From: a virus | Strand: one strand, 5' to 3' | Virus genome (UHGV): UHGV-0075529 | DNA length: 16,505 nt | Part shown: one piece after another, positions 1 to 16,505 of the stretch | Position numbering within the stretch: the first letter of the stretch is position 1 | How the letters are laid out: each line of letters starts with the position of its first letter | Made by a program: the position numbers and the translations under genes | Notes under the pieces: generated by a model | The model's input: the letters and a program-made list of their open reading frames with translations, nothing else | Told to the model about the DNA's origin: nothing | Database searches by the model: none

Positions 1-20
1 AATTCAGTAAGCAGAAAGTC

Positions 21-44
21 AAAAGCCTCCGACCGGAGGCTTTT
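21..44. terminator. Bidirectional intrinsic terminator shared by yciA and the upstream convergent gene (tonB side)
   Basis: Stem GCCTCC (25-30) / GGAGGC (35-40), loop GACC, flanked by AAAA (21-24) and TTTT (41-44), so it reads as hairpin plus U-run on both strands; lies 5 nt past the yciA stop. Confidence 0.75.
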
Positions 45-49
45 GACTA

Positions 50-448
50 TTACTCAACAGGTAAGGCGCGAGGTTTTCCTTCAGGATCAACCGCGACATA
101 CTTAAATAATGCTTCTGTCGCTTTATACCGTTGCCCGATTGGTTCAGACGCTACTTTTTTCACCCACACTTCAATATTAATGCTGACCGATGTCGTCCCT
201 TTCTGGACACAGCGTGCATAGCAGCACACCACATCGCCGACCGCAACCGGCCGTAAGAAAGTCATTCCTTCAACCCGCACAGTCACTACGCGACCGTGGG
301 CAATTTCTTTTGCCAGAATAGCGCCGCCAATATCCATTTGTGACATTAACCAACCACCAAAGATGTCACCATTGGCATTGGTATCGGCGGGCATGGCTAA
401 AGTACGTAAAACAAGATCGCCCTGAGGGACGTTATGTGTTGTAGACAT
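50..448 (-). CDS. yciA: Acyl-CoA thioester hydrolase YciA (hotdog fold)
   Basis: 132-aa ORF recognised as enterobacterial YciA from the full sequence (MSTTHNVPQGDLVLRTLAMPADTNANGDIFGGW...); chromosomal, not phage. Confidence 0.9.
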   Translation of the reverse strand: MSTTHNVPQGDLVLRTLAMPADTNANGDIFGGWLMSQMDIGGAILAKEIAHGRVVTVRVEGMTFLRPVAVGDVVCCYARCVQKGTTSVSINIEVWVKKVASEPIGQRYKATEALFKYVAVDPEGKPRALPVE

Positions 449-580
449 GGTAAAACCGACTTAAAAGGAAAATCACAGGCGCGATGCTACTATGATTTTC
501 CTGAGGAGAACAGAGGAGATACAGCGCCAGCCCCGAAGGACTGGCAGTCTGGTTAGGATTTATCTTCCTGAGGCATAATA

Positions 581-750
581 CTTTAACGAGTTCTGCTTTA
601 TCGTGTTTTATTGCGTTTAAAATTATTCCCGCCCAAACCGCGCCGTTACTCACTTCATTGTTTATAACGCTTTAACGTGTTTTATTTTGTATGGTTGCAA
701 TTTACGTGTTTTGTGTACACTGCTGAGTACATGGCTCAGGGGTGTACACG
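581..750. repeat. Repeat-rich junction upstream of int (candidate attL arm sites and int promoter region)
   Basis: CGTGTTTT at 602, 676 and 705; CTTTAACG at 581 and 671; 8-bp palindrome GTGTACAC at 713-720 and again at 742-749, just before the int start. Confidence 0.3.
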
Positions 751-1932
751 ATGCTCACAGATACAAAACTTCGCAAGGCGCTTGGGAAGCGCAGAGAGAG
801 TGTGGAAGTTCTCTCAGATTCAAACGGGCTTAACGTGAGGTTAAGCATAACTGGTGGCGTAACTTTCTTCTACCGTTATCGCTGGCAGGGTAAGCCGGTG
901 CAGCTCAGCATAGGTGAATACCCAGCCTACTCATTAGCGCAGGCCAGAGACCGCAGGCAGCAGTTTCGCGCCTGGCTGAGTGAGGGTTACGATCCACGCC
1001 AGAAGGTTCTGGTTGAGAAAGCGGAAAGGATAGAGGCGCTGACGGTTGACCAGGCGTATGAGTACTGGGTAAAGCATTACTGCATTCCCGAGGGTCTGAT
1101 AAAAATCGATGCCAATACCAGGAGCTTTCAGAAGCACATTAGCCCGCGCATTGGCAGGGCGATGGTTGATCAGACAGTCAAGGCTAACTGGCTTGATGTG
1201 TTCGACGAGATGGGGCGTTCGGTTATTACTGGTGAGATGCTGTCATTAATGAAGCGCGCGTTCCGGTTCTGCCATAACCGAGGGGTGATTAAAAACAACC
1301 CGCTTGAATCCTTGCGCAGATCAGACGTTGGTATTGCAGCGAAGATGAAGGAGAGGCGACTCTCCGACGAAGAGATCAAAGTGGTTTGGGATACACTTTT
1401 CGCGCTCCCTCCATCACAGCAGCTTGTTATACGGTTCATGCTCCTGACTGGGTGCAGGGCTGCAGAAATAAGGAAATCGCGCTGGGACTGGTACAACTTT
1501 AATGAAAAGACCTGGACGGTACCGGCTGAGGATTACAAAACAGGGAAGACGATCAGGAGGGCATTGCCTGAAGTGGCGATCAGGCTACTTCAGGAGCATA
1601 AAAGAGGTTCGGTCACTAAGCACGTTTTAACACCGGCTCAGTTCCGAGATAAAGAAGACATTCCACCTACTCAGGCTCTGGTATCGACCTATTCCATGCA
1701 GGTGATCAGAAAGACAGACATGAAACAGTGGTCTCTGCATGACCTGAGACGCACCGTGGCTACCAGGCTGTCAGAACTTGGCGCGCCACCGCATGTTATT
1801 GAAAAGCTACTCGGTCATCAGATGGGTGGGGTGATGGCCAGATACAACCTGCACGACTATATGGATGATCAGCGCGAGTGGTTGGGTATCTGGCAGAATC
1901 ACCTGCAGAGCATTATTGGGTATCAGCTTTAG
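751..1932 (+). CDS. int: Tyrosine site-specific integrase (P4-like, N-terminal arm-binding domain)
   Basis: C-terminal catalytic motifs HDLRRT, LLGHQ and tyrosine in VMARYNLHDY; N-terminus MLTDTKLRKA typical of this family. The ORF track starts at GTG 742; first in-frame ATG is 751. Confidence 0.88.
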   Translation: MLTDTKLRKALGKRRESVEVLSDSNGLNVRLSITGGVTFFYRYRWQGKPVQLSIGEYPAYSLAQARDRRQQFRAWLSEGYDPRQKVLVEKAERIEALTVDQAYEYWVKHYCIPEGLIKIDANTRSFQKHISPRIGRAMVDQTVKANWLDVFDEMGRSVITGEMLSLMKRAFRFCHNRGVIKNNPLESLRRSDVGIAAKMKERRLSDEEIKVVWDTLFALPPSQQLVIRFMLLTGCRAAEIRKSRWDWYNFNEKTWTVPAEDYKTGKTIRRALPEVAIRLLQEHKRGSVTKHVLTPAQFRDKEDIPPTQALVSTYSMQVIRKTDMKQWSLHDLRRTVATRLSELGAPPHVIEKLLGHQMGGVMARYNLHDYMDDQREWLGIWQNHLQSIIGYQL

Positions 1933-2128
1933 AGGCGTTGACCTGCATTTCCCACGAAACGATCTCCGACTCTCTCCAGCGTTTTGGGTTGCCGGGGATT
2001 GTTGGTTTGGGGAAAGGGCAGGTGAAGCCAGCAGGCATTCGCTCCGGGGTGCTCCAGAAATACAGAGTGCTCCGGGAAATCTTATAGCGAGCCAGTACGT
2101 CACTGGTAAGCAGGATACTGTCATTCAT
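1913..2128 (-). CDS. AlpA-family DNA-binding protein (excisionase / prophage regulator)
   Basis: 71-aa ORF with the AlpA signature ...ISRSTLYFW...FPKPTIPG..KRWRESEIVSWE; SD GGAGA 6 nt upstream of ATG 2128; 3' end overlaps the int 3' end convergently by 20 nt. Confidence 0.65.
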   Translation of the reverse strand: MNDSILLTSDVLARYKISRSTLYFWSTPERMPAGFTCPFPKPTIPGNPKRWRESEIVSWEMQVNASKADTQ

Positions 2129-2141
2129 AGCTGTCTCCAGG

Positions 2142-2169
2142 CAAAAAGAAGCCCTCGCAATGGAGGGCT
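2142..2169 (-). terminator. Intrinsic terminator (minus strand) ending the long leftward operon, just upstream of the AlpA-like gene
   Basis: Stem AGCCCTC (2150-2156) / GAGGGCT (2163-2169), loop GCAATG, then a T-run on the minus strand (A-run 2143-2147 on plus). Confidence 0.6.
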
Positions 2170-2237
2170 GAAAGGGGGATAACGTGGCAGTGCATTAGCA
2201 CCCAATAGCCGACTCATTGAATCAGCTATCAGTTGCG

Positions 2238-2423
2238 TCATGACCGGTTGCGAATTTTATCCAGCCAATCAGGGTCCGGCCCCGCCGCATCACATACTTC
2301 AGGCTCTTCGAGAGCGTCACGAAATGCAGCTGCGACAATCTTCCCGCCCATAAACTCAAGCCCCGCACTGACTGGCGGCTCCTTGCCGTCTTCATACTCA
2401 AATACGAAAGTCATCTTTCCCAT
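2238..2423 (-). CDS. Hypothetical phage protein, 61 aa
   Basis: ORF with strong SD (GAGGAGAG) upstream of ATG 2423; last gene of the leftward operon before the terminator. Confidence 0.5.
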   Translation of the reverse strand: MGKMTFVFEYEDGKEPPVSAGLEFMGGKIVAAAFRDALEEPEVCDAAGPDPDWLDKIRNRS

Positions 2424-2432
2424 AATCTCTCC

Positions 2433-2672
2433 TCAATGCATCTGCATGGCTCTCAGCCGTTTAATGTGCTCGCTCGTCTCCAGTTCGGCGCGGATCTGCT
2501 CCGCCTCCCGGTGGTCAAGCGGTTCGAAATCGTTATTAAGGCGGTAGATTGATGCGTAACCAATCCTGCCATTTCTTCTGTAGCGCACGACATCATTCCT
2601 GACCCCTTCAATGATGACGGGCCACCCATGACGATCAGCGAATATCTGGCCGCGCTGGATTAGCTTGAACAT
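2433..2672 (-). CDS. Hypothetical phage protein, 79 aa
   Basis: ORF in operon context; start overlaps the upstream gene end by 38 nt, so the true start is uncertain. Confidence 0.5.
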   Translation of the reverse strand: MFKLIQRGQIFADRHGWPVIIEGVRNDVVRYRRNGRIGYASIYRLNNDFEPLDHREAEQIRAELETSEHIKRLRAMQMH

Positions 2673-3000
2673 TGGCTGACTCCTGCAAAATGAGGTAGAC
2701 GATTGCCACAGCGCGAAGCGGGTTCCGGTGAGTGGCGCTGATGCCAGATTCGTGCGATGCCTGCCAGACGGACTTGCCTGACGGAGCGAGCCCGATTCGA
2801 TGCTTCTTCATTGCCGGGTAAAGCTCTTCGGCGCGCCGCAGCGGGAAATAACCAGTGTTCTGTACCGTGTTAAACCAATTCCACGACAAATTGGCGCCGG
2901 AATTCTCGTGTGGATGAATGGTGGCGCTGTACTTTGGCTTTAGGAAATAGGCCAGCCTGACGCTAATCTCCCCATCACTCAGCTTGCTGTAATCCATCAC
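2635..3000 (-). CDS. Hypothetical phage protein, 121 aa
   Basis: ORF whose ATG (3000-2998) overlaps the stop of the upstream gene (ATGA junction). Confidence 0.55.
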   Translation of the reverse strand: MMDYSKLSDGEISVRLAYFLKPKYSATIHPHENSGANLSWNWFNTVQNTGYFPLRRAEELYPAMKKHRIGLAPSGKSVWQASHESGISATHRNPLRAVAIVYLILQESANVQANPARPDIR

Positions 3001-3221
3001 TTTTCATCCTCCAAATCATCCACTGCATCCATCACGTCAGCCCCGCGAATCATCTCGAACGCCCGGCAAGCCATCTCAAAACACAGCCGCTCATGTGGGT
3101 GGGGAGACTTCCAGTATTCGAACCCATCGCGATGCGAATAGCCCTGCATCGCGTAAAACTCCCCGGCAAGCTCTATCGCGGCATCTACCAGTTCGCGGTT
3201 GGTCATCACCTTTCCCATCAC
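2997..3221 (-). CDS. Hypothetical phage protein, 74 aa
   Basis: ORF with ATGA overlap to the TraR-like gene stop. Confidence 0.55.
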   Translation of the reverse strand: MMGKVMTNRELVDAAIELAGEFYAMQGYSHRDGFEYWKSPHPHERLCFEMACRAFEMIRGADVMDAVDDLEDEK

Positions 3222-3436
3222 ATCCCCCTCTGCTTATTCCGAAATTCCATCTCACCCTGGCAATCAACGCACATCGTGCAGCCCGGATACGCTTTCCGGC
3301 GAGCCTCCGGCAGTGGCTCGCAACATTCCTCACAGTGCGTTGCCGATACCGCATCACGGTTAATCCGGTGAGCACTTAACGCAGCATTACGCTGCAACTC
3401 TTCGACGGCTGATGCGTCGTCTGCAAAATCTGCCAT
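3218..3436 (-). CDS. TraR/DksA-family C4 zinc-finger protein
   Basis: 72 aa with CEECCEPLPEARRKAYPGCTMCVDCQ (CxxC-N17-CxxC), the signature of TraR/DksA proteins; SD AGGGAG upstream. Confidence 0.75.
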   Translation of the reverse strand: MADFADDASAVEELQRNAALSAHRINRDAVSATHCEECCEPLPEARRKAYPGCTMCVDCQGEMEFRNKQRGM

Positions 3437-3490
3437 GGTCAGTGCTCCCTGAACTGTTCATTGATGCGGCTGACGGCAAACGCCAGCAAT

Positions 3491-3536
3491 AAAAAAGGCC
3501 GCATTAGCGACCCGGTGATTTGTGCTGTCATGCGGC
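3491..3536 (-). terminator. Possible weak intrinsic terminator or attenuator (minus strand) between the 203-aa gene and the TraR-like gene
   Basis: 7-bp stem GCCGCAT (3498-3504) / ATGCGGC (3530-3536) with a long ~25-nt loop, followed on the minus strand by TTTTTT (plus A-run 3491-3496); the stop of the 203-aa gene sits in the stem. Confidence 0.3.
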
Positions 3537-4139
3537 GCGACCCGCCATTATTTCGGCCTTCTGCTCATCATCAAGGATGTCGTCAGATATAATCGCCACA
3601 CGGTTGCTCGCTGCCCATGAGACAGGCTCACTTTCTCGGATCGCCTTGTTCAGTGCATCAGCGGCATCAAGAACTGCTTGCGGAAGTGAGTAACAATCAC
3701 CGCCATCAGGAATTATTTCTTCGCAATGCTGCTCAACGTCGAAATATGGCGGGTAATTTGGTTCGCAGATCATCAGTTGGAGTTCGCCTGGCAGCACTGA
3801 ATTGTCCAGGCAGTAGTCAGCCAGCGAATCAAGGTCAAAGAAATACTGATCGCCATCGAAGAGAACGAGTGGCTCGCCCGCCCAGACTGCCCGCTCCATC
3901 TCGGAAAACTTTGTCTGGCGACTTTCTCGGTGACATTCTTCGCAGTAACCATGGGGGCTATGGATTGGGTGCTCTTCTGGTTTGTTTTTGCACTTCTGGT
4001 GCGTCGCGCCACACCACCGGGCCATGCGCTCGTCATTGCCCCAGAAGCGCCCGCCACGGTCTACCCACCCGGTCAAAGTCTGGATGCTGGCTGCTTCATC
4101 GCTGTCCATCATTACAATCTTTTCAGTTTTCATGCTCAT
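3528..4139 (-). CDS. Hypothetical phage protein, 203 aa, Cys/His-rich centre and acidic C-terminus
   Basis: Long ORF with ATGA overlap to the upstream gene; motif WCGATHQKCKNKPEEHPIHSPHGYCEECH suggests metal binding; no family recognised. Confidence 0.65.
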   Translation of the reverse strand: MSMKTEKIVMMDSDEAASIQTLTGWVDRGGRFWGNDERMARWCGATHQKCKNKPEEHPIHSPHGYCEECHRESRQTKFSEMERAVWAGEPLVLFDGDQYFFDLDSLADYCLDNSVLPGELQLMICEPNYPPYFDVEQHCEEIIPDGGDCYSLPQAVLDAADALNKAIRESEPVSWAASNRVAIISDDILDDEQKAEIMAGRAA

Positions 4140-4363
4140 GACTCCACTCCGTAGCGCCCATTCAGGCGACCAATTTCGCTGTTAAATTTGATAAGGCTGA
4201 TGCCTAGAGGCTCGACGATTTGGTGATATTTTCGGAGGATAGGCGGGACGACTTTATTCCAGTTCGGCTTGGGCTTTGTGCGCATCGCCGCTTTCAGTTC
4301 GTCACTGCATCGCCGGGCCTGAGAGTGCAAAGCATTCTCCTGTTCGGTGGTCATTCGCTTCAT
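4136..4363 (-). CDS. Hypothetical phage protein, 75 aa
   Basis: ORF with ATGA overlaps at both ends (Dam stop and 203-aa start). Confidence 0.55.
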   Translation of the reverse strand: MKRMTTEQENALHSQARRCSDELKAAMRTKPKPNWNKVVPPILRKYHQIVEPLGISLIKFNSEIGRLNGRYGVES

Positions 4364-4911
4364 GCTGCCTCCCGCCGGGCGATAAGTTTCGCTCCGAAAG
4401 TCATTAATACGTCGCGCTCCACGAAATTGGACTCGCAGTGTGTCCGAGGGAATGGCCGCCAGATGAGCAACATACTCCCTTTATTATTTCCCGATACCGG
4501 CTTACCGGTGACCGGGTTGATGAATTCCAGCCGCCCGGCAGTGATGAATCGAACCTCGCTCGCCGTCTCGATAGCCTCACGGAACCAGCCGACGGAAGTA
4601 TCAGCCGGAACCAGCATGACGGTGCCGATCTGATTCTTGCTCTCCGCTGCGGCTTTCTTCACGAATGGCGTGATGTCGCTGTAAGGTGGGTTGAGCCACG
4701 CATAGCCTGGAATGGTGAGGTAATCGGCCCACGGAGTTTCCAGCGTATTCTGCTCTGCGGTGATGAACTTGCGGCAGAGCGCGTTATGCGGCGCTGCTGC
4801 GGCGTCCAGTTGAAAGCAGAACTCTGCATCCAGCGCGGCAAATAGAGCCGGTGGTGTGCGCCATAAATCACGCTGATCTGCTGGCGTGTTACTTCCGGTG
4901 TAATCGGTCAT
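4360..4911 (-). CDS. dam: Phage-type DNA N6-adenine methyltransferase (Dam family)
   Basis: 183 aa with the catalytic NPPY motif (AWLNPPYSD) and overall phage Dam architecture. Confidence 0.8.
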   Translation of the reverse strand: MTDYTGSNTPADQRDLWRTPPALFAALDAEFCFQLDAAAAPHNALCRKFITAEQNTLETPWADYLTIPGYAWLNPPYSDITPFVKKAAAESKNQIGTVMLVPADTSVGWFREAIETASEVRFITAGRLEFINPVTGKPVSGNNKGSMLLIWRPFPRTHCESNFVERDVLMTFGAKLIARREAA

Positions 4912-5066
4912 GCCGCCTCCCTCTTATTGTTTAGCTCTTCCGCCAAGCGCTGGGCCTTGAGTGGGTTCTGGATGACCATGCCGCCGGGAACCACCCACCC
5001 GCGGCGTAAGTTCGAATAGACGAGCGTCACCGATCCCACGCTGATGTTGTCGTGTGCATTTTTCAT
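4908..5066 (-). CDS. Small hypothetical protein, 52 aa (not in the ORF track)
   Basis: Hand translation of the minus strand gives [52 protein letters not shown]; ATG overlaps the exo stop and its TGA overlaps the dam ATG; SD GGAGAG 8 nt upstream. The listed 84-aa ORF here is in another frame. Confidence 0.45.
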
Positions 5067-5743
5067 CGCCATTGCTCTCCGAAGGTGAAGCCAATCTCTG
5101 CCAGCGCCTCGTCCATCTTTTCGATGAACTCCGGCACCATCTCGTCGAAGTCGGCCATGTATTTTTCATCCCGCTCAACCACGACGTAATGCAGCCCCTC
5201 GCGCTTCATGCGAGGGTCGTAGTTGGCAAAGAACCAGGCTGGATTTTTGTTTACCCACATGCTGTATTGCACCTGGGCCATGTAGTCCGCTTTGATGGCA
5301 TCGAAGCCGCCGAGCCGGAACTTCATGAAGTCTCGGGAGGTGAACGGGCATTTCAGCTCGAGGCCAAATCCGTTACTGCACAGGCCGTCTGGTGAACAGG
5401 CGGTGCGCATGGTTTCATCGCGAAAGAGGATCGGTGATTCGATGACGCTCACTCCGGTCGTGAACTCAAACAGGGTGCGTGCGTCCTCTTCGTACTGCTT
5501 GCCCCAGGCAAGCGCCTTTGCATTCACCTCCGGCGCTACACCGGTGCATACCTCAGCGAGGAGGGTGTGGAAGTAGGACATCTTCATGCAAGTCCATTTG
5601 GTGCCGCTGCGCGGTTTTGAAATGACGTTATGAACCTCAGATGCGGTGATAACACCGAGGCGAAGTCGATGCCACTCCTCATCACCCTGTTCGATTCTGG
5701 TCACATCAATGCCGGTTCGCGCCAGGATGATTTCTGGTGTCAT
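5063..5743 (-). CDS. exo: Lambda-type 5'-3' exonuclease (Red-alpha / YqaJ family)
   Basis: 226 aa, near-collinear with lambda Exo as recalled ([14 protein letters not shown]..., [32 protein letters not shown]-terminal FGEQWR). Confidence 0.9.
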
Positions 5744-6669
5744 GCGGCAGCCCTCTGCTTGAGGAAACCAAGAGCCTTGACGGCCTCTATCTCAGTGAGA
5801 TCGCCAGACTCCAGAATGTCGCGCTTGAAGATACGGCGGCACAGAGGGAGAAGGTCCTCATCCCATGTTTTGTTCATGGCGATCAGGAGGTCGTTTATCT
5901 CTTTCAGCGTGTCGAGGCTGGCCGGGGTAATATCGCGCTCTGGCTGGCGCTCTGCAGCAAAGTTGATACCCTCCTCGCCCTCAGTGTTGACGTGGTCGAT
6001 AGCGGCATCCAGACGTTCGCGTCGCGGCCAGTATTTGGTTGCCTGCTTCACGACTGTCTTGAGGATCATCTGCTCTTCGTCCGTCACCCATGGACACTTC
6101 TTGCTGCTGTCCTGCTTGTACTTCTTCCAGGCTTCCGAACGGTCACGGATCGCGAAGATATCCGCTATGCGCATGGTATGGGTGAGATAGTCGCCGTCGT
6201 CAGTTTTAACCACGACATACGCCCCAACAATCTCACCGCGCTGCTCTGCGGTGTCGAAGTCGTTGTAGATGTGAATGGGTGGCTTATCTAGCCCCTCACG
6301 GCGGAACTGGTCGTTCTTCCGCACGATTGCAGACTGGCACCACTTAATTGCACCAGATTGCTGGGCGATGTGCATCAACCCCATGTAGCTAATATCGAGG
6401 CAGATAGCACCTTTTCGCGGCACAAGATAAGCAAGTTTCTGCGCCGGGTTCAGCGATATCCCGATTCCTGAAATATTCATCAGGGCGCTACGGGTGCTAG
6501 TCGGGTTGGAGAGAGCGATTTTCGCCAGGTAGTCATTGTTGGCGAAGATCTGCATGGCGAACTCAGATTCGCGCTTGAATTGAATGGACGGTTCGGCGCA
6601 AACCTGCTCGAACTCCGCCTTGAGTGGGTTAATCAGGTTGAATACCTGATCTGTAAGCAGGCCAGCCAT
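5740..6669 (-). CDS. recT: RecT-family single-strand annealing protein
   Basis: 309 aa directly upstream of exo with ATGA coupling; sequence pattern consistent with the RecT family; SD AGGAGGA upstream. Confidence 0.75.
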
Positions 6670-6693
6670 CAGCAGTCCTCCTGTTATTGAAAG

Positions 6694-6978
6694 TTAAAAC
6701 GGGCAGCCGGTGCGGTGTTCCCAGTCGTGCTCTGCCTGGGCGTAGGCCACTGCCGAAACGAAGTCGTTGTATGCCTCGGCAGCTTTATCGCTGCGAAGTC
6801 CTTCGTATGGGCTGGCGTCGATCGGCACGGAGAAGTGGAAGAGACCGGACGGCTCTTTTGGCATCATGTCGATGATTTCCTGCGCCCGGTCGTCGATCCA
6901 CTTCTCTTTCTCGTCGGTGAGCTGCTGCTCAGCCCAGCGTCGATCTTCGATGCGGTCGTAAGTGAGGAATGCGTTCAT
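6694..6978 (-). CDS. gam: Gam-like host-nuclease (RecBCD) inhibitor
   Basis: 94 aa; N-terminus MNAFLTYDRIEDRRWAEQQL resembles lambda GamS [22 protein letters not shown] as recalled; sits just upstream of the annealing protein as in lambda. Confidence 0.55.
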   Translation of the reverse strand: MNAFLTYDRIEDRRWAEQQLTDEKEKWIDDRAQEIIDMMPKEPSGLFHFSVPIDASPYEGLRSDKAAEAYNDFVSAVAYAQAEHDWEHRTGCPF

Positions 6979-6985
6979 GGTTGCC

Positions 6986-7957
6986 TCAGTAATGAATTTT
7001 CGCGCAGGGGATTAGGTCGTCTTTAAGTGCGGTGAGCACTTCGATAGCCTGTTCGCGGGTTAAGCTGGTGTGGCTGGTGAGCGCGTTAACGATGTTGGTG
7101 CCGACCGTCTTGCGGTGCTTCACGTCAGCTTCGCGCTTTGCCTGTTCATCGGCGAGGCGCTTCTCTTCGGCCAGGCGAGCATCTTCGGCCTGTTTTGCCT
7201 TGTGGCGCTCAGCTTCCACTGCCGCAGCTTTTTCTCTTTCCGCCCGGGCTTCTGCTTCCTTCTTCTCGCGTGTCGCACGCTGTTCCGCTTCAATGCGCTG
7301 GCGTTCCGCCAGCTCTGCACGCGCTTTCTCTTCAGCTTCACGGCGCGCTGCGGCTTCAATTTCTGCTTTGTGCTTCGCTTCGGCATCGCGTCGGGCTTGC
7401 TCTGCCGCTTCACTCTTAATGCGCTCTTCATGCTCACGTTGAGCCTGTTCCGCCAGGCGGCGCTGCTCTTCGCGGTCCCGGTCAAAATCCTTATTCATCA
7501 GCAGAGCCATTTCGTGGTCCGCTTCGAACTGAATAGCCCGCTGCAAATCGATGCTCTCGTTCATCACCAGTGCTTCGGCGTGCATCGCGTTCATGGCTTC
7601 TTCAGCCTTAATACGTTCCTGCTCGGCTTCCCATTCGGTAAGTGGGCGCCGTACTTCATCCTTCAGCGCGTCCAGCCTCTCACGCACAATGCGGCGGCTT
7701 TCGTCGATCTGCTTCGGCAGGGCTTTAAGCTCGGCAACCAGATCCTTGCCGGCGTTGTCGATATAGGTTTTGGAGCGGGCAACCTTATGCGCCATGGATG
7801 CGATCGCGTCGCGGCCTTTGCGGGTCGACACATCCGGTACCAGGCTGCGAGCTTCTTTCTCGATCGCCTCAATAATAGGGTCGAGCTGCTCTTTGGTGGT
7901 GAATACCGCCATTGCGTTCTGTTTCTCAATGACGACTAAATCCGTTACTTCGCTCAT
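6986..7957 (-). CDS. Low-complexity coiled-coil protein, 323 aa (Ala/Glu/Arg/Lys-rich centre)
   Basis: Uninterrupted ORF with strong SD (AGGAGA); central ~150 aa is a charged repeat (EAEQRATREKKEAEARAEREKAAAVEAERHKAKQ...) between non-repetitive termini. Confidence 0.7.
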   Translation of the reverse strand: MSEVTDLVVIEKQNAMAVFTTKEQLDPIIEAIEKEARSLVPDVSTRKGRDAIASMAHKVARSKTYIDNAGKDLVAELKALPKQIDESRRIVRERLDALKDEVRRPLTEWEAEQERIKAEEAMNAMHAEALVMNESIDLQRAIQFEADHEMALLMNKDFDRDREEQRRLAEQAQREHEERIKSEAAEQARRDAEAKHKAEIEAAARREAEEKARAELAERQRIEAEQRATREKKEAEARAEREKAAAVEAERHKAKQAEDARLAEEKRLADEQAKREADVKHRKTVGTNIVNALTSHTSLTREQAIEVLTALKDDLIPCAKIHY

Positions 7958-8025
7958 GGTTTCTCCTGAAATTTGGATGTGCAGATGCCGCCCGCATAAG
8001 CCAGGCCGATCGGTTGAATAGGGGG

Positions 8026-8166
8026 TTAGGCTGTTTTTCTATGCCACGGATAACCGATGGCGACCTTCATTTCGTCGTAGGCTGCCATCCACATGGCGCC
8101 ATCACCGATAAACAGGGCAATGGCTGCTTTACTCTGCGCTGCGCGCAGCAGGTGATGATTGATCAT
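8026..8166 (-). CDS. kil: Kil-like small peptide, 46 aa (candidate cell-division inhibitor; not in the ORF track)
   Basis: Hand translation: MINHHLLRAAQSKAAIALFIGDGAMWMAAYDEMKVAIGYPWHRKTA; ATG overlaps the stop of the upstream small ORF; the ALFIGDGAMW segment resembles lambda Kil as I recall it (unverified). Confidence 0.4.
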   Translation of the reverse strand: MINHHLLRAAQSKAAIALFIGDGAMWMAAYDEMKVAIGYPWHRKTA

Positions 8167-8321
8167 GCCTTCACCTCAACCTGTTTCATGAGGCCAGCGA
8201 TATTCATCTGTTGGCGGTTCAGCGTCAGCTTGTCGCGCGGTGCCGATACCGACGTCAACTGCCACTCGTTATCGTTGAGTTTTTTGGCGGTGTACTGCTT
8301 GCCGTTGTGGGTGACTGTCAT
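8163..8321 (-). CDS. Small hypothetical protein, 52 aa (not in the ORF track)
   Basis: Hand translation: MTVTHNGKQYTAKKLNDNEWQLTSVSAPRDKLTLNRQQMNIAGLMKQVEVKA; strong SD GGAGGAATC directly upstream; ATGA overlaps at both ends. Confidence 0.45.
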   Translation of the reverse strand: MTVTHNGKQYTAKKLNDNEWQLTSVSAPRDKLTLNRQQMNIAGLMKQVEVKA

Positions 8322-8557
8322 GATTCCTCCCGAGCGCGGAGCATTGCGTCAGCTATCTGGTACGCTTCGGTTGCCGTGCGGTCATCGCTACACAACCAGT
8401 CAGGATTGGCTAATCGACCCTGCATAGCCTTGGCCGCGAAGTAATCGCGTAGGGTCATGCCGCCAGAGCTGACTTCGAAACCATGTAAGTGACCAACTTC
8501 GTCGCGCTCCACGATAGAATCACACGGGAAAGCGCGCCCTCCAGTTTTGTTGCTCAT
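8318..8557 (-). CDS. Hypothetical phage protein, 79 aa
   Basis: ORF with SD AAGAGGG upstream of ATG 8557; first gene after the leftward terminator. Confidence 0.6.
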   Translation of the reverse strand: MSNKTGGRAFPCDSIVERDEVGHLHGFEVSSGGMTLRDYFAAKAMQGRLANPDWLCSDDRTATEAYQIADAMLRAREES

Positions 8558-8691
8558 AAACCCTCTTGGCCTTATCGCGGCGAACGGAACGGTTAATACA
8601 AGACTTCAACGCATTTATTCAGTGTTTCAATGGGCGGTGGATGGCCGCCGGTTGTCATAACTTGAGCCACTCGTAAATGACCCCAGGTATG

Positions 8692-8714
8692 AAAAAAGCC
8701 GCTGGTTAGGCGGC
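8692..8714 (-). terminator. Intrinsic terminator (minus strand), tL1-like position downstream of the pL-proximal genes
   Basis: Stem GCCGC (8698-8702) / GCGGC (8710-8714), loop TGGTTAG, followed on the minus strand by TTTTTT (plus A-run 8692-8697). Confidence 0.65.
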
Positions 8715-8873
8715 TCTGTTAATCCATTCTCGTGCGTTGCGTCGGCACATCCATGCCAGCTTTACCCAAAGGTCATGAAACCCATCACCACGCACTGATG
8801 CTCGACATTTTTTGCGGTACTGCCTGTAATCTTCACTGCACTCGGCAGCATATTTATCAGTTGTGCTTTGCAT
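8706..8873 (-). CDS. Small hypothetical Cys-containing protein, 55 aa (not in the ORF track)
   Basis: Hand translation: MQSTTDKYAAECSEDYRQYRKKCRASVRGDGFHDLWVKLAWMCRRNAREWINRAA; SD GAGGGT upstream; its stop lies in the loop of the 8692-8714 terminator. Confidence 0.4.
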   Translation of the reverse strand: MQSTTDKYAAECSEDYRQYRKKCRASVRGDGFHDLWVKLAWMCRRNAREWINRAA

Positions 8874-8930
8874 GCTCTTACCCTCTGTCGTTACCCGCTG
8901 ATGCGGGAGAAATTCTTTATCTATCAGCTG

Positions 8931-9143
8931 CTACAACTCATCACGAATCTGTGAGAGTGTGCTGATCGCCTGGTAATGACCGCGACGCTGCTCTTCTGTT
9001 TTGAACGCGCGCATATCGTCTTTTATCGATGCGATTGCCTTATTCAGAACTTCCACTTGCGCTTCTTTAATCGCCTGTTTGCGTGGCTTCTGACGCTTCT
9101 TAGGAAGGTCTCTTAAACACGCCGGAATGTATGTCTGAGTCAT
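8931..9143 (-). CDS. Basic 70-aa protein, first gene downstream of pL (N position; antiterminator identity unproven)
   Basis: ORF with SD AAGAGGA; Lys/Arg-rich stretch LPKKRQKPRKQAIKEAQ near the N-terminus; position matches lambda N. Confidence 0.5.
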   Translation of the reverse strand: MTQTYIPACLRDLPKKRQKPRKQAIKEAQVEVLNKAIASIKDDMRAFKTEEQRRGHYQAISTLSQIRDEL

Positions 9144-9348
9144 AAAAAATCCTCTTGTGATTCAGCACAGCCCACTCAGCTTCGAATGGACTGGAATAAA
9201 TCTTTTTTTCGCTTTGCCATAATTGCCGCTCTCCCTGAGCCCGCCTATGGTCCGACGCATGGTTTACTGTCGCGCCGTTCGACTGACCGAATCTCCACTT
9301 CGCCGCTGGCTAACTTCGCTCAGCTGTCGATGTTTCGTTTCGATGGGG

Positions 9349-9430
9349 TAAATTTAGCGTGATGCTAAATTATGCGCAATAGCAAAATGCTAAATTGTTG
9401 AATGGTTTTATTTAGCGTATTGATTAATAA
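9349..9430 (-). promoter_or_regulatory. OL operator triplet with pL promoter
   Basis: 17-bp sites TTTAGC-N5-GCTAAA at 9353-9369 (perfect), 9378-9394 and 9411-9427 (imperfect); on the minus strand -35 TTGCGC (9379-9374), 17-bp spacer, -10 TAAATT (9356-9351). Confidence 0.6.
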
Positions 9431-9466
9431 GCGATTAAAAATTTACAGCGAAGGAATTCGGGACGT

Positions 9467-9490
9467 AAAAAAGCCCGCGCGATGGCGGGC
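9467..9490 (-). terminator. Intrinsic terminator downstream of cI (minus strand)
   Basis: Stem GCCCGC (9473-9478) / GCGGGC (9485-9490), loop GCGATG, followed on the minus strand by TTTTTT (plus A-run 9467-9472). Confidence 0.6.
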
Positions 9491-9510
9491 TTGAGGGGTT
9501 TTGCGTGAGG

Positions 9511-10188
9511 TTATGGGATGTTTAGTATTTTGGCATCAACCACAACGCCGATGATTTTGCAGTTTCCATTAATTTCTAGCATTGGATATGCGGGGTTAAG
9601 GGGCTTTAGGAAGCGTCTGCCGGCATCGATTACAAGCTTCTTAAAGGTCGCTTCGTTATCGCCTTCTAGCTTCGCGACAACCAGCTTTCCGTTGCGCGGC
9701 TCGACTTCAGGATCAACAAGTATCGCTGCTCCCTCGGGTATGCTCAGTCCAGCCGGGGAGGTCATAGAATCCCCTTTAACGTCCAGCCAGAATGAATCTT
9801 CTGAGCAGTCAACAGTCGTGTCATACCAGCGATCTATCGCTCTTCGGTGATAAGGTTCTACAGCTTCCATCCATTGCCCCGCGCTTACCCAGCTGATTAC
9901 AGGATAACTTCCTTTTGTCTCGTTCAGTCCTCGAAATGCAACGTTCGAAGGTTCTTCACTGGCGTGTAAAACATCCATCCAGCCAAAAGGCAGATCAAGC
10001 GCAGTTTCAATTTTGCGAGCCATCTTATCGCCGATATTGCGATGAGGGTTTGGTCCCAGTAGCTGGCTAAGCGCAGCCGGACTTGTCTCGATGAGCTCGG
10101 CAAACTGCGCTTTGGTCATTCCAGACTCGTGCTGACGCTTCTCGTACAGCGCTTCCAGGTTGGCTTTTCTGATTTCTTTATTTTCCAT
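9511..10188 (-). CDS. cI: cI-type prophage repressor (N-terminal HTH, C-terminal S24 LexA-like autopeptidase)
   Basis: Start taken at ATG 10188 (MENKEIRKANLEA...); C-terminal domain has the catalytic Ser in GDSM, a downstream Lys, and an Ala-Gly candidate cleavage site (SWVSAGQW). The ORF track runs to 10305 across the operators. Confidence 0.88.
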   Translation of the reverse strand: MENKEIRKANLEALYEKRQHESGMTKAQFAELIETSPAALSQLLGPNPHRNIGDKMARKIETALDLPFGWMDVLHASEEPSNVAFRGLNETKGSYPVISWVSAGQWMEAVEPYHRRAIDRWYDTTVDCSEDSFWLDVKGDSMTSPAGLSIPEGAAILVDPEVEPRNGKLVVAKLEGDNEATFKKLVIDAGRRFLKPLNPAYPMLEINGNCKIIGVVVDAKILNIP

Positions 10189-10304
10189 ACCTGCATTGTT
10201 ACTGCTTTTAGCAAAATGATAAATATGCAAATTGCTAAATGATGCTTGCGTAGTATTTAGCATAACGCTAAACTCCAAATCAAACGACTCACCCGGAGAC
10301 ACCA
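10189..10304. promoter_or_regulatory. OR operator triplet with divergent PRM/PR promoters
   Basis: 17-bp sites at 10207-10223 (TTTAGC-AAAAT-GATAAA), 10223-10239 (weak) and 10256-10272 (perfect TTTAGC-ATAAC-GCTAAA); PR candidate -35 TTGCGT (10246-10251), 17-bp spacer, -10 TAAACT (10269-10274). Confidence 0.7.
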
Positions 10305-10538
10305 ATGAGCACTGAACTACACCGCTGGCGCAAGGCCGCCACTACCGACGAATGGGCGCAGCTCGCAAAGTTGGCTAACACGACGCCAGGTTACCTGGAC
10401 CAGATCGCCTACGGAAATCGCCGGGCATCTCCAGAAATGGCATCTGCTATCGAGAAAGGCACGAAGAATTTTCACCGCCAGGCTCCGGTCCTAAAAGAAA
10501 GCCTGGTATTCGCATCGCCGCGTGATACTGCGGCCTAA
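10305..10538 (+). CDS. cro: Cro-like / YdaS-family HTH DNA-binding protein
   Basis: 77-aa ORF divergent from cI across the operator region; SD GGAGA 7 nt upstream; HTH-like segment EWAQLAKLANTTPGYLDQIAYGNR. Confidence 0.65.
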   Translation: MSTELHRWRKAATTDEWAQLAKLANTTPGYLDQIAYGNRRASPEMASAIEKGTKNFHRQAPVLKESLVFASPRDTAA

Positions 10539-10555
10539 CCACGAAAGGGAAAGCA

Positions 10556-11122
10556 ATGCATTCACTTGCGTATCAACAGAGTACCGGACTTGAACAACGT
10601 CCGTTGATTTCGATTTATCAAAGTGTTCCGCGTAATAACCGTAAGCTAACTCGAATACGGGAGGCAGTTAAGGCCTGGCAAAAAGCTACGCCGGGCCAGT
10701 CTCAGGTTCACATTTCTCAGCTGGTTGCGAAAGAGTGGCTGGCGCGCGGCGGGAAGGGGTTGTTACTGGCAGGTTCTGAACACAACACGAAGCAGAACTT
10801 CTTCCGGATGATTAACGATCCGGGCCCGAAGAACGACAAGGGGTTGATGCTACTGATCCCCGTCATTATCGACGTGATGGCGCGGGATAACGAGAAAGTG
10901 GCGAGAGAGTTCGGTCTGGTCGCAAAGACTGAGGCCGAACTGATAGCCGAGGCCATGAAAGAGTGCACTGAAGCGCATCAGGCGAAGTTACTTGGTCAGC
11001 CGATACAACGCCTTGAGAAAGAGGTGAGAGAAGCTGCTGAAGCACTTCTGCGCTTTCTGCCCACTGAATCAATCGCCGCGGTGGTGACAAGTCTGGCCGC
11101 TATGGCGCCGGGAGTTATGTGA
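10556..11122 (+). CDS. YdaT-like protein in the CII position
   Basis: 188 aa immediately after the cro-like gene; segment KEWLARGGKGLLLAGSEHNTKQNFFRMIN resembles Rac YdaT as recalled. Confidence 0.55.
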   Translation: MHSLAYQQSTGLEQRPLISIYQSVPRNNRKLTRIREAVKAWQKATPGQSQVHISQLVAKEWLARGGKGLLLAGSEHNTKQNFFRMINDPGPKNDKGLMLLIPVIIDVMARDNEKVAREFGLVAKTEAELIAEAMKECTEAHQAKLLGQPIQRLEKEVREAAEALLRFLPTESIAAVVTSLAAMAPGVM

Positions 11123-11211
11123 TGGGAAGTATCAAAAACGGCGAAAGCCAGTCTGCTCGAACAGAACTGGCCTTCAGATGCAAATCGTGTGCACTCATTG
11201 CAGGAGGAATA

Positions 11212-11358
11212 ATGGCAAAAAATCCACGCTATTACCATACCGCTGTACATAAAAACATAACCCGCGACCGCTTCATCCGCTCGGTTAACCCGATTGTGGC
11301 AGAGAAGATGCGCGCCATCCTGGAAGAACTGAAACGTAAGGAGAGTGGCCGTGGGTAA
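11212..11358 (+). CDS. Small hypothetical protein, 48 aa (or 78 aa from ATG 11122)
   Basis: Strong SD AGGAGG 5-6 nt upstream of ATG 11212 (MAKNPRYYHTAVHKNITRDRF...); the ORF track extends to 11119 overlapping the upstream stop. Confidence 0.45.
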   Translation: MAKNPRYYHTAVHKNITRDRFIRSVNPIVAEKMRAILEELKRKESGRG

Positions 11359-12250
11359 CGTATCCAATTTAGCCGAAGCCAGAGAGGCCAGAAGGCTCCA
11401 GAAACCGCGCACGAATGACGGTAAGGGGTTTGCCTTGCTGCACCGTAAAATTATGGATGTGCCGTTCTACAAGGACGCTGAGGCGGCTCATTTATGGGTT
11501 CACCTGCTCCTGCGCGCTAATCATGAACAGACACTGGTATCGACTGATGTCGGCGATGTGATCTGCGAGCGCGGAGAGTTCATTACCGGGCGAAACACGC
11601 TGGCAATGGAAACGGGTTTGACCGCTGATCGCGTTAAATCACTGCTCCGTAAATTCCAGAACCTGGGCATGATCACCACCAAATCGAACAACCGTTTTAC
11701 TGTTCTAAAAGTGGTCAAATATGACGAATATCAGTCAAATTTTTGTCCAGCCGATGTCCAGCCAGTGTCCAGCGCAAACGCAGCTATATCAATGCCTGCG
11801 GAGGCGGAGTGTCCAGCCGATGTCCAGCCAGTGTCCACAGATAACAATATATTAAATAACTTACTACCTAACGGTAGTAAGTATGTCGCAAATGACCAGA
11901 AACCCGCTGAAGAGAAAAAGTCCCGTTTGTCATGCGATGAAGTATGGCAATGCCTGAAAGACGAACTGCCTGAAGCCCGGGGATGGAGATGCCTCACTGA
12001 TGAGCGACGCAATCTGATCCGCACCTTCTGGGGTAAGGCTAACAAAATTGCCCGCAACCTGGACGGCAAGCCGATGGATATGGACGGTTTCAGAAGCTAT
12101 CTGCGCTACATCGCTCAGAACTGCCGCTGGATGCTTGAAGACCGACCAGACCAGAAATCCGGGAAGACCTGGCGCCGCATGAAATTCGATAAGTTCCTGA
12201 CCGAAAAGCTCTACATCGAAGTGCGCGAAGGGGATCGTGATGACCGCTGA
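11345..12250 (+). CDS. Replication initiator / replisome organiser (O-like) with the origin inside the gene
   Basis: 301 aa with N-terminal DNA-binding-like region, a central linker encoded by the iterons (CPADVQPVS twice), and a conserved phage C-terminal domain; sits directly upstream of the helicase. Confidence 0.7.
   Translation: MAVGNVSNLAEAREARRLQKPRTNDGKGFALLHRKIMDVPFYKDAEAAHLWVHLLLRANHEQTLVSTDVGDVICERGEFITGRNTLAMETGLTADRVKSLLRKFQNLGMITTKSNNRFTVLKVVKYDEYQSNFCPADVQPVSSANAAISMPAEAECPADVQPVSTDNNILNNLLPNGSKYVANDQKPAEEKKSRLSCDEVWQCLKDELPEARGWRCLTDERRNLIRTFWGKANKIARNLDGKPMDMDGFRSYLRYIAQNCRWMLEDRPDQKSGKTWRRMKFDKFLTEKLYIEVREGDRDDR
11744..11882. repeat. Candidate replication origin: six phased iterons, AT-rich tract and a 24-bp palindrome
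   Basis: TGTCCAGCC-type 9-mers at 11744, 11755, 11766, 11810, 11821 and 11832 (11-bp spacing; 28-bp perfect direct repeat 11744-11771 = 11810-11837); AT-rich ATAACAATATATTAAATAAC; palindrome ACTTACTACC-TAAC-GGTAGTAAGT (11859-11882). Confidence 0.6.
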
Positions 12251-13673
12251 TTTCATGGCTGTACCACAAAACCTCGAAGCAGAGCAGAGCGTTATCGGTG
12301 GCCTGCTGCTGGATGATGACAACAGCGAGCGAGTCCAGAAGGTTCTGGCGATGCTCAAGCCTGAGTCGTTCTACAGCCGACCTCACCAGCTGATCTTTGC
12401 CGAGATGCGCCAGATGTTCCGCGACAACAAGCCAGTCGATGGTCTGACATTGTTCGACGCGCTCGAAGGCAAAGGGCTCGCTGAGCAGGTGGGTGGCTTT
12501 GCTTACCTTGCGGAGATCGCCAAGAACACTCCCAGCGCTGCAAACATCGTAGCTTACGCAGCATCAGTCCGGGAAGCCGCAATGGAGCGCTACGGTATCA
12601 ACCGCCTGACCGAAGCTACTGAGCTGCTGTATTCCCGTAACGGCATGAGCGCTACGCAGAAGTACGAGGCCATTCAGGGTATTTTCACCCAGCTCGCAGA
12701 CCATTCAAAAACCGGTAGTCGCCGTGGGTTGCGGTCGTTCGGCGAGGTTATGGATGACTGGGTAGCAGATCTGGAGAAACGCTTTGACCCTTCAGGCGAA
12801 CAGCGCGGCATGAGCACCGGCATCCCGTCACTCGACCGGCTGCTGGCGCCGAAAGGTCTGGTTAAAGGCTCTCTGTTCGTGATTGGCGCAAGGCCAAAGA
12901 TGGGCAAGACAACCCTGTACGGTCAGATGGCGATCAACTGCGCGGTTCGTGAGAAAAAGCCAGCGCTGATGTTCAGCCTCGAAATGCCGGGCGACCAGAT
13001 CCTCGAAAAACTGGTTGGTCAGAAGTCTGGAGTTAACCCGAGCATTTTTTACATGCCAGCCACGGATGACGCCGATGACCAGTACCAGGGCGATTACGAC
13101 GGCGACTTTAAGAAGGCGATCGCCACCGCCGGGCGATTGAGTGAAATCGACATGCTGTACATCGACGATACTCCTGGCCTGTCACTGGCGCACATCGTTA
13201 GCGAAAGCCGCCGAATCAAGCGCGAGAAGGGCTGCGTAGGAATGATTTTGGTTGACTACCTGACTCTGATGACCGCCGAAAAAGCCGACCGTAATGACCT
13301 TGCCTACGGGATGATCACCAAAGGGTTGAAGAACCTCGCTAAAGAGCTTGGCTGCGTCGTCGTGCTGCTGACCCAGCTCAACCGCGAACTGGAGAAGCGA
13401 GTGAATAAACGCCCGTTACCGAGCGATTCCCGCGACACAGGACAGATTGAGCAGGACTGCGACTACTGGGTTGGTATCCACCGGGAAGGTGCTTTCGATG
13501 ATAGCGTGCCGCCGGGAGAAACCGAGTTAATCCTGCGACTCAATCGCCACGGCAGTACCGGAACGGTTTATTGCAATCAGATCAACGGGGCAATTTACGA
13601 CACAGACCAGCAGGCCGCCGCCGCAGAACGACGCGGGCGTGAGCAGCAGCCGAAAAAGAAAGGGGGATTCTGA
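12240..13673 (+). CDS. Replicative DNA helicase, DnaB family (phage-encoded)
   Basis: DnaB N-terminal signature AVPQNLEAEQSVIGGLLLD...FYSRPHQLIF...GGFAYLAEIAKNTPSAANI and Walker A GARPKMGKTT; ATG at 12240 with SD AAGGGGA. Confidence 0.9.
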   Translation: MTADFMAVPQNLEAEQSVIGGLLLDDDNSERVQKVLAMLKPESFYSRPHQLIFAEMRQMFRDNKPVDGLTLFDALEGKGLAEQVGGFAYLAEIAKNTPSAANIVAYAASVREAAMERYGINRLTEATELLYSRNGMSATQKYEAIQGIFTQLADHSKTGSRRGLRSFGEVMDDWVADLEKRFDPSGEQRGMSTGIPSLDRLLAPKGLVKGSLFVIGARPKMGKTTLYGQMAINCAVREKKPALMFSLEMPGDQILEKLVGQKSGVNPSIFYMPATDDADDQYQGDYDGDFKKAIATAGRLSEIDMLYIDDTPGLSLAHIVSESRRIKREKGCVGMILVDYLTLMTAEKADRNDLAYGMITKGLKNLAKELGCVVVLLTQLNRELEKRVNKRPLPSDSRDTGQIEQDCDYWVGIHREGAFDDSVPPGETELILRLNRHGSTGTVYCNQINGAIYDTDQQAAAAERRGREQQPKKKGGF

Positions 13674-14017
13674 TGACCATAACAATCCGCGGGCAGATTC
13701 TTGCAGCCCTGCGTAACAACCCGGGCCTGAACAGTGCTCGTATTGCCAGCATGATCGGCATGACCACCAAAAAGATTTCCGGCCCGTTAAGTACGTTGTT
13801 TGCAGACGGCCTGATCGAGTTCGAAGGCAAGCACGGACAGCGGCTTTATCGGCTGACCGATTACGGCATGAAATACGCACCAGAAACAATCCCGGCTATG
13901 CCGAAGGGAAATTCGAAGCTGGTGCAGCGTACAGAGGCAAACGTGATCTGCCAGGAGTGCCGCAACAGCGCGGCGATGAGAAGGGTATTGATGGTTTGGG
14001 GGAGGGTAGGGGTATGA
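13673..14017 (+). CDS. Putative winged-helix DNA-binding protein, 114 aa
   Basis: ORF whose ATG overlaps the helicase stop (TGATG); N-terminal region has an HTH-like pattern (ILAALRNNPGLNSARIASMIGMTTKKISGPLSTL). Confidence 0.55.
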   Translation: MTITIRGQILAALRNNPGLNSARIASMIGMTTKKISGPLSTLFADGLIEFEGKHGQRLYRLTDYGMKYAPETIPAMPKGNSKLVQRTEANVICQECRNSAAMRRVLMVWGRVGV

Positions 14018-14211
14018 AAATCGAAGATATCAAAAACGTTGCGGTGTTCTTCAATATGAACGGCAAGACAGTAGCGTTACGAATGGATGCTGAGCAGAAG
14101 CGGATCGTCGCATTAATGGCGCTTAACACGGCTGATGCTCGGGCAGAACTGATTGAAGTGCCGCACATGACTTTACCAGCAGACCCAGCCATGGAGGAGG
14201 CCGCCCAATGA
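14014..14211 (+). CDS. Hypothetical phage protein, 65 aa
   Basis: ATG 14014 overlaps the upstream stop (ATGA) and follows SD GGAGGG; the ORF track starts at 13957. Confidence 0.5.
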   Translation: MKIEDIKNVAVFFNMNGKTVALRMDAEQKRIVALMALNTADARAELIEVPHMTLPADPAMEEAAQ

Positions 14212-14597
14212 GCAACATCGACAAACGTGGATTACGTGAAGCAGCGGAGAAGGCGACGAAATGCCGGTGGGCTGTTGAGTTCGACGATGAGATTTACTCC
14301 ACTGACGGCGTGAACCATGAGCAAATAGCCATGGTATTCAGTGAAAACGAAGCGCGTGATGCTGCATTTATCGCCGCAGCCAACCCCGCCACCGTGCTGG
14401 CGCTGCTGGATGAGCTGGAAGCCGCAGAGAAGCGAATCGCTGAACTGGAAGCGAAGCTCGATAGCGCAGATAAATTGCAAGATAGCGCATTTCGTCATGG
14501 TCTTCAGCATGGCTTCAGTTTTGGTCAAACGGATAATCAGGCTGGATTTGAAGAGTGCTTATCTGCATATGGAGCGCGGGGTAAAGATAATGGCTAA
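14208..14597 (+). CDS. Ead/Ea22-like family protein
   Basis: 129 aa; N-terminal KRGLREAAEKATK and ATVLALLDELEAAEKRIAELEAKL are typical of Ead/Ea22-like proteins as recalled; ATGA overlap to the upstream gene. Confidence 0.65.
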   Translation: MSNIDKRGLREAAEKATKCRWAVEFDDEIYSTDGVNHEQIAMVFSENEARDAAFIAAANPATVLALLDELEAAEKRIAELEAKLDSADKLQDSAFRHGLQHGFSFGQTDNQAGFEECLSAYGARGKDNG

Positions 14598-14790
14598 TTC
14601 ATTACTTGAAACATGCAATGACTGGCAAATTCTTCGCGCAGAAATATTGGCTCGAAATCCAAATATGGCCATGATACTTCAAAAGCTCGACATCATGATT
14701 GAGCATTCCGTTAGGGCGGCAATTGAAATATCGCATCGTGTTGACTGGGATTTTAGTGAAGCAGAGCGTAAAGCTAAGGCGGTGAATTAA
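14590..14790 (+). CDS. Hypothetical phage protein, 66 aa
   Basis: ATG 14590 overlaps the end of the upstream gene by 8 nt; the ORF track extends to 14341, overlapping the Ead-like gene. Confidence 0.45.
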   Translation: MANSLLETCNDWQILRAEILARNPNMAMILQKLDIMIEHSVRAAIEISHRVDWDFSEAERKAKAVN

Positions 14791-15587
14791 TGGAACTTTC
14801 ACGGGATAAGATTAAAGAAATAATCAATGACGATTGGCTTTTGATGGATGATTGCGAAGGAAATAAAAACTGTGACGTTGTCAAAGAGATGGCGCGTATA
14901 GCGCTGGCATCGCTCGAAGCGGAGCCTGCCATTCACCGGTGGCGTCGTGTGACCTCTGAGCCATACGGCCCCTATCCTTGGCATTATGGTGATTTTATCG
15001 GCTTCTCAAAGCCCGTTGATGGGATTGAGGATGAGTATTTTTACTCCGCCCCGCCAGAGCCAGCCAATGCCGAAACCGTAGCCTGGCTGTGGTCACACAG
15101 GAAACACCCGAGCGAAGTCACGCTTGTTCGCCCTGAAGATGATGAGAGAGCGGAGGGTGCTCACTGGTCTGGCTGGAGTTGTCAGGCGCTTTATGCAGCA
15201 CCGCCAGTTCCGGTATCTGTGCCCACATTCGAGAAATGGTGTGAGTTGACTGAGCAGAAACCTGTCGGATGGGTGCGTGATGCTATGAAAGAAGCGTATG
15301 ACGGATGCCGCGACGCCATGCTTCAGGGTGCCGAAAAAGCCGAGTCGCCCACCACCATGCAGACCGCGCCAGCCCTAGATTCTTCGCCAAAAATTTCCGA
15401 GTCGCCCGTCAGCAACTCTCCGGTGATTCCGGATGGTTGGGTGCTGGTTCCTAAGGAGCCAACTCCAGAAATGCGTGAGGCGTACCATCAGGCGCAGGAA
15501 GAGTGTGAAGATGGCGGTAGATTATGGAGCCCAGACCACCAATGGAAGGCCATGATCGCAGCAGCACCGCAGCAGGAGGCGAAGTGA
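14790..15587 (+). CDS. Hypothetical phage protein, 265 aa, with an internally repeated motif
   Basis: ATG overlaps the upstream stop (TAATG); internal repeat GWVRDAMKEAYDGCRDAM versus GWVLVPKEPTPEMREAYHQAQ; no catalytic motif recognised. Confidence 0.65.
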   Translation: MELSRDKIKEIINDDWLLMDDCEGNKNCDVVKEMARIALASLEAEPAIHRWRRVTSEPYGPYPWHYGDFIGFSKPVDGIEDEYFYSAPPEPANAETVAWLWSHRKHPSEVTLVRPEDDERAEGAHWSGWSCQALYAAPPVPVSVPTFEKWCELTEQKPVGWVRDAMKEAYDGCRDAMLQGAEKAESPTTMQTAPALDSSPKISESPVSNSPVIPDGWVLVPKEPTPEMREAYHQAQEECEDGGRLWSPDHQWKAMIAAAPQQEAK

Positions 15588-15638
15588 TTATGTCGTGACA
15601 GCATAATTGCGATGTCAACGATAAGCAGAGGTTTGAAA

Positions 15639-15833
15639 ATGAAATCACAATCACCAGTGCAGCATGAAGTTAACATCGACGGCAAAGAGTATGTTGTCAC
15701 AGTAGTCCAAACCGGCAAGTCAACGTGGAGGGCATGGGGAGATTCCTGGGGGCGCCATATAGTCGAAACAGGTTCTAGCGAACATAGCGCGCTTTCTCAT
15801 TGGAAAGCAAAAGCTTTAGTTATGAATGGGTAG
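15639..15833 (+). CDS. Hypothetical phage protein, 64 aa
   Basis: ATG 15639 preceded by SD GAGG (the ORF track starts at 15612); followed by the 15857-15882 terminator. Confidence 0.5.
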   Translation: MKSQSPVQHEVNIDGKEYVVTVVQTGKSTWRAWGDSWGRHIVETGSSEHSALSHWKAKALVMNG

Positions 15834-15856
15834 CGCGGAAACTTTGAAGGTATAAT

Positions 15857-15882
15857 CCCCTCAAATAATCGAGGGGGTTTTT
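15857..15882 (+). terminator. Intrinsic terminator (plus strand) whose 3' stem half doubles as the SD of the next gene
   Basis: Stem CCCCTC (15857-15862) / GAGGGG (15871-15876), loop AAATAATC, then TTTTT (15878-15882) abutting ATG 15883. Confidence 0.6.
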
Positions 15883-16455
15883 ATGTCTGGTTGGGATAAC
15901 GGTATAGATGCAGTTTCTGCGATTGCAGCTATCGCATATGGAAACTCCGTCTATGTAGAATTTGACCGCGAAGCACAATCACTTGATGCAGCTATCGCAT
16001 CTGCGGTAGCAACTTATTTAGCATGGCGATCCTCAGAAGCTAGCAGGGCCACATCCGAAAAAGCTTTGCAGTTGCAAGGAAAGCAGTATTTGTACGAGAC
16101 ATTAAAAGCTTGCGCTGAGAGAGCGAATTCATACTCAAAAGGAAAGAAAGGGGCTGACTGGAGCTTTCATGACGCAGCCAATATTGTTCGATGTTTGAAC
16201 ATGGCAATGGGGAGCATAATAAATTACTCAGATACCAACAATCAGGATGCAATGAAAGGTCTGAAGCAATTCTTTATTAGCCAATTAAACATGGAGCTTT
16301 TTGAAGAGCTCAACTATGAGGTTGGGCCTGATGCCTTCTTTCACGGAGAGGAGCTAACCAGCATGACGAGCGATATTTACTCGCAGTGGTTAAACATTAT
16401 TTCATTCTTTAACCTCATGATTGTCACAGATGATGACCTCGCCGATGAAACATAG
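15883..16455 (+). CDS. Hypothetical protein, 190 aa, in a visibly AT-richer segment (candidate moron / accessory gene)
   Basis: Clean ORF starting right after a terminator; lower GC by eye than the replication genes; acidic C-terminus (TDDDLADET); no motif recognised. Confidence 0.65.
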   Translation: MSGWDNGIDAVSAIAAIAYGNSVYVEFDREAQSLDAAIASAVATYLAWRSSEASRATSEKALQLQGKQYLYETLKACAERANSYSKGKKGADWSFHDAANIVRCLNMAMGSIINYSDTNNQDAMKGLKQFFISQLNMELFEELNYEVGPDAFFHGEELTSMTSDIYSQWLNIISFFNLMIVTDDDLADET

Positions 16456-16505
16456 CTTGATTGATTTTCCATAATCAACCCGCCATAATCATGTCATCGG
16501 AGCCT

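Follow-up and report, generated by a model that had tools for sequence, protein, structure and literature searches.

The interval 449–750 of the DNA analyzed here, a viral stretch of 16,505 nucleotides (UHGV-0075529, referred to below as the window), lies between the host gene yciA and the gene of a phage integrase and carries a cluster of short repeated words. The locus raises the questions of where the chromosome ends and the prophage begins, which gene served as the integration target, and what the repeats represent. The interval very probably holds the attL of a lambdoid prophage some 45 kb long, formed when a heterobivalent tyrosine integrase joined attP to an attB that lies in the terminal codons of yciB, and the GTGT-core motifs found there would be sites for proteins of the recombination module. 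As a lambdoid prophage attL it is of an ordinary kind and does not challenge current understanding; its location in yciB, however, was found in no paper in the literature searched.

The attL Junction and Its Target Gene

Positions 1–760 of the window were compared with 5,426 complete Escherichia coli genomes. A match was present in 5,423 of these, nearly all restricted to positions 1–576, and in the empty sites (approximately 5,400 complete genomes) the homology with the window stops at 576. The insertion, with 1–760 present in its entirety and thus including the P' arm and int, is carried by 18 of the 5,426 genomes (~0.3%). In strain FDAARGOS_1250, the attL is identical to the window and the attR is found 45,103 bp away, measured core to core. 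The attB of K-12 reads GGATTTA-TCTTCCTG-CGGCATGTGG, the attL of the window GGATTTA-TCTTCCTG-AGGCATAATAC, and the attR of FDAARGOS_1250 CTTATTTC-TCTTCCTG-CGGCATGTGG, with TTATTTC as the bases just before the core; joining the left part of attL with the right part of attR from FDAARGOS_1250 reconstructs the K-12 attB exactly. The word TCTTCCTG is a short direct repeat at both ends of the FDAARGOS_1250 prophage, and attR cores of the same sequence occur at eight more loci, taken from other E. coli genomes and from IMG/VR contigs.

Comparison of attL, attR, and attB, both within FDAARGOS_1250 and against K-12, identifies TCTTCCTG at 563–570 as the common core. Diagnostic mismatches are found on either side of it, at 562 (host A, phage C) and at 571 (host C, phage A), and because these bracket the exchange, the alignment places strand exchange within this 8-bp block. 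By the same alignment, everything from 571 onward is phage P' arm and the DNA to the left of the core is host; host and phage identity picks up again at 572–576 (GGCAT). An earlier note on this DNA had placed a prophage–chromosome junction within 449–750, and had suggested aligning uninterrupted sites, which could have moved it elsewhere, and looking for a matching direct repeat at the far prophage end. The alignment keeps both the crossover and the end of empty-site homology inside the interval, and the repeat is present in the attR as TCTTCCTG. The note had also held that the core could not be identified without the other prophage end or an empty site; with both now compared, this reservation is lifted. 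The exact patterns of the excised attP junction, reconstructed for the E. coli and the Enterobacter type, gave no match in the collections of viral and metagenome contigs.

On the host side, the window opens within the very end of tonB, and a hairpin follows at 18–48. The acyl-CoA thioesterase gene yciA occupies 50–448 on the minus strand (Pfam 4HBT, E = 1.6e-19) and is annotated as such in K-12 and in the lysogens. The gene order in the matching region of K-12 is tonB, yciA, yciB, yciC, and K-12 yciB (2053–2592 of the K-12 locus L001, minus strand) corresponds to window positions 553–1092. As the yciB stop codon maps to 553–555, positions 449–552, which are identical to the empty-site genomes, represent the native yciA–yciB spacer, and 553–576 (minus strand) the last part of yciB, an orphaned 3' end consisting of the stop and the last seven codons, in which position 571 is phage-derived. 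According to this comparison, the integration target is the 3' end of yciB, and neither yciA nor a tRNA gene; the earlier description of yciA as the flank of the site thus names a neighbor of the gene that was hit. Its observation that 449–750 contains no tRNA-like sequence was confirmed, as ARAGORN detected neither a tRNA nor a tmRNA over the whole window and an Rfam scan of 1–2400 gave no credible match in or near the interval.

Integration at this position replaces the end of a host gene, and the comparison of K-12 with the lysogens indicates how the gene is kept intact. The YciB C-terminus changes from ...RHMPQEDKS* in K-12 to ...RHMPQEEK* in the lysogens, and in FDAARGOS_1250 yciB sits 45 kb from attL and is annotated with 178 instead of 179 amino acids; aligned in this way, the new end of yciB at the other junction (...QEEK* for ...QEDKS*) is the one supplied by the phage P arm. 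A GC-rich stem-loop 3' of yciB (527–546, minus strand), inside the native spacer, is left behind at attL, separated from its gene; the fold of 496–556 on the minus strand has an energy of −20.3 kcal/mol (z = −2.2). In most P-arm variants, a stem-loop at about −95 is followed by a run of 8–9 U in the yciB sense, so that the phage appears to bring a predicted terminator besides the substitute codons. Such a terminator would also shield the prophage from read-through out of yciB. Substitution of terminal codons is known from phage 21 and the element e14, which insert into the 3' end of icd and thereby keep that gene intact; these differ in having lambda-type integrases and a much longer duplicated segment, whereas here two to three codons and the stop are replaced.

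Searches of the literature for yciB, yciA, or ispZ as a phage attachment site returned nothing relevant; the matches for yciA concern Tn7-like transposons, and the match for yciB concerns the import of a contact-dependent inhibition (CDI) toxin. YciB sits in the inner membrane, and a CDI toxin relies on it for import (PMC12607911); given this role, the slightly altered YciB C-terminus of the lysogens calls for caution. The attachment site in yciB is now precisely defined, with an 8-bp crossover block, and in Enterobacter it is occupied by related integrases. Practical uses are modest and include the correction of prophage boundaries in annotation and possibly an additional orthogonal integrase/att pair for strain engineering.

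The Integrase, Its Prophages, and Its Relatives

The int gene (751–1932, plus strand) encodes a tyrosine integrase of 393 amino acids and reads away from attL. It scores 68.9 bits for the Pfam domain Arm-DNA-bind_3 (cut-off 27) and 68.6 bits for Phage_integrase (cut-off 27.1), and on the basis of these matches its domain architecture is of the P4/IntS type. The residues R236, K263, H330, R333, H356, and Y365 are invariant in the integrase alignment, and we take them, by inspection and from knowledge of the family, to be the catalytic R-K-H-R-H-Y set. RefSeq uses the same start codon, which differs among the relatives (ATG, GTG, or TTG); GTG 742 was considered as an alternative and rejected, as the Shine-Dalgarno sequence abuts it and the spacing suits ATG 751 in all clades. 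Two open reading frames at 432–653 (minus strand) and 677–838 (plus strand) were likewise discarded as spurious, either having no family match or crossing the junction in a frame other than that of yciB. Convergent with int, and overlapping its 3' end by 20 nt, is the excisionase gene xis (1913–2128, minus strand; 71 amino acids; PHROG 1553, E = 5.3e-29), which is co-conserved with int in all clades at 60–100% identity.

The gene order of the window, as assigned with PHROG, is lambdoid: int and xis are followed by genes for an exonuclease, a RecT-like protein, a CI-like repressor, a CII-like activator, an O-like initiator, and a DnaB-like helicase, and the related 45-kb prophage carries Q, lysis, head, and tail genes. 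The window matches the FDAARGOS_1250 prophage only up to about position 2195, and no complete E. coli genome covers more than 53% of it. Judged from these alignments, the prophages carrying this int are mosaic, and the immunity region is exchanged freely among them. Among 50,697 phage records, no sequenced free phage with this int or attP was found, the best identities being 64.6% for the DNA and 63.7% for the integrase protein.

Integrases of 88% identity, from Enterobacter vonholyi and from IMG/VR contigs, occupy the same junction between yciA and the 3' end of yciB, and the matching Enterobacter attR was recovered (L032). A Pseudocitrobacter locus (L011) has the same int in another context. 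A tandem attP-like junction was one reading of this locus, but its upstream genes look chromosomal or like cargo.

The closest integrases in the phage collection (63–64% identity over the full length) are those of Stx2a prophages of E. coli CC119 (O165:H25) at sapB and of Klebsiella prophages at sapB/sapC. These resemble the yciB prophages in that int lies beside attL and reads away from it, with a convergent homologous xis, in that a triplet of sites, GTGTACAC/GTGTATAC/GTGTACAC, abuts the start codon, and in that a short core lies at the end of a protein-coding gene. They differ in core and target gene, lack the CGTGTTTT repeats discussed below, and start int with TTG; their core-binding and catalytic regions are only 58–63% identical to those of the yciB clade. 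The Stx2a phages of CC119 were described to integrate at sapB, with a 13-bp attB overlapping sapC (PMC10132054). The right end of the sapB Stx2a phage record was tried as a source of a further P arm and set aside, since the end of the record is no att junction.

The earlier expectation that an integrase of this type usually targets tRNA or tmRNA genes is correct for the broad P4/IntS-like architecture, but not for these closest relatives (63%), whose target is sapB. Because they too target a protein gene, a missing tRNA is to be expected at the yciB site and is not an anomaly. In this branch of P4/IntS-like integrases, made up of the yciB and sapB clades, insertion is into the ends of protein genes, which stay intact. 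The founding member of the architecture is the integrase of the satellite phage P4, which targets the leuX tRNA gene; P4 is similar in that repeats flank the core and int adjoins att.

Motifs of the P' and P Arms

The P' arm of attL (571–750, plus strand) comprises the upstream region of int and all of the repeats; it is absent from the approximately 5,400 empty sites and is conserved upstream of the Enterobacter int. Exact searches agree with the words listed in the earlier note, and all of them lie on the phage side of the junction, within 577–750. Expected numbers and dinucleotide-preserving shuffles were used to judge their frequency. GTGTACAC is present in only two copies in the 16.5 kb (713–720 and 742–749; expected 0.09; two copies were reached in 1 of 200 shuffles), the second ending one base ahead of ATG 751, and CGTGTTTT in only three (at 602, 676, and 705; expected 0.53; three copies in 2 of 200 shuffles). 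CTTTAACG is found at 581 and 670 and in one unrelated copy at 9774 (expected 0.32). A repeat search further detected an 18-nt direct repeat (595–612 vs. 669–686, 94% identical) and a 15-nt inverted repeat (713–727 vs. 735–749). CTTTAACG and CGTGTTTT are pieces of one longer direct repeat, GCTTTAaCGTGTTTTATT, so that the three words, which the note had treated as separate classes of site, do not stand as such.

The copies of the longer repeat are conserved to different extents. Copy 1, GCTTTATCGTGTTTTATT (595–612, plus strand), a candidate arm-type or excisionase site, is partly kept in Pseudocitrobacter and not in Enterobacter. Copy 2, GCTTTAACGTGTTTTATT (669–686, plus strand), is the only one kept across genera, with AACGTGTTTTA retained at +113 from the core in the E. 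coli, Enterobacter, and Pseudocitrobacter arms. Copy 3, TTTACGTGTTTT (701–712, plus strand; 12 nt), abuts the first palindrome and is found in the E. coli-type arm only, not in the loci L010 and L011. A degenerate copy, ATAATACTTTAACGAGTTCTGCTTT (575–599, plus strand), lies directly 3' of the core and is 76% identical to 664–688.

The palindromes show a different pattern, the GTGTACAC pair being kept across integrase clades. Site 1 (713–720, plus strand) overlaps a −10-like hexamer, TACACT (716–721), and its TGTGTACACT shows no change in any of the 18 int upstream regions aligned, which represent several integrase clades. A related middle site, GAGTACAT (725–732, plus strand; GTGTATAC or GTGTATAT in relatives), lies 12 bp past the start of site 1, with G.GTA.A conserved. 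Site 3 (742–749, plus strand), again GTGTACAC, lies between the Shine-Dalgarno sequence AGGGG (738–742) and ATG 751, and is kept in every aligned sequence except L058, which has a single base change. The Enterobacter and Pseudocitrobacter arms keep the arrangement TTGTGTACACT-N3-G(C/A)GTACAT-N-(G/A)GTGTACAC-(G)-start, and integrase clades of 63–66% identity, among them those of Klebsiella prophages and of Stx2a prophages beside sapC, which have a different core, keep TGTGTACACT together with GTGTATA(C/T) at the middle site and a last GTGTACAC directly against the start codon.

On the opposite side of the core, the eight P arms (right ends) are strongly diverged, and megablast aligns only some of them. 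GTGTACA is nevertheless fixed at −95, inside a stem-loop whose stem sequence is specific to the variant, and ATGTGT(A/T) is common to the arms as well, inverted at −63 and direct at about −27 (−20 to −33). The word YGTGTW is enriched at conserved positions on both arms: It occurs 16 times in the eight P arms (4.6 ± 1.9 in shuffles) and 11 times in three P' arms (3.0 ± 1.5), counts reached in none of 1,000 shuffles in either case, although it should be noted that both sets are phylogenetically related and were treated as independent, so that these statistics overstate the significance. An IHF-like site, TAACTANNTGATW, is found at −44 in five of the eight P arms with up to one mismatch, and by manual reading in seven of eight with up to two; the P' arm has no match to the IHF consensus with up to one mismatch.

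Chance would be very far from producing such a cluster of repeats within 175 bp, and relatives conserve most of them. That they are nothing but chance low-complexity words of AT-rich phage DNA, with no function, is highly improbable: The arm is indeed AT-rich, and the Enterobacter arms lack the CGTGTTTT copies at 602 and 705, but shuffles preserving dinucleotides rarely reach the observed counts, and the positions of the motifs are held in diverged arms and across integrase clades.

The comparative evidence instead supports the earlier proposal that the repeats are candidate arm-type or int regulatory sites. From their distribution we infer that proteins of the recombination module bind the GTGT-core motifs of both arms, most likely the Arm-DNA-bind_3 domain of Int, for which they would be arm-type sites, with Xis possibly sharing them. 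The putative set comprises the GCTTTAaCGTGTTTTATT repeats and the triplet GTGTACAC/GAGTACAT/GTGTACAC on P', and GTGTACA at −95 and ATGTGTW at −63 and about −27 on P. The N-terminal domain of Int would read these motifs, with the core-binding and catalytic domains acting at TCTTCCTG; a bend introduced by IHF at about −44 of the P arm would allow Int to bridge arm and core, and Xis would direct excision. Between the yciB and sapB clades the arm-binding domain of Int is the best conserved part (70% identity, against 58–63% for the rest), which fits shared arm motifs combined with different cores. As xis accompanies int in every clade, the phyletic pattern cannot separate Int sites from Xis sites. 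These assignments yield a map of conserved arm motifs, and of the triplet upstream of int, that can be tested.

The attP of lambda offers the classical comparison, with a heterobivalent Int, the arm-type sites P1, P2, and P'1–3, and sites for IHF and Xis. The yciB element is similar in its arm motifs repeated on either side of a short core, three closely spaced P' sites, a candidate IHF-like site on P that lies between the core and the arm motifs, and the lambdoid gene order. In lambda, however, int points toward att, pI and pL drive its expression under retroregulation by sib, attB is intergenic, and the arm domain of Int belongs to a Pfam family other than Arm-DNA-bind_3.

Expression of int

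With int pointing away from attL, and with an immunity region that is freely exchanged, the int promoter must lie in the P' arm, as a self-contained unit. A scan of 400–2300 for the sigma-70 consensus returned no promoter; the best candidate is the weak TTGCAA-15 nt-TACACT. The triplet covers the sole −10-like hexamer, the int ribosome-binding site, and the start codon, and its middle site would cover the start of transcription. A related arrangement is known from KplE1, where the intS promoter overlaps attL, its −10 box is overlapped by the P'1 arm site, and repression by both IntS and TorI was demonstrated (PMC2951348). The IntS–TorI systems of KplE1 (CPS-53), HK620, and Sf6 share with the yciB element the integrase domain family, an int reading away from attL, and a separately transcribed excisionase gene, and this layout, which puts the intS promoter inside the recombination region in KplE1, would do the same for int here. 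On the other hand, IntS is only 25% identical to this integrase and its target is the argW tRNA gene, and the KplE1 attL, read manually, contains none of the exact motif words seen here. By analogy with KplE1 intS, and judged from the position of the triplet, its occupancy by Int, Xis, or both would repress int.

This raises the possibility that the triplet is solely an operator for int expression, bound by Int, Xis, or some dimeric regulator and without a role in synapsis, which would leave only the GCTTTAaCGTGTTTTATT-type repeats as arm sites. We regard this as possible but not the favored reading. An 8-bp palindrome would suit a dimeric regulator, and the overlap of the triplet with the −10-like hexamer, the Shine-Dalgarno sequence, and the start codon would suit an operator; in addition, the triplet lies 143–180 bp from the core, far for arm sites, and is kept in clades with different cores, CGTGTTTT being clade-specific. 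A regulator of int alone, however, does not account for the GTGTACA that is also fixed at −95 on the P arms, some 45 kb from int in the prophage, and is kept there even where the surrounding stem differs (L007 vs. L005). Moreover, the rest of the window, its immunity and operator regions included, has no further GTGTACAC, not even with one mismatch at any place of relevance, and the word is thus not an immunity operator.

The two GTGTACAC copies could also act in RNA, pairing in transcripts that begin upstream of 711 and burying the int Shine-Dalgarno sequence and start codon, so that only transcripts from a proximal promoter would be translated. The segment 709–760 folds at −26.9 kcal/mol (z = −5.4) and RNAalifold retains an 11-bp helix, but any palindrome present twice is self-complementary by construction. 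The flanking pairs tolerate G-U, and one exchange of A-U to U-A involves the first base of the start codon, which itself varies (ATG, GTG, or TTG); the covariation is nevertheless weak, as 7 of the 11 pairs never vary, the one doubly changed pair fails to form in 4 of the 16 distinct sequences, and 21 of 500 shuffles do equally well; in addition, the clade L058 breaks a pair of the palindrome. If TACACT is the −10 hexamer, the first arm of the hairpin would not be transcribed, and the copy on the P arm is left unexplained. Taken together, an RNA-level role of this kind seems unlikely, and binding of recombination proteins to the motifs as DNA remains the preferred reading.

A combination of both, in which the invariant TGTGTACACT...GTGTACAC pair has a dual use, binding recombination proteins as DNA and hiding the int ribosome-binding site and start as an RNA hairpin, is in our view quite unlikely; no comparable gate on the translation of an integrase was found in Rfam or in the literature searched. 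Were it true, transcripts entering from outside att would go untranslated, and Int would be made only from a promoter within the element.

Composition of the int–xis module

The window and the prophage of E. coli FDAARGOS_1250 (L002), which occupies the same integration site, are identical up to and through the integrase gene int (751-1932, plus strand) and the excisionase gene xis (1913-2128, minus strand), except for a sole difference at position 14, and the two sequences diverge abruptly at approximately 2196. The int–xis–att module acts like a cassette that mosaic lambdoid prophages exchange with one another. At the start of int (window 751 and equivalent positions), E. coli and Enterobacter use ATG and Pseudocitrobacter uses GTG, and the clade of related integrases targeting sapB, like other clades, begins with TTG; the sequence GTGTACAC just 5' of the start is essentially invariant in all of them. 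The int and xis genes are convergent and share a 20-nt overlap of their 3'-ends (window 1913-1932), a layout that is kept in all clades examined; antisense interference between int and xis transcription could occur.

Elsewhere in the window are a gene for a DNA methyltransferase-like protein of the early-left region (4360-4911, minus strand; PHROG 111) and one for a CII-like/YdaT-domain protein adjoining the repressor–cro pair (10556-11122, plus strand). The FDAARGOS_1250 prophage encodes a ghoS-like type V antitoxin (L002 27709-27987), for which no ghoT partner was annotated among the listed features.

Flanks of the integrase gene in E. coli and Pseudocitrobacter

The convergent tonB (ending at approximately 10) and yciA (ending at 50) are separated in the window by a perfect hairpin, AAAAGCCTCCGACCGGAGGCTTTT (18-48), flanked by A and T runs; this hairpin is the classical bidirectional tonB terminator.

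At the Pseudocitrobacter vendiensis locus (L011, 1-2500), which encodes an 86%-identical int, yciA is not adjacent. The region upstream of int contains an ORF resembling transthyretin/HIUase (495-914), an unusual tRNA-like sequence whose anticodon has four bases (1408-1488), and an ORF of 176 aa without a Pfam match. After them come a hairpin with homology to one of the E. coli P-arm variants (that of the related prophage locus L007) and the core-like sequence TTACTTTTCTTCCTGAAGAATAC. Here int may belong to a tandem element or occupy an alternative site.

Genes adjacent to attR

In several related prophages (L005-L008 and L031/L032), a gene for an SOS-response-associated peptidase lies beside attR on its prophage side, approximately 150-900 bp from the core, and most of these loci also encode a Y-family polymerase or an S24 peptidase. 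A LexA-box-like CTG-N10-CAG (ACTGAAAGTATAGGGCAG) is located 5' of these genes. Two further related prophages (L003 and L004) carry different small ORFs at the same position.

Follow-up and report, generated by a model that had tools for sequence, protein, structure and literature searches.

A phi80-type excisionase gene behind a conserved terminator in a lambdoid prophage, probably of the put type, at Escherichia coli yciB

The DNA analyzed here is a stretch of 16,505 nucleotides from the UHGV virus genome UHGV-0075529 (the window, to whose first letter all coordinates refer unless another phage is named). It runs from chromosomal DNA of Escherichia coli into a lambdoid prophage, probably of the put type, that is inserted at the 3′ end of yciB, and its 71-aa minus-strand ORF belongs to the phi80-type Xis family, with only the fold and superfamily being of the AlpA type. 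In the reading that we consider probable, this Xis is the product of a pL-distal gene, and a terminator in front of the gene acts as a gate that is passed by polymerase modified by a put-type RNA. As judged from sequence, the gene and its layout appear to form a phi80-type module, another case of a documented arrangement. The new point is a portable, structured leader in front of xis, which may deserve follow-up.

The xis–int module next to attL

Homology to prophage-free E. coli genomes ends within the 3′ end of yciB; attR lies outside the window. Related prophage sequence is present in 16 of 5426 complete E. coli genomes, and virtually the same prophage occupies this site in a few E. coli genomes. 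From the chromosomal junction to xis, the window contains the following features:

50–448, minus strand: yciA of the E. coli chromosome (Pfam 4HBT; annotated as yciA in the identical locus)
560–750, plus strand: P′ arm of attL and upstream region of int, with repeats; chromosome homology ends at 576
751–1932, plus strand: int, a tyrosine integrase of the phi80/P4-like type with Arm-DNA-bind_3 and Phage_integrase domains
1913–1932, both strands: tail-to-tail coding overlap of xis and int, exactly 20 nt from the ORF coordinates
1913–2128, minus strand: xis, encoding a 71-aa phi80-type excisionase (recombination directionality factor, RDF), with an ATG start

Sequence searches place the 71-aa protein with the excisionases. 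It matches PHROG 1553 "excisionase" in a profile search (E 5.3e-29, residues 3–64) and is 59% identical to phi80 Xis in BLASTP (E 3e-26). With tblastn, the 65-aa Xis of phi80 and its relatives HK225, mEp237, and mEpX1 were found at 59% identity, and unannotated ORFs of Stx2a-converting and Klebsiella phages at 60–65% identity. Compared with the window allele, 16–19 diverged 71-codon alleles gave dN/dS values of 0.02–0.07 where dS was finite, and the xis protein is therefore under strong purifying selection. A preliminary description of this DNA had proposed the minus-strand ORF at 1913–2128; it is present as described, and both the dN/dS values and the PHROG 1553 match support it as a gene. 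The product of the same prophage in E. coli carries the PGAP label "helix-turn-helix transcriptional regulator". Excision driven by phi80 Int/Xis helper plasmids is in routine use (PMC2532685), which, by analogy, gives the function of this protein family an experimental anchor.

The same description had called the product AlpA-type excisionase-like, a name that holds at the level of fold and superfamily (a winged helix) and fails at the level of the Pfam AlpA model. AlpA (PF05930) gave no match to the window protein even at E ≤ 10, and the protein did not reach the threshold for HTH_17. Among 23 relatives, four matched PF05930 weakly (E 0.16 or worse), and 14 showed sub-threshold matches to HTH_17 (best E 0.0054). 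An AlphaFold model (23 homologues as input, pLDDT 80) predicts the order strand–helix–helix–wing–helix, consistent with the MerR-like winged-helix fold of AlpA/Xis proteins. Structural matches of the model include RdfS, a putative Klebsiella excisionase (2kvv), and MerR-family DNA-binding domains, as well as P2 Cox, Pukovnik Xis, TorI, and lambda/HK022 Xis; Foldseek returned similar kinds of proteins, with weak E-values. Identity to the AlpA family/GIsul2 excisionase (PDB 8c3t) is 22%, and unlike these proteins, the family of the 71-aa protein has an insertion of its own in the wing, TPxRMPAxFxxPFPKP. Sequence similarity to TorI of KplE1 is not detectable.

The int ORF has its first in-frame start, a GTG, at 742, and the ATG annotated by PGAP in the identical prophage corresponds to 751. 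Its product is 50% identical to phi80 Int over the full length (E 2e-152). That xis and int converge and share 20 nt, as had been proposed, is borne out by the ORF coordinates. Protein similarity searches supplied 80 related loci in viral contigs and 21 in genomes of Enterobacterales outside this genus; a convergent tyrosine integrase overlaps xis by 20–110 nt in 57 of the 61 loci with a scorable downstream neighbor. The overlap is 20 nt in the clade of the 71-aa protein, where it was found in 23 related loci, and 41, 47, 53, 104, or 110 nt in clades with a C-terminally extended Xis. In an Stx2a-converting phage, int (396–1679, plus strand) and xis (1643–1885, minus strand) overlap by 37 nt, and this xis is preceded by a hairpin, a U-tract, CTGGAGA, and its ATG. 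The convergent, overlapping layout is already known and is usual for the phi80-type family.

In phi80 itself (X04051, JX871397), as in the window, xis lies distally in the leftward early region and int lies on the opposite strand by the att core. The distance from core to int is 169–185 nt in phi80 and about 175 nt in the window (from the junction at 576 to int at 751). The xis and int genes of phi80 and HK225 are annotated as convergent with an overlap of 4 nt, compared with 20 nt in the window, and the attachment site of these phages is yciI rather than yciB. An inverted int next to attL is a difference from lambda that is known for phi80 and has been analyzed experimentally in Phi24B and KplE1. 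The inverted int of Phi24B is transcribed from a separate promoter that CI does not control. Its xis adjoins the 3′ end of int and is left under the control of pL and CI; excisionase function was demonstrated experimentally (PMC3064807). Phi24B has in common with the window an int inverted relative to lambda and a xis at the int 3′ end that is oriented like lambda xis. Phi24B Xis was not among the homologues retrieved for the 71-aa protein. For KplE1, an overlap of the int promoter with attL has been shown, and both Int and the RDF repress this promoter (PMC2951348).

The region upstream of int in the window contains three direct repeats of TTAaCGTGTTTT (598–609, 672–683, and 701–712) and a 15-nt inverted repeat at 713–749, between attL and the int start. 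In the phi80 record, a "possible promoter for int" adjoins the attP core; a consensus promoter scan of the window returned nothing above threshold for int. We infer the expression signals of int from the geometry on the attL side, which, by analogy, would fit an uncoupled, attL-proximal integrase.

Terminator and leader in front of xis

The region upstream of xis contains a Shine–Dalgarno (SD) sequence, an intrinsic terminator, and two further hairpins, all read on the minus strand; another terminator-like site lies farther upstream in the same operon:

2134–2138, minus strand: SD sequence GGAGA of xis, inside the conserved motif GCCTGGAGA; invariant in the leader alignment
2140–2169, minus strand: intrinsic terminator with a 7-bp GC-rich stem (2150–2169) and a U-tract (2140–2149)
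2190–2201, minus strand: leader hairpin 2, GUGC-UAAU-GCAC, from folding; GAAA or GAAU loop in relatives
2202–2232, minus strand: leader hairpin 1, 14 bp with G.U pairs, starting just past the upstream stop codon
2238–2423, minus strand: 61-aa accessory gene of unknown function (PHROG 3876), the final early-left gene ahead of the leader
3496–3513, minus strand: second intrinsic terminator-like site in the early-left operon, GGGTCGC-TAAT-GCGGCCT followed by TTTTTTATTGC

The terminator hairpin AGCCCTC-CATTGC-GAGGGCT (2169 to 2150) is followed by TCTTTTTGCC / UCUUUUUGCC (2149 to 2140) and by itself has a predicted energy of −11.8 kcal/mol. Positions 1–4500 contain seven terminator-like patterns, compared with 4.2 ± 2.1 in shuffled sequences; a single-sequence pattern is not significant alone, and we judge the terminator before xis to be real because it is conserved among relatives. 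In 30 of 34 distinct leaders that share the SD context of xis, a hairpin of −10 to −16 kcal/mol is directly followed by a U-tract and sits 21–25 nt before the ATG; two leaders are degenerate. The leader terminators use 17 stem/loop sequences, such as CCCUC/GAGGG, CCCGGC/GCCGGG, and GACCUGC/GCAGGUU (tabulated from per-sequence folds; MAFFT misaligned the terminator stems). Conservation of the hairpin through 17 stem variants points to a selected, strand-specific terminator. The roughly 21 nt between hairpin and ATG leave no room for a promoter, and all xis transcripts must therefore pass the terminator from upstream. In addition, promoter prediction gave no sigma-70-like site on the minus strand from 3547 to the xis start. 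The hairpin with its U-tract, the GGAGA, and their conservation in relatives thus agree with the preliminary description, which had placed a terminator and an SD sequence ahead of xis, and the short gap supports the first of the two routes to xis expression that it had named, read-through of this terminator from the leftward operon or an unrecognized promoter.

In phi80, the corresponding position has a weak 4-bp hairpin without a U-tract, compared with the full terminator of the window, and such a terminator is therefore not obligatory in the phi80-type module. The available part of the Phi24B paper does not describe a terminator or leader before xis (PMC3064807). A bidirectional terminator that also stops int transcripts was rejected for the window, because no T-tract follows the hairpin on the plus strand. 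Rahnella-type loci have an int-sense terminator at the corresponding place. The 17-mer TTCTTTTTGCCTGGAGA proved unsuitable for recognizing the leader: by itself it is a generic terminator-plus-SD sequence rather than a homologous element, and it also occurs after GC hairpins before endolysin and other genes in high-GC phages.

The terminator is part of a leader of about 110 nt (2129–2237) made up, in order, of hairpin 1, hairpin 2, a C/U-rich spacer in which AYCCC is conserved, the terminator, and GCCUGGAGA. This leader is conserved as a block from the upstream stop codon to the xis ATG, and the upstream gene differs between loci. Hairpin 1 has 11–14 bp in relatives, with several G.U pairs. 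Read in the sense of xis, ten variants of it fold with −13.8 to −20.1 kcal/mol, versus −2.1 to −11.0 kcal/mol for the opposite strand, and double compensatory changes occur at two pairs, in five and six sequences. The commonest hairpin-1 29-mer is present in at least 120 viral contigs. Among the matches listed, a downstream ORF could be called in 108 contigs, and in 81 of these the product encoded behind the leader is an RDF, with at least six PHROG families represented: phrog_539 (46), phrog_2907 (18), phrog_629 (lambda-type Xis; 8), phrog_478 (4), phrog_1553 (4), and phrog_5914 (1). The xis genes in these listed matches include P22-type, TorI-like, and AlpA-like members. Again among the matches listed, int follows the leader-borne xis on the same strand in most loci, as in lambda, and is convergent with it only in the phi80 type and one other type. 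By these sequence comparisons, the terminator-bearing leader appears to be a portable pre-xis cassette that is independent of int orientation, which speaks directly against a special coupling that depends on convergent genes. The special coupling that had been suggested for this locus is also countered by the occurrence of the same leader before lambda-type, P22-type, and other xis genes with a co-directional int.

The cassette is rare in E. coli, with 39 of 5426 complete genomes carrying it. Records of cultured phages contain it hardly at all, and it is absent from lambda, which has no such leader before xis. An Rfam search gave no gathering-score match over the whole window and only chance-level matches (E 0.55 or higher) in 1800–2500. 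A 38-codon ORF (2125–2241) spans the leader of the window with ATGA overlaps at both ends; a leader peptide with translational attenuation was rejected, since the start codon and frame of this ORF are not conserved among 26 distinct leaders. We offer only tentatively, and with more doubt than confidence, the idea that the leader, with its RNA-specific hairpin 1 and its small GNRA-type hairpin 2, is an RNA element in its own right that has so far gone undescribed in lambdoid prophages of enterobacteria and that is carried as a cassette before six or more excisionase families unrelated to one another. Beyond passive termination, it could act as a processing site or a gate for dosage and so fix the yield of Xis per pL transcript, or transcripts ending at the terminator could give rise to a 3′-end-derived small RNA.

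The left operon and the proposed control of excision

The xis gene is the last gene of a co-directional leftward operon of about 7.2 kb that starts at the CI-controlled pL region, with contiguous minus-strand ORFs running from 9143 down to 1913. This early-left block on the minus strand includes DUF4222, NinX-like, and TraR/DksA-like genes, a gene in the methyltransferase position, and genes for an exonuclease, RecT, and a Gam-like protein. Beyond it lie the genes for the CI-like repressor, Cro-like and CII-like genes, and replication genes. Two features at the start of the operon bear on its transcription:

9209–9277, minus strand: putL-like antiterminator RNA in the pL leader, about 95% identical to HK639; two stem-loops predicted
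9511–10305, minus strand: gene for a CI-like repressor of the LexA/S24 type (PHROG 4 "transcriptional repressor", E 1.5e-50)

To the left of the repressor gene, whose terminator is at 9471–9492, the window contains operator-like repeats and a 215-nt leader ahead of the first early-left ORF. This pL leader is 97% identical to that of HK225 and 95% identical to that of HK639 over 144 nt, a match that takes in the putative pL together with the initial 69 nt of an annotated "putL-like antiterminator RNA" (HM208537). HK639 and the window are thus alike in the promoter-proximal part: of the 126 nt annotated in the HK639 feature, the first 69 alone are conserved, and the 3′ part differs. The conserved 69 nt are predicted to form two adjacent stem-loops, as HK022 put RNAs do. 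With the put RNA of HK022, polymerase resists intrinsic and rho-dependent terminators for at least 10 kb without a phage protein (PMC9378689). On the basis of this resemblance, antitermination in the prophage is probably mediated by a put-type RNA in place of N. No N homologue was recognized in a profile search of the window genes, and the ORF in the N position (8931–9143, 70 aa) belongs to a PHROG of unknown function. With an HK639-type putL-like RNA in the pL leader, the N-position protein, which the preliminary description had brought into its account of read-through, is probably irrelevant.

These elements suggest how excision would be controlled. In the lysogen, the CI-like repressor would shut pL and hence keep xis silent, the terminator would halt stray leftward transcription so that no Xis is made, and low amounts of Int would come from a separate int promoter located in the P′ arm of attL. 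Upon induction, the put RNA would make pL polymerase resistant to termination, both terminators would be passed, and xis would be transcribed; Xis, Int, and host factors would then excise the prophage. The terminator before xis would accordingly be a gate open to pL-derived, put-modified polymerases only. Leftward transcripts would run on antisense through int and across attL and, as we infer purely from this layout, would probably damp late Int synthesis. No convincing leftward terminator was found just past xis on the minus strand of the window (z −0.78), unlike in phi80, where a putative one is annotated just after xis; xis transcripts would therefore continue antisense into int, in support of the earlier suggestion that they are antisense to the int 3′ end. 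A put-modified polymerase would ignore a terminator after xis in any case.

The preliminary description had also held that this arrangement couples excision to early transcription differently from lambda. In lambda, xis is located late in a CI-repressed leftward operon and is reached by antiterminated polymerase only (PMC9378689, PMC2951348); the same would hold for the window. The xis of the window is co-directional with this operon and distal in it, with terminators in between, which is lambda logic and speaks against the proposed difference. By analogy, the control of Xis would thus be lambda-like, as that of the last pL gene behind terminators, and int alone would be uncoupled. The differences from lambda lie elsewhere. 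Antitermination in lambda uses N and nut and, judging by sequence similarity, is probably RNA-mediated and put-like in the window. Furthermore, int is on the opposite strand and is not co-transcribed with xis from pL, so that there is neither a pI inside xis nor sib retroregulation.

TorI, P4 Vis, P2 Cox, and 186 Apl repress int or early promoters, and the 71-aa protein might likewise act mainly or additionally as a transcription regulator, either of the int promoter or an early promoter or of RNA polymerase, like Pseudomonas aeruginosa AlpA. The PGAP name, the MerR-like winged helix common to regulators, and the direct and inverted repeats between attL and the int start are all compatible with such a role, as are the repression of intS by TorI (PMC2951348) and the antitermination activity that an abstract reports for P. 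aeruginosa AlpA (PMC7969949). We nevertheless regard it as unlikely: an excisionase, phi80 Xis, is the closest characterized relative, strict linkage of the gene to int holds in all clades, and no regulator-specific features were found in the 71-aa protein. Moreover, if the protein had both functions, the main explanation would be broadened but would still stand.

Transcription of xis from its own promoter upstream of the terminator, with the leader as an attenuator that is regulated by protein, RNA, or translation and decides whether Xis is made, and with pL and put not the relevant signal, has a still smaller chance of being correct. No promoter-like site is predicted near the leader, and the conserved block begins at the stop codon of variable genes, which leaves no conserved promoter ahead of it. 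The structure of the leader (hairpins, G.U pairs, and compensatory changes) and its travel with many xis families would suit an attenuator, as would the 38-codon ORF with its ATGA overlaps across the window leader (2125–2241), but the start and frame of this ORF vary among relatives, a conserved alternative (antiterminator) pairing is not evident, and Rfam has no matching family. By far the least credible alternative is that the hairpin merely ends the early-left operon and that xis is a silent, unexpressed remnant. An efficient-looking terminator (GC stem, 6 U in 8) and the rarity of the prophage, with related sequence in only 16 of the 5426 genomes, could be read in this way. Such a remnant is difficult to reconcile with strong purifying selection on xis, a perfectly conserved SD and start context, the putative antitermination element in the operon, and a terminator–SD–xis design that is seen again in Stx2a-converting phages as well as in viral contigs and prophages from other genera.

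Implications for the phi80-type module and its relatives

The gene can be annotated as a phi80-type excisionase rather than as an "HTH transcriptional regulator", and the prophage could be labeled a put-type lambdoid at yciB; for annotation, otherwise little changes. If xis is controlled as a terminator-gated, pL-distal gene, the layout would explain how the prophage keeps Int available while its stability depends on silencing xis alone. Stx2a-converting phages also carry this module with a pre-xis terminator, and in them the control of excision is relevant to how toxin phages spread. The pre-xis leader is also a convenient sequence tag for finding unannotated xis genes and, if it does more than terminate transcription, would represent a common control point of excision across many Enterobacterales prophages.

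Leader cassette upstream of xis

The excisionase gene (xis) of the prophage is preceded by a structured leader, which is spanned by a small open reading frame.

2129-2237, minus strand: structured pre-xis leader, comprising hairpin 1, hairpin 2, a C/U-rich spacer, a terminator and an SD
2125-2241, minus strand: 38-codon ORF over the entire leader

The leader is a portable cassette. It is present in at least 120 viral contigs (loci L107-L226), and among the contigs listed, the excisionase genes downstream of it belong to at least six PHROG families and int is mostly co-directional. Lambda lacks the cassette, E. coli seldom carries it, and the leader has no match in Rfam. The ATG of the 38-codon ORF shares an ATGA with the stop of the upstream gene, and its own stop shares another ATGA with the xis ATG; in the relatives, neither the frame nor the start of this ORF is conserved. 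Gene callers at times join the leader ORF to xis, which yields 107-aa products such as protein P0006.

Int-xis modules of related phages

Unannotated Stx2a-converting phages share the int-xis module, as exemplified by LC727855 (L324, 396-1940).

396-1679, plus strand: int of LC727855
1643-1885, minus strand: Xis of LC727855, 80 aa, 60% identical

The two genes overlap by 37 nt in LC727855, and a terminator (CCGCC-TTCG-GGCGG-TTTTT) and an SD (CTGGAGA) lie upstream of xis. Xis proteins of other clades carry a C-terminal extension of 20-35 residues (L006-L009, L015, L019-L022, L075-L102), whose coding sequence is located wholly antisense inside the 3' end of int, so that the genes overlap by 104-110 nt; the same DNA therefore encodes both proteins, on opposite strands. 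In Rahnella-type loci (L007, L009, L078), the hairpin that lies ~60-90 nt upstream of xis has the sequence AAAAAACCCCGGAAACGGGGTTAT, and is thus a terminator for the int-sense strand and not for leftward transcription.

Insertion site and int upstream region

Homology to the chromosome stops at 576, within the yciB 3' end. Between this point and int, we found two sets of repeats.

598-609, 672-683 and 701-712: three direct repeats TTAaCGTGTTTT
713-727 / 735-749: 15-nt inverted repeat adjoining the int start codon

The direct repeats are candidate Int arm sites, and the inverted repeat may serve as an operator or form a hairpin in the 5' UTR. This prophage occupies yciB. The attP of HK225 is annotated as similar to the yciI gene (L106, 3372-3388), and phi80 has the same int-xis module. 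The yciB and yciI genes are ~2 kb apart, with tonB and yciA between them, and the 50%-identical integrases therefore target neighbouring loci.

Early-left operon and probable antitermination

Three further features were identified in the early-left region.

3574-3547, minus strand: promoter-like site TTGATG-16-AATAAT in an intergenic gap of the early-left operon
3513-3496, minus strand: terminator-like hairpin directly after this site
8931-9143: 70-aa ORF at the N position (PHROG 5305, a family without assigned function)

The pL leader (9209-9346, minus strand) is 97% identical to HK225 and ~95% identical to the HK639 pL region, the matching part of which takes in the first 69 nt of a feature annotated as "putL-like antiterminator RNA". 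Because of this sequence resemblance, antitermination in the prophage is probably RNA-mediated, of the HK022 type.

Follow-up and report, generated by a model that had tools for sequence, protein, structure and literature searches.

A 72-residue protein encoded on the minus strand of a lambdoid prophage very probably binds the host RNA polymerase (RNAP) and regulates transcription initiation in the manner of F-plasmid TraR and lambda Orf73; we base this reading on homology, motif conservation, the predicted fold, and the position of the gene in its operon. The gene, a homologue of lambda orf73, occupies positions 3218..3436 of the 16,505-nucleotide window (the whole stretch of DNA that was analysed), and its product is MADFADDASAVEELQRNAALSAHRINRDAVSATHCEECCEPLPEARRKAYPGCTMCVDCQGEMEFRNKQRGM. 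It comprises 72 codons from ATG to TGA, and a Shine-Dalgarno sequence, AGGGAG (3445..3450, minus strand), can be read 8 nt 5' of the ATG. On sequence grounds it is clearly a genuine gene and a member of the TraR subfamily of phage and plasmid type; a chance ORF is ruled out because Pfam, PHROG, and TIGR02419 all match it, as does TraR in the PDB.

These four profile and sequence searches agree with the first-pass annotation, which had placed a 72-aa zinc finger protein of the TraR/DksA family at 3218-3436. Pfam PF01258 (zf-dskA_traR) scored 35.2 bits against a gathering score of 24.9 (E = 1.2e-8), with the match confined to the zinc-finger residues 34-64, and PHROG 54 ("DksA-like zinc-finger protein") matched over the full length (E = 1.1e-23). 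NCBIfam TIGR02419, [quoted passage not shown], gave 66.5 bits (cutoff, 59.7), with residues 3-64 covering the whole profile (1-64 of 64). A phmmer search of the PDB returned F-plasmid TraR as the best match (5w1s_M; E = 2.8e-12; residues 1-68). In a regular-expression scan of all six frames, the TraR-like protein was the sole occurrence of the motif CxxC-x15-19-CxxC in the window. Judged by the scores of the equivalog models, the protein is neither an orthologue of F-plasmid TraR nor DksA: it reached 53 bits with the F-plasmid TraR model NF010268 (cutoff, 108) and 16.2 bits with the DksA models NF008045 / TIGR02420 (cutoff, 289), where residues 33-69 alone matched.

The residues that define the family were compared with those of TraR and of lambda Orf73, whose sequence was taken from an unannotated gap of NC_001416. 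Loss of the acidic tip in this alignment had been named beforehand as the outcome that would count against the proposed function; the DxxDxA tip is intact. Codons 3-8, D-F-A-D-D-A (3413..3430, minus strand), align as D3-F-A-D6-D-A8 with D3-E-A-D6-E-A8 of TraR and D3-I-I-D6-S-A8 of Orf73. The C4 zinc motif, C35xxC38-x17-C56xxC59 (3260..3334, minus strand), was found by the regular-expression scan and by Pfam, and its four cysteines are the predicted zinc ligands. The original description of a C4 protein is right about the pattern but not about the cysteine total, which is six, C39 and C53 being extra. By alignment, codons 44-48, E-A-R-R-K (3293..3307, minus strand), hold the equivalents of TraR E46, R48, R49, and K50, and the segment E44-A-R46-R47-K48 is identical to TraR E46-A-R48-R49-K50. 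In TraR, R48 touches the β' rim helices, and E46, R49, and K50 make up the β'Si3 interface for full activation (PMC9239242, PMC6970531). E64 is the acidic residue of the C-terminal helix, a residue listed as a TraR-family hallmark (PMC8614690), and it is invariant in both alignments made with the 72-aa protein.

Conservation was counted in an alignment of 123 sequences, consisting of the query, 120 database homologues, TraR, and Orf73. R46 and E64 are present in all 123, D6 and A8 each in 121, and the zinc cysteines C35, C38, C56, and C59 each in 121-123; position 3 is D in 97 sequences and E in 23. The extra cysteine C53 is kept in 122 of the 123 sequences, and C39 in 15. The pattern points to clear purifying selection on the TraR-like protein across more than 100 homologues. 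The family assignment, the architecture, and every functional hallmark residue hold.

The family mechanism is known from TraR, which occupies the RNAP secondary channel with its N-terminal tip near the active-site Mg2+, rotates the β lobe-Si1, repositions β'Si3, and kinks the bridge helix; without ppGpp, it inhibits promoters having unstable open complexes and activates others (PMC6970531). Secondary-channel binding and ppGpp-independent inhibition of rrnB P1 have been shown for TraR and for each of the five phage homologues examined (mBio 2022, PMC9239242), and all of these proteins complement a dksA-null strain (PMC9239242). The general claim that members of this family bind in the secondary channel and reprogram promoters is upheld by these studies (PMC9239242, PMC6970531). 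Lambda Orf73 has the same IC50 as TraR, about 50 nM, and is crippled by D3N or D6N; it lowers the growth rate of the host and increases burst size 3-4 fold upon induction (PMC9239242). Phage P2 Orf82, Vibrio phage VP882 Orf61, VHML Orf8, and Xenorhabdus Gp34 likewise bind RNAP and inhibit rrnB P1 (PMC9239242). By their description these four are more distant, and several have an imperfect DxxDxA or N-terminal extensions and weaker activity, whereas the motif in the 72-aa protein is complete.

By analogy with these proteins, we infer the RNAP binding, promoter effects, expression timing, and benefit to the phage of the 72-aa protein. It would bind E. coli RNAP and make no contact with DNA; its N-terminal helix (residues ~5-29) would enter the secondary channel, placing D3, D6, and A8 near the active site. 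The zinc globule (C35, C38, C56, C59), together with R46 and R47, would lie on the β' rim helices, E44, R47, and K48 would contact β'Si3, and the C-terminal helix (57-69) would contact the β lobe-Si1. Like TraR, the protein should act alone, without ppGpp. With lambda Orf73 as the guide, inhibition of rRNA and ribosomal-protein promoters can be reliably expected: open complexes at these promoters would be destabilised, so that host growth slows and resources pass to phage production.

An AlphaFold2 model of the 72-aa protein, computed with 37 homologues, is of moderate confidence (mean pLDDT, 74; about 55 in the N-terminal tip and in the block 21-30). It consists of a helix (5-29), a zinc globule with a short helix (44-49), and a second long helix (57-69). 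The TraR elements defined by cryo-EM are N (2-27), G (28-57), and C (58-73) (PMC6970531), and the layout of the model fits them once a two-residue deletion is allowed for. A Foldseek search of the PDB with the model put RNAP-bound TraR first (6n57_M; probability, 1.00; TM, 0.51) and 5w1s_M second, with DksA-RNAP complexes ranking after the TraR chains. Superposition on RNAP-bound TraR gave an rmsd of 6-7 Å and a TM of 0.5; the high rmsd arises because the angles between the helices differ. Free lambda Orf73 models superpose on bound TraR similarly poorly (PMC8614690).

A zinc finger of TraR/DksA fold might instead do without any control of initiation, either as a YbiI-like protein or as one that binds RNAP with no effect on it. 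The confinement of the Pfam match to the zinc finger would fit such a protein, as would the rank of YbiI as second-best PDB match (E = 9e-8), the 47 bits scored with the YbiI-type model NF008243, and the extra cysteines, which could change the globule. Yet the YbiI and NF008243 matches leave out the N-terminal tip and the latter falls below its cutoff of 96 bits, whereas the matches to TIGR02419 and TraR run the full length and include DxxDxA; moreover, five of five phage homologues tested were active, some with imperfect motifs (PMC9239242). We consider this alternative unlikely. E. coli YbiI (PDB 2KGO) is alike in its zinc-finger core, which is ~47% identical over 34-40 residues, but it has 88 aa (108 residues in the 2KGO chain), its N-terminal part is different, and nothing in it aligns with the DxxDxA tip. 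E. coli DksA (151 aa) has a homologous zinc-finger region and analogous tip aspartates; the 72-aa protein is half its size and lacks the long coiled coil, and the sequence match between them is marginal (E = 0.096). DksA shares the RNAP site and the promoter class of TraR-type proteins, which work without ppGpp (PMC9239242).

Among characterised members, the proposed TraR-like control of initiation can be compared most closely with that exerted by lambda Orf73. Orf73 (unannotated in NC_001416; complement 30392-30613) has 73 aa and is 51% identical to the 72-aa protein in the same register. The two share the DxxDxA tip, the C4 zinc site, a total of six cysteines with one extra cysteine at the TraR-55 position, and the acidic residue of the C-terminal helix; both genes lie in the exo-xis part of the pL operon, downstream of a small ORF and a terminator-like element. 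They differ in the Si3-contact motif, which is ExxRK here, as in TraR, and ExxRL in Orf73, and in the first extra cysteine, which is at the TraR-41 equivalent here and at TraR-38 in Orf73. The neighbours are also different: upstream are Dam, a 75-aa gene, and a 203-aa gene, and downstream are a PHROG 4132 gene, a NinX-like gene, and a DUF4222 gene, in place of ea22 and ea8.5 in lambda. F TraR (PDB 5W1S, 6N57), the best structural match of the modelled protein, shows full-length homology, the same DxxDxA spacing, an identical PEARRK segment, and the same three-element architecture. At 39% identity, it differs by a two-residue deletion in the N-terminal helix and two additional cysteines in the 72-aa protein, whose gene lies in a prophage early operon rather than in a tra operon.

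Lambda Orf73 hardly activates thrABC, argI, or rpoH P3 (PMC9239242), and its surplus cysteines have been suggested to disturb the globular domain, possibly causing this failure to activate (PMC9239242). Since the ExxRK contact with Si3 is intact, the 72-aa protein may, like F TraR, activate amino-acid biosynthesis promoters as well. A natural variant that combines a lambda-type context and extra cysteines with a full Si3 contact could be used to probe why Orf73 inhibits without activating. Two cautions on the transfer of roles between these proteins belong here: identity to characterised members is just 39-51%, and the extra cysteines C39 and C53 count against a straightforward transfer.

Published phenotypes of lambda orf73 conflict, being pro-lysogenic with reduced yield in some studies and of increased yield in another (PMC8614690, PMC9239242). 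As a second alternative, the protein could bind RNAP as TraR does but have been selected for steering the choice between lysis and lysogeny, or for the "bin" block of host replication initiation, and not for a higher lytic yield through shutdown of ribosome synthesis. Work from the Wegrzyn laboratory classed orf73 of lambda and of Stx phages as pro-lysogenic (PMC8614690), and older work implicated orf73, ea22, ea8.5, and orf55 in the block of host replication initiation (cited in PMC9239242). Set against this, lambda with the orf73 D3A/D6A substitutions or an in-frame deletion gave a 3-4 fold lower yield after induction, without polarity, and dnaA mRNA was barely changed by lambda Orf73 (PMC9239242). 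We find this alternative quite unlikely, and it differs from TraR-like control of initiation for lytic yield in physiological outcome but not in molecular mechanism.

The window is a lambdoid prophage inserted beside yciA. The integrase gene, recognised by its integrase domains, spans 742-1932, and the excisionase gene xis spans 1913-2128 (minus strand, in the leftward operon; PHROG). A CI-like repressor with a LexA-type S24 peptidase domain (9511..10305, minus strand; PHROG 4, E = 1.5e-50), followed by a terminator found by scan (9471-9492), and a CII-like gene are situated to the right of the leftward operon. The operon, on the minus strand, begins with a 70-aa gene to which no function was assigned (8931-9143) and continues with kil (8026-8166), a gam-like gene (6694-6978), recT (5740-6669), the YqaJ exonuclease gene exo (5063-5743), a DUF1317 gene homologous to orf60a (4908-5072), dam (4360-4911), the 75-aa gene, the 203-aa gene (3528..4139; PHROG 18739 / 11053, without an assigned function), and the TraR gene. 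After these come the 74-aa gene directly 3' of the TraR gene (2997..3221, minus strand; PHROG 4132, likewise without an assigned function), the NinX-like gene, the DUF4222 gene, a 61-aa gene, and xis. The TraR stop and the start of the 74-aa gene share bases (GTGATG), an arrangement that points to translational coupling. The placement of the TraR gene between exo/DUF1317 and xis is the position of lambda orf73.

From this layout, we infer a leftward early promoter region immediately 3' of the repressor gene, at about 9150-9470, which would put the TraR gene ~5.9 kb into the leftward operon. Inactivation of the CI-like repressor would release leftward early transcription through kil, gam, recT, exo, dam, and the small genes into the TraR gene. 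Within the window, no N-like antiterminator was recognised. A sigma-70-like site at 3547-3574, upstream of the TraR gene, was considered as a promoter and rejected: it is a single 9/12 match in non-conserved sequence, and shuffled sequences gave 5.8 such sites per region.

The host is taken to be E. coli because the YciA encoded beside the prophage matches that of E. coli exactly and the 72-aa protein is recorded in draft E. coli assemblies. E. coli RNAP has the βSi1 and β'Si3 insertions used by TraR (PMC9239242), and the host assigned here therefore carries the RNAP features that go with this family. A megablast search of 2900-3800 against complete E. coli genomes found 3 genomes with a 42-bp match, and one of 3000-3700 against phage records found HK639 alone, over 98 bp. 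A host other than E. coli, considered in view of these sparse matches, was overturned by the presence of the protein together with its neighbours in draft E. coli assemblies.

Between the TraR gene and the 203-aa gene lies a conserved 30-codon ORF (3439..3531, minus strand; product, MTAQITGSLMRPFLLLAFAVSRINEQFREH), identified from the ORF list and by its conservation upstream of TraR homologues. It opens with an ATG that overlaps the stop codon of the preceding gene (ATGA) and stops 2 nt 5' of the TraR ATG, and its last codons double as the TraR Shine-Dalgarno sequence, which is kept as (C/A)GGGAG in related elements. The same ORF precedes TraR homologues in lambda, where the counterpart is MKSKIIRELQAPFLLFAFTLKRINQQFRD at about 30620-30709, and in many prophages. 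The 98 bp at 3439-3536 are 94% identical to an intergenic stretch of HK639, which there stands 5' of an unrelated gene, and are alignable with the region upstream of lambda orf73. For a sample unbiased with respect to the downstream part, 203 in-register elements were gathered via the hairpin described below alone. The ORF is open with an ATG in 197 of the 203, and 4 more have only GTG or TTG; its length is 29-31 codons in all hairpin-anchored elements except one. Along a minimum-spanning tree, pN/pS was 0.30 in the frame of the small ORF, compared with 0.85 and 1.46 in the other frames. A variant with an in-frame deletion of three codons exists, and in HK639 the T-run of the hairpin is destroyed and the ORF is still open. 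By these sequence measures, the 30-codon ORF appears to be genuine, conserved, and translated.

Codons 7-15 of this ORF contain a hairpin with a T-run that resembles an intrinsic terminator (3491..3513, minus strand; terminator scan and folding), 55 nt upstream of the TraR gene. The compact stem, GGGTCGC-TAAT-GCGGCCT at 3496-3513, has 7 bp and about -11.8 kcal/mol, and the T-run occupies 3491-3497. The TraR gene had been described as the first gene after a hairpin at 3491-3536; the compact stem and the T-run bear this out in part, but the stretch is enclosed by the 30-codon ORF, and the wide pairing is not conserved in related phages. That wide hairpin (3498-3536; 7 bp with a 25-nt loop) was rejected, since its 5' arm belongs to the upstream gene's variable end and is non-complementary in relatives. 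A stem of at least 5 bp stands directly before the T-run in 139 of 143 related elements, built from at least three unrelated stem sequences (GGTCGC/GCGGCC, GGGAGC/GCTCCC, and AAGCCTC/GAGGCTT), and the amino acids at codons 8 and 11 of the small ORF co-vary as S...R or E...A. Because the stem is kept with unrelated sequences, the hairpin itself, besides the small ORF, appears to be under selection. The whole 109-nt intergenic stretch folds no better than shuffled sequences (z = -1.07). Rfam searches found no family at gathering threshold across the window and at most chance-level matches in 3350-3650 (Trp_leader, 16.8 bits, E = 0.65). The stem AGGTCGC...GCGGCC was also considered, and rejected, as a signature of this element alone: of 312 hairpin-anchored hits, 109 had no in-register downstream element; in most of these the stem serves as a terminator at other places in phage genomes, and a few are indel variants of the element.

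In lambda, the counterpart of this hairpin was predicted earlier as the terminator t2, with lower mRNA downstream (PMC4195576). With such a hairpin 55 nt upstream, expression of the TraR gene may rely either on antitermination or on ribosomes translating the small ORF. A gene silenced outright by termination at this point, with the ORF a conserved passenger, is very improbable: such silencing would agree with the hairpin and its U6 at 3491-3513, with the levels of lambda orf73, ea22, and ea8.5 mRNA below those of genes upstream of the equivalent hairpin (PMC4195576), and with the lack of a recognisable N homologue in the window, but lambda, which has the same hairpin, translates Orf73 at a high level within 20 min of induction (PMC9239242), the TraR-like protein is under purifying selection over more than 100 homologues, xis, whose expression is needed for excision, lies further downstream in the same operon, and the hairpin sits inside an ORF that looks translated, translation of this kind normally suppressing termination.

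An expressed TraR gene gated by a translation-sensitive terminator is an attractive reading of the element. Such a hitherto uncharacterised device, which would operate in lambda as well, may consist of a 29-32-codon ORF translationally coupled to the upstream gene, with the terminator within codons 7-15 and the TraR ribosome-binding site in the last codons. Ribosomes on the small ORF would melt the hairpin and allow RNAP to read on to the TraR gene; a poorly translated ORF would lead to termination before it. A mimic of ppGpp/DksA would in this way be produced only when the host translation apparatus is active. The combined proposal, that a leader-like device gates lambdoid TraR-type genes and, separately, that the ExxRK variant of TraR might also activate promoters, is tentative, and we hold it to be rather doubtful as a whole. 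A TraR-like gene directly follows 161 of about 217 evaluable elements.

The TraR-like gene is an ordinary one that public databases already annotate: NCBI lists the identical protein under the name [quoted passage not shown], and a detailed study of 2022 dealt with its closest characterised relative. Taken by itself, it adds little beyond annotation, being one more member with textbook motifs in a family whose mechanism was solved by cryo-EM of TraR-RNAP. Only two things are distinctive here, a TraR-like ExxRK motif in a protein with Orf73-like cysteines and the upstream element of small ORF and terminator; the element is common to lambda and not specific to the window. It is the more useful by-product, mostly unannotated and common to lambda and Shiga-toxin phages, and it could explain differences in orf73/ea22 mRNA levels in lambda and Phi24B. 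The element is found in 186 phage records, among them those of lambda and of the Stx phages 933W and Sakai. Two records annotate the small ORF, as "hypothetical protein" or "putative secreted protein", and its 30-aa peptide matched no Pfam or PHROG family.

At least 24 contigs encode the identical 72-aa protein in a syntenic setting, and relatives with 45-72% identity occur in prophages of Enterobacter, Kluyvera, Lelliottia, Citrobacter, Leclercia, and others. A homologue is encoded in 378 phage records. TraR-like proteins that appeared to cluster under the downstream 74-aa protein were regarded as a look-up artefact, the sequences themselves being TraR homologues.

The gap upstream of the TraR gene, nominally intergenic, is filled by a conserved small ORF of 30 codons (3439-3531, minus strand), encoding MTAQITGSLMRPFLLLAFAVSRINEQFREH. 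Its start overlaps the stop of the upstream gene in an ATGA, and only 2 nt separate its own stop from the ATG of TraR. Counterparts are found in lambda (at about 30620-30709), in Stx phages and in many prophages, where the ORF mostly goes without annotation; its product gave no family match in Pfam or PHROG. The ratio of nonsynonymous to synonymous polymorphism (pN/pS) was 0.30 in frame, compared with 0.85 and 1.46 in the two other frames.

Within codons 7 to 15 of the small ORF lies a terminator-like hairpin followed by a T-run (3491-3513, minus strand), the lambda equivalent of which has been predicted to be the terminator t2 (Bloch et al. 2014, PMC4195576). Among related elements the hairpin is maintained by at least three unrelated stem sequences, through compensatory changes, and the codon in its loop is hypervariable. 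In this element, coding constraint and RNA-structure constraint appear to overlap. A single sigma-70-like match, TTGATG-16-AATAAT (9 of 12 positions), is found at 3547-3574 on the minus strand, in the last part of the 203-aa gene and just upstream of the small ORF; the count is below the chance expectation for the region, the sequence is not conserved, and the site is probably meaningless.

In about a quarter of cases the element stands in front of a gene other than TraR, and it therefore behaves as a separate mosaic module. In the record of phage HK639 (L003), the element (2501-2598) is 94% identical to that of the window (3439-3536), but the gene that follows it is an unrelated one of 64 aa rather than TraR. 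The HK639 element has also lost its T-run, with PFL replaced by PLH, and the small ORF is nonetheless open. A methyltransferase lies directly upstream of the element in HK639. The window has a Dam-type N6-adenine methyltransferase gene (4360-4911, minus strand; PF05869, E=5e-57) inside the exo-xis region, at a distance of two genes from the small ORF on its upstream side.

On the downstream side, the stop of TraR and the start of the gene that follows overlap (ATGTGATG; 3218-3221, minus strand); the latter gene encodes a 74-aa protein of PHROG 4132. The two genes are paired in the same way in Salmonella phage ABTNLsp11242 and in every exact-match contig. The TraR-like protein itself carries two cysteines, C39 and C53 (codons 3320-3322 and 3278-3280, minus strand), beyond the four zinc cysteines. 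C53, which occupies the position of V55 in TraR, is conserved (122 of 123 homologues), and lambda Orf73 has it too; C39 is rare (15/123). Several 72-aa proteins named TraR/DksA share their first 30 residues with the window protein but differ from it in the C-terminal third (...CVSCQEEWEILIRQGRG); they were listed, by an oddity of the look-up, in the cluster of the downstream 74-aa protein. Judged by sequence, these proteins are TraR homologues, and since they pair the same N-terminal residues with a different C-terminal third, mosaic variants of TraR exist.

At the start of the leftward operon, the region between the terminator of the CI-like repressor (9471-9492) and the first leftward gene (9150-9470, minus strand) contains repeated ACGCTAAAT and TTTAGCAT motifs, which resemble operators, and then a leader of about 200 nt; a search of this region against Rfam gave no nut or put RNA family. 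The product of the first gene (8931-9143, minus strand), 70 aa long and belonging to PHROG 5305, contains the basic stretch PKKRQKPRKQ. The gene lies where an N-like antiterminator would be expected, but no family evidence was obtained for such an identity.

The prophage, whose integrase gene is at 742-1932 (plus strand), is integrated beside yciA (50-448, minus strand). The exo-xis segment of the window was absent from all complete E. coli genomes in the collection compared; only draft assemblies and metagenomes contained it, despite a YciA product identical to that of E. coli.

Follow-up and report, generated by a model that had tools for sequence, protein, structure and literature searches.

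The gene pair downstream of Dam in a lambda-like prophage comprises orf61 and a separate cassette encoding an acidic protein with a putative zinc site

The two small genes that follow the Dam methyltransferase gene in UHGV virus genome UHGV-0075529 are one backbone gene and one cassette. The 75-aa gene, p75, was identified by homology as orf61 of the exo-xis region, whereas the 203-aa gene, p203, forms a cassette of its own, a single independent gene that has entered between orf61 and the terminator preceding orf73/TraR. Our preferred overall reading, which combines these two identities with a function and which we consider to have an even chance of being correct in full, is that the p203 cassette encodes a non-enzymatic early zinc-domain inhibitor of a host target. 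The p75 family is already known as the orf61 of lambda and Shiga-toxin phages and the p203 family is uncharacterised; literature searches found nothing on the PHROG families of these genes and nothing joining the exo-xis region with anti-defense.

The window, that is, the whole stretch of 16,505 nucleotides that was analysed, contains the exo-xis region of a lambda-like prophage, with a gene order as in lambda and phi24B. Leftward, it encodes RecT, exo, orf60a, Dam, p75, p203, a terminator, orf73 (TraR), xis, and int, and rightward a cI-like repressor, a cro-like gene, and DnaB. The orf60a homolog (DUF1317; 4908..5072, minus strand; PF07026, 4e-25) lies directly 3' of exo as in lambda, the record of which annotates orf60a as DUF1317. 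On the same strand follow the gene for a Dam-type N6-adenine DNA methyltransferase (4360..4911; PF05869, 5e-57; TIGR01712, 2.2e-49), p75 (4136..4363; phrog_303), p203 (3528..4139; phrog_18739 / phrog_11053), and the next exo-xis backbone gene, an orf73 / TraR-family C4 zinc-finger gene (3218..3436; PF01258, 1.2e-08; TIGR02419, 2.3e-18); lambda Orf73 is itself TraR-like (PMC8614690). The first-pass annotation had described two coupled genes right after Dam, and in this it was correct, as both ORFs were confirmed and a 4-nt ATGA stop/start overlap is present at both junctions. Both are real genes: homologs of p75 were found in 309 clusters, those of p203 numbered 127 among clusters at 90% identity and 1,671 among clusters at 50% identity, and the AlphaFold models of both proteins are confident (pLDDT 89.0 for p75 and 91.8 for p203).

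When the p75 and p203 profiles were compared by hhalign with the lambda early proteins Xis, Orf55, Ea8.5, Ea22, Orf61, Orf63, Orf60a, Gam, Kil, CIII, Ea10, and Ral, the sole positive was p75 with Orf61, in the C-terminal part of the lambda protein (residues 32-55; probability 94.7%). Against Orf61 of phi24B (vb_24B_7c, 93 aa), p75 gave an hhalign probability of 98.5% (E 2.4e-15) over 69 columns, covering 69 of its 75 residues, and 35% identity in BLASTP (E 7e-14). The AF2 model of this basic protein (pI 10.1) has helices at residues 6-27, 35-53, and 57-68, and this three-helix prediction agrees with the three-helix, homeodomain-like model published for phi24B Orf61 (PMC8614690); a DNA-binding role for Orf61 likewise exists as a published model. 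Position also agrees, since p75 lies in the early pL operon between exo/orf60a and orf73 (TraR) and shares with phi24B orf61 its place upstream of the terminator and orf73/TraR. Searches of Pfam, NCBIfam, and PADLOC gave no match for p75, and PHROGs returned only a family of unknown function. p75 differs from Orf61 of Stx phages by the absence of an N-terminal extension of ~20 residues, from orf61 of phi24B and lambda in that it comes after a methyltransferase gene rather than orf63, and from that of phi24B in that the p203 cassette intervenes between it and the terminator. This homology to a described phage protein counts against the initial view of a counter-defence pair: Orf61 is a non-essential developmental modulator and not a counter-defence gene (PMC6213356, PMC8614690), and deletion of orf61 in lambda and phi24B alters the lysis/lysogeny decision and prophage induction (PMC6213356).

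The gene upstream of p75 fills a variable slot between orf60a and orf61, which in related loci holds MT-A70, Dam, C5, or DPPY-motif methyltransferases. In this enterobacterial lineage, p75 is translationally coupled to whichever methyltransferase occupies the slot, here Dam. Among 140 p75 instances with enough flank, the upstream gene ending within 80 nt of the p75 start encoded a methyltransferase in 120 (83 MT-A70, 24 Dam, 8 C5, and 5 DPPY-motif) and a probable one (cluster cl91) in 4 more, with ATGA stop/start overlaps at the junctions. Within one group of p75 genes sharing at least 90% identity, the methyltransferase family has been exchanged five ways while p75 remained constant. The same arrangement is seen in annotated Klebsiella phages, p75 was the next gene in 53 of 80 Dam-selected loci, and an MT-A70/p75 pair was also found in another operon, a nin-like region, between replication genes and Q (locus L304). 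These observations make it conceivable, although we lean clearly against it, that in this lineage p75 works together with the orphan DNA methyltransferases of phages, so that the module would be methyltransferase plus p75 and not p75 plus p203; p75 could then act as a regulator, as an aid to DNA targeting, or as protection from effects of foreign methylation, methylation-dependent restriction being one example. The pattern is explained equally, however, by a cassette-insertion hot spot between backbone genes orf60a and orf61 with the shared junction gGAGGCnGC-ATG-A. In addition, the wider Orf61 family of lambda and Stx phages (176 phage records) comes after orf63/DUF1382 with no methyltransferase, and ~10% of p75 genes have no adjoining methyltransferase. 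It is unlikely that p75 pairs physically with methyltransferases of four or five unrelated folds, and among the 309 p75 clusters there was no fusion, whether to a methyltransferase or to any other protein.

The first-pass annotation had further treated p75 and p203 as a two-gene unit within a block with Dam, an association that was largely dissolved by the distribution of the genes. An Orf61-like gene is directly upstream of p203 in 4 of the 35 sequence groups of the p203 family, and the 61 loci that carry the pair belong to one enterobacterial lineage. Conversely, p203 comes next after p75 in 1 of 83 p75-selected loci and in 5 of 57 cases in Dam-selected loci; the gene downstream of near-identical copies of p75 can be DUF5405, a member of cluster cl56, or p203. 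A check for co-occurrence with methyltransferases found a methyltransferase-like gene within 2.5 kb of p203 in 15 of the 35 groups, with no fixed order. In one of these contexts (locus L299), a 60-aa gene that lies between Dam and the p203 homolog was considered as a diverged p75 and rejected, as it encodes an unrelated hydrophobic peptide. Across Enterobacteriaceae, Pseudomonas, Burkholderiales, and metagenomic phages, p203 without exception shares the strand of the operon and has recombination genes (RecT, exo, DUF3799, RdgC, Erf/SSB) on one side and xis/int on the other; its immediate neighbours vary. It is also found by itself on 86 plasmids, most of which are large and 72 of which are conjugative, with clinical Klebsiella, Raoultella, and Enterobacter among the hosts of the large conjugative ones. 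There it sits in a 23-kb one-directional array of small uncharacterised genes; a test of this array as a leading region turned up no annotation of oriT, ssb, psiB, or ardA nearby. This distribution bears as well on the idea of a toxin-antitoxin-like or abortive-infection system made up of the basic p75 and the acidic p203, which their opposite pI values (10.1 and 4.5) and translational coupling might suggest. Each gene is far commoner without the other, which largely refutes such a pairing, and lambda has Orf61 without any p203; PADLOC gave no match, and both genes are part of an early operon controlled by a repressor and not by a constitutive promoter. We therefore regard a toxin-antitoxin pair as highly improbable.

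The slot that holds p203 ends at a conserved 91-nt intergenic element (3437..3527, minus strand) made up of the terminator and the leader of orf73/TraR. The intrinsic terminator (3487..3513, minus strand) has a 7-bp stem, a 4-nt loop, and a U6AUU tail, with the stem-loop GGGTCGC-TAAT-GCGGCCT at 3513..3496 and the U-run at 3495..3487. The stop codon of p203 had been placed inside this hairpin; it is instead at 3530..3528, and the terminator starts 14 nt downstream of it. The local hairpin is retained with compensatory changes, and two stem alleles occur among the variants. The terminator element is present in 48 loci, phi24B carries this same element between orf61 and orf73, and positions 3439-3536 of the window are 93.9% identical to HK639. 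As the 91-nt element is found in loci both with and without p203 and ends the slot in either case, we count it as support for the cassette behaviour of p203. Two other candidate elements were discarded: a long-range stem enclosing the stop codon (GCCGCAT 3536-3530 / ATGCGGC 3504-3498) is not retained in relatives, and a promoter-like site in the 3' end of p203 (3574..3547) is attributable to chance, with 1 found versus 2.8 expected. The resulting map of the region has two slots, one for a methyltransferase between orf60a and orf61 and one for a cassette between orf61 and the conserved terminator.

The p203 protein is predicted to consist of two domains. Its N-terminal domain (residues 1-82; 3894..4139, minus strand) comprises a beta-hairpin, a helix, and a putative zinc site, has a net charge of about 0, and contains most of the residues found invariant in the alignments (A17, G24, W25, G30, G34, E37, A40, R41, G44, T46, H47, C50, C66, and C69). 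A His/Cys cluster had been taken to suggest metal coordination, and this stands for four of its residues, the putative ligands H47-x2-C50 ... C66-x2-C69 (3933..4001, minus strand), which are conserved at 99-100% in 257 diverse p203-family sequences. These form two x2-spaced pairs, arranged like a zinc knuckle together with a helix N-terminus, at which the second pair lies (C66 and C69 at the start of helix 67-80 in the AlphaFold model), as expected for the ligands of a zinc ribbon or treble clef. The claim did not extend to the remaining histidines: H57, H60, and H63 are missing from all conservation lists, and at position H70 Arg is commoner than His in the family. Judging from this conservation, p203 probably binds zinc at a His-Cys3 site.

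The C-terminal alpha/beta domain (residues 83-190; 3570..3893, minus strand) is less conserved and strongly acidic, with a median net charge of -18 (range -24 to -9) over ~108 residues in 257 sequences, or about -0.17 per residue. The strongly acidic C-terminus noted at the outset is a family-wide property at the level of the domain, whereas the extreme tail (ISDDILDDEQKAE) is confined to an enterobacterial subgroup. For 233 members of the family, the median pI is 4.53 and the net charge -19; a charge of about -0.1 per residue, as in p203 overall, is usual among cytosolic proteins, but the value of -0.17 for the C-terminal domain exceeds this. Invariant or near-invariant residues of this domain are N164, W175, and, in a 34-sequence alignment, S174. 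No Pfam, NCBIfam, or PADLOC model matched p203, with no enzyme-family motif found in any of the three, and PHROGs returned only families of unknown function. A fold search with the confident model matched no PDB fold, and sequence and profile searches of the PDB gave only non-significant hits (Harmonin, Cmr6, and the eL37/S14 zinc ribbons; E >= 0.08).

Relatives of p203 include fusions to other domains. Two proteins, P0035 and P0032, carry the whole of p203 fused to an Ead_Ea22-type coiled-coil tail, and P0035 is the only fusion relative with a PF13935 match (3.4e-07). In P0093 and P0097, the N-terminal domain alone, without the C-terminal domain, is fused to coiled-coil tails. Other fusion partners are a DnaJ-type CXXCXGXG finger, a weak HTH, phrog_4657, and uncharacterised N-terminal domains; a Rosetta-stone search yielded no partner of known function. 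Recombination of the N-terminal domain with Ea22-type coiled coils and small domains is as expected of a binding module.

From composition, conservation pattern, and context, we infer that p203 has a protein-binding or inhibitor function, and its target is proposed on the same grounds. In the preferred reading, p203 would be a non-enzymatic early protein whose conserved zinc domain docks onto a host target that is itself conserved and probably linked to DNA or transcription, and whose acidic domain blocks or mimics a nucleic-acid-binding surface; its action would help the mobile element to establish itself or take over the host on entry or waking. The near-invariant residues E37, R41, T46, N164, and S174 might just as well belong to a catalytic or ligand-binding site, and together with W175 they would suit a role of p203 as a zinc-dependent accessory to the phage recombination module (RecT/exo/RdgC/SSB), either binding nucleic acid or acting as an enzyme. 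In almost all phage contexts p203 is downstream of recombination genes, right after RecT in one locus (L128) and before RdgC and SSB in Vibrio phage Val-yong3; 7 of the 35 groups have RdgC close by as a neighbour, and the zinc stretch has a weak, non-significant resemblance to RNA-binding zinc-ribbon ribosomal proteins. Operon order suffices to account for this proximity, however, since all exo-xis genes come after the recombination genes, and plasmid copies of p203 have no recombination gene nearby. The protein as a whole, at a net charge of about -19, seems ill suited to binding nucleic acid directly, the beta-hairpin has no HNH-type catalytic histidine, and no nuclease or enzyme family was matched, so that we consider a recombination accessory improbable.

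Counter-defence is one sub-case of the docking and blocking that we propose, and a role of this kind for p203 is suggested circumstantially by the presence of p203 on conjugative plasmids, for which restriction is the same barrier, and by the neighbour of the Vibrio phage homolog. The first-pass annotation had gone further and proposed a counter-restriction block in which Dam methylates, p203 is an Ocr/ArdA-like DNA mimic, and p75 perhaps assists. The acidic C-terminal domain and the early operon location of p203 accord with this proposal, as does lambda ral, annotated as a restriction-alleviation gene in the pL operon. In Val-yong3 the homolog comes right after a gene with the annotation 'restriction alleviation protein', the homolog of locus L300 has a PAPS-reductase-family gene as its immediate upstream neighbour, and that of L299 is separated from an upstream Dam by a single small gene. 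Yet the methyltransferase-like or other DNA-modification genes found within 2.5 kb in 15 of the 35 groups leave 20 groups with no methyltransferase nearby, Dam, p75, and p203 occur together in a minority of loci only, and published work does not tie p75, as Orf61, to restriction. By sequence and fold, p203 is unlike any solved structure in the PDB, which includes Ocr, ArdA, KlcA/ArdB, Arn, and Gam, and hhalign found no similarity to lambda Ral or Gam. The best-conserved part of p203 is the neutral zinc domain and not the acidic domain, and because the former is near-invariant from Enterobacteriaceae to Burkholderiales, a conserved cellular target fits better than variable restriction enzymes. 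A block of all three genes is accordingly an unlikely explanation.

Recognition of the pair as one backbone gene and one cassette removes a false lead and leaves p203 as a well-delimited candidate, with no discovery as yet. The family is large (~1,700 clusters at 50% identity), its confident model matches no solved structure, and H47, C50, C66, and C69 offer an obvious mutational handle. A bolder combined reading, for which we see a rather low probability, is that the p203 family is a new, widespread class of establishment or anti-defence effectors of temperate phages and conjugative plasmids, in which the His-Cys3 anchor would dock on a conserved host or defence component and the acidic domain would occlude a DNA-binding surface, and that, separately, Orf61-like proteins are dedicated companions of orphan methyltransferases. 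If p203 is a true anti-defence or host-takeover factor, it would be relevant to phage therapy and plasmid spread; if Orf61-like proteins are true methyltransferase companions, the long-unexplained orf61 would gain a molecular role.

Several known systems resemble p203 in part. T7 Ocr and ArdA are likewise small, strongly acidic, early, and found on phages and conjugative plasmids, but p203 is not similar to them in sequence or fold, its acidity is in one domain only, and its conserved zinc domain is absent from both. Ral of lambda and Lar of the Rac prophage are, like p203, products of pL-operon accessory genes linked to DNA modification, and a Lar-type gene adjoins the p203 homolog in Vibrio phage Val-yong3. 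The p203 and p75 profiles nevertheless reached hhalign probabilities of at most 0.2% against lambda Ral, and p203 had no match to any Pfam family, including the Lar family if present. The Ea22/Ead proteins (PF13935) of the exo-xis region are mosaics in which a coiled coil is flanked by end domains that can be exchanged; they are encoded in the same genomic region as p203 and are likewise expressed early. The fusion of p203 or its N-terminal domain to coiled-coil tails (P0035, P0032, P0093, and P0097) indicates that it behaves like an interchangeable Ea22-type head domain. The p203 of the window differs from Ea22/Ead in having no coiled coil and no Ead_Ea22 signature in Pfam (hhalign probability 0.1% with lambda Ea22), in a fold that is unmatched in the PDB, which includes the solved C-terminal domain of lambda Ea22, and in a family that extends far beyond lambdoid phages to Pseudomonas, Burkholderiales, Vibrio, and plasmids. 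With Orf73/TraR, which binds RNA polymerase, and Ea8.5, a homeodomain/zinc-finger hybrid, p203 shares a Cys/His zinc site, putative in its case, an exo-xis location, and a presumed mode of action that is not catalytic but consists in binding to a host macromolecule.

The window is the end of a lambda-like prophage. A yciA-like thioesterase gene (50..448) lies at its left end, followed by an integrase with Arm-DNA-bind_3 and Phage_integrase domains (742..1932, plus strand), which reads into the prophage and overlaps convergently with a short ORF (1913..2128) judged xis-like by eye. The window contains no tRNA gene, so a tRNA does not serve as the attachment site near 450-740. The right part has a cI-like S24 repressor gene on the minus strand (9511..10305), a short ORF called cro-like from its position, and the gene for DnaB. 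The long leftward operon contains, in order, RecT (5740..6669), an exonuclease (5063..5743), DUF1317 (4908..5072), a 183-aa Dam-type N6-adenine methyltransferase (4360..4911, minus strand; PF05869, 5e-57; TIGR01712, 2.2e-49), the 75-aa protein p75 (4136..4363, minus strand), the 203-aa protein p203 (3528..4139, minus strand), a TraR-family zinc finger (3218..3436), and DUF4222. Just upstream of RecT, genes for a 323-aa protein whose long middle section is coiled-coil-like and rich in Glu/Ala/Arg (6986-7957, minus strand) and a 94-aa protein (6694-6978, minus strand), both without a Pfam match, occupy the place of the GamL-like gene in Enterobacter phage CobraSix. Because DUF1317 is orf60a in the lambda annotation (where DUF1382 is orf63) and orf73 is equated with TraR in the literature (PMC8614690), the Dam/p75/p203 set belongs to the classical exo-xis region. 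Both the Dam/p75 and p75/p203 junctions are ATGA stop/start overlaps, as first described. Neither p75 nor p203 matched Pfam, NCBIfam, or PADLOC; in PHROGs they fall into 'unknown function' families (phrog_303 for p75, phrog_18739 and phrog_11053 for p203).

The first-pass annotation, largely right in its facts, was wrong to treat p75 and p203 as a gene pair: they are not a unit. Clustering of 126 p203 loci at 85% protein identity gave 35 groups. In 61 of the loci, but in only 4 of the 35 groups, p203 is immediately preceded by a p75 homolog whose stop codon overlaps the p203 start; what the groups share is the strand and a place after recombination genes (RecT, DUF3799 nuclease, RdgC, or Erf/SSB) and before xis/int. 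Among independently sampled p75 loci, p203 comes after p75 in 1 of 83. Loci sampled by Dam have p75 after Dam in 53 of 80 cases and p203 after p75 in 5 of 57, and what comes after near-identical p75 genes varies between DUF5405, a 235-aa acidic protein (cluster cl56), and p203. A methyltransferase-like gene is found within 2.5 kb of p203, on either side, in 15 of 35 groups. Furthermore, p203 occurs alone on 86 plasmid records (72 conjugative), chiefly 200-280 kb plasmids of Klebsiella and Raoultella such as the MOBH plasmid pKpNDM1, whose homolog is 58% identical (NC_023911.1 58236-58847; 9001-9612 of the fetched locus). There it sits in a one-directional array of approximately 23 kb with about 45 small unknown genes, in which p75 and Dam were not found; DUF4942, DUF6012, DUF262, and DUF957 proteins are also encoded in the array. 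As a possible partner of p203, the cl56 protein, which has no Pfam match, is a stronger candidate than p75. In four sequence groups (with L088 3297-4004, L081, and L139 as loci) its gene immediately precedes p203, with overlapping stop/start, and in one p203-related protein (P0240) a cl56-related-looking N-terminal domain (residues 14-213, matching phrog_4657) is fused to a p203 domain. We conclude that p203 is a new, well-defined member of the accessory cassettes already known from the exo-xis region or early operon, and its family offers a real but unproven upside.

The 75-aa gene, initially left without a family, is orf61, a family already described. A profile of p75 homologs matched Orf61 of phi24B (vb_24B_7c, 93 aa) over 69 columns (hhalign probability 98.5%, E 2.4e-15), and pairwise BLASTP gave 35% identity (E 7e-14). 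The match to lambda Orf61 is limited to its C-terminal part (hhalign probability 94.7%), which fits the published truncation of the lambda protein relative to the Stx-phage protein (PMC8614690). The AlphaFold model of p75 has three helices (pLDDT 89.0), as does the published model of phi24B Orf61 (PMC8614690), and the p75 family is basic (pI about 10). Deletion of orf61, a non-essential gene, changes the lysis/lysogeny decision and prophage induction in lambda and phi24B (PMC6213356).

The gene ending at the p75 start codon encodes a DNA methyltransferase in 120 of 140 instances with enough flank (83 MT-A70, 24 Dam, 8 C5, and 5 DPPY-motif); the rest include a probable methyltransferase (cluster cl91) in four and a homing-type HNH gene in four. 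An MT-A70/p75 pair also occurs in a rightward operon, between replication genes and RusA plus Q. In that locus (L304 2345-3240, Enterobacter hormaechei CP187179.1) and in L305 the two genes overlap in a nin-like region outside the exo-xis region (cro ... replication ... MT-A70, Orf61-like, LexA-DBD-like, RusA, DUF968, Q). Against a dedicated partnership, orf61 of lambda and Stx phages comes after orf63, with no methyltransferase before it, and the same junction, gGAGGCnGC-ATG-A (a Shine-Dalgarno sequence plus stop/start overlap), recurs in mutually unrelated genes that precede p75: Dam, DUF1317, DPPY-motif methyltransferase, HNH, and cl91, with MT-A70 showing a looser form. This junction (4360-4381 in the window, with equivalents in L003-L294), through which the upstream products end in -Glu-Ala-Ala (-E/R-A-A), resembles a boundary common to the cassettes, one that could allow modules to be exchanged. 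For these reasons, it is safer to describe a methyltransferase slot flanked by the backbone genes orf60a and orf61, with a functional link between methyltransferase and Orf61 as a live rival. Within one p75 group (at least 90% identity), five methyltransferase families alternate upstream. HNH/AP2-type homing-endonuclease genes whose products end in -TEAA are inserted at the methyltransferase/p75 junction in several loci (L015, L017, L020, L024, and L250), and p203 itself ends in -RAA ahead of the terminator. By eye, the 250-aa ORF that immediately precedes p75 in L057 (3028-3780) is a candidate DpdA/TGT-type DNA-modification enzyme; if so, the slot would have an occupant other than a methyltransferase.

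Homologs of p203 number 127 among 90%-identity clusters, and a profile search retrieved 1671 clusters at 50% identity (647 at E 1e-30 or better) from Enterobacteriaceae, Pseudomonas, Burkholderiales, Vibrio, and metagenomes. The exact sequence is on record in draft E. coli genomes, each time as a 'hypothetical protein', and a relative is present in only 3 of 5426 complete E. coli genomes (74-77% nucleotide identity). Among isolated phages, p203 is carried by only three distinct ones in 50,697 records: CobraSix, with the gene order of the window, Cronobacter phage JK004, and Vibrio phage Val-yong3. The Val-yong3 homolog (L296 4486-5552; 278 aa, with an N-terminal extension) has directly before it a gene with the annotation 'restriction alleviation protein', and RdgC and SSB come after it. 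Across 257 aligned sequences, the reported His/Cys cluster reduces to H47, C50, C66, and C69 (99-100% conserved); histidines 57, 60, 63, and 70 are not conserved, and the remaining near-invariant residues lie mostly within the first 50 (A17, G24, W25, G30, G34, E37, A40, R41, G44, and T46). In the confident AlphaFold model (pLDDT 91.8, pTM 0.71), a beta-hairpin and a helix precede an H-x2-C knuckle, a C-x2-C opening a long helix, and an alpha/beta domain. The family is acidic (median pI 4.53): residues 1-82 have a median net charge of 0 and residues 83-190 one of -18 (range -24 to -9). Family-wide, the acidity noted at the C-terminus extends over the domain as a whole, and the extreme acidic tail belongs to the enterobacterial subgroup only. 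The N-terminal domain is found recombined with other modules, among them Ea22-type coiled coils. A single putative structural zinc site, the apparent lack of a catalytic family signature, the recombining neutral domain, and the variable acidic domain together suggest that p203 may be a binding or inhibitor protein, the leading reading at somewhat below even odds. An N-terminal domain near-invariant from Enterobacteriaceae to Burkholderiales points to a cellular target that is itself conserved, and not to any single restriction enzyme. A DNA-mimic anti-restriction protein, the type proposed from the acidic tail, is unlikely; an enzymatic or recombination role is more improbable still. Presence on conjugative plasmids would place the role at entry or establishment.

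The p203 stop codon (3530..3528), at first placed inside a hairpin, lies within one only in a non-conserved long-range pairing. The conserved hairpin begins 14 nt beyond the stop, as an intrinsic terminator (3487-3513, minus strand) with the stem-loop GGGTCGC-TAAT-GCGGCCT at 3513..3496 followed by UUUUUUAUU at 3495..3487. Hairpin-pattern matches are not enriched in the region (7 observed versus 5.0 +/- 2.6 expected). This one is nevertheless kept in 48 loci, with p203 present or absent; its stem comes in two forms related by compensatory substitutions (GGUCGC/GCGGCC and GGAGC/GCUCC), and all versions have folding energies of -7 to -14 kcal/mol. It lies in a conserved intergenic element (3437-3527, minus strand) preceding orf73/TraR, copies of which (L308 2826-2858, L002 4001-4089) range across lambdoid phages, from phi24B to these prophages. 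Since it is kept with or without p203, has compensatory stems, and is present in phi24B, the hairpin is a true terminator of the backbone, located upstream of orf73, with p203 inserted just before it. In phi24B the same element stands between orf61 and orf73; HK639 has a 94%-identical copy after a methyltransferase gene, but with the U-run replaced.

Follow-up and report, generated by a model that had tools for sequence, protein, structure and literature searches.

Locus and integration site

A gene for a phage N-6-adenine DNA methyltransferase, here called Dam, lies on the minus strand between a set of recombination genes and the integrase end of a lambdoid prophage. The features of the locus are collected in Table 1. 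All coordinates refer to the window, which is the whole stretch of DNA that was analysed (16,505 nucleotides, or 16.5 kb).

Table 1. Features of the window, in order of position.
Feature	Coordinates	Strand	Remarks
yciA, thioesterase gene	50-448		
integrase	742-1932	plus	
terminator-like hairpin with T-run	3496..3513	minus	first on the minus strand after 9471-9492; just 3' of orf203
orf203	3528..4139	minus	phrog_18739/11053; last gene in the tightly overlapping block
orf75, phrog_303 (function-unassigned PHROG)	4136..4363	minus	ATG overlaps the Dam stop by 4 nt
phage N-6-adenine DNA methyltransferase (Dam, T1/HP1/VT2 'Dam' family)	4360..4911	minus	183 aa; NPPY at residues 74-77; motif-I-like LDAAA at 35-39
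DUF1317 protein (lambda orf60a homologue)	4908..5072	minus	PF07026 E 4e-25; next to Dam in relatives
YqaJ/lambda-exonuclease-type recombination exonuclease	5063..5743	minus	PF09588 E 1e-27
RecT-family single-strand annealing protein	5740..6669	minus	PF03837 E 3e-28; TIGR00616
GamL-type host nuclease inhibitor	6694..6978	minus	phrog_1050 E 1e-45; PF28165 GamL on the identical gene in L039-L042
oL/pL region, three operators ATTTAGC-N5-GCTAAAT	9352..9428	minus	repeat families D1, D2; inverted repeats I1, I3, I5-I7
terminator-like hairpin	9471-9492	minus	just 3' of the cI-like gene, between cI and oL
cI-like repressor (HTH + S24 peptidase)	9511..10263	minus	PF00717, PF01381
oR, three operators matching the oL palindrome ATTTAGC-N5-GCTAAAT	10206-10273		

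The window is part of a lambdoid E. coli prophage integrated beside yciA, because contigs that match it carry a flank that is identical to E. coli K-12. It matches a metagenome contig at 100% identity over the shared 12.9 kb, and two NCBI assemblies at 99.95-99.99% identity. In the matching contigs the element adjoins yciA-tonB-yciI-kch-yciY-cls, a flank with 100% identity to that of K-12. No tRNA was found at the integration site. The host appears to be E. coli.

A related prophage at the same yciA site is that of E. coli 20A24 (L002). It has Bet (L002:10003-10848) at the place where the window has RecT. Two segments of the window, 8587-9351 and 10513-11435, are 99% identical to the 20A24 prophage, but dam is only 82% identical. 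The two elements thus differ by sharp mosaicism inside one integration-site lineage.

Position of dam in the early-left operon

The immunity region has the textbook arrangement, with three oL and three oR operators around a cI-like repressor gene. The start of the repressor is uncertain, since an in-frame ATG occurs at 10188 while gene callers take 10263. On the rightward side, a cro-like gene begins at 10305; a YdaT-family gene comes next, and replication genes and a DnaB-type helicase lie further on. The YdaT-family gene occupies the position of cII (10556-11122, plus strand). It gave zero Pfam matches in the direct scan of the window; PF06254, the YdaT toxin family, is found on the identical gene in L040, and the counterpart in the 20A24 prophage is annotated as “toxin YdaT family protein”.

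Leftward from oL, the first genes are several small ORFs including a Kil homologue, followed by orf323 and GamL. The homologue of lambda Kil (PF06301, 46 aa; 8026-8166, minus strand) is called on identical contigs between orf79 and orf323, and is excluded by the ORF length cut-off used for the window. From GamL the order continues with RecT, the YqaJ exonuclease, DUF1317, Dam, orf75, and orf203.

No Pfam or PADLOC match was found for orf203, only PHROGs of unknown function. Its product is rich in cysteine and histidine (for example HGYCEECH), and the gene is followed by the leftmost terminator-like hairpin of Table 1. Beyond orf203 lie a TraR/DksA zinc-finger protein, DUF4222, and a putative excisionase. 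The last of these is a 71-aa ORF that gene callers predict too; its counterpart in E. coli 20A24 is 87% identical and is annotated just as a helix-turn-helix regulator.

The original prediction placed dam in the early-left operon, co-transcribed with the recombination genes, and the layout agrees with this. The minus strand holds all genes from 8931-9143 down to 3528, with oL/pL upstream. From recT through orf203, neighbouring genes overlap by 4-10 nt, mostly as ATGA, and the stop codon of DUF1317 and the ATG of Dam share 4 nt. Crude consensus scans found no terminator-like site on the minus strand between 9471 and 3513, and no promoter-like site near dam. Co-transcription from pL, as read from this gene layout, is therefore well supported.

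In phage lambda, the corresponding stretch consists of gam-bet-exo-orf60a (DUF1317)-orf63-orf61-ea22-ea8.5-xis-int. Here orf60a is annotated as DUF1317 and directly follows exo. Since lambda reads gam-bet-exo-orf60a at this point, dam occupies a variable accessory slot just past exo-DUF1317.

Protein family, catalytic motif, and fold

The Dam ORF is a real gene. It runs on the minus strand from an ATG (4911) to a TGA (4360) through 183 codons, exactly where the original prediction had placed it. A strong Shine-Dalgarno sequence, GAGGGAGG, is found a few bases 5' of the ATG.

The protein is a member of PF05869/TIGR01712 and has every feature of membership that can be checked computationally. 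PF05869, “DNA N-6-adenine-methyltransferase (Dam)”, matches the entire protein (E 5e-57; 192.7 bits, where the cutoff is 28.1) and is covered from position 1 to 167 of 169. The equivalog model TIGR01712 (NCBIfam phage_N6A_met, “phage N-6-adenine-methyltransferase”) matches with E 2e-49 and 167.2 bits against a cutoff of 97.05, and is covered from position 2 to 164 of 165. In PHROGs, the protein belongs to phrog_111, DNA methyltransferase. The membership in an N6-adenine methyltransferase family that had been claimed for this gene thus lies far beyond chance.

The gene is already known and routine. An identical protein is deposited at NCBI as MEY0667471.1 and MFW7518290.1, under the correct name “phage N-6-adenine-methyltransferase [Escherichia coli]”, and is present on 11 public contigs. 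The cluster to which it belongs at 90% identity has 2914 member sequences.

“Dam” is a functional label here, and refers to the family of phages T1, HP1, and VT2; there is no sign of close homology to the Dam enzymes of E. coli and T4. Apart from this caveat on the name, the description of the gene as a Dam of the early-left operon stands. E. coli Dam, T4 Dam, and DpnM are alpha-class enzymes (PF02086, MethyltransfD12) with a DPPY motif and a dedicated DNA-recognition domain, whereas the window Dam has NPPY and no such domain. Membership in the E. coli/T4 Dam family was rejected because PF05869 is the sole Pfam match at E <= 0.01. A structural alignment of the window Dam with EcoDam and T4Dam covers 105-110 residues at 9% identity, which is a likeness at the level of the general fold only.

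The original prediction also described the NPPY motif as intact, and careful alignment with 61-64 diverse members of PF05869 finds it whole. It is in register with the NPPY of the T1, HP1, and VT2-type enzymes. Within the motif, N74 and P76 are invariant in these alignments, and P75 and Y77 are nearly so (at least 90%). Other invariant residues are T19, D36, and R127, while P20, A39, W61, W109, G126, and F130 are also conserved in at least 90% of sequences. Motif IV and every family-invariant residue are intact in the window Dam.

An AlphaFold2 model was built from an input alignment of 61 sequences, with a mean pLDDT of 94.5 and a pTM of 0.90. It shows one compact alpha/beta domain. The confident prediction is an adenine-N6 type of class-I SAM-dependent methyltransferase fold, confined to this one small domain, and there is no additional domain for target recognition. 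When the PDB was searched by sequence, no family member with a solved structure came up. The nearest solved fold to the model is that of PCIF1, an RNA cap adenosine methyltransferase, and the top structural neighbours further include Erm, KsgA/DIMT1, and METTL5. The scores of rRNA adenine methyltransferases in this comparison are much the same as those of DNA enzymes.

Relatives, fusions, and replacements

A megablast search of the phage collection with the gene gave zero matches, and relatives were found only with tblastn, in 2117 phage records. The protein family is large, with 8245 clusters at 50% identity (E <= 1e-3). The closest homologues are 75-96% identical and occur in 32 genomes (Enterobacter, Leclercia, Citrobacter, Klebsiella, Raoultella, Scandinavium, and others). 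In these genomes Dam has the same place as in the window, with the recombination module on one side and the TraR/DUF4222/int end on the other.

Within E. coli, a homologue at the DNA level is present in 346 of 5426 complete genomes, and 258 of these cover at least 80% of the gene. The E. coli homologues listed are annotated as (phage) N-6-adenine-methyltransferase, and most of them have a DUF1317 gene as their neighbour.

An example of variation at this position is a gene fusion. In nine loci (L009-L012, L014, L015, L020-L022), an extra 1.2-1.5 kb separates DUF1317 (exo in L021) from the Dam match. In L012, a single ORF of 656 aa (L012:4576-6546) has an N-terminal C5-cytosine DNA methylase (PF00145), and the Dam domain forms its C-terminal third. 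This domain is 87% identical to the window Dam. The ORF is an apparent bifunctional phage methyltransferase, combining m5C and m6A activities by its domain content. Of these loci L012 alone was read, and the other eight likely carry a fusion of the same kind.

The nearest cluster representatives are similar fusion proteins of 253-663 aa (including P0121, P0007, and P0049). In NCBI records of the fused loci, annotation is often limited to the 200-aa Dam portion. In the window, Dam stands alone.

Another kind of variation is replacement. In Citrobacter sp. OP27 (L034:6001-6495), a homing-type endonuclease with NUMOD4 and HNH_3 domains stands in place of the body of Dam. The chimeric ORF keeps the first 17 and the last ~9 residues of Dam, and DUF1317 and orf75 are still found on both sides. 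In the chromosomes of E. coli B and BL21 (H67-H70, at ~537.5 kb), the match extends over the first 63% of dam only and is annotated as “DNA N-6-adenine-methyltransferase”. This partial gene is presumably a prophage remnant.

The window gene itself could in principle be an inactive relic in a mosaic prophage. Such a fate is conceivable in a slot whose accessory genes are dispensable, and where one relative has lost the gene body to an HNH endonuclease and the E. coli B strains retain a 63% match. The window Dam does not have the marks of decay, however: the ORF is full-length, motif IV and all family-invariant residues are in place, the ribosome-binding site is strong, and the structure model is confident. 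The identical protein on 11 contigs and the size of the 90%-identity cluster point in the same direction, and the chance that Dam is a relic is minimal.

DNA or RNA as the substrate

Since close relatives are fused to a bona fide C5-cytosine DNA methylase, the substrate of Dam is probably DNA. The fusions support this reading from sequence.

The alternative is that Dam methylates RNA, such as rRNA, possibly with the product of DUF1317 or orf75 as a partner. A precedent is found in Stx prophages, where an enzyme annotated as a DNA adenine methyltransferase is co-expressed with a small ORF, gp6/PNB-2, located immediately upstream (PMC10810198). This enzyme needs PNB-2, prefers 16S rRNA, and tunes induction (PMC10810198). 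Small ORFs overlap dam at both ends as well, and the structural neighbours of the model include the RNA enzymes named above. The precedent nevertheless comes from a different family. The Stx-prophage enzymes M.EcoPA8orf6770P / M.EcoGV belong to the MT-A70 family and carry DPPW, while the window Dam carries NPPY, matches PF05869 only, and has no sequence relationship to them. The identity of Dam as an MT-A70 rRNA methyltransferase was rejected on these grounds (no MT-A70 match, and NPPY rather than DPPW), which leaves an analogy only.

Neither of the small neighbours is consistently linked to Dam, and both were therefore rejected as obligate partners on the basis of synteny. In lambda, a phage without Dam, DUF1317 is present after exo. 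In relatives, orf75 is often found 3' of Dam but not always, and it is kept where Dam is absent. For instance, it is missing after Dam in L012, L013, and L015, and L034 retains it despite the replacement of Dam. Together with the fusions, and with the fact that the family member T1 Dam methylates phage DNA in vivo, these observations make an RNA substrate very unlikely.

Target sequence

Three characterised members of the family could be traced. The first is the Dam of phage T1 (M.EcoT1Dam, YP_003925.1, 237 aa), which belongs to the same Pfam and TIGRFAM family and is 42% identical to the window Dam over 166 residues. The two proteins have the blocks NTP..D.W.TP, LDAAA, NPPYS, and GNNKGS in common, and both are phage-encoded orphans. 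T1 Dam differs by a 45-aa N-terminal extension and a 14-aa insertion, both of which are lacking in the window Dam. T1 is a virulent siphovirus, and its dam lies in a different transcription unit, ~7 kb from recE/erf. T1 DNA from a dam- host is methylated at GATC, and deletion of T1 dam abolishes methylation (PMC10470545).

The closest characterised relative is the product of orf32 of VT2-Sakai (NP_050531.1, 175 aa), with 50% identity over 177 residues. Like the window Dam, it is an orphan of similar size in a lambdoid E. coli prophage. It is grouped with the nin-region Dam of Stx-phage and P22-like type. Its gene is located in the nin region, which is read rightward, with NinB/Orf on one side and NinE on the other, such that it is expressed from pR, whereas the window dam is in the pL operon. 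Judging from annotation and position, orf32 would encode M.EcoVT2Dam, which is listed as GATC-specific (PMC6602927).

The third is the Dam of Haemophilus phage HP1 (orf13, NP_043482.1, 173 aa). It is in the same family, with 41% identity and a similar minimal size, and its product has been cited as a Dam-like enzyme (PMC7556043). The gene is the last in the early operon of a temperate phage. HP1 is a P2-like phage of a different host, and its dam lies 3' of the replication genes in a rightward early operon.

The T1, HP1, and VT2-type enzymes are only 31-37% identical to one another (the Sf101 homologue was used as the VT2-type sequence in this comparison), and each is closer to the window Dam. 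Because these enzymes are more distant from each other than from the window Dam, GATC is the parsimonious prediction. With 40-50% identity to enzymes reported to act on GATC, this sequence is the most likely target. GATC itself occurs 61 times in the window, compared with 88 expected from a Markov estimate, a count that says nothing about specificity.

An active DNA adenine methyltransferase might also recognise another short motif, or have relaxed specificity, and so give broader protection from restriction. With such a target, the enzyme would no longer seem to duplicate E. coli Dam. The enzyme is a single domain of 183 aa without a dedicated recognition domain, and adenine methyltransferases of relaxed specificity do exist in phages and prophages. 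A neighbour-joining tree of 64 family members is star-like; its sub-clades are not split by specificity, and the window Dam is not enclosed in a tight grouping of the three GATC enzymes. Against this, all three of the traced characterised members of PF05869 are reported as GATC enzymes and bracket the window Dam in sequence, and the non-specific enzymes that can be placed all belong to other families. Nothing within the family speaks for a target other than GATC, which is an unlikely reading, though a less remote one than an RNA substrate.

Several enzymes of this kind were considered and rejected as members of the family. For the non-specific Hia5/Hin1523, which have DPPY, the nearest enzymes are E. 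coli Dam, DpnM, and T4 Dam. The non-specific M.EcoGII is of class beta. The phiP27 homologue of the Serratia OS31 enzyme has 352 aa and is located upstream of stx, at a different locus; a tblastn comparison of the loci (E <= 1e-5, at least 50% of query length) gave no match between it and the window Dam. M.EcoGIX was rejected as a lead, being a plasmid-borne, single-strand-specific enzyme.

A solitary methyltransferase

Within the 16.5-kb window and among recognisable families, Dam is an orphan (solitary) methyltransferase. Searches of the window ORFs with Pfam and PADLOC found no restriction endonuclease and no other defence protein, and the top PADLOC model for Dam is “orphan methyltransferase” (oMTase). 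The absence of a restriction partner from the window, which had been predicted, is thereby confirmed. The family dam is also a lone gene in T1, HP1, and VT2-Sakai.

If Dam were instead the modification half of a restriction-modification or defence pair, its partner would be orf203, orf75, orf323, or a gene outside the window. Several neighbours are indeed without known function, and the window holds only part of the prophage. None of the neighbours matches a nuclease or defence model, however, and they vary among relatives while Dam stays. Furthermore, pL control would keep a restriction enzyme switched off in the lysogen and so leave the lysogen undefended. With the PADLOC result and the solitary state of the gene in other phages, this makes a paired enzyme highly improbable.

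Proposed role during induction

The reading that probably holds, and is favoured here with good confidence, is that Dam is a single-domain SAM-dependent DNA N6-adenine methyltransferase, an orphan in an accessory slot of the pL operon. It would be silent in the lysogen and, on induction, would methylate phage DNA, most probably at GATC, topping up the host Dam.

Binding of the cI-like repressor to oL would keep dam silent in the lysogen. A prophage Dam homologue in E. coli ST131, perhaps of another family, likewise shows no transcription (PMC4659465). After induction or infection, the leftward transcript from pL would carry gamL, recT, exo, DUF1317, and dam, and Dam would be translated from its own strong ribosome-binding site. 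With S-adenosylmethionine, the enzyme would then methylate adenine at N6, most likely in GATC, on phage DNA as it replicates, with some incidental methylation of host DNA.

An E. coli host already has Dam, and a second GATC enzyme seems superfluous unless host methylation becomes limiting during lytic growth. Lambda DNA from dam+ cells is only about half methylated, since the host Dam is limiting. The phage enzyme may top up a host Dam that is outpaced by lytic replication, such that packaged genomes would be fully methylated. Full methylation would likely shield the genome from methylation-sensitive enzymes that cut at GATC in the next host, keep MutH from nicking hemimethylated DNA, or do both. 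The roles suggested in the original prediction, which may apply here, are the usual proposals for enzymes of this family: a shield against restriction, and an influence on host epigenetic regulation.

The location of dam beside GamL, RecT, and the exonuclease may also be functional. In this proposal, Dam blinds mismatch repair and so favours RecT recombination between diverged lambdoid genomes. A burst of Dam would methylate nascent GATC sites at once, leaving MutH without a hemimethylated signal and blunting the mismatch repair of the host. The proposal is unlikely. In other members of the family, dam is near recombination genes just sometimes: in VT2 its neighbour is NinB/Orf, in T1 it is distant from recE/erf, and in HP1 the replication genes precede it. 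If true, Dam would be an enhancer of recombination and mosaicism, beyond an anti-restriction device.

As an induction-time methyltransferase of the kind favoured above, the gene adds one more lambdoid prophage with a T1-type orphan adenine methyltransferase under pL control, which has little import beyond correct annotation. The family to which it belongs is very large, with no solved structure and few characterised members. A methylome for the early-left clade would bear on whether GATC specificity is family-wide, and on why the phage of a Dam-positive host has a Dam of its own.

Follow-up and report, generated by a model that had tools for sequence, protein, structure and literature searches.

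What is the role of the 323-residue, low-complexity protein encoded beside kil in the virus genome UHGV-0075529, of which we analyzed a stretch of 16,505 nucleotides (hereafter the window)? To our knowledge, nothing comparable in size lies between gam and kil in lambda. The gene (6986..7957, minus strand) is preceded by kil, which encodes an FtsZ inhibitor (8026..8166, minus strand; PF06301, E 5.6e-11). It is followed, also on the minus strand, by gamL, encoding a host nuclease inhibitor of the phi80 type (6694..6978; NF033500 phi80_GamL, 152 bits against a cutoff of 40; phrog_1050, E 1.3e-45; 55% identity to phi80 GamL, with a diverging C-terminal half), by a recT-type gene for a single-strand annealing protein (5740..6669; PF03837, E 2.7e-28) and by a gene for a YqaJ / lambda-Exo-type exonuclease (5063..5743; PF09588, E 1e-27; 88% identity to phi80 Exo). 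A preliminary description of the locus had named the two neighbors gam and kil; kil stands and so does the Gam type of the other, yet it is the GamL of phi80 and not lambda Gam, an identity that we rejected for 6694-6978 because PF06064 reaches 17 bits, under its cutoff of 25. The window also carries cI at 9511-10305 and int at 742-1932, and a neighboring methyltransferase is encoded by an apparently intact 183-aa ORF, whereas phi80 damL is frameshifted.

The open reading frame is present exactly as first described, with an ATG start, 323 codons and a stop, and a strong Shine-Dalgarno sequence (AGGAG) lies 5 nt ahead of the ATG. Its codons are rich in GAR, GCN and CGN, and because of this other long ORFs cross the region on both strands (7070-7939 plus, 7032-7442 plus, 7120-7485 minus, and others). 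Taken alone, these might suggest that the region is not a gene, but a degenerate or frameshifted remnant or a low-complexity assembly artifact, two possibilities that the preliminary description had itself raised. Among 59 homologs of 323 aa, however, dN/dS in the annotated frame is 0.12 in the N-terminal part, 0.24 in the low-complexity (ER/K) segment and 0.20 in the C-terminal part; the frame is thus a genuine gene under purifying selection, and the overlapping ORFs are the artifacts that they had been taken for. The exact protein, already deposited under the name 'hypothetical', belongs to a 573-member cluster at 90% identity found in assemblies of E. coli, Enterobacter, Klebsiella and Citrobacter, and homolog length is 323 aa throughout the best 120 matches, with two exceptions (374 and 319 aa). 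Selection, cluster membership, near-constant length, the Shine-Dalgarno sequence and the lack of any tandem-repeat array in the DNA of the low-complexity segment (TRF) together refute the idea that this is not a gene, whose probability is close to nil. The last of these results also led us to reject a tandem-repeat origin of the low-complexity region.

Judged by sequence, the protein is best regarded as the full-length ortholog of Agt of phage phi80, also named Lula (61% identity, 322 versus 323 aa, E 1e-90), and we call it Agt here. Residues ~100-240 are about 95% identical between the two, whereas divergence is much greater in the N-terminal ~100 and the C-terminal ~40 residues; both proteins have the three-part architecture described below. 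In phi80, agt occupies the same slot, downstream of kil and directly upstream of gamL-recT-exo in the leftward early operon, although an extra 278-aa ORF, not found at this locus, separates it from kil. The gene is therefore not new, since a named ortholog exists, and the oddity that had been implied for the locus gives way to a phi80 ortholog in the same position and to thousands of relatives elsewhere. The phi80 record (GenBank JX871397, PHI80_40) gives 'anti-toxin for Gam; Mog (modifier of Gam)' for agt and 'toxic without Mog' for gamL. By analogy with this annotation, Agt may relieve GamL toxicity or modify the inhibition of RecBCD/SbcCD, and the annotation, together with the position upstream of gamL-recT-exo, bears out the tie to the recombination module that had been proposed for the protein. 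A full-text literature search for agt plus gamL returned no match. The antidote phenotype of phi80 agt is said to go back to Rotman et al. 2012.

Three parts can be delimited in Agt, all encoded on the minus strand. The N-terminal head domain (residues 1-159; 7481..7957) is predicted to form a three-helix bundle and holds the conserved residues that define the family (F19, R49, G70, K71, K78, D85, R88, L95, P105 and E110), among which falls a 'PLTEWE' motif. The C-terminal domain (residues 284-323; 6989..7108), recognized from the family consensus, ends in ...AKIHY-COOH. These flanks are non-repetitive, as had been proposed, and are conserved across the family. Between them lies a low-complexity segment of ~124 aa (residues 160-283; 7109..7480) in which 70-87% of the residues are A/E/R/K and 3-10% are hydrophobic; it is 56% charged with a net charge of 0, and contains 24% alanine and 7% LIVMFWY. 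Pairs of opposite charge at i/i+3 and i/i+4 number 60, against 38.5+-4.7 in shuffled sequences, none of 1000 of which reached 60. The z scores of charge autocorrelation (1000 shuffles) are negative at lags 4 and 12 (-5.6 and -2.7) and positive at lags 8 and 16 (+4.6 and +2.9), that is, a period of 8 which is limited to charge. The segment had previously been read as a coiled coil with about 150 residues of A/E/R/K-rich periodic repeat. Its low complexity, its composition and a periodicity of charge are upheld; its length is shorter, it contains no repeat of sequence, and we rejected a canonical heptad coiled coil, for there is no hydrophobic seam: LIVMFWY occupy 11% of a/d positions in the best register (background 7%), or 40% with alanine counted (background 32%).

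Residues 160-283 instead carry, at the level of sequence, the marks of an ER/K single alpha-helix, and they may form a stable monomeric helix in solution that would span about 18.6 nm if fully helical. AF2 with a 35-sequence alignment (pLDDT 86) places helices at residues 12-37, 46-76, 81-296 and 301-312, the third of which is continuous (pLDDT 71-98) and includes the ER/K segment, in a monomer model that does not distinguish a single helix from a dimeric rod; head and tail are both helical in this model. From the single sequence, AF2 returned essentially one long helix (pTM 0.32). The ER/K domains of the myosin VI and X lever extensions, of caldesmon and of engineered linkers share with Agt the balanced charge, the scarcity of hydrophobic residues, the excess of opposite charges at i/i+4, the charge period of 8 and an uninterrupted helix, which in Agt is predicted; the Agt segment is richer in alanine than the classic E4K4 motifs, and the likeness is one of a convergent sequence class, with no homology implied. 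Fold searches matched only generic helical bundles. Neither the single protein nor the 35-member alignment, used as query, retrieved a Pfam, NCBIfam or PDB family, the matches being low-complexity ones (TolA, Fibrinogen_BP, HA2 and dynein).

Agt is a member of a very large phage family. It matches phrog_1376 over its full length (E 3.2e-104; residues 1-323 aligned to profile positions 1-362), and the family comprises >5,000 clusters at 50% identity and has no Pfam or NCBIfam model. Among 119 full-length representatives, the ER/K segment is kept in 110 and ranges from 30 to 183 aa (median about 120) between conserved flanks, as is expected of a spacer and in agreement with the earlier idea of a long helical spacer joining two non-repetitive domains. 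A tyrosine or phenylalanine ends the protein in 100 of them, and 86 end in [IVLMF]x[IVLMF]x[YF]-COOH; the C-terminal consensus reads D.EHR..IN......L...G.....AK....AIA.G.I....I.Y. The design of head, ER/K spacer and ~40-aa aromatic-ended tail defines the Agt family and is found in the present protein. Since this family is so large and uncurated, Agt is an ordinary representative of a kind that is already known, though mechanistically unexplained.

Homologs appear in phage records as 'TolA', 'cell envelope biogenesis protein', 'fibrinogen binding protein', 'major outer membrane lipoprotein' or 'coil containing', and the charged helix of Agt itself gives a weak match to the TolA NCBIfam model. 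An envelope, fibrinogen-binding or structural coiled-coil protein is nevertheless very improbable. The TolA match is confined to the low-complexity segment and scores 18.2 bits where the cutoff is 213, Fibrinogen_BP reaches 13.7 of the 50 bits required, the heptad seam of a structural coiled coil is missing, and the gene lies within the early operon, away from virion and lysis genes. The highest Kyte-Doolittle mean over 19 residues is 0.69, so Agt has no transmembrane segment, and sequence analysis revealed no signal peptide either. Agt shares a long Ala/Lys/Glu-rich helical segment with domain II of E. coli TolA, which is why annotation pipelines transferred the name, but has neither the membrane anchor nor the C-terminal domain of TolA. 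An 804-aa 'exodeoxyribonuclease VIII' in the cluster of phi80 Agt raised the possibility of an Agt-RecE fusion, which we rejected: BLASTP found no similarity, and this cluster member is thus a clustering artifact.

The surroundings of agt describe a well-delimited cassette. At its downstream end (6979..6988, minus strand; AAAATTCATTACTGAGGCAACCATG), the TGA stop of agt at 6986-6988 is separated by a 7-nt spacer from the gamL ATG at 6978, and the GAGG of the gamL ribosome-binding site overlaps the stop codon; from this arrangement, translational coupling to gamL is plausible. The 7-nt spacing recurs in all 38 of the agt-positive gamL loci and in most of the agt loci listed. At the upstream end, the conserved leader between kil and agt (7958..8025, minus strand) has a counterpart in 27 of the 34 agt-less gamL loci tested, at 89-100% identity (24 matches over 61-68 nt, one over 99 nt and two over 21-24 nt only). 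The same ~62 nt thus stand directly ahead of gamL where agt is absent, which identifies the leader as a module junction. It has no significant RNA fold (z +1.6 versus shuffles) and no Rfam match, and neither a terminator nor a promoter was found between kil and agt, where Sf6 has tL2A. The place of the gene in its module had been taken to suggest interaction with the host DNA-metabolism or division machinery; we found no link to cell division, and the adjacency to kil is not conserved: the Sf6 homolog lies upstream of cIII and kil, and that of Pseudomonas phage D3 directly upstream of erf.

Recombination genes are its usual neighbors. Among 115 close-relative enterobacterial agt loci in viral contigs, agt directly precedes a recognized gene of the recombination region in 103. 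This gene is GamL, followed by RecT/Exo, in 70 loci; phrog_7311, ahead of Arf and Erf, in 24; lambda-type Gam, ahead of RecT and Exo, in 6; and cIII in 3. Of 78 D3-like loci from Pseudomonas, 72 have an annealing-protein gene that begins within 100 nt, and in all 78 one lies no more than 3 kb downstream. D3 itself has the order orf53, Erf, YqaJ exonuclease; Bet directly follows the homolog in PP9W2 and in Acinetobacter TCUAN1, and in Aeromonas a hypothetical gene separates the homolog from the genes for an exonuclease and RecT. Some Vibrio relatives have no recognizable recombination genes nearby. Similarity of the N-terminal domain amounts to 54% identity over residues 1-160 for Sf6 gene 33 and 52% over residues 5-114 for D3 orf53, and these proteins, as well as the 'TolA' or 'coil containing' homologs of temperate phages of Pseudomonas, Vibrio, Yersinia and Acinetobacter, all functionally uncharacterized, have in common with Agt the ER/K spacer and C-terminal domain. 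Unlike the present locus, these phages lack GamL. Their early-operon gene leads the recombination genes or lies close to their start, its neighbors being cIII/kil/Erf/Abc2 in Sf6, Erf/YqaJ in D3 and Bet/YqaJ in PP9W2.

The phi80 annotation invites the reading of agt-gamL as a two-gene toxin-antitoxin pair, with Agt as a classical antitoxin needed wherever gamL is carried. Its upstream position, a spacing compatible with translational coupling and the constant adjacency of the two genes wherever both are present would fit such a pair. The two are, however, separable in both directions: gamL is absent from 45 of the 115 agt loci, and a six-frame HMM search found no Agt-family gene within +-5 kb in 42 of 80 gamL loci, where gamL is fused directly to the same leader. 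In a type II pair, every toxin gene would be expected to come with an antitoxin gene, and gamL does not. GamL proteins do not differ between agt-positive and agt-negative loci, with five identical sequences common to both and no GamL site associated with agt status, nor do the subtypes of the Agt N- and C-domains covary with the presence of GamL (one and the same C-type is found with gamL 53 times and without it 30 times). At 37 kDa, Agt is also far larger than typical antitoxins, and profile searches found no DNA-binding or autoregulatory domain in it. The toxin-antitoxin reading is disfavored, and we consider it improbable.

The same separability lends itself to a different alternative, in which Agt is a general accessory factor of the annealing-protein/exonuclease machinery or of host DNA-end processing, for example by bringing recombination proteins to DNA ends or the replisome or by spacing them there, and its effect as a GamL antidote is a side consequence. 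The genes that follow agt and its homologs, the annealing-protein gene downstream in every D3-like locus, and the behavior of agt as a clean presence/absence cassette of which the GamL sequence is independent all argue for it. This support consists of synteny, though, and the sampled loci are related prophages, so their counts do not represent independent observations. As half of the gamL-recT-exo modules lack agt, the gene is dispensable; the Vibrio relatives mentioned above stand apart, and Agt is not among the module proteins listed in a survey from 2025 that covered 325 lambdoid recombination modules. We regard this alternative as possible, but on the unlikely side.

Our preferred interpretation, to which we give a probability of roughly 55%, is that the gene is the agt of a phi80-like module (agt-gamL-recT-exo) in a lambdoid prophage's leftward early operon, and that its product is a non-enzymatic adaptor or modulator, a soluble, acidic (pI 5.6), all-helical protein without an enzymatic motif. 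A three-helix-bundle head (residues ~10-150) would be followed by a long helix, the distal 124 residues of which would act as an ER/K single alpha-helix and semi-rigid spacer of about 18 nm, and by a ~40-residue tail with an aromatic tip. The protein would most likely act through protein-protein contacts, head and tail each binding a partner, either proteins of the module or host DNA-end-processing enzymes, while the helix may set the separation and effective concentration of the two. In gamL-carrying phages, the inhibition of RecBCD/SbcCD by GamL would thereby be tempered, as the words 'antidote / modifier of Gam' imply. We counted for this interpretation the full-length orthology to phi80 Agt and the phrog_1376 match, the phi80 gene order with its bona fide GamL neighbor and 7-nt junction, the AF2 and charge architecture, the conservation of the family, the dN/dS of 0.12-0.24 and the position among recombination genes. 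Counted against it were the lack of an obligate link between agt and gamL, the sameness of GamL with and without agt, the origin of the antidote phenotype in the phi80 annotation, the generic fold matches and the ambiguity of the AF2 monomer.

Because GamL sequences are the same with and without agt and five identical ones are shared, modulation of GamL is not the sole or ancestral role of the family. We therefore put forward, tentatively and with less confidence than the adaptor role at this locus, that the Agt family is a general, so far unrecognized accessory of annealing/exonuclease modules in temperate phages of Gammaproteobacteria, a head-ruler-tail adaptor. Its ER/K helix, tunable between 30 and 183 aa, would position the aromatic docking tip relative to the head, and it would act on proteins of recombination or of host DNA-end processing, whichever anti-RecBCD protein is present (GamL, lambda Gam, Abc2 or none), the GamL 'antidote' effect being one manifestation. 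Abc1 and Arf of P22 offer a likeness, as small, non-enzymatic, non-essential genes of such modules that modulate recombination or anti-RecBCD activity. Agt has no sequence similarity to them, far exceeds them in size and has a distinct architecture, and it occurs together with Arf in the same module in 24 loci.

The Agt family is among the most widespread uncharacterized genes in the early regions of lambdoid and related prophages, and its systematic mis-annotation as 'TolA / cell envelope' deserves to be flagged. The picture to be retained is that of a head, an ER/K helix and an aromatic-tipped tail, encoded as a clean cassette ahead of gamL. Lysogens of phi80 reportedly behave as recD and sbcCD phenocopies. 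If Agt modulates nuclease inhibition or recombination, it would be relevant to recombineering systems based on RecT, Bet or Erf modules, and it would bear on how prophages change the DNA-repair phenotypes of their hosts.

The ORF at 6986-7957 is present as it had been described, on the minus strand with an ATG start and 323 codons, and forms part of the early leftward operon in a lambdoid prophage. The genes run in order from int (742-1932) through a small Dam-type methyltransferase gene, exo (5063-5743), recT (5740-6669), gamL (6694-6978, minus strand; phi80-type, 94 aa, scoring 152 bits on NCBIfam NF033500 where 40 is the cutoff), the ORF itself, kil (8026-8166) and several small ORFs to a cI-type repressor gene (9511-10305), past which cII, O-like and DnaB-like genes occupy the opposite strand. 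Lambda Gam was rejected as the identity of the gam-type neighbor (PF06064, 17 bits, below cutoff). Only 7 nt separate the stop of the ORF from the gamL start, and a GAGG overlaps this stop, suggesting that the two genes may be translationally coupled. Just upstream of kil on the minus strand are a 52-aa ORF (phrog_6396; 8163-8321) and a 79-aa ORF (C-terminal part of phrog_2201; 8318-8557); the former is kept beside 44 of 82 loci carrying agt, the gene to which the main ORF is assigned below, and a phi80 region with a pair of antisense hypothetical genes shows 83% identity to it.

The overlapping ORFs noticed earlier on both strands do appear in the ORF map, where they follow from codon composition. 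Across 59 homologues read in the annotated frame, dN/dS is 0.12 for the N-terminal, 0.24 for the low-complexity and 0.20 for the C-terminal part, and the exact protein belongs to a 573-member cluster at 90% identity, drawn from E. coli, Enterobacter, Klebsiella, and Citrobacter assemblies and nearly always named 'hypothetical protein'. This selection, together with the cluster, rules out an artefact or a remnant.

Neither Pfam nor NCBIfam holds a family for this protein and the PDB holds no relative, while PHROG 1376 ('unknown function') matches it at full length (E 3e-104). Its best full-length match in the annotated phage collection is phi80 agt, which also lies downstream of kil and directly upstream of gamL, recT, and exo. 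The two proteins are 61% identical over their full length (E 1e-90) in a mosaic fashion, residues ~100-240 being ~95% identical and the first ~100 and last ~40 far more diverged. The window gene is a further member of the phi80 Agt kind. The GamL proteins share 55% identity, with a conserved N-terminal half. GamL is itself mosaic relative to that of phi80 (residues 1-45 ~85% identical, C-terminal half highly diverged; window 6694-6978 compared with 4977-5255 of locus L001). Two GamL subtypes occur in IMG/VR loci, ~90% and ~56-60% identical to the window GamL, and the same Agt C-terminal type adjoins both. In phi80, gamL is reportedly toxic to E. coli, agt is said to supply the antidote, apparently as the gene of a modifier protein, and lysogens are reported to phenocopy recD and sbcCD mutants. 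In a 2025 survey that covers lambdoid recombination modules, GamL is cited and Agt goes unmentioned. The phi80 GenBank record (JX871397) annotates agt as 'anti-toxin for Gam; Mog (modifier of Gam)' and gamL as 'host RecBCD/SbcCD enzymes inhibitor; toxic without Mog', and it is from this annotation that an antidote phenotype may be carried over to the window Agt.

The A/E/R/K-rich stretch, put at about 150 residues in the preliminary description, is indeed of low complexity and measures 124 aa (residues ~160-283; A/E/R/K 70-87%, hydrophobic residues 3-10%); TRF detected no tandem repeat in it. Because bulky hydrophobic residues never exceed 11% of heptad a/d positions in any register, it is not a canonical coiled coil, and we relabel it a predicted ER/K single helix. 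Its net charge is 0 with 56% charged residues, opposite-charge i/i+3 and i/i+4 pairs number 60 against 38.5±4.7 after shuffling (0 of 1000 shuffles reach 60), and charge autocorrelates with a period of 8 (z -5.6, +4.6, -2.7, and +2.9 at lags 4, 8, 12, and 16). Such a pattern in the sequence typifies ER/K single alpha-helices, domains known from caldesmon and from myosins VI and X. AF2, run with a 35-sequence alignment (pLDDT 86, pTM 0.48), predicted helices at 12-20, 22-37, and 46-76, an unbroken one at 81-296 and a short one at 301-312; the computed span of the ER/K part alone is ~18.6 nm. Agt has a pI of 5.6 and no transmembrane segment in its sequence. Among close relatives in IMG/VR, lengths group at 323 or 322, 334, and 344-345 aa, in increments of ~11 residues, about three turns of helix, inside the ER/K segment, with 304, 312, 359, 363, and 370 aa being rarer.

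Used alone, the N-terminal 160 residues match the representatives of 5,239 clusters built at 50% identity when E<=1e-3 is required, and of 3,927 at 1e-10, always at the N terminus of proteins with a median length of 324 aa. Of 119 full-length representatives, 110 have 40 aa or more of ER/K-type sequence (range 30-183, median ~120), and almost all share a C-terminal domain of ~45 aa (consensus D.EHR..IN......L...G.....AK....AIA.G.I....I.Y), which ends in Tyr or Phe in 100 and matches [IVLMF]x[IVLMF]x[YF]-COOH in 86. Invariant head residues include F19, R49, G70, K71, K78, D85, R88, L95, P105, and E110. The head domain is present in 186 records of the phage collection, from phages of Pseudomonas, Vibrio, Escherichia, Klebsiella, Erwinia, Yersinia, Acinetobacter, Aeromonas, and Shewanella, which are named hypothetical or, wrongly, 'TolA', 'cell envelope biogenesis protein', 'fibrinogen binding protein' or 'coil containing protein'. 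TolA identity is rejected (18 bits against a cutoff of 213), the likeness being confined to the charged helix. Mis-annotation due to low-complexity similarity is systematic (MT227924, NC_074662, OM046621, MN602881, KT887557, and others, with 'TolA protein', 'cell envelope biogenesis protein', 'fibrinogen binding protein' or 'major outer membrane lipoprotein').

The conserved feature of the family is its position at the head of recombination genes. In Sf6, gene 33 is followed by cIII, kil, Erf, SSB, and Abc2; in D3, orf53 by Erf and a YqaJ exonuclease. Bet comes directly after the family gene in PP9W2 and Acinetobacter TCUAN1, a hypothetical gene, exonuclease and RecT follow it in Aeromonas 62AhydR11PP, and cIII, then RecE and RecT, in Yersinia 29.18. 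All 78 D3-like Pseudomonas loci have a gene for an annealing protein in the 3 kb downstream; it starts within 100 nt in 72 of them, and 77 also contain an exonuclease. The loci compared for position, from every phage named here, are mutually related and not independent, and the 'best 80' sampling is biased toward close relatives. Some Vibrio relatives have no recognizable recombination genes nearby.

The phi80 annotation evokes a classical toxin-antitoxin pair, in which GamL would depend on Agt. Among 115 distinct close-relative agt loci from IMG/VR, gamL is indeed immediately downstream in 70; the others have phrog_7311 followed by Arf and Erf (24), lambda-type Gam (phrog_259) followed by RecT and Exo (6), cIII (3) or a different neighbor (12). 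In the opposite direction, GamL was used to retrieve 80 loci (their GamL being 89-95% identical to that of the window), and a six-frame HMM search within ±5 kb turned up no Agt-family gene in 42 of them. The agt leader (CCCTATTCAACCGATCGG...ATCTGCACATCCAAATTTCAGGAG) was matched directly upstream of gamL in 27 of 34 agt-less loci tested, over 61-68 nt in 24, 99 nt in one and 21-24 nt in two; agt is therefore a cassette that is cleanly present or absent between gamL and a conserved junction. The GamL proteins of loci with agt and of loci without it cannot be told apart: the two classes have five identical sequences in common, mean identity reaches 0.948 and 0.956 inside them as against 0.952 across them, and at p<0.001 no GamL site shows an association with agt status. 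Nor do Agt N- or C-domain subtypes covary with gamL presence. Agt is not an obligate partner of GamL; these results therefore lend no support to a toxin-antitoxin dependency of the classical kind, and 'modifier' is the better fit.

In the window, the conserved ~62-nt leader (CCCTATTCAACCGATCGGCCTGGCTT..GCGGGCGG.ATCTGCACATCCAAATTTCAGGAG) precedes agt at 7958-8025 (minus strand), with no significant RNA fold or Rfam match. In agt-less prophages (L167-L237 of the sampled loci) it sits right in front of gamL regardless of the upstream gene, in the manner of a module junction or lambdoid 'boundary sequence'. The phrog_7311 protein (65 aa, MNITCECVDMRTSVGPHNTIKVEME..., 'unknown function'), which replaces gamL between agt and arf-erf as the first downstream gene of Erf-type modules (L006, L010, L015, and others), could be another anti-nuclease or accessory protein. 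In 23 of the 115 agt loci (L008, L013, L019, and others), the annealing protein that accompanies one and the same agt-gamL pair differs, examples being the window-type RecT, a 253-aa protein (MSTALSTMAGKLAARLG...) and a 286-aa protein (MANELTITA...); exonuclease subtypes also vary, and this variety illustrates free shuffling within the recombination module.

The best-supported reading is that Agt is a non-enzymatic adaptor or modulator of the recombination and anti-nuclease module. Its head, a three-helix bundle, and its small tail with an aromatic tip would be kept apart by a semi-rigid ER/K helix whose length may evolve freely, and the protein would act on this module through direct binding to partners, the helix perhaps serving as a ruler. 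In the gamL-carrying window prophage, Agt would temper the inhibition of RecBCD/SbcCD by GamL. Of the preliminary interpretation, the spacer and the link to DNA metabolism are retained, and the coiled coil and the link to cell division are abandoned. The most interesting remaining point is that this very large, uncurated family is possibly a general accessory of phage recombination modules.

Follow-up and report, generated by a model that had tools for sequence, protein, structure and literature searches.

A lambda-type kil gene and a conserved hypothetical gene chained in the early-left operon of a phi80-like lambdoid prophage

Two very short open reading frames (ORFs), of 52 and 46 codons, lie one behind the other on the minus strand of the virus genome UHGV-0075529, following a 79-codon ORF, and raise the question of whether they are genes and what their products might do. 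We refer to the whole stretch of DNA that was analyzed, 16,505 nucleotides in length, as the window. The initial annotation had picked out both ORFs by hand translation and had pointed to a resemblance of the 46-aa product to lambda Kil. As posed, that finding amounts to correct annotation and no new biology: the two ORFs are a known Kil gene and an already-predicted hypothetical gene. The analysis nevertheless revealed an exchange of unrelated division inhibitors at this position and a tie between the 52-aa protein and these inhibitors, and the following sections deal with the operon, with Kil, and with the 52-aa protein (here orf52) in turn.

The operon and its chained trio of genes

We identify the window as an early-left (pL) operon, that of a lambdoid prophage that resembles phi80 and belongs to the Enterobacter cloacae complex. 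It is 99.95% identical across 14.9 kb to the contig JBMDYV010000002.1 (GCA_048815935.1), and its relatives come overwhelmingly from the E. cloacae complex. On the minus strand, the order is cI, a tL1A-like terminator, orf79, orf52, kil, agt/mog, gamL, recT, and exo (Table 1). The cI-type repressor gene marks the immunity region, and pL reads leftward from there. The tL1A-like hairpin (AGCCGC-CTAACCA-GCGGCT, with a T-run after it) differs hardly at all from the tL1A region annotated in phi80, and the 160 nt that separate it from the orf79 ATG show ~98% identity to the tL1A/tL1B region of phi80, though the flanking genes differ. The hairpin was recognized only via this phi80 alignment and was not reported by a consensus terminator scan. 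A consensus scan of 7800-10500 for promoters gave no sigma-70 site, no homologue of the N antiterminator was recognized in the window, and an Rfam search of the window gave no match. An uncalled arginine-rich ORF of 55 aa (8706-8873) ends exactly at the hairpin.

Table 1. Coordinates of features in the early-left region of the window
Feature	Position	Strand	Family match or basis
cI-type S24 repressor	9511..10305	-	phrog_4, E 1.5e-50; Peptidase_S24 in relatives
70-aa ORF (hypothetical), first gene left of cI	8931-9143	-	phrog_5305
tL1A-like intrinsic terminator hairpin, 5' of orf79-orf52-kil	8692..8715	-	alignment to phi80
orf79, 79 aa, first of the ATGA-chained trio	8318..8557	-	phrog_2201, E 2e-20
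Shine-Dalgarno sequence GGAGGAATC for orf52, within the 3' end of orf79	8322..8330	-	raw sequence
ATGA overlap of orf79 stop and orf52 start	8318..8321	-	raw sequence
orf52, 52-aa conserved hypothetical protein (PHI80_44 family)	8163..8321	-	phrog_6396
Shine-Dalgarno sequence GAGGTG for kil	8172..8177	-	orf52 codons E49-V50
ATGA overlap of orf52 stop (TGA) and kil start (ATG)	8163..8166	-	raw sequence
kil, lambda-family Kil peptide, predicted FtsZ-ring assembly inhibitor, 46 aa, MINHHLLRAAQSKAAIALFIGDGAMWMAAYDEMKVAIGYPWHRKTA	8026..8166	-	
kil-agt intergenic spacer	7958..8025	-	right-hand boundary of the kil cassette
agt/mog-like gene, 323 aa	6986..7957	-	phrog_1376, E 3e-104; same position as phi80 agt
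gamL, host nuclease inhibitor	6694..6978	-	phrog_1050, E 1e-45
recT-type annealing protein	5740..6669	-	Pfam RecT, 99 bits
exo, exonuclease, follows recT	5063-5743	-	phrog_149

Downstream of the trio, the phi80 counterpart of the agt/mog-like gene is annotated as an antitoxin/modifier of GamL, and relatives carry PF28165 (GamL) and the RefSeq name GamL. The 323-aa agt/mog-like protein has a long central segment rich in Glu, Ala, Arg, and Lys, with weak TolA-like and fibrinogen-binding-like matches; its gene is absent or replaced by an HNH gene in some relatives (E. coli HL15, KO-TP1, and CobraSix).

The 52- and 46-aa ORFs, the strong Shine-Dalgarno (SD) sequence ahead of the former, and the chaining of both with the upstream 79-aa gene were found in the raw sequence and in the ORF listing exactly as first described, and all three ORFs are the longest possible in their own frames. 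Since the plus strand reads tcat, or ATGA on the coding strand, at both junctions, each stop codon overlaps the following start codon. The SD sequence of orf52 lies 0 nt from its ATG, with the GGAGG ending 4 nt upstream, and GGAGG-like motifs occur 5' of orf52 in most relatives. The SD sequence of kil lies 5 nt before the kil ATG (7 nt for its GAGG), inside the last codons of orf52; the C-terminal VE(V/G)K of orf52 is conserved and retains this GAGG in relatives. Hairpin pairing of the kil SD at the orf52/kil junction was not significant when compared with shuffled sequences (z -0.6).

Pooled Nei-Gojobori counts on relatives confirmed both micro-ORFs as real genes under purifying selection. 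The pN/pS ratio of orf52 was 0.31 in the claimed frame versus 0.47-2.4 in the other five (19 sequences), and that of kil was 0.16 versus 0.27-2.4; in a larger set, the ratios were 0.25 for orf52 (78 unique sequences) and 0.093 for kil (19 unique sequences). By half, orf52 gave 0.09 for codons 1-26 and 0.375 for codons 27-52. The initial annotation had named a lack of Kil similarity combined with a lack of frame conservation as evidence that would count against it; instead, the Kil similarity was found (see below) and both frames proved to be conserved with a synonymous bias. It is almost certainly wrong that the micro-ORFs are not genes and that the true coding sequence is the 137-aa ORF on the plus strand (8014-8427), which is present across both of them, or that the region is a noncoding leader: the phi80 record does annotate PHI80_43 antisense to PHI80_44, but the pN/pS of the plus-strand frame is 2.26 in the kil segment (sense frame, 0.16) and 0.47 in orf52 (sense frame, 0.31), the plus-strand ORF cannot be conserved wherever KilR replaces Kil, and both sense products match curated families, so that by its substitution pattern the long ORF is a shadow ORF.

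The description of both ORFs as unannotated was true of the ORF track with its 60-aa cutoff but not of public records, which name Kil, nor of RefSeq/PGAP and other gene callers, which predict both genes in relatives. Exact copies of the Kil protein are present on at least 1000 public contigs, and those of the orf52 protein on 35. The unevenly annotated gene in this lineage is orf79, not the two micro-ORFs. Its match to phrog_2201 is restricted to the C-terminal part of that family, and the exact orf79 protein is found on 145 public contigs, where it is labelled 'hypothetical'. On the 99.95%-identical NCBI contig, orf79 is intact and identical (8765-9004 of locus L117), yet it is absent from the gene calls.

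A lambda-type Kil in an exchangeable slot

Judged by its sequence, the 46-aa product is a lambda Kil family member. It scored 42.2 bits (E 5.6e-11) on Pfam PF06301 (Lambda_Kil), well above the gathering score of 27.6 bits, over positions 1-27 of the 31 in the profile, and matched phrog_2055 ('Kil protein for bacterial septation inhibition') with an E value of 7e-22. BLASTP against lambda Kil, for which the reference sequence was taken from NC_001416, gave 14/28 identical residues (50%) across the FIGD turn (LxAxQxKxxIAxFIGDxxM), bearing out the proposed resemblance. A tblastn search on phage genomes matched 70 records, most of which carry a Kil annotation, and the identity was 72% to Kil of phage Dewey and 60% to those of HK97, HK022, Sf6, and H-19B, among others. 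In a multiple alignment, K13, I16, A17, the G-D turn, M25, and A29 were kept, and the peptide aligned gap-free to residues 3-38 of lambda Kil, where its G21-D22 coincided with G19-D20. It thus shares with PF06301 members the small size (~37-50 aa) and, as far as alignment can tell, the helix-turn-helix core with its Gly-Asp turn; its gene likewise occupies the place of kil between N/tL1 and the gam/recombination genes, presumably with an N dependence like that of phi80.

Lambda Kil (47 aa) and the window Kil are similar in size and have a gap-free helix1-GD turn-helix2 core in common, and both genes lie in a pL operon 5' of the gam/recombination genes and overlap their upstream neighbor. Conversely, the 50% identity extends over just the 28 core residues, the C-terminal tail GYPWHRKTA is like that of the HK97 group and unlike that of lambda, and the upstream overlapping gene is orf52 in the window and cIII in lambda. 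In addition, and unlike in lambda, kil is set apart from gamL by the agt/mog gene. The place that had been claimed for kil relative to gam was therefore right in that kil lies upstream of gam, but the 323-aa agt/mog-like gene stands between them, as in phi80.

Lambda Kil is expressed from pL and blocks FtsZ-ring assembly in a ZipA-dependent manner (PMC3961180), and its helix-turn-helix core, with this turn, was found to be essential (Naha et al., PMC11762379). By homology, the window Kil is predicted to form a two-helix hairpin with its turn at G21-D22 and to disrupt FtsZ-ring assembly in a ZipA-dependent manner, and induced cells would be expected to filament; ZipA dependence itself has been demonstrated for lambda and HK629 Kil only. 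The kil gene is not new, as it is already named in public annotation. E. coli HL15 encodes an identical Kil protein, with five synonymous differences in the gene (WP_023327239.1), whose annotation reads 'kil: host cell division inhibitory peptide Kil', and the same name is used across Enterobacteriaceae. Since the identical protein is named Kil on so many contigs, this Kil was already known.

In phi80 and most relatives, the kil slot contains a 66-70-aa KilR-type gene. The phi80 'kil' product (69 aa) scored 117 bits on NCBIfam NF008465 (cut-off 92) and belongs to phrog_294, that is, to the KilR/Rac type. In contrast, the 46-aa protein of the window matched no NCBIfam model, including NF008465, at E<=0.1. 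Alignment to lambda Kil and to Rac KilR had both been proposed as checks; the former succeeded, whereas the similarity to KilR ended after MINH. The KilR/phi80 Kil proteins (NF008465, PF27398, phrog_294; FtsZ inhibitors of 66-73 aa) occupy the same slot, ATGA-coupled to orf52, in phi80 and most relatives, and they have their first residues, MINH(H/Y), in common with the window Kil. No homology extends beyond the first ~5 residues, however, and both length and predicted composition differ.

The DNA of the window was aligned with the corresponding stretches of phi80 and of a prophage of E. coli. Identity was high through orf52, broke ~15 nt past the kil ATG, and resumed immediately after the stop codon; similarity to the KilR-carrying relatives likewise picked up again just past the kil stop. 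This break after the ATG and resumption after the stop indicate that the slot holds interchangeable, nonhomologous division inhibitors: phi80 has an unrelated KilR-type inhibitor there, and in the window it is swapped for a lambda-type kil. The phi80-like kil slot thus presents a functional-analogue replacement at exact gene boundaries, involving two unrelated FtsZ inhibitors. The loci compared were 8026-8166 of the window, 2802-3011 of L001 (phi80), and 2592-2801 of L002. In the kil-agt spacer, RNA structure was no better than in shuffled sequences (z +1.6).

RefSeq calls a KilR-type FtsZ inhibitor 'cell division protein FtsZ' (WP_000607101.1, 69 aa; many E. coli genomes). This name on KilR-type proteins is a propagated misannotation in which the inhibitor bears the name of its target, and the RefSeq mislabelling of many KilR-type proteins should be corrected.

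The orf52 family and its linkage to division inhibitors

The 52-aa protein is a member of an already-catalogued hypothetical family. It matched phrog_6396 (hypothetical) over its full length with an E value of 1.2e-33, and its gene has the position typical of the PHROG 6396/PHI80_44 family, 5' of a division-inhibitor gene. Its identity to PHI80_44 of phi80, which holds the same position 5' of kil, is 83%; PHI80_44 is annotated as 66 aa with an upstream start, whereas the conserved form is 52 aa long. Clustering at 90% identity divides the family into 261 clusters, which are all named 'hypothetical' and have no Pfam domain, and its members are found on 490 IMG/VR contigs. In the literature, we found no experiment on the 46-aa protein or on any orf52 homologue.

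We modelled orf52 using AlphaFold2. The single-sequence model was poor (pLDDT 63.7), and a model based on a 99-sequence alignment, with a pLDDT of 92.1, was used instead. It has four strands (residues 2-5, 8-14, 19-24, and 31-35) and two short C-terminal helices, and orf52 is thus confidently predicted to be an SH3/Tudor-like beta-barrel with a C-terminal helix.

The genomic surroundings of orf52 were compared at 104 loci, drawn from genomes as well as from viral contigs. An ATGA junction (-4) between the orf52 stop and the next start was present at 100 of the 104. The gene after orf52 was of the KilR type at ~69 loci (two subtypes, both phrog_294) and of the lambda-Kil type at 28; three loci had an HNH endonuclease gene there, all three being insertions in the 5' end of kilR, and the remaining loci were truncated. 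The gene 5' of orf52, on the other hand, varied among relatives. At the three HNH loci (L018, L045, and L068), the insertion lies at the orf52 ATGA junction and leaves a kilR remnant that is ~18 codons short at its N-terminal end; the HNH gene of L045 itself has an internal deletion.

A profile search of 1.8 billion representatives detected natural single-chain fusions of the orf52 and Kil domains in three divergent clusters (P0160, P0164, and P0166; for example, at 322-630 of L030 and 4001-4282 of L114). WP_318380028.1 is likewise a natural fusion. On Pfam Lambda_Kil, P0164 (40.9 bits) and P0166 (32.1 bits) scored above the cut-off, and P0160 scored 22.1 bits. Since the P0160 cluster has 27 members from four sources (NCBI, JGI, ENA, and Logan), it is not a sequencing slip, and the P0164 fusion lies in a normal pL context. 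A fusion of an orf79-like domain with orf52 (P0154; L119 1807-2196) has 11 members in Cronobacter/Franconibacter and is followed by kilR. In P0156 (L121 2501-2770) and P0158 (L120 843-1088), the orf52 domain carries other, unrelated C-terminal tails of 30-40 aa. Both proteins are encoded in the kilR slot of Rac-like prophages, just ahead of ydaE/recE, and their tails may represent a further type of inhibitor moiety. As evidence, the fusions weigh less than usual because ATGA-overlapped genes fuse by a one-base slip.

Possible roles of orf52

The near-obligate coupling of orf52 to an inhibitor gene, together with its occasional fusion to the inhibitor, makes it most likely that orf52 is an accessory of the division-inhibition module, although orf52 may just as well only be inherited along with it. 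Taken jointly, we consider it very probable that the locus is best explained as a phi80-like pL operon with a chained gene trio, in which a lambda-type Kil cassette has been swapped in and orf52 is a likely accessory. After loss of the repressor, leftward transcription would have to read through the tL1 terminators, as the phi80 annotation suggests, and antitermination from pL, presumably dependent on N, would allow orf79, orf52, kil, agt/mog, gamL, recT, and exo to be transcribed. The first three of these genes would be translated as a chain via the ATGA stop/start overlaps. With the kil SD sequence lying within orf52, ribosomes ending orf52 could restart on kil by termination-reinitiation, and the Kil so made would act on the FtsZ ring.

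An account of orf52 to which we give nearly even chances is that it works independently of Kil, as an early-operon accessory (host-takeover) gene of a phi80-type module that is inherited as a block. Recombination would then exchange the kil cassette between two conserved flanks, one formed by orf52 and the other by the spacer plus agt, and the breakpoints do lie exactly at the ORF edges, as modular exchange predicts. In five cases, one and the same orf52 protein sequence is found ahead of KilR-type genes and ahead of lambda-type genes, which speaks against a specific physical partner. The inhibitors do not need orf52, since lambda, HK97, Dewey, and Rac have Kil or KilR but no orf52. The predicted SH3/Tudor-like fold of orf52 is that of a generic interaction module, has no functional match, and also fits a role apart from Kil. 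Conversely, the linkage of orf52 to an inhibitor is essentially complete over ~100 loci in several genera while the upstream neighbor is variable, the Kil-domain fusions are kept in at least three divergent clusters, and orf52-domain proteins with other tails sit in the kilR slot of Rac-like prophages.

A further reading, which we regard as possible but rather doubtful, is that the orf52 domain (MTVTHNGKxY...W.L) is an unrecognized companion module of prophage division inhibitors. If so, orf52 would tune, target, or stabilize the inhibitor or act on the same divisome target, and phage division inhibition would be a two-part system in the phi80-like lineage. As a 52-aa hypothetical protein tied to the kil slot at all loci compared and sometimes fused to Kil, orf52 offers a concrete and inexpensive starting point for experiments on how a toxic division inhibitor is kept under control by phages.

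It is improbable that orf52 is a functional analogue of lambda CIII, the FtsH protease inhibitor. The argument for this is positional: cIII holds the slot directly 5' of, and overlapping, kil in lambda, HK97, and Dewey, CIII is of similar size (45-54 aa), and no cIII is annotated or detectable in phi80 or the window. The activity of CIII resides in an amphipathic helix, whereas the predicted fold of orf52 is mostly beta. Homology to CIII was rejected, as an hhalign comparison with orf52 gave a probability of 0.5% and orf52 had no match to Pfam Lambda_CIII at E<=1.

We also considered a homology of orf52 to the N-terminal half of KilR and rejected it: the similarity covered 15 columns with a probability of 20% (HNGKQYTA vs HEGRTYRVSA), and we treat this likeness as a common beta-hairpin motif, not as homology. 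The profile search of the 1.8 billion representatives returned 47 matches to orf52, several of which are giant repeat proteins with similarity to positions 2-27 only. The N-terminal hairpin of orf52 (residues 2-27, TVTHNGKQYTAKKLNDNEW) matched tandem repeat units of these proteins, including 15 stretches in P0141 (6001 aa) and 12 in P0150 (6306 aa), and had a weak match to NCBIfam 'Ca_tandemer'; this hairpin probably resembles an adhesin-repeat motif.

Follow-up and report, generated by a model that had tools for sequence, protein, structure and literature searches.

A putL-type antiterminator RNA in the early-left leader of a lambdoid prophage, and its probable role in the read-through of a phi80-like terminator

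The early-left leader of a lambdoid prophage, present in a DNA stretch of 16,505 nucleotides (UHGV virus genome UHGV-0075529, hereafter the window), encodes on its minus strand, at 9284..9213, an antiterminator RNA of the HK022 putL type, which was recognized by blastn and by a covariance model. The element lies after the operators and the leftward promoter pL (9351-9428) and before an intrinsic terminator at 8717..8692. We consider it very probable that this put RNA acts in cis to mediate read-through of the latter, a terminator of the phi80 tL1A type, as well as of later terminators, and that it does so with no help from the basic 70-residue protein encoded downstream of it. The element is a near-copy of an RNA antitermination system that has been described before, and in this sense the finding is already known.

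The genomic setting of the element is the immunity and early-left layout of a lambdoid prophage, as is evident from its operators and from matches to PHROG families. The latter identified a CI-like repressor on the minus strand (9511..10305) and Cro-like and CII-like genes on the plus strand. The operator is a 19-bp palindrome, ATTTAGC-N5-GCTAAAT, six copies of which flank the repressor gene, three per side: those of OL (9352-9370, 9377-9395 and 9410-9428) overlap the minus-strand pL, while those of OR are found within 10206-10273. A pattern search found this palindrome 8 times in the window, where 0.6 occurrences would be expected by chance, with clusters at OL and OR. The -35 element of pL (TTGCGC) is at 9379..9374 on the minus strand; its -10 element (TAAATT) is placed at 9356..9351 by comparison with pL as annotated in phi80 and HK639, and the leftward transcript should start near 9344. 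Thereafter, the minus strand offers a leader of about 200 nt, the 70-aa ORF, a spacer of 57 nt, a 55-aa ORF and the intrinsic terminator. The leader, the two ORFs and the terminator had been reported in an initial annotation of the region, and all are present in the sequence, the strength of the terminator being the sole point that needs qualification. The operon does continue past the terminator, as had also been claimed: the first genes beyond it encode proteins of 79 aa and 52 aa and kil (8026..8557, minus strand, PHROG assignments), and further left, to about 5063, PHROG matches mark a gam-like gene, recT and an exonuclease gene (exo), with a methyltransferase gene also in the operon. The argument that these genes call for some mechanism of read-through is likewise supported, and the put RNA supplies an answer to it. 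A second, clean intrinsic terminator (9471-9492, minus strand; 8 pairs, -14.6 kcal/mol, z -4.5) is situated between the repressor gene and OL/pL, and would insulate pL from repressor transcripts.

The initial annotation had found, by eye, neither a canonical boxA nor a lambda-like boxB in the leader, and had surmised that the mechanism might differ from that of lambda N/nut. Both observations hold under systematic searches. 13-mer matches to boxA (CGCTCTTTA-like, with up to 3 mismatches) are as frequent as chance predicts and none of them is located in 9144-9346, and an enumeration of hairpins across the leader gave none that combines a preceding boxA with a GC-rich stem and a GNRA-like pentaloop. 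Along with the lack of any N-family match in Pfam, these results favor a mechanism distinct from lambda N/nut. In a megablast comparison with phage genomes, positions 9346..9209 of the window proved to be 96% identical to the pL leader of HK639, and this match overlaps a GenBank feature labeled 'putL-like antiterminator RNA'. When a 95-nt core was used as the query, blastn recovered HK022 putL at 78% identity (E 4e-5), features annotated as 'putL' in HK75 and O276 at the same 78%, and unannotated copies of put in CobraSix, S9-5, phiEt88, UPF_BP1 and others.

Rfam has no put family, and searches against it at the gathering threshold and at permissive thresholds returned nothing relevant, with noise on the terminator only. 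Hence, we built a covariance model of our own, R1, from seven putL sequences, taking the nested base pairs from the cryo-EM structure of HK022. R1 recovers both HK022 elements, putL with 97 bits and putR, which is more divergent, with 43 bits, and its score at 9284..9213 is 91.6 bits (E 4.5e-20). A put covariance model had been among the checks proposed in the initial annotation, and it identifies the leader element as a putL of the HK022/HK639 type. The window contains no second put or putR detectable by R1, the next-best match standing at 10 bits (E 0.4); putR is also absent, within the sequence fetched, from HK639-, CobraSix- and window-type loci, and is present in HK022-type loci. Minimum free energy (MFE) z-scores of put were not significant, and given that this is true even of HK022 putL, thermodynamic stability is not diagnostic for this element.

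In HK022 numbering, the parts of the window element are a 5' duplex (3-7/15-19), stem I (10-14/30-34) and a stem II with a GCGGG/CGGCAAU internal region; the bulge with the -10-like AACCAU falls at 9264..9259 and G35 at 9252. The HK022 put is reported to overcome intrinsic as well as rho-dependent terminators at distances of up to 10 kb without any phage factor, and the essential residues of its putL are the A3-G7/C15-U19 duplex, A9, U28, G35, G45, A64 and the G43-G47 segment (Hwang et al. 2022, PMC9378689). The window is identical at A9, U28 (within AACCAU), G35, G43-G47 (9244..9240) and A64, and it keeps the 5' duplex by means of a compensatory swap of A5-U17 for U5-A17. We infer that the window element works like HK022 putL.

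The main reason for caution regarding its activity lies in stem II. In HK022, deletion of the bulged U68 abolishes antitermination and spares anti-pausing, and in MFE folds of the window and HK639 elements the lower helix of stem II is uninterrupted, with no U68-type bulge; such a bulge is present in HK022 and CobraSix, and other natural variants place it elsewhere. It might be held on these grounds that put in the window is active as an anti-pausing element only, or is a decaying remnant, and that another factor provides the read-through. This is a doubtful proposition in light of the natural history of the variant: several viral contigs that are independent of one another and differ in the immunity region ahead of put have it in identical form, a pattern suggestive of selection, and nearly the same variant is annotated as an antiterminator RNA in HK639. 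Moreover, the other essential positions are all intact in the window. An intact antiterminator is the reading we prefer, and that of an anti-pausing element or remnant appears distinctly unlikely. King et al. 2011 (J Bacteriol 193:5784) reportedly tested HK639 putL, and the label 'putL-like antiterminator RNA' reportedly comes from the group that studied HK639; the function of HK639 putL is taken here from its GenBank annotation.

The structure of put is further supported by covariation among its variants. When viral contigs were scanned for an exact pattern of the stem I core, at least 120 loci were retrieved; those listed have over 50 different sequences of put, whose stem II helices take many forms. 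Covariation was assessed in an alignment of 110 R1 hits, representing 53 distinct sequences, against the cryo-EM-derived pairs, including those of the pseudoknotted 5' duplex. In this alignment, which was fitted to the model structure and is to that extent biased in its favor, 94.7% of the cells across the 110 hits are paired, a share that drops to 26-46% once the partners have been shifted by 1-3 columns. Compensatory changes are seen in 14 of the 22 put pairs, and not one of 500 shuffles attains the observed pairing values. The margin is large despite the model-fitted alignment, and the compensatory changes can also be recognized on simple inspection.

The distance of put from the promoter is variable. 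Most copies among the loci listed are 25-60 nt downstream of the transcript start; that of the window begins about 60 nt past the inferred start, with its -10-like AACCAU near +81 and not near +23. In two viral contigs (L067:1204-1249 and L084:2810-2855), what comes after put stem I is not stem II but CGCTCTTTAACAA, which is a boxA consensus. These leaders look like put/nut recombinants, and such put/boxA hybrids are rare among the loci.

The segment between the transcript start and put in the window is a leader of about 60 nt (9285..9344, minus strand), which was delineated by folding and conservation. Its fold consists of an outer stem, AUCGAA/UUCGGU, around a hairpin insert of 38 nt, with the hairpin GCUGaGC-GAAGUUA-GCcAGC. 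There is also a short form of the leader (CATCGAAAC-AACACAG-CGTTTCGGTC), with compensatory CGAGAC/GUCUCG variants. Upstream of put in viral contigs (L014-L133), the leader is conserved behind no fewer than 12 distinct operator/promoter sets. Phi80 and HK225, both of which have nutL in place of put, match the first 51 nt of this leader with 98% identity.

Comparisons with characterized and annotated systems help place the window element more precisely. With HK639 (GenBank HM208537), it shares 95-96% identity over 144 nt of pL leader and put (9352..9209), including the same leader of about 60 nt before put and the same bulge-less stem II. The two differ in their immunity regions (operators and repressor), in the genes after put (HK639_45 and HK639_44, versus the 70-aa and 55-aa ORFs of the window), and in the base after stem II, which is A and not U in the window, with the loss of a possible terminal A-U pair. 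The putL/putR elements of HK022 (cryo-EM structure 7XUE, PMC9378689) and that of the window have in common a two-stem architecture of about 70 nt, the 5' duplex and the reported essential nucleotides, as well as the location of put between pL and the first terminator in an operon with no N gene. Apart from their lower sequence identity and the difference in the U68-type bulge, they are set apart by the position of put (near +61 in the window, +3 in HK022), by the lack of a detected putR in the window, and by the first downstream gene, which is not nun in the window. The N-nut systems of lambda and phi80 share with the window their position in the operon and their biological purpose, and phi80 additionally shares the tL1A terminator, the start of the leader and the linker before the second gene; however, the window lacks boxA, boxB and an N-family protein, and has put at the place where phi80 and HK225 have nutL.

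The right operons of the window and HK639 are alike in lacking an HK022-type putR and in having a hairpin element after cII. In the window, this element (11123-11212, plus strand) is located between the stop codon of the cII-like gene and a 48-aa ORF, and reads AAAGCC-[AGUCUG-CUCGAA-CAGAaCU]-GGCCUUC, followed by a second hairpin. Its architecture matches that of the HK639 'M3-like RNA' (HM208537 37910..37969), whereas the sequence of the stem is completely different. One or the other type of hairpin is found in 20 of the 130 putL loci listed, 1.8-3.9 kb from putL and on the opposite strand. The hairpin of the window is a candidate for a right-operon antiterminator RNA.

The first ORF after pL (9143..8931, minus strand; MTQTYIPACLRDLPKKRQKPRKQAIKEAQ..., with the SD sequence AGAGGA upstream) encodes the 70-aa protein, which the initial annotation had placed in the position of lambda N as a possible antiterminator. 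Its position and composition were correctly described: it is basic, with the N-terminal tail KKRQKPRKQ and a Lys/Arg-rich stretch at residues 14-22. The proposed role, on the other hand, is not supported by comparison with other phages. Were the protein a lambda-N-like antiterminator acting via an unrecognized RNA site in the leader, one candidate for that site would be a hairpin at 9190..9171 that travels with the gene in HK225; however, this hairpin is missing upstream of the homologue in APC_JM3.2, and was rejected as the cognate site. The protein is a member of phrog_5305 (E 2e-35) with no match to an N family in Pfam and no relative in the PDB, and sequence searches gave close unnamed relatives only. 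Its 100% identical counterpart in HK225, HK225_041, follows a phi80-type nutL with boxA, while a 49% identical homologue in APC_JM3.2 follows an HK022-type putL, implying that the gene has no constant partner RNA. A comparison of HK225 gp39 with phi80 N, made in search of an N protein in HK225, showed no similarity. In mEp213, a homologue of the 70-aa protein is encoded immediately downstream of the annotated N gene, and further homologues are found outside the lambdoid group, in Sasha-type, swi2-type and Vibrio phages.

As to put-bearing loci, a phrog_5305 gene follows put in 12 of the 130 putL loci listed and is absent from the remaining 118. Across genomes, put and the 70-aa gene are thus independent of each other. 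Lambda N is a disordered protein, whereas the AlphaFold (AF2) model of the 70-aa protein (pLDDT 84) predicts a stable two-helix hairpin formed by helices 21-46 and 50-69, with lower confidence in the tail; a fold search with this model returned only non-specific helical hairpins at E >1. That the protein is an N analogue, despite being basic and encoded first after pL, appears exceedingly improbable. It is better regarded, from its genomic associations, as the product of a mobile accessory gene that tends to lie just downstream of an antitermination device and is not the device itself. We may speculate, with little expectation of being right, that it is a trans-acting factor binding RNA or RNA polymerase, which modulates or exploits antitermination, for example in a Nun-like exclusion of competing phages, and, separately, that the 5' 'stem 0' leader of put-type and phi80 nut-type phages might be a further functional RNA module.

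The second ORF (8873..8706, minus strand), of 55 aa, contains three Cys and is preceded by the SD sequence GAGGG. The initial annotation had listed it as unannotated, and RefSeq has indeed left it out of a 99.9% identical E. coli prophage. While it has no match in PHROG, Pfam or the PDB, tblastn detected full-length homologues in five phages of Klebsiella, Chronis among them, at 59% identity, which supports it as a real gene; we consider that it probably is one. These phages lack put there, and the homologue comes first after the repressor gene, the operators being of the type seen in the window. In Chronis (L012:2330-2520), this operator type and a 264-aa repressor like that of the window are accompanied by a pL leader lacking put and by the 55-aa homologue in first place. 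The Chronis annotation CHRON_41 (L012:2520-2693) is in a frame other than that of the conserved 54-aa homologue.

The terminator that follows (8717..8692, minus strand) was recognized from its fold and from its identity to tL1A of phi80. The hairpin has the 5' arm AGCCGC (8715..8710), the loop CUAACCA (8709..8703) and the 3' arm GCGGCU (8702..8697), with a U-run to 8692. It had been called strong, but with 6 core pairs, a 7-nt loop and an energy of -12.8 kcal/mol (z -2.9) it is of moderate strength. The further claim that the stop codon of the 55-aa ORF lies in the loop is accurate, the TAA being at 8708..8706. Positions 8553..8715 of the window are 97.5% identical to phi80, where tL1A is annotated as a rho-independent terminator directly after N, and where the stop codon of N overlaps the first bases of the stem.

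The location of the stop codon raises the possibility of translation-coupled read-through, whereby the 5' arm of the hairpin would be occluded by a ribosome that completes the 55-aa ORF on the TAA within the loop. The terminator would then fail to form, and the downstream genes would depend for their expression on that translation and not on an antiterminator, be it RNA or protein. Ribosomes near a terminator lower its efficiency, the last two codons of the ORF (both Ala) constitute the 5' arm, the ORF has a good SD, and the overlap of the phi80 N stop codon with the stem offers a parallel. Yet, in 10 of the 130 putL loci listed, the same tL1A module adjoins ORFs that are unrelated, in registers that differ, and in Chronis there is no terminator at the end of the homologue of the 55-aa ORF. 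In addition, coupling would leave the read-through of later terminators unexplained, and a complete put is present upstream, an element that is sufficient by itself in HK022. As the principal mechanism, coupling seems very unlikely; even so, the terminator might be weakened by a ribosome stopping in the loop, and we retain this as a minor rival or a contributing effect. Given that the module abuts unrelated ORFs elsewhere, the stop codon within the loop is best read as a by-product of a gene cassette having been joined to a shared terminator module.

Other joints of this kind can be traced along the operon. An HK639-like leader and put (9352..9209) give way to an HK225-like module with the 70-aa gene (9217..8890), then to a linker (8918..8871) and the 55-aa gene, and at the left end of this mosaic are the phi80-like tL1A and the sequence downstream of it. 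The linker, CUCCCGCAUCAGCGGGUAACGACAGAGGGUAAG (8871..8918, minus strand), comprises the hairpin CCCGC-AUCA-GCGGG (-9 kcal/mol) and the SD of the next gene. It is conserved ahead of unrelated genes, preceding phi80 N, HK639_44, COBRASIX_50 and HK225_039 as well, and occurs in 44 of the 130 putL loci listed. It might represent a joint for recombination, or else a signal in translation or processing.

It is also conceivable that no antitermination takes place, and that the downstream genes are expressed owing to a leaky terminator or from a promoter in the gap at 8557-8700. The modest hairpin would be compatible with leakage, and an internal nun promoter is annotated downstream of putL in HK022/O276. 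A promoter/terminator consensus scan of 7900-10400 revealed no promoter-like site; this is weak evidence on internal promoters, as the scan missed pL and pR too. It also missed the tL1A-type terminator, probably because the extension of the stem consumes the U-run. The gap is part of the segment that is 97.5% identical to the tL1A-tL1B region of phi80, where no promoter is annotated, and the conservation of put itself favors antitermination. We consider an operon expressed without antitermination to be very unlikely.

Taken together with the precedent of HK022, these observations suggest the following course of events for the put RNA as the antiterminator. Transcription from pL would start near 9344, and the put RNA, of about 70 nt, would be synthesized some 60 nt later. 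By analogy with HK022, the nascent put would fold into a V-shaped structure of two stems and bind the zinc-binding domain of the β' subunit of the very polymerase that transcribed it. This polymerase would be rendered resistant to pauses and terminators in cis, with no phage protein, and could pass the terminator at 8717..8692 and any later ones to reach kil, gam, recT and exo. The terminator would then serve mainly to stop polymerases that have not transcribed put. Between put and the terminator, the 70-aa and 55-aa ORFs would be insertions of accessory genes that can be exchanged for others; the stop codon would be in the loop since that is where the gene cassette joins the terminator module.

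The points arising from the wider survey leave the current understanding of put as it is, and they have a bearing on annotation and on the natural range of these elements. Antisense 'hypothetical protein' CDSs are drawn over put in E. coli E3 (RefSeq) and in CobraSix (L134:1145-1366; L006:1321-1677). Annotation pipelines draw false antisense ORFs across put and overlook the adjacent small ORF. The usual placement of put 25-60 nt from the start bears on a published idea, namely that a promoter-proximal sigma-dependent pause aids the folding of putL. Elements of the putL type are common: no fewer than 120 viral contigs have one, and variants of stem II are numerous. Only a minority of lambdoid phages rely on an RNA, and not on an N protein, for early antitermination, and the prophage of the window would be one of them.

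Follow-up and report, generated by a model that had tools for sequence, protein, structure and literature searches.

The window, that is, the whole 16,505-nt stretch of UHGV virus genome UHGV-0075529 that was analysed, carries a cI-type repressor gene that is followed on its own strand by an intrinsic terminator, a short spacer, three operator-like sites and a candidate leftward promoter (pL). On the other side of the repressor gene, a second group of three sites and a candidate rightward promoter (pR) lie ahead of a gene in the cro position.

9351-9379, minus strand: candidate pL promoter, with -35 TTGCGC (9379-9374), a 17-bp spacer and -10 TAAATT (9356-9351)
9353-9369: operator OL1, a perfect TTTAGCGTGATGCTAAA with 0 mismatches, covering the pL spacer and the -10 hexamer
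9378-9394: operator OL2, 2 mismatches, overlapping the pL -35 hexamer
9411-9427: operator OL3 (TTTAGCGTATTGATTAA), 2 mismatches
9428-9466: spacer of 39 bp between the terminator T-run and OL3, with no conserved sequence, ORF or structure
9467-9492, minus strand: intrinsic terminator of the cI transcripts (stem 9492-9471, T-run 9472-9467)
9511-10188, minus strand: cI-type repressor gene, 225 aa, LexA/S24 family, with an N-terminal HTH
10207-10223: operator OR3, 1 mismatch, between cI and cro
10223-10239: operator OR2, 3 mismatches, between cI and cro
10246-10274, plus strand: candidate pR promoter, with TTGCGT (10246-10251), a 17-bp spacer and TAAACT (10269-10274)
10256-10272: operator OR1, 0 mismatches, between cI and cro
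10305-10538, plus strand: gene for an HTH protein in the cro position, 77 aa
10556-11122, plus strand: gene for a cII-like protein of the YdaT family

Pfam analysis of the cI product identified a Peptidase_S24 domain (1.9e-29) and an HTH_3 domain, and the C-terminal half of the gene showed 77% nucleotide identity to P22 c2. In the record of Klebsiella phage KO-TP1, and likewise by PGAP, the repressor is annotated as a protein of 250 aa with a start within the OR operators (9511-10263 in the window, 3210-3962 in L002 and 1803-2555 in L056). The ATG at 10188, which gives 225 aa, was kept in 8/8 sequences of an OR-side alignment and has an AGG upstream; it is more likely the true cI start. The stop codon of cI is 83 bp from OL3, and 367 bp separate cI from the first gene of the pL operon.

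The operators were located by scanning the pattern TTTAGCNNNNNGCTAAA over the whole window with up to 3 mismatches and by comparing the result with 200 shuffles. The window gave 15 matches versus 6.25 ± 2.4 in the shuffles, none of which reached 15 (0/200), and the best matches formed two clusters of three sites each with one 17-bp consensus, TTTAGC-N5-GCTAAA. The scan returned exactly the coordinates at which the first-pass annotation had placed the three OL sites; the distance of 25-60 bp from the terminator that had been assigned to them applies to OL3 (39 bp) but not to OL2 (72 bp) or OL1 (97 bp). The sites are unevenly spaced: OR2 and OR3 share one base pair, with centers 16 bp apart, and the distances are 33 bp for OR1-OR2, 33 bp for OL2-OL3 and 25 bp for OL1-OL2.

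Conservation was followed in an alignment of eight sequences that spanned the interval between the cI stop and the pL start. It comprised the window, phage KO-TP1 (91% nucleotide identity to the window) and the six closest of 45 loci obtained in a search of genome assemblies with the repressor, namely those of Enterobacter vonholyi, E. soli, an Enterobacter MAG, Citrobacter, Atlantibacter and Phytobacter (81-98% at the amino acid level). In the seven relatives, from five genera, the operators and their distances agree with those of the window. The half-sites of OL1 were invariant around six different central pentamers, and those of OL2 were invariant around variable central bases. At OL3, AATCAA....GCTAAAT was invariant in 8/8 sequences between variable flanking bases, and OR1-3 together with the pR -35 hexamer were invariant in 8/8 sequences as well. 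Half-site conservation with drift of the flanks, as expected of operators of the same immunity, was thus observed at both OL and OR.

It could be argued that the leftward sites do not form a functional OL triplet, with 9411-9427 being a chance half-site or the sites serving only Cro or another regulator. The right half of OL3 is indeed degenerate (GATTAA versus GCTAAA), and lone operator matches with 2 mismatches occur elsewhere in the window (5352). However, chance does not account well for two OL3 halves that stay fixed in eight sequences while their flanks vary, the OL2-OL3 distance equals that of OR1-OR2, and a weak third operator is typical of lambdoid OL and OR regions. This reading is therefore considered unlikely, and the repressor is predicted from sequence to bind at both clusters.

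The two promoters share one design, with O1 lying in the spacer and over the -10 hexamer. A generic sigma-70 consensus scan of positions 8500-10700 called no promoter, and the assignment of pL and pR was therefore based on conservation; TTGC and TAAATT of pL were invariant in the eight-sequence alignment. As the proposed pL matches the consensus at only 7/12 positions, its assignment rests on this conservation and on analogy with pR and with phage HK639, in which the last base of the annotated 'putative pL' corresponds to 9351. Statements on HK639 are drawn here from its GenBank annotation; the phage is reportedly described in King et al. 2011 (J Bacteriol 193:5784). Transcription from pL would start at A 9344, the first base of the motif CCATCGAAAC, which is also present in the leaders of HK639, CobraSix, phiEt88, S9-5 and HK225, just downstream of differing promoters.

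The first-pass annotation had proposed a comparison of the interval downstream of cI across related prophages. In this comparison, all carriers of the same immunity that were examined lacked cargo. The compact cI-OL layout was found in 7/7 same-immunity relatives, and 27/27 complete E. coli genomes with the immunity region gave ungapped single-piece matches of equal lengths at 98-99.9% identity. In addition, 37 loci with cI relatives were surveyed mechanically by seeking, downstream of cI, words common to the OR region of the same locus. An OR-like word cluster was located in 21 of the 37 loci, and in 20 of these 21 it was 49-181 bp past the cI stop; the lone exception was Biostraticola with 1.58 kb. 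A perfect-stem terminator at a distance of at most 150 nt from the cI stop was present in 22/37 loci. Emptiness is the default for this cI repressor family and is not peculiar to the window prophage, and for the TTTAGC-N5-GCTAAA immunity cassette the empty cI-to-pL interval is the ancestral state.

Cargo was found between cI and pL in phages that combine the left arm of the window with other immunity cassettes. HK639 has four ORFs and a terminator there (1.9 kb), HK225 has five ORFs (1.7 kb) and E. coli EC21Z-063 has a single 158-aa ORF. The accessory hotspot that had been assumed at this position therefore exists in these three, and only in such left-arm relatives with other immunity cassettes. 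Searches of their cargo ORFs with PADLOC and Pfam revealed no defence families, only an HTH protein with weak matches, so the cargo cannot be called defensive.

Homology of the window to HK639 and HK225 ends at 9352, on the border of the pL -10 hexamer, approximately 8 bp upstream of the proposed start. Because it stops there, the cargo is part of the immunity cassette, and whether the slot is filled therefore depends on the cassette that a phage carries. The left recombination joint of the immunity cassette lies at the proposed pL start site. Since phages with the same left arm carry cargo between cI and OL, the compact layout might alternatively reflect a recent loss of rex-like cargo from the window. 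This is very improbable: the cassettes of the cargo-bearing phages are unrelated to that of the window and the cargo travels with them, the compact layout and its spacing are shared by every carrier of the window cassette (with cI identity as low as 81%, in five genera and in the 27 E. coli genomes), and 20/21 of the more distant cI relatives are compact as well.

Two mosaic joints were observed in the window, at 9352 and at about 9209. The joint at 9352 falls on the pL -10 hexamer and forms the left edge of the immunity cassette. The segment 9352-9209, which covers the leader from the pL start to the end of the put core described below, is 95% identical to HK639, and the segment 9208-8900 is 97.5% identical to HK225. 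The HK225 leader has the first ~55 nt in common with the window and contains another, longer segment in place of put.

Downstream of cI, 18 nt past its stop codon, a G+C-rich hairpin is followed by a U-run, as expected for a Rho-independent terminator. The stem consists of 8 pairs, 6 of them G-C, and encloses the loop CATCGC; six T follow. The predicted fold (-14.6 kcal/mol, z = -3.6) was more stable than those of all shuffled sequences (0/200 as stable), and in the eight sequences the 3' stem arm and the T-run were invariant, the loop being variable. The element is the same as the terminator placed at 9467-9490 earlier, and its features suggest efficient termination of cI transcripts.

The spacer between this terminator and OL3 varies in sequence, is 30-50 bp long among the relatives, contains indels of lengths not divisible by three, and is predicted to be unstructured as RNA (-1.2 kcal/mol, z = +0.42). 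In an Rfam scan of the whole window (E ≤ 1), the only match was a sub-threshold one to Trp_leader at 9465-9544; it was rejected, as its 23.3 bits (gathering score 41) are due to the terminator hairpin. Invariant operators, promoter and terminator next to a drifting spacer look like the footprint of functional elements with nothing functional between them. That the interval encodes a small protein or a small RNA is hardly credible: the only ORF of at least 20 aa within 9370-9510 is a plus-strand frame of 30 aa (9402-9494), which has an ATG start and similar ORFs in the closest relatives, but it runs across OL3 and the terminator, the positions of its two ends and its length vary even in close relatives, it is missing in three loci (Citrobacter, Atlantibacter and Phytobacter), and the frame-breaking indels, the unstructured RNA and the sub-threshold Rfam match of the spacer argue against a product.

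Cargo of the rexAB type, defined as ORFs cotranscribed with cI upstream of OL, was not found in the 83-bp interval from the cI stop to OL3; the spacer is neither conserved nor structured, and such cargo is therefore absent there. Two claims of the first-pass annotation are hereby borne out, namely that no gene lies between cI and pL, where there is only the nonconserved 30-codon ORF on the opposite strand, and that defence cargo is absent at the rex position. The region 9340-10310 is a textbook example of a lambdoid immunity region, and the interval considered here is very probably its left boundary, canonical and compact in form, without an accessory or defence gene between cI and pL. As the rex position holds no defence cargo, searches for accessory genes should turn elsewhere.

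PADLOC analysis of ten window ORFs gave nothing beyond an orphan methyltransferase, a DNA methyltransferase of 183 aa in the leftward operon (4360-4911, minus strand; orphan MTase at 6e-30, phrog_111). Between kil and gamL, a 323-aa protein (6986-7957, minus strand) belongs to phrog_1376 of unknown function; E. coli EC21Z-063 has it as well, and PADLOC gave no match to it.

The proposed pL transcript contains three further elements.

9213-9286, minus strand: core of a putL-type antiterminator RNA with two stems, beginning at about +59/60 from the proposed pL start
8931-9143, minus strand: first gene of the pL operon, 70 aa, phrog_5305 (unknown function) at 2.2e-35
8693-8716, minus strand: tL-like intrinsic terminator of the pL operon, hairpin and U-run, -12.8 kcal/mol, z = -3.9

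The sequence 9286-9213 (minus strand) aligns with HK022 putL, and its core is 96.7% identical to an HK639 feature annotated as 'putL-like antiterminator RNA'. The put residues are numbered as in HK022, the numbering having been rebuilt from residues named in PMC9378689, with put n at window position 9287 minus n. Seven putL sequences (the window and six others) have 51 invariant columns, which include the -10-like element AACCAT (9264-9259) that is conserved in all putL (PMC9378689). When the published pairing, including the 3-7/15-19 duplex, was applied to eight put sequences, 92% of the cells paired, compared with 23-53% in controls in which the partners were slid. Nine pairs were changed on both sides, and 0/500 shuffles reached the observed score. 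A covariance model built from the eight put sequences scored the window element at 89.4 bits (E = 3e-18). Compared with shuffles, the fold was not significantly more stable (z = -1.55 for the whole leader and -0.93 for the core alone); put is therefore supported by homology and covariation and not by folding energy.

In the window and in HK639, the lower part of stem II lacks the bulged U68 of HK022 and is paired in a shifted register. This counts against the put reading, as deletion of U68 abolishes antitermination in HK022 (PMC9378689). In HK022, the polymerase that transcribes put becomes terminator-resistant without a phage protein, and read-through of the put type depends on the zinc-binding domain of the RNA polymerase β' subunit (PMC9378689). 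By analogy, the window element is expected to be active in the same manner. It lies in the early leader, after pL and ahead of terminators, and no N gene accompanies it; among the first five leftward pL genes, no N-family homologue was found. The term 'cI-to-N interval' used in the first-pass annotation is accordingly a misnomer, as the pL leader carries a putL-type RNA instead. Early antitermination is most likely RNA-mediated and of the putL type.

A second put copy (putR) was sought in the window with the covariance model and filters off, but none was detected, the next-best score being 11 bits. This includes 6 kb of the right operon, and the HK639 stretch examined was likewise without putR. 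The same model detected putR in HK022, phiEt88 and UPF_BP1 at 54-55 bits. As HK639 also lacks it in that stretch, putR marks the HK022 subtype only.

A conserved two-hairpin element was noticed at 11139-11205 (plus strand), within the 89 nt that separate the cII-like gene from an ORF48-like gene with its true start at 11212. It occupies the position of the annotated 'M3-like RNA' of HK639 and is a positional and structural analogue of it; BLAST of the HK639 'M3-like RNA' against the window gave no sequence match. Among 6 sequences, hairpin 1 retains its pairing despite both-side changes at 5 pairs. Read on the other strand, GCCGTTTTT comes after the hairpin, an arrangement that resembles an oop-type terminator. 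The element could be the right-operon counterpart of put.

The product of the 70-aa gene gave no significant Pfam match, and the gene is 97.5% identical at the nucleotide level to HK225 gp40. E. coli FDAARGOS_1277 (L056 812-1366) has the same immunity region and put, but in place of the 70-aa gene it carries one of opposite orientation that encodes an 'ECs_2282 family putative zinc-binding protein'. Owing to this exchange in E. coli prophages, a variable slot is located just downstream of put and not between cI and pL.

The terminator at 8693-8716 lies approximately 630 nt downstream of pL, overlaps the end of a 55-aa ORF (8706-8873) and is homologous to the region of the annotated HK639 terminators. 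It was missed in the terminator scan, probably because an extension of the stem consumes the T-run, and was confirmed by folding. It is a plausible target of put-mediated read-through.

The following scheme may be proposed. In the lysogen, cI would be transcribed leftward from the OR region, and its transcripts would stop at 9467-9472. With OL2 over the pL -35 hexamer and OL1 over the spacer and the -10 hexamer, repressor bound to both would occlude pL and shut it off, with OL3 serving as a weak auxiliary site. Upon induction, pL transcripts would start at approximately 9344, and put would fold from about +59. The put-modified polymerases would then pass the downstream terminators without a phage protein, put standing in for N/nut.

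In this scheme the cI terminator would insulate pL and its leader from polymerases started at upstream cI promoters, which probably matters because the leader carries a putL-type RNA. As put acts in cis on any polymerase transcribing it, the terminator would keep polymerases from the cI promoters non-resistant in the lysogen. A terminator located directly upstream of OL/pL might then be an obligatory insulator in put-type lambdoid prophages, a generalization that we advance only tentatively and consider rather doubtful. If it is true, read-through from the cI promoter, which is constitutively active in a lysogen, would yield terminator-resistant polymerases and lead to expression of kil and the recombination genes, and a weakened terminator would be more harmful here than in N-dependent phages. 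It would also explain why a terminator is found upstream of OL with or without cargo, as in the window, CobraSix, phiEt88 and UPF_BP1, and after the cargo in HK639. A canonical terminator directly upstream of OL/pL was present in 5/7 put phages, including HK639 with its post-cargo terminator. Put phages do not all possess a strong insulating terminator, since in HK022 and S9-5 cI is followed by no more than a weak AT-rich hairpin. Relatives that carry the cassette without put have the terminator too; an insulating function is therefore plausible but not put-specific.

Beyond annotation, the significance of these findings is small. The immunity map of the prophage is now fixed with respect to operators, pL, pR, terminator and the true cI start. 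The compact arrangement noticed at first is correct but ordinary, as it is common in the cI family and matches those of P22 and HK022. The only novelty is an immunity specificity with the operator TTTAGC-N5-GCTAAA in a known framework.

In phage lambda, a tripartite OL overlaps pL, the S24 repressor gene is transcribed toward OL, and a terminator precedes OL. The window has its OL with the candidate pL, its S24 repressor gene and its terminator in the same order. Lambda differs in carrying rexAB (~1.3 kb) between cI and OL, where the window has 83 bp without a rex-like ORF, and in using N/nut, whereas the window has put. The 1.9 kb of HK639 between cI and pL, with four ORFs and a terminator of their own, likewise contrasts with the empty interval of the window.

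The immC region of P22 (c2 - OL/pL - gene 24) also encodes a repressor of the LexA/S24 type, and its c2 is the nearest classical relative of the window cI. In P22, the gene-free interval from c2 to gene 24 measures 353 bp, close to the 367 bp from cI to the first pL gene in the window, and in both cases tripartite symmetric operators are located on both sides of the repressor gene. The operator sequence and the N-terminal domain of the repressor differ, and so does, accordingly, the immunity specificity. The first pL gene of P22 encodes the N-like antiterminator gp24, whereas the window has no N-like protein and carries the put RNA in its leader.

HK022 differs from the window in the placement of put, which starts at +1 and is followed by nun, whereas in the window it starts at about +59 and is followed by the 70-aa gene; HK022, like phiEt88 and UPF_BP1, also has putR, which the window lacks. 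The two nevertheless share the placement of cI next to pL, with about 350 bp between cI and nun in HK022, and the putL of HK022 and the window element have in common the two-stem architecture and the invariant nucleotides, including AACCAT.

Follow-up and report, generated by a model that had tools for sequence, protein, structure and literature searches.

The intergenic region at positions 10189 to 10304 of the DNA analyzed here very probably contains the immunity switch of an H-19B-lineage lambdoid prophage. The DNA is a stretch of 16,505 nucleotides from the virus genome UHGV-0075529 (the window), and it covers the left arm of a lambdoid prophage together with its immunity region. The 116 bp of the intergenic region separate a cI-type repressor gene from a divergent cro-like gene and contain three operator sites (OR), and a second triplet (OL) lies beyond the 3' end of the repressor gene. 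The switch is an uncharacterized H-19B-type lambdoid immunity region with a variant operator that carries G where H-19B has T or C; mechanistically, it holds nothing unexpected. The sites, their statistical significance, their conservation, their co-variation with the recognition helix of the repressor, and the identities of the genes were established directly.

The repressor gene (9511 to 10188, minus strand) encodes a predicted 225-aa protein that begins MENKEIRK and combines a helix-turn-helix (HTH) N-domain with an S24 autocleavage domain. The Pfam match to the S24 peptidase domain had an E value of 1.9e-29, and the match to HTH_3 was borderline (22.9 bits, with a cut-off of 23). The alignment with the lambda repressor (3BDN) covers residues 10 to 218 (E value 5e-32), and within it the Ala-Gly cleavage site, the Ser nucleophile, and the Lys all align (vsAGqw/vqAGmf, gdSMt/gnSMt, and tfKKl/tfKKl). 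Between the repressor gene and OL, 3' of the gene, is an intrinsic terminator (9471 to 9492, minus strand) with an 8-pair stem followed by a T run, which is also kept in Klebsiella phage KO-TP1. The cro-like HTH gene (10305 to 10538, plus strand; Shine-Dalgarno GGAG at 10295 to 10298) encodes 77 aa, and its product matches phrog_35, transcriptional repressor. The S24 and 3BDN matches, together with the 61% identity of the second protein to H-19B Cro, confirm that the flanking genes are a divergent pair of cI and cro-like type, as the preliminary description had it.

Outside the operator region, and as context only, the cro-like gene is followed by a gene for a YdaT-family, cII-like regulator (10556 to 11122, plus strand), whose product matches phrog_163, CII-like activator (E value 4.7e-38), and is named "toxin YdaT family protein" in RefSeq. 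O-like and DnaB-like replication genes come after it. The genes upstream on the minus strand encode RecT, an exonuclease, a Dam methylase, and an integrase that adjoins a host thioesterase gene. The window is 99.7% identical to E. coli prophages, with the match carried by 127 of 5,426 complete E. coli genomes, and KO-TP1 is 91% identical to it.

The operator consensus is TTTAGCR-N3-YGCTAAA (17 bp). Perfect copies of TTTAGC-N5-GCTAAA occur only twice in the 16.5 kb, at 10256 to 10272 and at 9353 to 9369, compared to 0.00 expected and none in 200 shuffles. Allowing up to two mismatches, we found six matches against 0.60 expected, a number reached by no shuffle, and five of these six fall within two 75-bp clusters. 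The remaining match, at 5352, is inside the exonuclease gene and looks like chance.

At OR, the perfect site OR-c (OR1-like; 10256 to 10272, TTTAGCATAACGCTAAA) lies within the core of the predicted PR, at -84 from the cI ATG, the position at which it is found in the family. OR-a (OR3-like; 10207 to 10223, TTTAGCAAAATGATAAA) has one mismatch, is centered 27 bp before the cI ATG, and overlaps the -35 and spacer of a proposed PRM. OR-b (OR2-like; 10223 to 10239, ATATGCAAATTGCTAAA) is centered 43 bp before the ATG and has three mismatches, with the consensus present in its right half only (GCTAAA, 10234 to 10239); base pair 10223 is common to OR-a and OR-b. Of the three 17-bp sites first described, the perfect one and the one-mismatch site at 10207 to 10223 stand, but the middle one is only half-consensus and abuts the cI-proximal site. 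A search of 10150 to 10340 at up to four mismatches yielded no fourth OR site, with two junk matches otherwise.

The OL triplet consists of OL1 (9353 to 9369, TTTAGCGTGATGCTAAA), which has no mismatches and sits between the -35 and -10 of the predicted pL; OL2 (9378 to 9394, AATAGCAAAATGCTAAA), which has two mismatches and an off-consensus half overlapping the TTG of the pL -35; and OL3 (9411 to 9427, TTTAGCGTATTGATTAA), which also has two mismatches. Measured center to center and starting from the perfect site, successive OR sites are 33 and 16 bp apart and successive OL sites 25 and 33 bp apart, and at 25 bp from OR-c there is no site that would make OR a true mirror of OL. The two regions therefore mirror each other, as had been proposed, in the core promoter but not in the spacing of their sites.

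The predicted PR (10246 to 10274, plus strand) has a -35 of TTGCGT (10246 to 10251), a 17-bp spacer, and a -10 of TAAACT (10269 to 10274), with a start expected near 10281; the claim that the perfect OR site overlaps the spacer and -10 of this promoter holds at the coordinates first given. The recurrence of this arrangement on the other strand, TTGCGC-17-TAAATT with a perfect operator at 9353 to 9369, is equally accurate: the predicted pL (9351 to 9379, minus strand) has its -35 at 9379 to 9374 and its -10 at 9356 to 9351 and would run leftward from about 9344. In PR and pL alike, the perfect operator spans the spacer and reaches four bases into the -10. With only 7 of 12 positions in agreement with TTGACA/TATAAT, both fall below the threshold of a consensus sigma-70 promoter scan, which reported none between 8900 and 10600. 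It is their position and conservation, rather than their likeness to the consensus, that lead us to call these putative promoters. The TTG of the PR -35 is unchanged in 53 close relatives, and at pL both the TTG and TAAATT are unchanged in relatives, with variation at the remaining -35 bases (KO-TP1, for example, has TTGCCA).

PRM had not been located in the preliminary description. We propose a specific, leaderless candidate (10195 to 10223, minus strand) with a -35 of TTTATC (10223 to 10218), a 17-bp spacer, a -10 of AACAAT (10200 to 10195), and then 6 nt before the ATG at 10188. The hexamer nAnnAT is present at -12 to -7 in 82 of 90 distinct upstream regions, often with TG or nG just before it, and within the close group its A2 and T6 are invariant while the neighboring bases vary freely. 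This conserved hexamer predicts a leaderless cI mRNA from PRM, as in lambda. The lambda PRM reads TAGATT, TAACGT, ATG, that is, a -10 hexamer, 6 nt, and the start codon, and the candidate PRM has the same geometry. Leaderless repressor genes are documented for lambda and for paaR2 of CP-933P (PMC8630535). The -35 of the candidate, TTTATC, is the off-consensus half of OR-a.

We searched for relatives with the repressor N-domain and recovered 63 genomic and 80 viral loci that were 38 to 100% identical. In nearly all loci down to approximately 45% identity, the same 17-mers lie 84 and 35 bp before an ME.K start. About 100 distinct loci, with N-domains 45 to 100% identical, have sites at these two positions. 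The full layout of -84, -51, and -35 before the repressor ATG likewise persists to repressors that are about 45% identical, H-19B included, and relatives have an OL triplet downstream of the repressor gene. Loci with the layout come from Enterobacter, Citrobacter, Klebsiella, Atlantibacter, Pectobacterium, Pantoea, Sodalis, Biostraticola, and Serratia. Across 102 distinct loci, at one mismatch or fewer, we counted 160 sites in the 86-bp OR interval and none in approximately 240 kb on the cro side. In P22 c2, used as a control, the C-domain is homologous and the N-domain different, and none of these sites is present in the P22 operator regions. The motif near cI homologues, which had been suggested earlier as a way to delimit an immunity group, delimits a broad operator class rather than one immunity group. 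The idea that the hexamer consensus by itself defines the immunity specificity of this prophage does not hold, since in Serratia, Pectobacterium, Pantoea, and Sodalis the same half-site serves N-domains with only about 45% identity.

As a footprint of selection on individual positions, we computed, for 53 distinct close relatives, the minimum changes that each alignment column requires. Per column, these were 0.12 for OR-c, 0.13 for OR-b, and 0.35 for OR-a, compared to 1.19 for the spacer between OR-c and OR-b, 1.83 for the spacer between OR-a and the ATG, and 1.86 for third codon positions of the repressor gene. The 17-mers therefore change 5 to 15 times less than the spacers, which change about as much as synonymous sites. 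The sole invariant block in the spacer between OR-c and OR-b is CAAG, the complement of the TTG of the PR -35. OL gave a similar picture across 69 distinct regions, with fixed operator halves (those of OL1 included), a fixed TTG of the pL -35, and a fixed TAAATT in otherwise variable sequence.

One could suppose that only the two perfect sites are functional and that OR-a, OR-b, OL2, and OL3 are kept for promoter functions, such as the PRM -35 or UP-like A/T tracts. We consider this unlikely. It would account for the three mismatches of OR-b, for the proposed PRM -35 falling on the off-consensus half of OR-a, for the overlap of the off-consensus half of OL2 with the pL -35, and for OL3, which is kept in close relatives and missing in several distant ones. 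The off-consensus half of OL2 (GCTATT in the cI orientation) is in fact invariant across relatives because it overlaps the TTG of the pL -35. However, the consensus halves of OR-a and OL2 are invariant as well, and in relatives of the T type TTTAGC gives way to TTTATC in the good half of OR-b, in step with the main operator type. In addition, a review reports several OR sites in H-19B (PMC8065619). OR-a itself is found at -35 in nearly all loci of the family, always with one half off-consensus; this half is TTTATC or TTTACC in every family member, G-type phages included, which would be because it doubles as the PRM -35. The resulting hybrid, TTTATC or TTTACC with GCTAAA, was seen in G-type phages and in many T-type phages, H-19B among them. 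Such a hybrid is what one would expect of an OR3-like site that is kept weak on purpose and supplies, with its left half, the -35 of PRM.

The extent of the operator region depends on where the repressor gene starts. We place the start at ATG 10188, giving 225 aa. RefSeq/PGAP, KO-TP1, and every close database entry instead start the gene at ATG 10263, inside OR-c, giving 753-bp genes and a protein of 250 aa. Were that start correct, the intergenic region would shrink to 41 bp, the coding sequence would take in OR-a, OR-b, and half of OR-c, and the conservation of the sites would reflect constraint on the protein, in particular on the peptide FSNLHIYHFAK. The longer form has been annotated by both PGAP and KO-TP1, it was called in 21 of 21 database clusters at least 83% identical, where the frame is open, and a GGAG lies 9 nt upstream of ATG 10263. 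The pattern of substitution nevertheless indicates that the added stretch is non-coding and makes the longer form very unlikely. In the extra 75 nt, substitutions by codon position numbered 17, 21, and 22, without periodicity, compared to 72, 46, and 177 in the gene. The spacer codons of the extra stretch are hypervariable (TTQAS, IKQER, LAQDV, and others), in contrast to a mature protein that is 83 to 99% identical, and what is conserved in it corresponds precisely to the halves of the palindromes, the PR TTG, and the nAnnAT hexamer. Homologues that are 55 to 68% identical overall have an ME.K start or in-frame upstream stops and still keep the same sites, and the same motif recurs at OL, outside any gene. 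The peptide FSNLHIYHFAK, considered as a protein constraint, was rejected: it is OR-b and OR-a translated. The ATG 10263 start looks like a systematic annotation error that arises from an open frame running across the operators.

Evidence on which protein reads the sites came from the recognition helix. In the window repressor, this helix reads SPAALSQ (residues 36 to 42, approximately 10063 to 10083). Among the relatives is a sub-family with TTTATC-N5-GATAAA, comprising Pantoea latae, Erwinia, Hafnia, Rahnella, Photorhabdus, Xenorhabdus, Proteus, and H-19B, and the base at operator position 5 tracks the helix 3 residue that precedes Leu-Ser-Gln. A Gln at this residue (Gln-Leu-Ser-Gln) accompanied T or C at position 5 in 14 of 14 distinct N-domains, and Ala, Thr, Met, Val, or Gln-Phe accompanied G in 46 of 47. 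On a neighbor-joining tree, the position-5 switches comprise approximately three independent events, few in number and fully concordant. This co-variation is the strongest computational argument that the repressor HTH would read these sites, and it is what ties the sites to the window repressor. With the conservation footprint, the fixed layout, and the P22 control, it also backs the original operator and promoter calls.

The palindromes might instead be mainly sites for Cro or another factor, with the cI-type repressor reading a different motif or taking part in an antirepressor-type circuit. Cro and cI share operators, so sequence alone cannot tell which protein exerts the selection, and the operator OB of KorB, from IncP plasmids, has the same hexamer half-sites (TTTAGC-S-GCTAAA, 13 bp). 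We nonetheless judge this reading highly improbable: the base at position 5 follows a residue in the recognition helix of cI, the distance between the sites and the cI start is constant, and the homologous region of H-19B is reported to be repressor-bound (PMC8065619). Identity with the KorB operator was examined and rejected, given that the spacer is 1 bp in OB and 5 bp in all six sites of the window, that KorB is a ParB-family binder, and that the context here is not a plasmid. The likeness of the hexamers is a coincidence of sequence, not a relationship. A full-text literature search for TTTAGC/GCTAAA with "operator" and "repressor" returned no phage paper on this operator.

The closest characterized relative of the proposed repressor-read switch is that of H-19B. 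Shi and Friedman (2001) characterized its early promoters and its operators, the latter by experimental mapping, as cited in the review (PMC8065619). The review reports repressor binding at the homologous region and four OR sites (PMC8065619), in contrast to three in the window at up to four mismatches. The H-19B cI N-domain is 51% identical to that of the window over 75 aa and shares the start MENK(E/D)IRK. H-19B Cro, like the cro-like protein of the window, is 77 aa long, with the 61% identity extending over the full length (77 of 77 residues). In H-19B, OR is laid out identically in 17-bp sites, with TTTACCATTTTGATAAA at -84, TTTATCATATTGCGTAT at -51, and TTTATCCATTTGCTAAA at -35 from the cI ATG; its PR, TTGCGG-17-TAAAGT, is placed around the distal site as in the window, and GAAAAT occupies -12 to -7 where the window has AACAAT. 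The differences lie in the half-sites, which are TTTACC or TTTATC (T or C at position 5) in H-19B and TTTAGC in the window; in the recognition helix, SPSQLTQ versus SPAALSQ, where the co-varying residue is Gln versus Ala; in the lambda-type cII of H-19B versus the YdaT-family protein of the window; and in the cI C-domain, which is not closely related to that of the window (overall cI identity 37%). The window therefore shares with the H-19B immunity type the N-domain and Cro homology and the OR layout, but not the operator sequence that homo-immunity would entail.

These comparisons raise the tentative idea, which we regard as possible rather than probable, that a single recognition-helix position sets the position-5 base (Gln for T or C; Ala, Thr, Met, or Val for G) across an Enterobacterales-wide family of prophage repressors, that of H-19B included, while the rest of the switch stays fixed: where the sites lie, the leaderless PRM, and the cI-proximal site with its deliberately hybrid sequence. 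If true, this would be a natural immunity switch of one residue and one base pair, and immunity classes, including those of Stx1 phages, would be predictable from sequence and could be re-engineered.

The features of a lambdoid cI-type switch were found in the window: a repressor with HTH and S24 domains, a divergent cro-type gene, and operators at OR and OL over the predicted early promoters. As in lambda, three 17-bp pseudo-palindromes lie between divergent cI and cro genes, a second triplet is found at OL beyond a terminator, the strongest site is in the lytic promoter core, the middle site is approximately 42 to 43 bp before the cI start, and the repressor C-domains are homologous (3BDN, E value 5e-32). 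The operator sequence, however, is unrelated to that of lambda. The perfect site of the window falls between the -35 and -10, whereas in lambda the site is over the -10; the OR spacings are 33 and 16 bp rather than 24 and 23 bp; and the distance from OL to OR is 0.9 kb rather than 2.4 kb.

We also compared the window to the switch of the CP-933P/Rac type (PaaR2 or RacR, YdaS, and YdaT; PMC8630535, PMC9986795). Both have a YdaT-family cII analogue downstream of the cro-like gene, both have PR and PL core elements that are near-identical to each other, and the leaderless repressor gene of the CP-933P/Rac type is likewise predicted in the window. On the other hand, the CP-933P operators are 18-bp repeats (consensus GTTTAGTAA) rather than 17 bp, PaaR2 is without the S24 domain that the window repressor has, and the cro-like protein of the window is a homologue of H-19B Cro. 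Inverted repeats of the CP-933P YdaT type, TTGATT-N6-AATCAA, were seen at 10604 to 10621, with one mismatch and 48 nt into the ydaT-like gene, where an analogue of PRE might sit, and at 16461 to 16478, a perfect copy directly past an ORF that ends at 16455. These two matches, against 0.97 expected in the window, are not above chance.

We envision the switch as follows. Dimers of the 225-aa repressor would bind the 17-bp operators, and repressor on OR-c and OL1, between the -35 and -10, would shut PR and pL by occlusion; the weaker sites are probably filled cooperatively. The center of OR-b, at -43, is where lambda cI at OR2 activates PRM, so a comparable role may apply here. PRM (TTTATC-17-AACAAT, 6 nt, and ATG) would produce the leaderless cI mRNA, and OR-a, over the proposed PRM -35, would shut repressor synthesis when repressor or Cro is high. 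On induction, RecA-stimulated self-cleavage at Ala-Gly would free PR and pL. That the repressor binds, the order in which sites fill, the activation by OR-b, and all transcription starts are inferred. Whether OR-a and OR-b are occupied simultaneously, and whether activation follows the lambda style, is uncertain because OR-b has three mismatches and shares a base pair with OR-a. Further points that count against this explanation are the 33-bp spacing of OR-c and OR-b (24 bp in lambda), the 7 of 12 consensus positions in PR and pL, the ATG 10263 annotations with their GGAG, and a co-variation that comprises only about three events.

The practical value of these results is modest, and the understanding of lambdoid switches is unchanged. 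They supply sequence-level operators, predicted PR and pL, and a candidate leaderless PRM for a module that is carried by 127 of the 5,426 complete E. coli genomes and also occurs in many Enterobacter, Klebsiella, and Citrobacter prophages, and they correct what looks like a systematic error in the repressor start codon of database entries. The link to the experimentally studied H-19B switch makes knowledge transferable, and the co-variation between the recognition helix and the operator amounts to a simple specificity rule, open to test, for predicting which of these prophages are cross-immune.

Several minor observations concern the surroundings of the switch. Rfam and tRNA scans of the window gave no matches. 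The pL leader (9200 to 9344, minus strand) did not fold better than shuffled sequences (z score of -1.0), therefore no nut-like hairpin can be claimed there. A 31-codon ORF beginning MRRTIGG (9259 to 9164, minus strand), for whose expression there is no evidence, lies in this leader upstream of the first pL gene, which encodes a 70-aa protein (phrog_5305; 8931 to 9143, minus strand). A mosaic joint was detected at approximately 9209 to 9222, about 135 bp downstream of the predicted pL start, where the near-identity with E. coli prophages stops; the E. coli FDAARGOS prophage has a different gene in place of the phrog_5305 gene. In a locus from Serratia rubidaea (L062), the repressor homologue has an in-frame stop within the recognition helix and the operators are intact, probably reflecting a decaying prophage. 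Finally, OL lies 1.4 to 2.7 kb from the repressor start in several relatives, compared to the usual 0.8 kb (L009, L010, L012, L092, and L126, at +1445 to +2667 from the cI start), which implies that cargo genes can be inserted between OL and the repressor gene, comparable to rexAB in lambda.

Follow-up and report, generated by a model that had tools for sequence, protein, structure and literature searches.

The stretch of viral DNA analysed here (16,505 nucleotides, hereafter the window) contains a replication initiator gene of the gp18 / O-like type at positions 11351..12250 of the plus strand. The gene encodes a protein of 299 aa and was typed by PHROG 345, tblastn and the annotation of Enterobacter phage CobraSix. 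The longest open reading frame, according to the ORF list, covers 11345-12250 and opens with a GTG codon at 11345; a start at 11351 is probable, being annotated thus in CobraSix and fitting the N-termini of the homologues. Upstream of the initiator gene are a cII-like gene, a cro-like gene and, on the opposite strand, a gene for an S24-peptidase repressor. Directly downstream, and overlapping the end of the initiator gene, is the gene of a DnaB-type replicative helicase of the P22 gp12 / HK022 P type (12237..13673, plus strand), with matches to the Pfam families DnaB (E 3e-31) and DnaB_C (E 7e-58). The order of initiator and then helicase is common to HK620, ST64T, HK75 and CobraSix, and the setting is that of the early-right operon of a lambdoid prophage or phage. 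A search of the whole window against Rfam at gathering thresholds returned no RNA family.

The initial annotation had assigned the gene to a replication initiator, and this assignment is borne out by a full-length match to PHROG 345, 'replication initiation O-like' (E 3e-69), and by homology to the O proteins of HK620 and HK022, with 52% identity at 100% query coverage in tblastn. The gp18 proteins of ST64T and ST160 are 49% identical to it in the same search. PHROG 345 spans the full length of the initiator, of HK620 O and of P22 gp18, which makes a relationship between the C-terminal part and P22 gp18 probable; the hhalign comparison of the initiator family profile with P22 gp18 was not significant (probability 1.9%). 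A homology to lambda O suggested by hhalign was discarded, as only the C-terminal part aligns and the match stems from a chimeric sequence of Erwinia phage 59 in the profile. The N-terminal half matches the 'DnaD-like helicase loader' PHROGs 2514 (E 3e-23) and 186 (E 9e-15), and a tblastn search with the N-domain also recovers proteins of Staphylococcus and Lactobacillus phages. Against Pfam, the full protein gave just one sub-threshold match, to the MksE winged-helix family; the N-domain alone gave sub-threshold winged-helix families only and the C-domain alone gave no match. No NCBIfam family and no PDB chain was matched by the initiator sequence at E ≤ 1. The nearest isolated phages are CobraSix and Klebsiella phage Chronis, whose nucleotide identities over the gene are 98% and 93.6%, respectively; the protein is also present at 95–100% identity in many Enterobacter-type prophages.

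The AlphaFold model of the initiator is of moderate quality (mean pLDDT 65.5, pTM 0.37) and is based on a shallow alignment of 25 sequences, all at least 72% identical. The model has an N-terminal winged-helix domain (about residues 32–133 in the model, pLDDT 67–85), encoded by 11432..11743 of the plus strand (about residues 30–133, counted from 11345), which is presumed to be the repeat-binding module. The C-terminal domain (pLDDT 83–90) is helical; it is encoded by 11924..12247 of the plus strand (about residues 194–300), matches PHROG 24933 (E 1e-37) and is presumed to recruit the helicase. Residues 133–193, located between the two folded domains, are unstructured in the model, with pLDDT below 50; the duplicated peptide CPADVQPVS, which the initial annotation had placed in the interdomain linker and attributed to the repeats, lies within this segment.

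The repeats are arranged in two triplets on the plus strand. Triplet 1 (11744..11773) has three 8-bp cores TGTCCAGC at 11744, 11755 and 11766, in codon phases 0, 2 and 1, and triplet 2 (11810..11839) has the cores TGTCCAGC, TGTCCAGC and TGTCCACA at 11810, 11821 and 11832. The corresponding 11-mers are TGTCCAGCCGA, TGTCCAGCCAG and TGTCCAGCGCA in triplet 1 and TGTCCAGCCGA, TGTCCAGCCAG and TGTCCACAGAT in triplet 2, the third 11-mer being TGTCCAGCgca in the former and TGTCCACAgat in the latter. The letters tttt precede the first repeat, and the triplets are separated by aacgcagctatatcaatgcctgcggaggcggag. This inter-triplet spacer (11774..11809, plus strand) is free to vary in sequence and fixed in length, placing the triplets 66 bp apart (6 × 11 bp, 22 codons). 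The initial annotation had described six short repeats in two triplets with 11-bp spacing, the triplets forming a perfect 28-bp direct repeat 66 bp apart; a repeat search recovered exactly this, with 11744-11771 and 11810-11837 100% identical over 28 nt at a period of 66 and sub-copies every 11 nt. The core offsets (0, 11, 22, 66, 77 and 88) fall into one 11-bp register and, given this register, the six cores lie on roughly the same face of the helix. The exact 8-mer TGTCCAGC has five occurrences on the two strands of the window, all inside 11744-11828; there is no second array of it elsewhere in the 16.5 kb, and no inverted repeat was found inside the array. A DnaA box in the last repeat (GTGTCCACA compared with TTATCCACA) was considered by eye and rejected, as it has two mismatches and is not kept in homologues.

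The repeats are followed by the AT-rich tract CAGATAACAATATATTAAATA (11838..11858), presumed to be a DNA unwinding element. The tract had been noted before as 20 bp long; its presence stands, and its length is corrected to 21 bp, with 86% A+T. The letters from the last repeat to the palindrome read aacaatatattaaata. Of all 21-bp duplexes in the window, 11846-11866 is the weakest, at −18.4 kcal/mol compared with −29.0 on average (sd 2.6). Bordering the tract on the right is the perfect 10+4+10 palindrome ACTTACTACC-taac-GGTAGTAAGT (11859..11882; arms 11859-11868 and 11873-11882), found exactly where the initial annotation had placed it. Perfect palindromes with arms of at least 10 nt occur at just two sites in the window, compared with 0.1 per window in simulated sequences; folded as single-stranded DNA, the palindrome segment has an energy of −9.3 kcal/mol (z = −4.1). 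The anatomy of the segment is exact and far beyond chance.

Besides the annotated phages, 80 homologous loci were gathered from viral contigs and 49 from bacterial genomes. About 130 loci keep the layout at the same position of the gene, and ten annotated phages all show the succession of repeats, AT tract and palindrome. In nearly all Enterobacterales loci, the repeats are spaced by 11, 11, 44, 11 and 11; AT-rich DNA (about 20 bp) comes next, and then a perfect palindrome whose arms measure 9–11 nt. The AT tract was found in all homologues. The repeat period is 66 in 131 of 137 loci. As a multiple of both 11 and 3, this period preserves the repeat register and the reading frame, and the grouping of repeats in threes is probably explained by 33 bp being equal to 11 codons. 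In Firmicutes homologues from metagenome assemblies (L134–L137), 3 to 11 consecutive 11-bp repeats and then AT-rich DNA come straight after the same KYDDYQ motif.

None of the six copies of the 8-bp core varies among 59 distinct close relatives, and changes are restricted to positions 9–11 of each 11-mer. Nucleotide diversity in this set is highest in the spacer (0.123, with 25 of 38 sites varying), 0.02–0.03 in the triplets and lowest in the AT tract and palindrome (0.003). At third codon positions, diversity is 0.005–0.008 in the AT tract and palindrome versus 0.09–0.12 in the folded domains. These sequence comparisons indicate a constraint on DNA and not on peptide, as a disordered linker would not so restrict synonymous sites.

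The number of repeats varies in nature. The homologues of the initiator number 1654. In seven of the 120 best protein clusters, the protein has 277 aa, exactly 22 residues fewer, and the gene has one triplet only. In Salmonella, the DNA of this form is TGTCCAGCCGATGTCCAGCCGGTGTCCA, followed directly by the AT tract and palindrome; it is present on at least 20 contigs with an otherwise intact replication module. The initial annotation had suggested looking for homologues in which the number of repeats varies and the flanking domains stay conserved, and these natural 66-bp deletions, which leave one triplet and intact domains, are such homologues. Recombination between the two 28-bp repeats would be expected to yield this single-triplet form. 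The phage collection contains no isolated phage with the single-triplet form of the TGTCCAGC repeat type, and in the prophages that have it either three repeats suffice or the origin is defective.

The repeat core differs between lineages. When 83 unique combinations were clustered at 70% identity, each N-domain cluster proved to have its own core: TGTCCAGC in the cluster of the window, TGTCCAAC in that of L, ST64T and HK75, and TTACCAGC in that of HK620. Further cluster-specific cores are GTGCCA(A/T/G)C, found in Yersinia, Klebsiella and Erwinia phages, TTACCAAC and AATCCAAA; GTGCCAAC is also among the cores that track the N-domain cluster. A central CCA is common to all of them. Repeat similarity correlates with N-domain identity (rho 0.60) and much less with C-domain identity (rho 0.25). 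The C-domain recombines independently of the N-domain and repeats: the N-domain/repeat type of the window is joined to six different C-domain clusters, and in Erwinia phage 59 a related N-domain/repeat type is combined with a lambda-O-type C-terminus and followed by a lambda-P-type gene in place of the helicase gene. From one lineage to another all six copies change jointly, and inside a lineage they do not vary, which points to selection by one binding protein, as judged from the sequences compared. Simple linkage could account for part of the co-inheritance of repeat type and N-domain, since the repeats start about 10 bp past the N-domain coding region.

These observations bear on whether the repeat has a function as DNA at all. 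It might be a neutral or peptide-level in-frame duplication of 22 codons in a tolerant disordered linker. The 66-bp period is indeed in frame and yields the duplicated CPADVQPVS, the region is predicted to be disordered and the natural loss of one copy is tolerated. However, the repeats within a triplet, read in codon phases 0, 2 and 1, encode CPA, (D)VQP and VS and give no repeated peptide; only the 66-bp repeat is in frame. In loci L117 and L118, the repeat spacing is 12 bp and the triplets, 68 bp apart, are in different reading frames, with the result that the same ATTACCAA DNA repeat encodes NYQPNYQEDYQ in one triplet and CTKTITNQIPT in the other; the DNA repeat is thus retained and the peptide is not. 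The opposite case, a homologue keeping the peptide without periodicity in the DNA, had been named by the initial annotation as evidence against its proposal, and no such homologue was found. A duplication of this kind would also leave unexplained why the six cores shift together between lineages and stay fixed within them while the spacer between them is the most variable part, and why the layout is kept in about 130 loci, with 11-bp repeats in the same place even in Firmicutes homologues. An absence of DNA function is, consequently, extremely improbable.

The palindrome was compared across 22 distinct variants aligned on the centre. Its cells are paired in 97.3% of cases, versus 62% in shuffles and 27–46% with the partner columns slid. 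All ten pairs show double changes, and there is no pair with a one-sided change only. One G-U cell occurs in total and, outside the outermost pair, there is no unpaired or G-U cell on either strand. The loop positions T13 and A15 are invariant, T13 being a third codon position. Such strict Watson–Crick compensation, without wobble on either strand, argues for an element acting at the DNA level and not for an RNA hairpin; the sequences would be compatible with dyad symmetry of the duplex or with a hairpin in unwound DNA. A different reading is that the palindrome and the T-rich tract form an intrinsic terminator or other RNA hairpin for leftward (antisense) transcription and are not part of an origin. 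A consensus scan does flag 11882-11859 of the minus strand as terminator-like, with a 10-bp stem and then TATTTAATAT, but this tail is broken by A residues and has no U-run, and the stem has just four G-C pairs. The lack of one-sided changes and near absence of wobble in the 22 variants are unusual for RNA hairpins, no promoter-like (sigma-70) site is present in 10200-12400 on either strand, and the palindrome keeps a constant position with respect to the repeats and AT tract, which is also the case in the lambda origin. A terminator is very unlikely on these grounds.

The palindrome type is correlated with the C-domain (rho 0.59) and with the N-domain (rho 0.39); its inheritance tends to follow the half of the initiator that recruits the helicase, not the half that binds the repeats. 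One C-domain cluster bears five different palindromes, and the association with the C-domain was not retained as functional evidence, being too loose to separate linkage from function.

Taken together, 11744-11882 is very probably the theta-replication origin of a lambdoid prophage, located inside the disordered linker of its own initiator gene; this reading is drawn from sequence features and their conservation. The searchable literature contains no experimental work on the initiator family or origin of the L / HK022 / HK620 type. In the proposed mechanism, the N-terminal winged-helix domain would bind the six asymmetric 8-bp cores TGTCCAGC, and the initiators bound on one helix face would assemble into a single nucleoprotein complex, comparable to the lambda O-some. 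This complex would open the adjacent 21-bp AT-rich tract on supercoiled DNA, and the C-terminal domain would recruit the phage's own DnaB-type helicase, the product of the next gene. The palindrome would function as DNA: it would most likely extrude into a hairpin or cruciform and so stabilise the opened region or limit its extent, or else indicate the position for helicase loading or priming. We suggest, tentatively, that lambdoid origins may need it as a structural element of the DNA, a hairpin or cruciform formed on opening that determines the point of helicase loading or of the start of priming. The lambda counterpart of this palindrome is not known to have an agreed role.

The repeats might alternatively be protein-binding sites for regulation (roadblock autoregulation, handcuffing copy control or the exclusion of related phages), with true initiation elsewhere. 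In plasmids, repeat arrays also have a part in incompatibility and copy control, and related phages are inhibited by lambda origin repeats when these are cloned (PMC3349717). Yet the repeats here directly adjoin the weakest duplex found in the 16.5-kb window, which has no second TGTCCAGC array, and they share the order of repeats, AT tract and palindrome with the proven lambda origin and the layout of repeats and unwinding element with SPP1 oriL. Regulatory roles are, moreover, compatible with origin function, and a purely regulatory array with initiation elsewhere is considered unlikely.

As an origin, the segment belongs to a type that has already been annotated or described in HK620 and phage L; the window adds a further member with a repeat sequence of its own, and the current picture of how such origins work is unchanged. 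For annotation, the result marks the predicted origin in Enterobacter and Klebsiella prophages and phages, including CobraSix and Chronis. Records of the CobraSix and Chronis type label the initiator 'hypothetical protein' or 'putative DNA replication protein' and have no origin annotated. The family also amounts to a natural experiment, with at least six repeat-specificity groups, each having its own winged-helix domain and combining freely with different helicase-recruiting modules. The 22 compensated palindrome variants, the three-repeat variants and the variants with 12-bp spacing are natural material of the same kind. The family could be used to work out the recognition rules of the initiators and to test the purpose of the palindrome in lambdoid origins.

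The closest known systems are those of phages L, ST64T, HK620, HK022 and HK75. They share with the window a homologous initiator (49–52% identity, PHROG 345), the same position in the gene and an adjoining gene for a DnaB-type helicase, as well as two sets of three repeats that recur every 66 bp in an 11-bp register, about 21 bp of AT-rich sequence and a 10+4+10 palindrome with a T(A/G)AC centre. In the genome paper of phage L, six 11-bp repeats (TGTCCAACGGA) in gene 18 are given as the likely origin, and genetic evidence is cited that the replication modules of L and P22 differ in specificity (PMC8022706). ST64T carries the same repeat TGTCCAACGGA. The GenBank record of HK620 has a two-piece rep_origin feature at the homologous offset in the gene; the origin comprises two copies of TGTACCAGCAGATTACCAGCAAATTACCAC 66 bp apart, a 23-bp AT tract and the palindrome TCTCTAATAC-tgac-GTATTAGAGA. 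Both the HK620 feature and the statement on phage L are themselves predictions. Unlike this group, where the core is TGTCCAAC (L, ST64T and HK75) or TTACCAGC (HK620) and the palindrome arm is TCTCTAATAC, the window has the core TGTCCAGC and the arm ACTTACTACC, and its N-domain falls into a separate cluster, with less than 70% identity. The TGTCCAGC variant of the repeat is also found, unannotated, in the Enterobacter and Klebsiella phage records CobraSix and Chronis.

The initial annotation had recognised the arrangement of the lambda origin in this locus; the layout stands, and the likeness extends neither to the structure of the repeats nor to the family of the N-domain. As in lambda and P22, the origin occupies a central stretch of the initiator gene, flanked by the regions for the N-terminal origin-binding and C-terminal helicase- or loader-recruiting domains; AT-rich DNA comes after the repeats, the order is repeats, AT tract and palindrome, and the recognition and recruitment halves are swapped as modules. 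The lambda palindrome, GTCAGAGAATTC/GAATCCTCTGAC, has arms of 12 nt separated by 4 nt. The origin repeats of lambda are bound by O dimers. The repeats of lambda and P22 are four dyad-symmetric units of about 20 bp with spacings of 20, 24 and 23, whereas the window has six asymmetric 8-bp cores, one per 11 bp; since they lack the dyad symmetry of the lambda and P22 units, the lambda binding mode is not simply transferable. The N-domain gives no match to PF04492 (Phage_rep_O) even at E ≤ 1, in contrast to lambda O (E 6e-36) and P22 gp18 (E 7e-38), and the window encodes its own DnaB-type helicase, unlike lambda, which uses the P loader and host DnaB. The likeness to lambda is, judging by these sequence comparisons, one of layout and not of family. 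An origin inside the initiator gene, with repeats and an unwinding element, has been proven experimentally for lambda (PMC7466680).

Plasmid origin repeats are typically 17–22 bp long and located outside the rep gene; no sequence homology was detected between this locus and iteron plasmid origins with winged-helix Rep initiators. A further parallel is oriL of phage SPP1, an initiator-gene origin shown experimentally in gene 38, which encodes the replisome organiser G38P (PMC5737612). In both cases, direct repeats and an adjacent AT-rich unwinding element make up an origin within the initiator gene, and the initiator has no AAA+ domain. The window differs from SPP1 and the Firmicutes organisers in that similarity is confined to the N-domain, which matches the Pfam replisome-organiser family PF09681 at a sub-threshold E of 0.026; the repeat sequences, their number and the C-terminal partners are different.

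The arrangement of repeats and AT-rich DNA within the initiator gene (positions 11351–12250) recurs well outside the nearest relatives of this phage. Five distant homologous loci (L134–L137 and L139), related through the N-terminal domain at 23–35% identity, carry an unbroken run of three to 11 repeats, each about 11 bp long, followed by AT-rich DNA, directly 3′ of the same KYDDYQ motif; in L134, a palindrome centred on TGAC is also present. The loci derive from metagenome-assembled genomes (Holdemanella, Lachnospiraceae, uncultured Gammaproteobacteria bacterium and Clostridia bacterium) and from the isolate Anaerosporobacter mobilis DSM 15930. Given this recurrence, the origin-in-gene layout seems to be old within this initiator family.

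Closer homologues differ in the number and spacing of the repeats. Natural in-frame deletions of 66 bp have left a single repeat triplet and spared the AT tract and the palindrome, as in the Salmonella contig AARIXI010000034.1 (locus L142, positions 6395–6470) and in genes for initiator protein clusters P0002–P0008. These deletions occur in Klebsiella and Salmonella prophages; the single-triplet form P0008 is found in at least 20 contigs. In the 246 aa initiator P0028, by contrast, the AT tract and the palindrome are missing, together with part of the C-terminal domain. Another variant origin is located about 49–150 nt after the KYDEYQ codons in loci L117 and L118, from Silvania hatchlandensis and a metagenome-assembled Leclercia genome. 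The repeats, ATTACCAA, are spaced by 12 bp instead of 11 bp, and the distance between the triplets is 68 bp; because of this spacing and separation, the two triplets are read in different frames.

Enterobacterial-type initiator genes were also found in assemblies assigned to unrelated phyla, namely a contig of Chryseobacterium sp. 18061 (L120), which also has TTGTCCAA repeats and an HK75-type palindrome, and a 501-bp contig of Catenulispora yoronensis (L130). Both assemblies are likely to be contaminated.

The 5′ end of the initiator gene has about 85% nucleotide identity to lambdoid phages of E. coli (HK022, HK620 and Stx phages) at positions 11352–11503. This similarity is confined to roughly the first 150 nt, the remaining part of the gene being too diverged for megablast; the segment looks like a mosaic joint, or else like a 5′ element that is conserved. 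A 79-aa ORF (11119–11358, + strand) matches PHROG 1913 with its C-terminal 48 aa (E = 9e-26). The matching part corresponds to the small orf48/hkaW gene, placed between cII/oop and the initiator gene in P22, HK022 and HK620. The label ‘tail protein’ attached to PHROG 1913 is almost certainly an error, one that has propagated to many RefSeq phage records.

The highest A+T content of any 40-bp stretch in the window (33/40) is found at 9390–9450, within the intergenic region that separates a small ORF (9186–9362) from the S24-peptidase repressor gene. The repressor gene runs leftward, and the stretch lies shortly beyond its 3′ end (9511). The window's left edge holds a perfect GC-rich palindrome (19–46; TCAAAAGCCTCCG-ac-CGGAGGCTTTTGA) that is flanked on either side by A/T runs and resembles an intrinsic terminator for both directions of transcription.

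The helicase gene is directly followed by a gene for a Ren-like exclusion protein (13673–14017, + strand; PHROG 142, E = 9e-29), which is the same order as in phage lambda.
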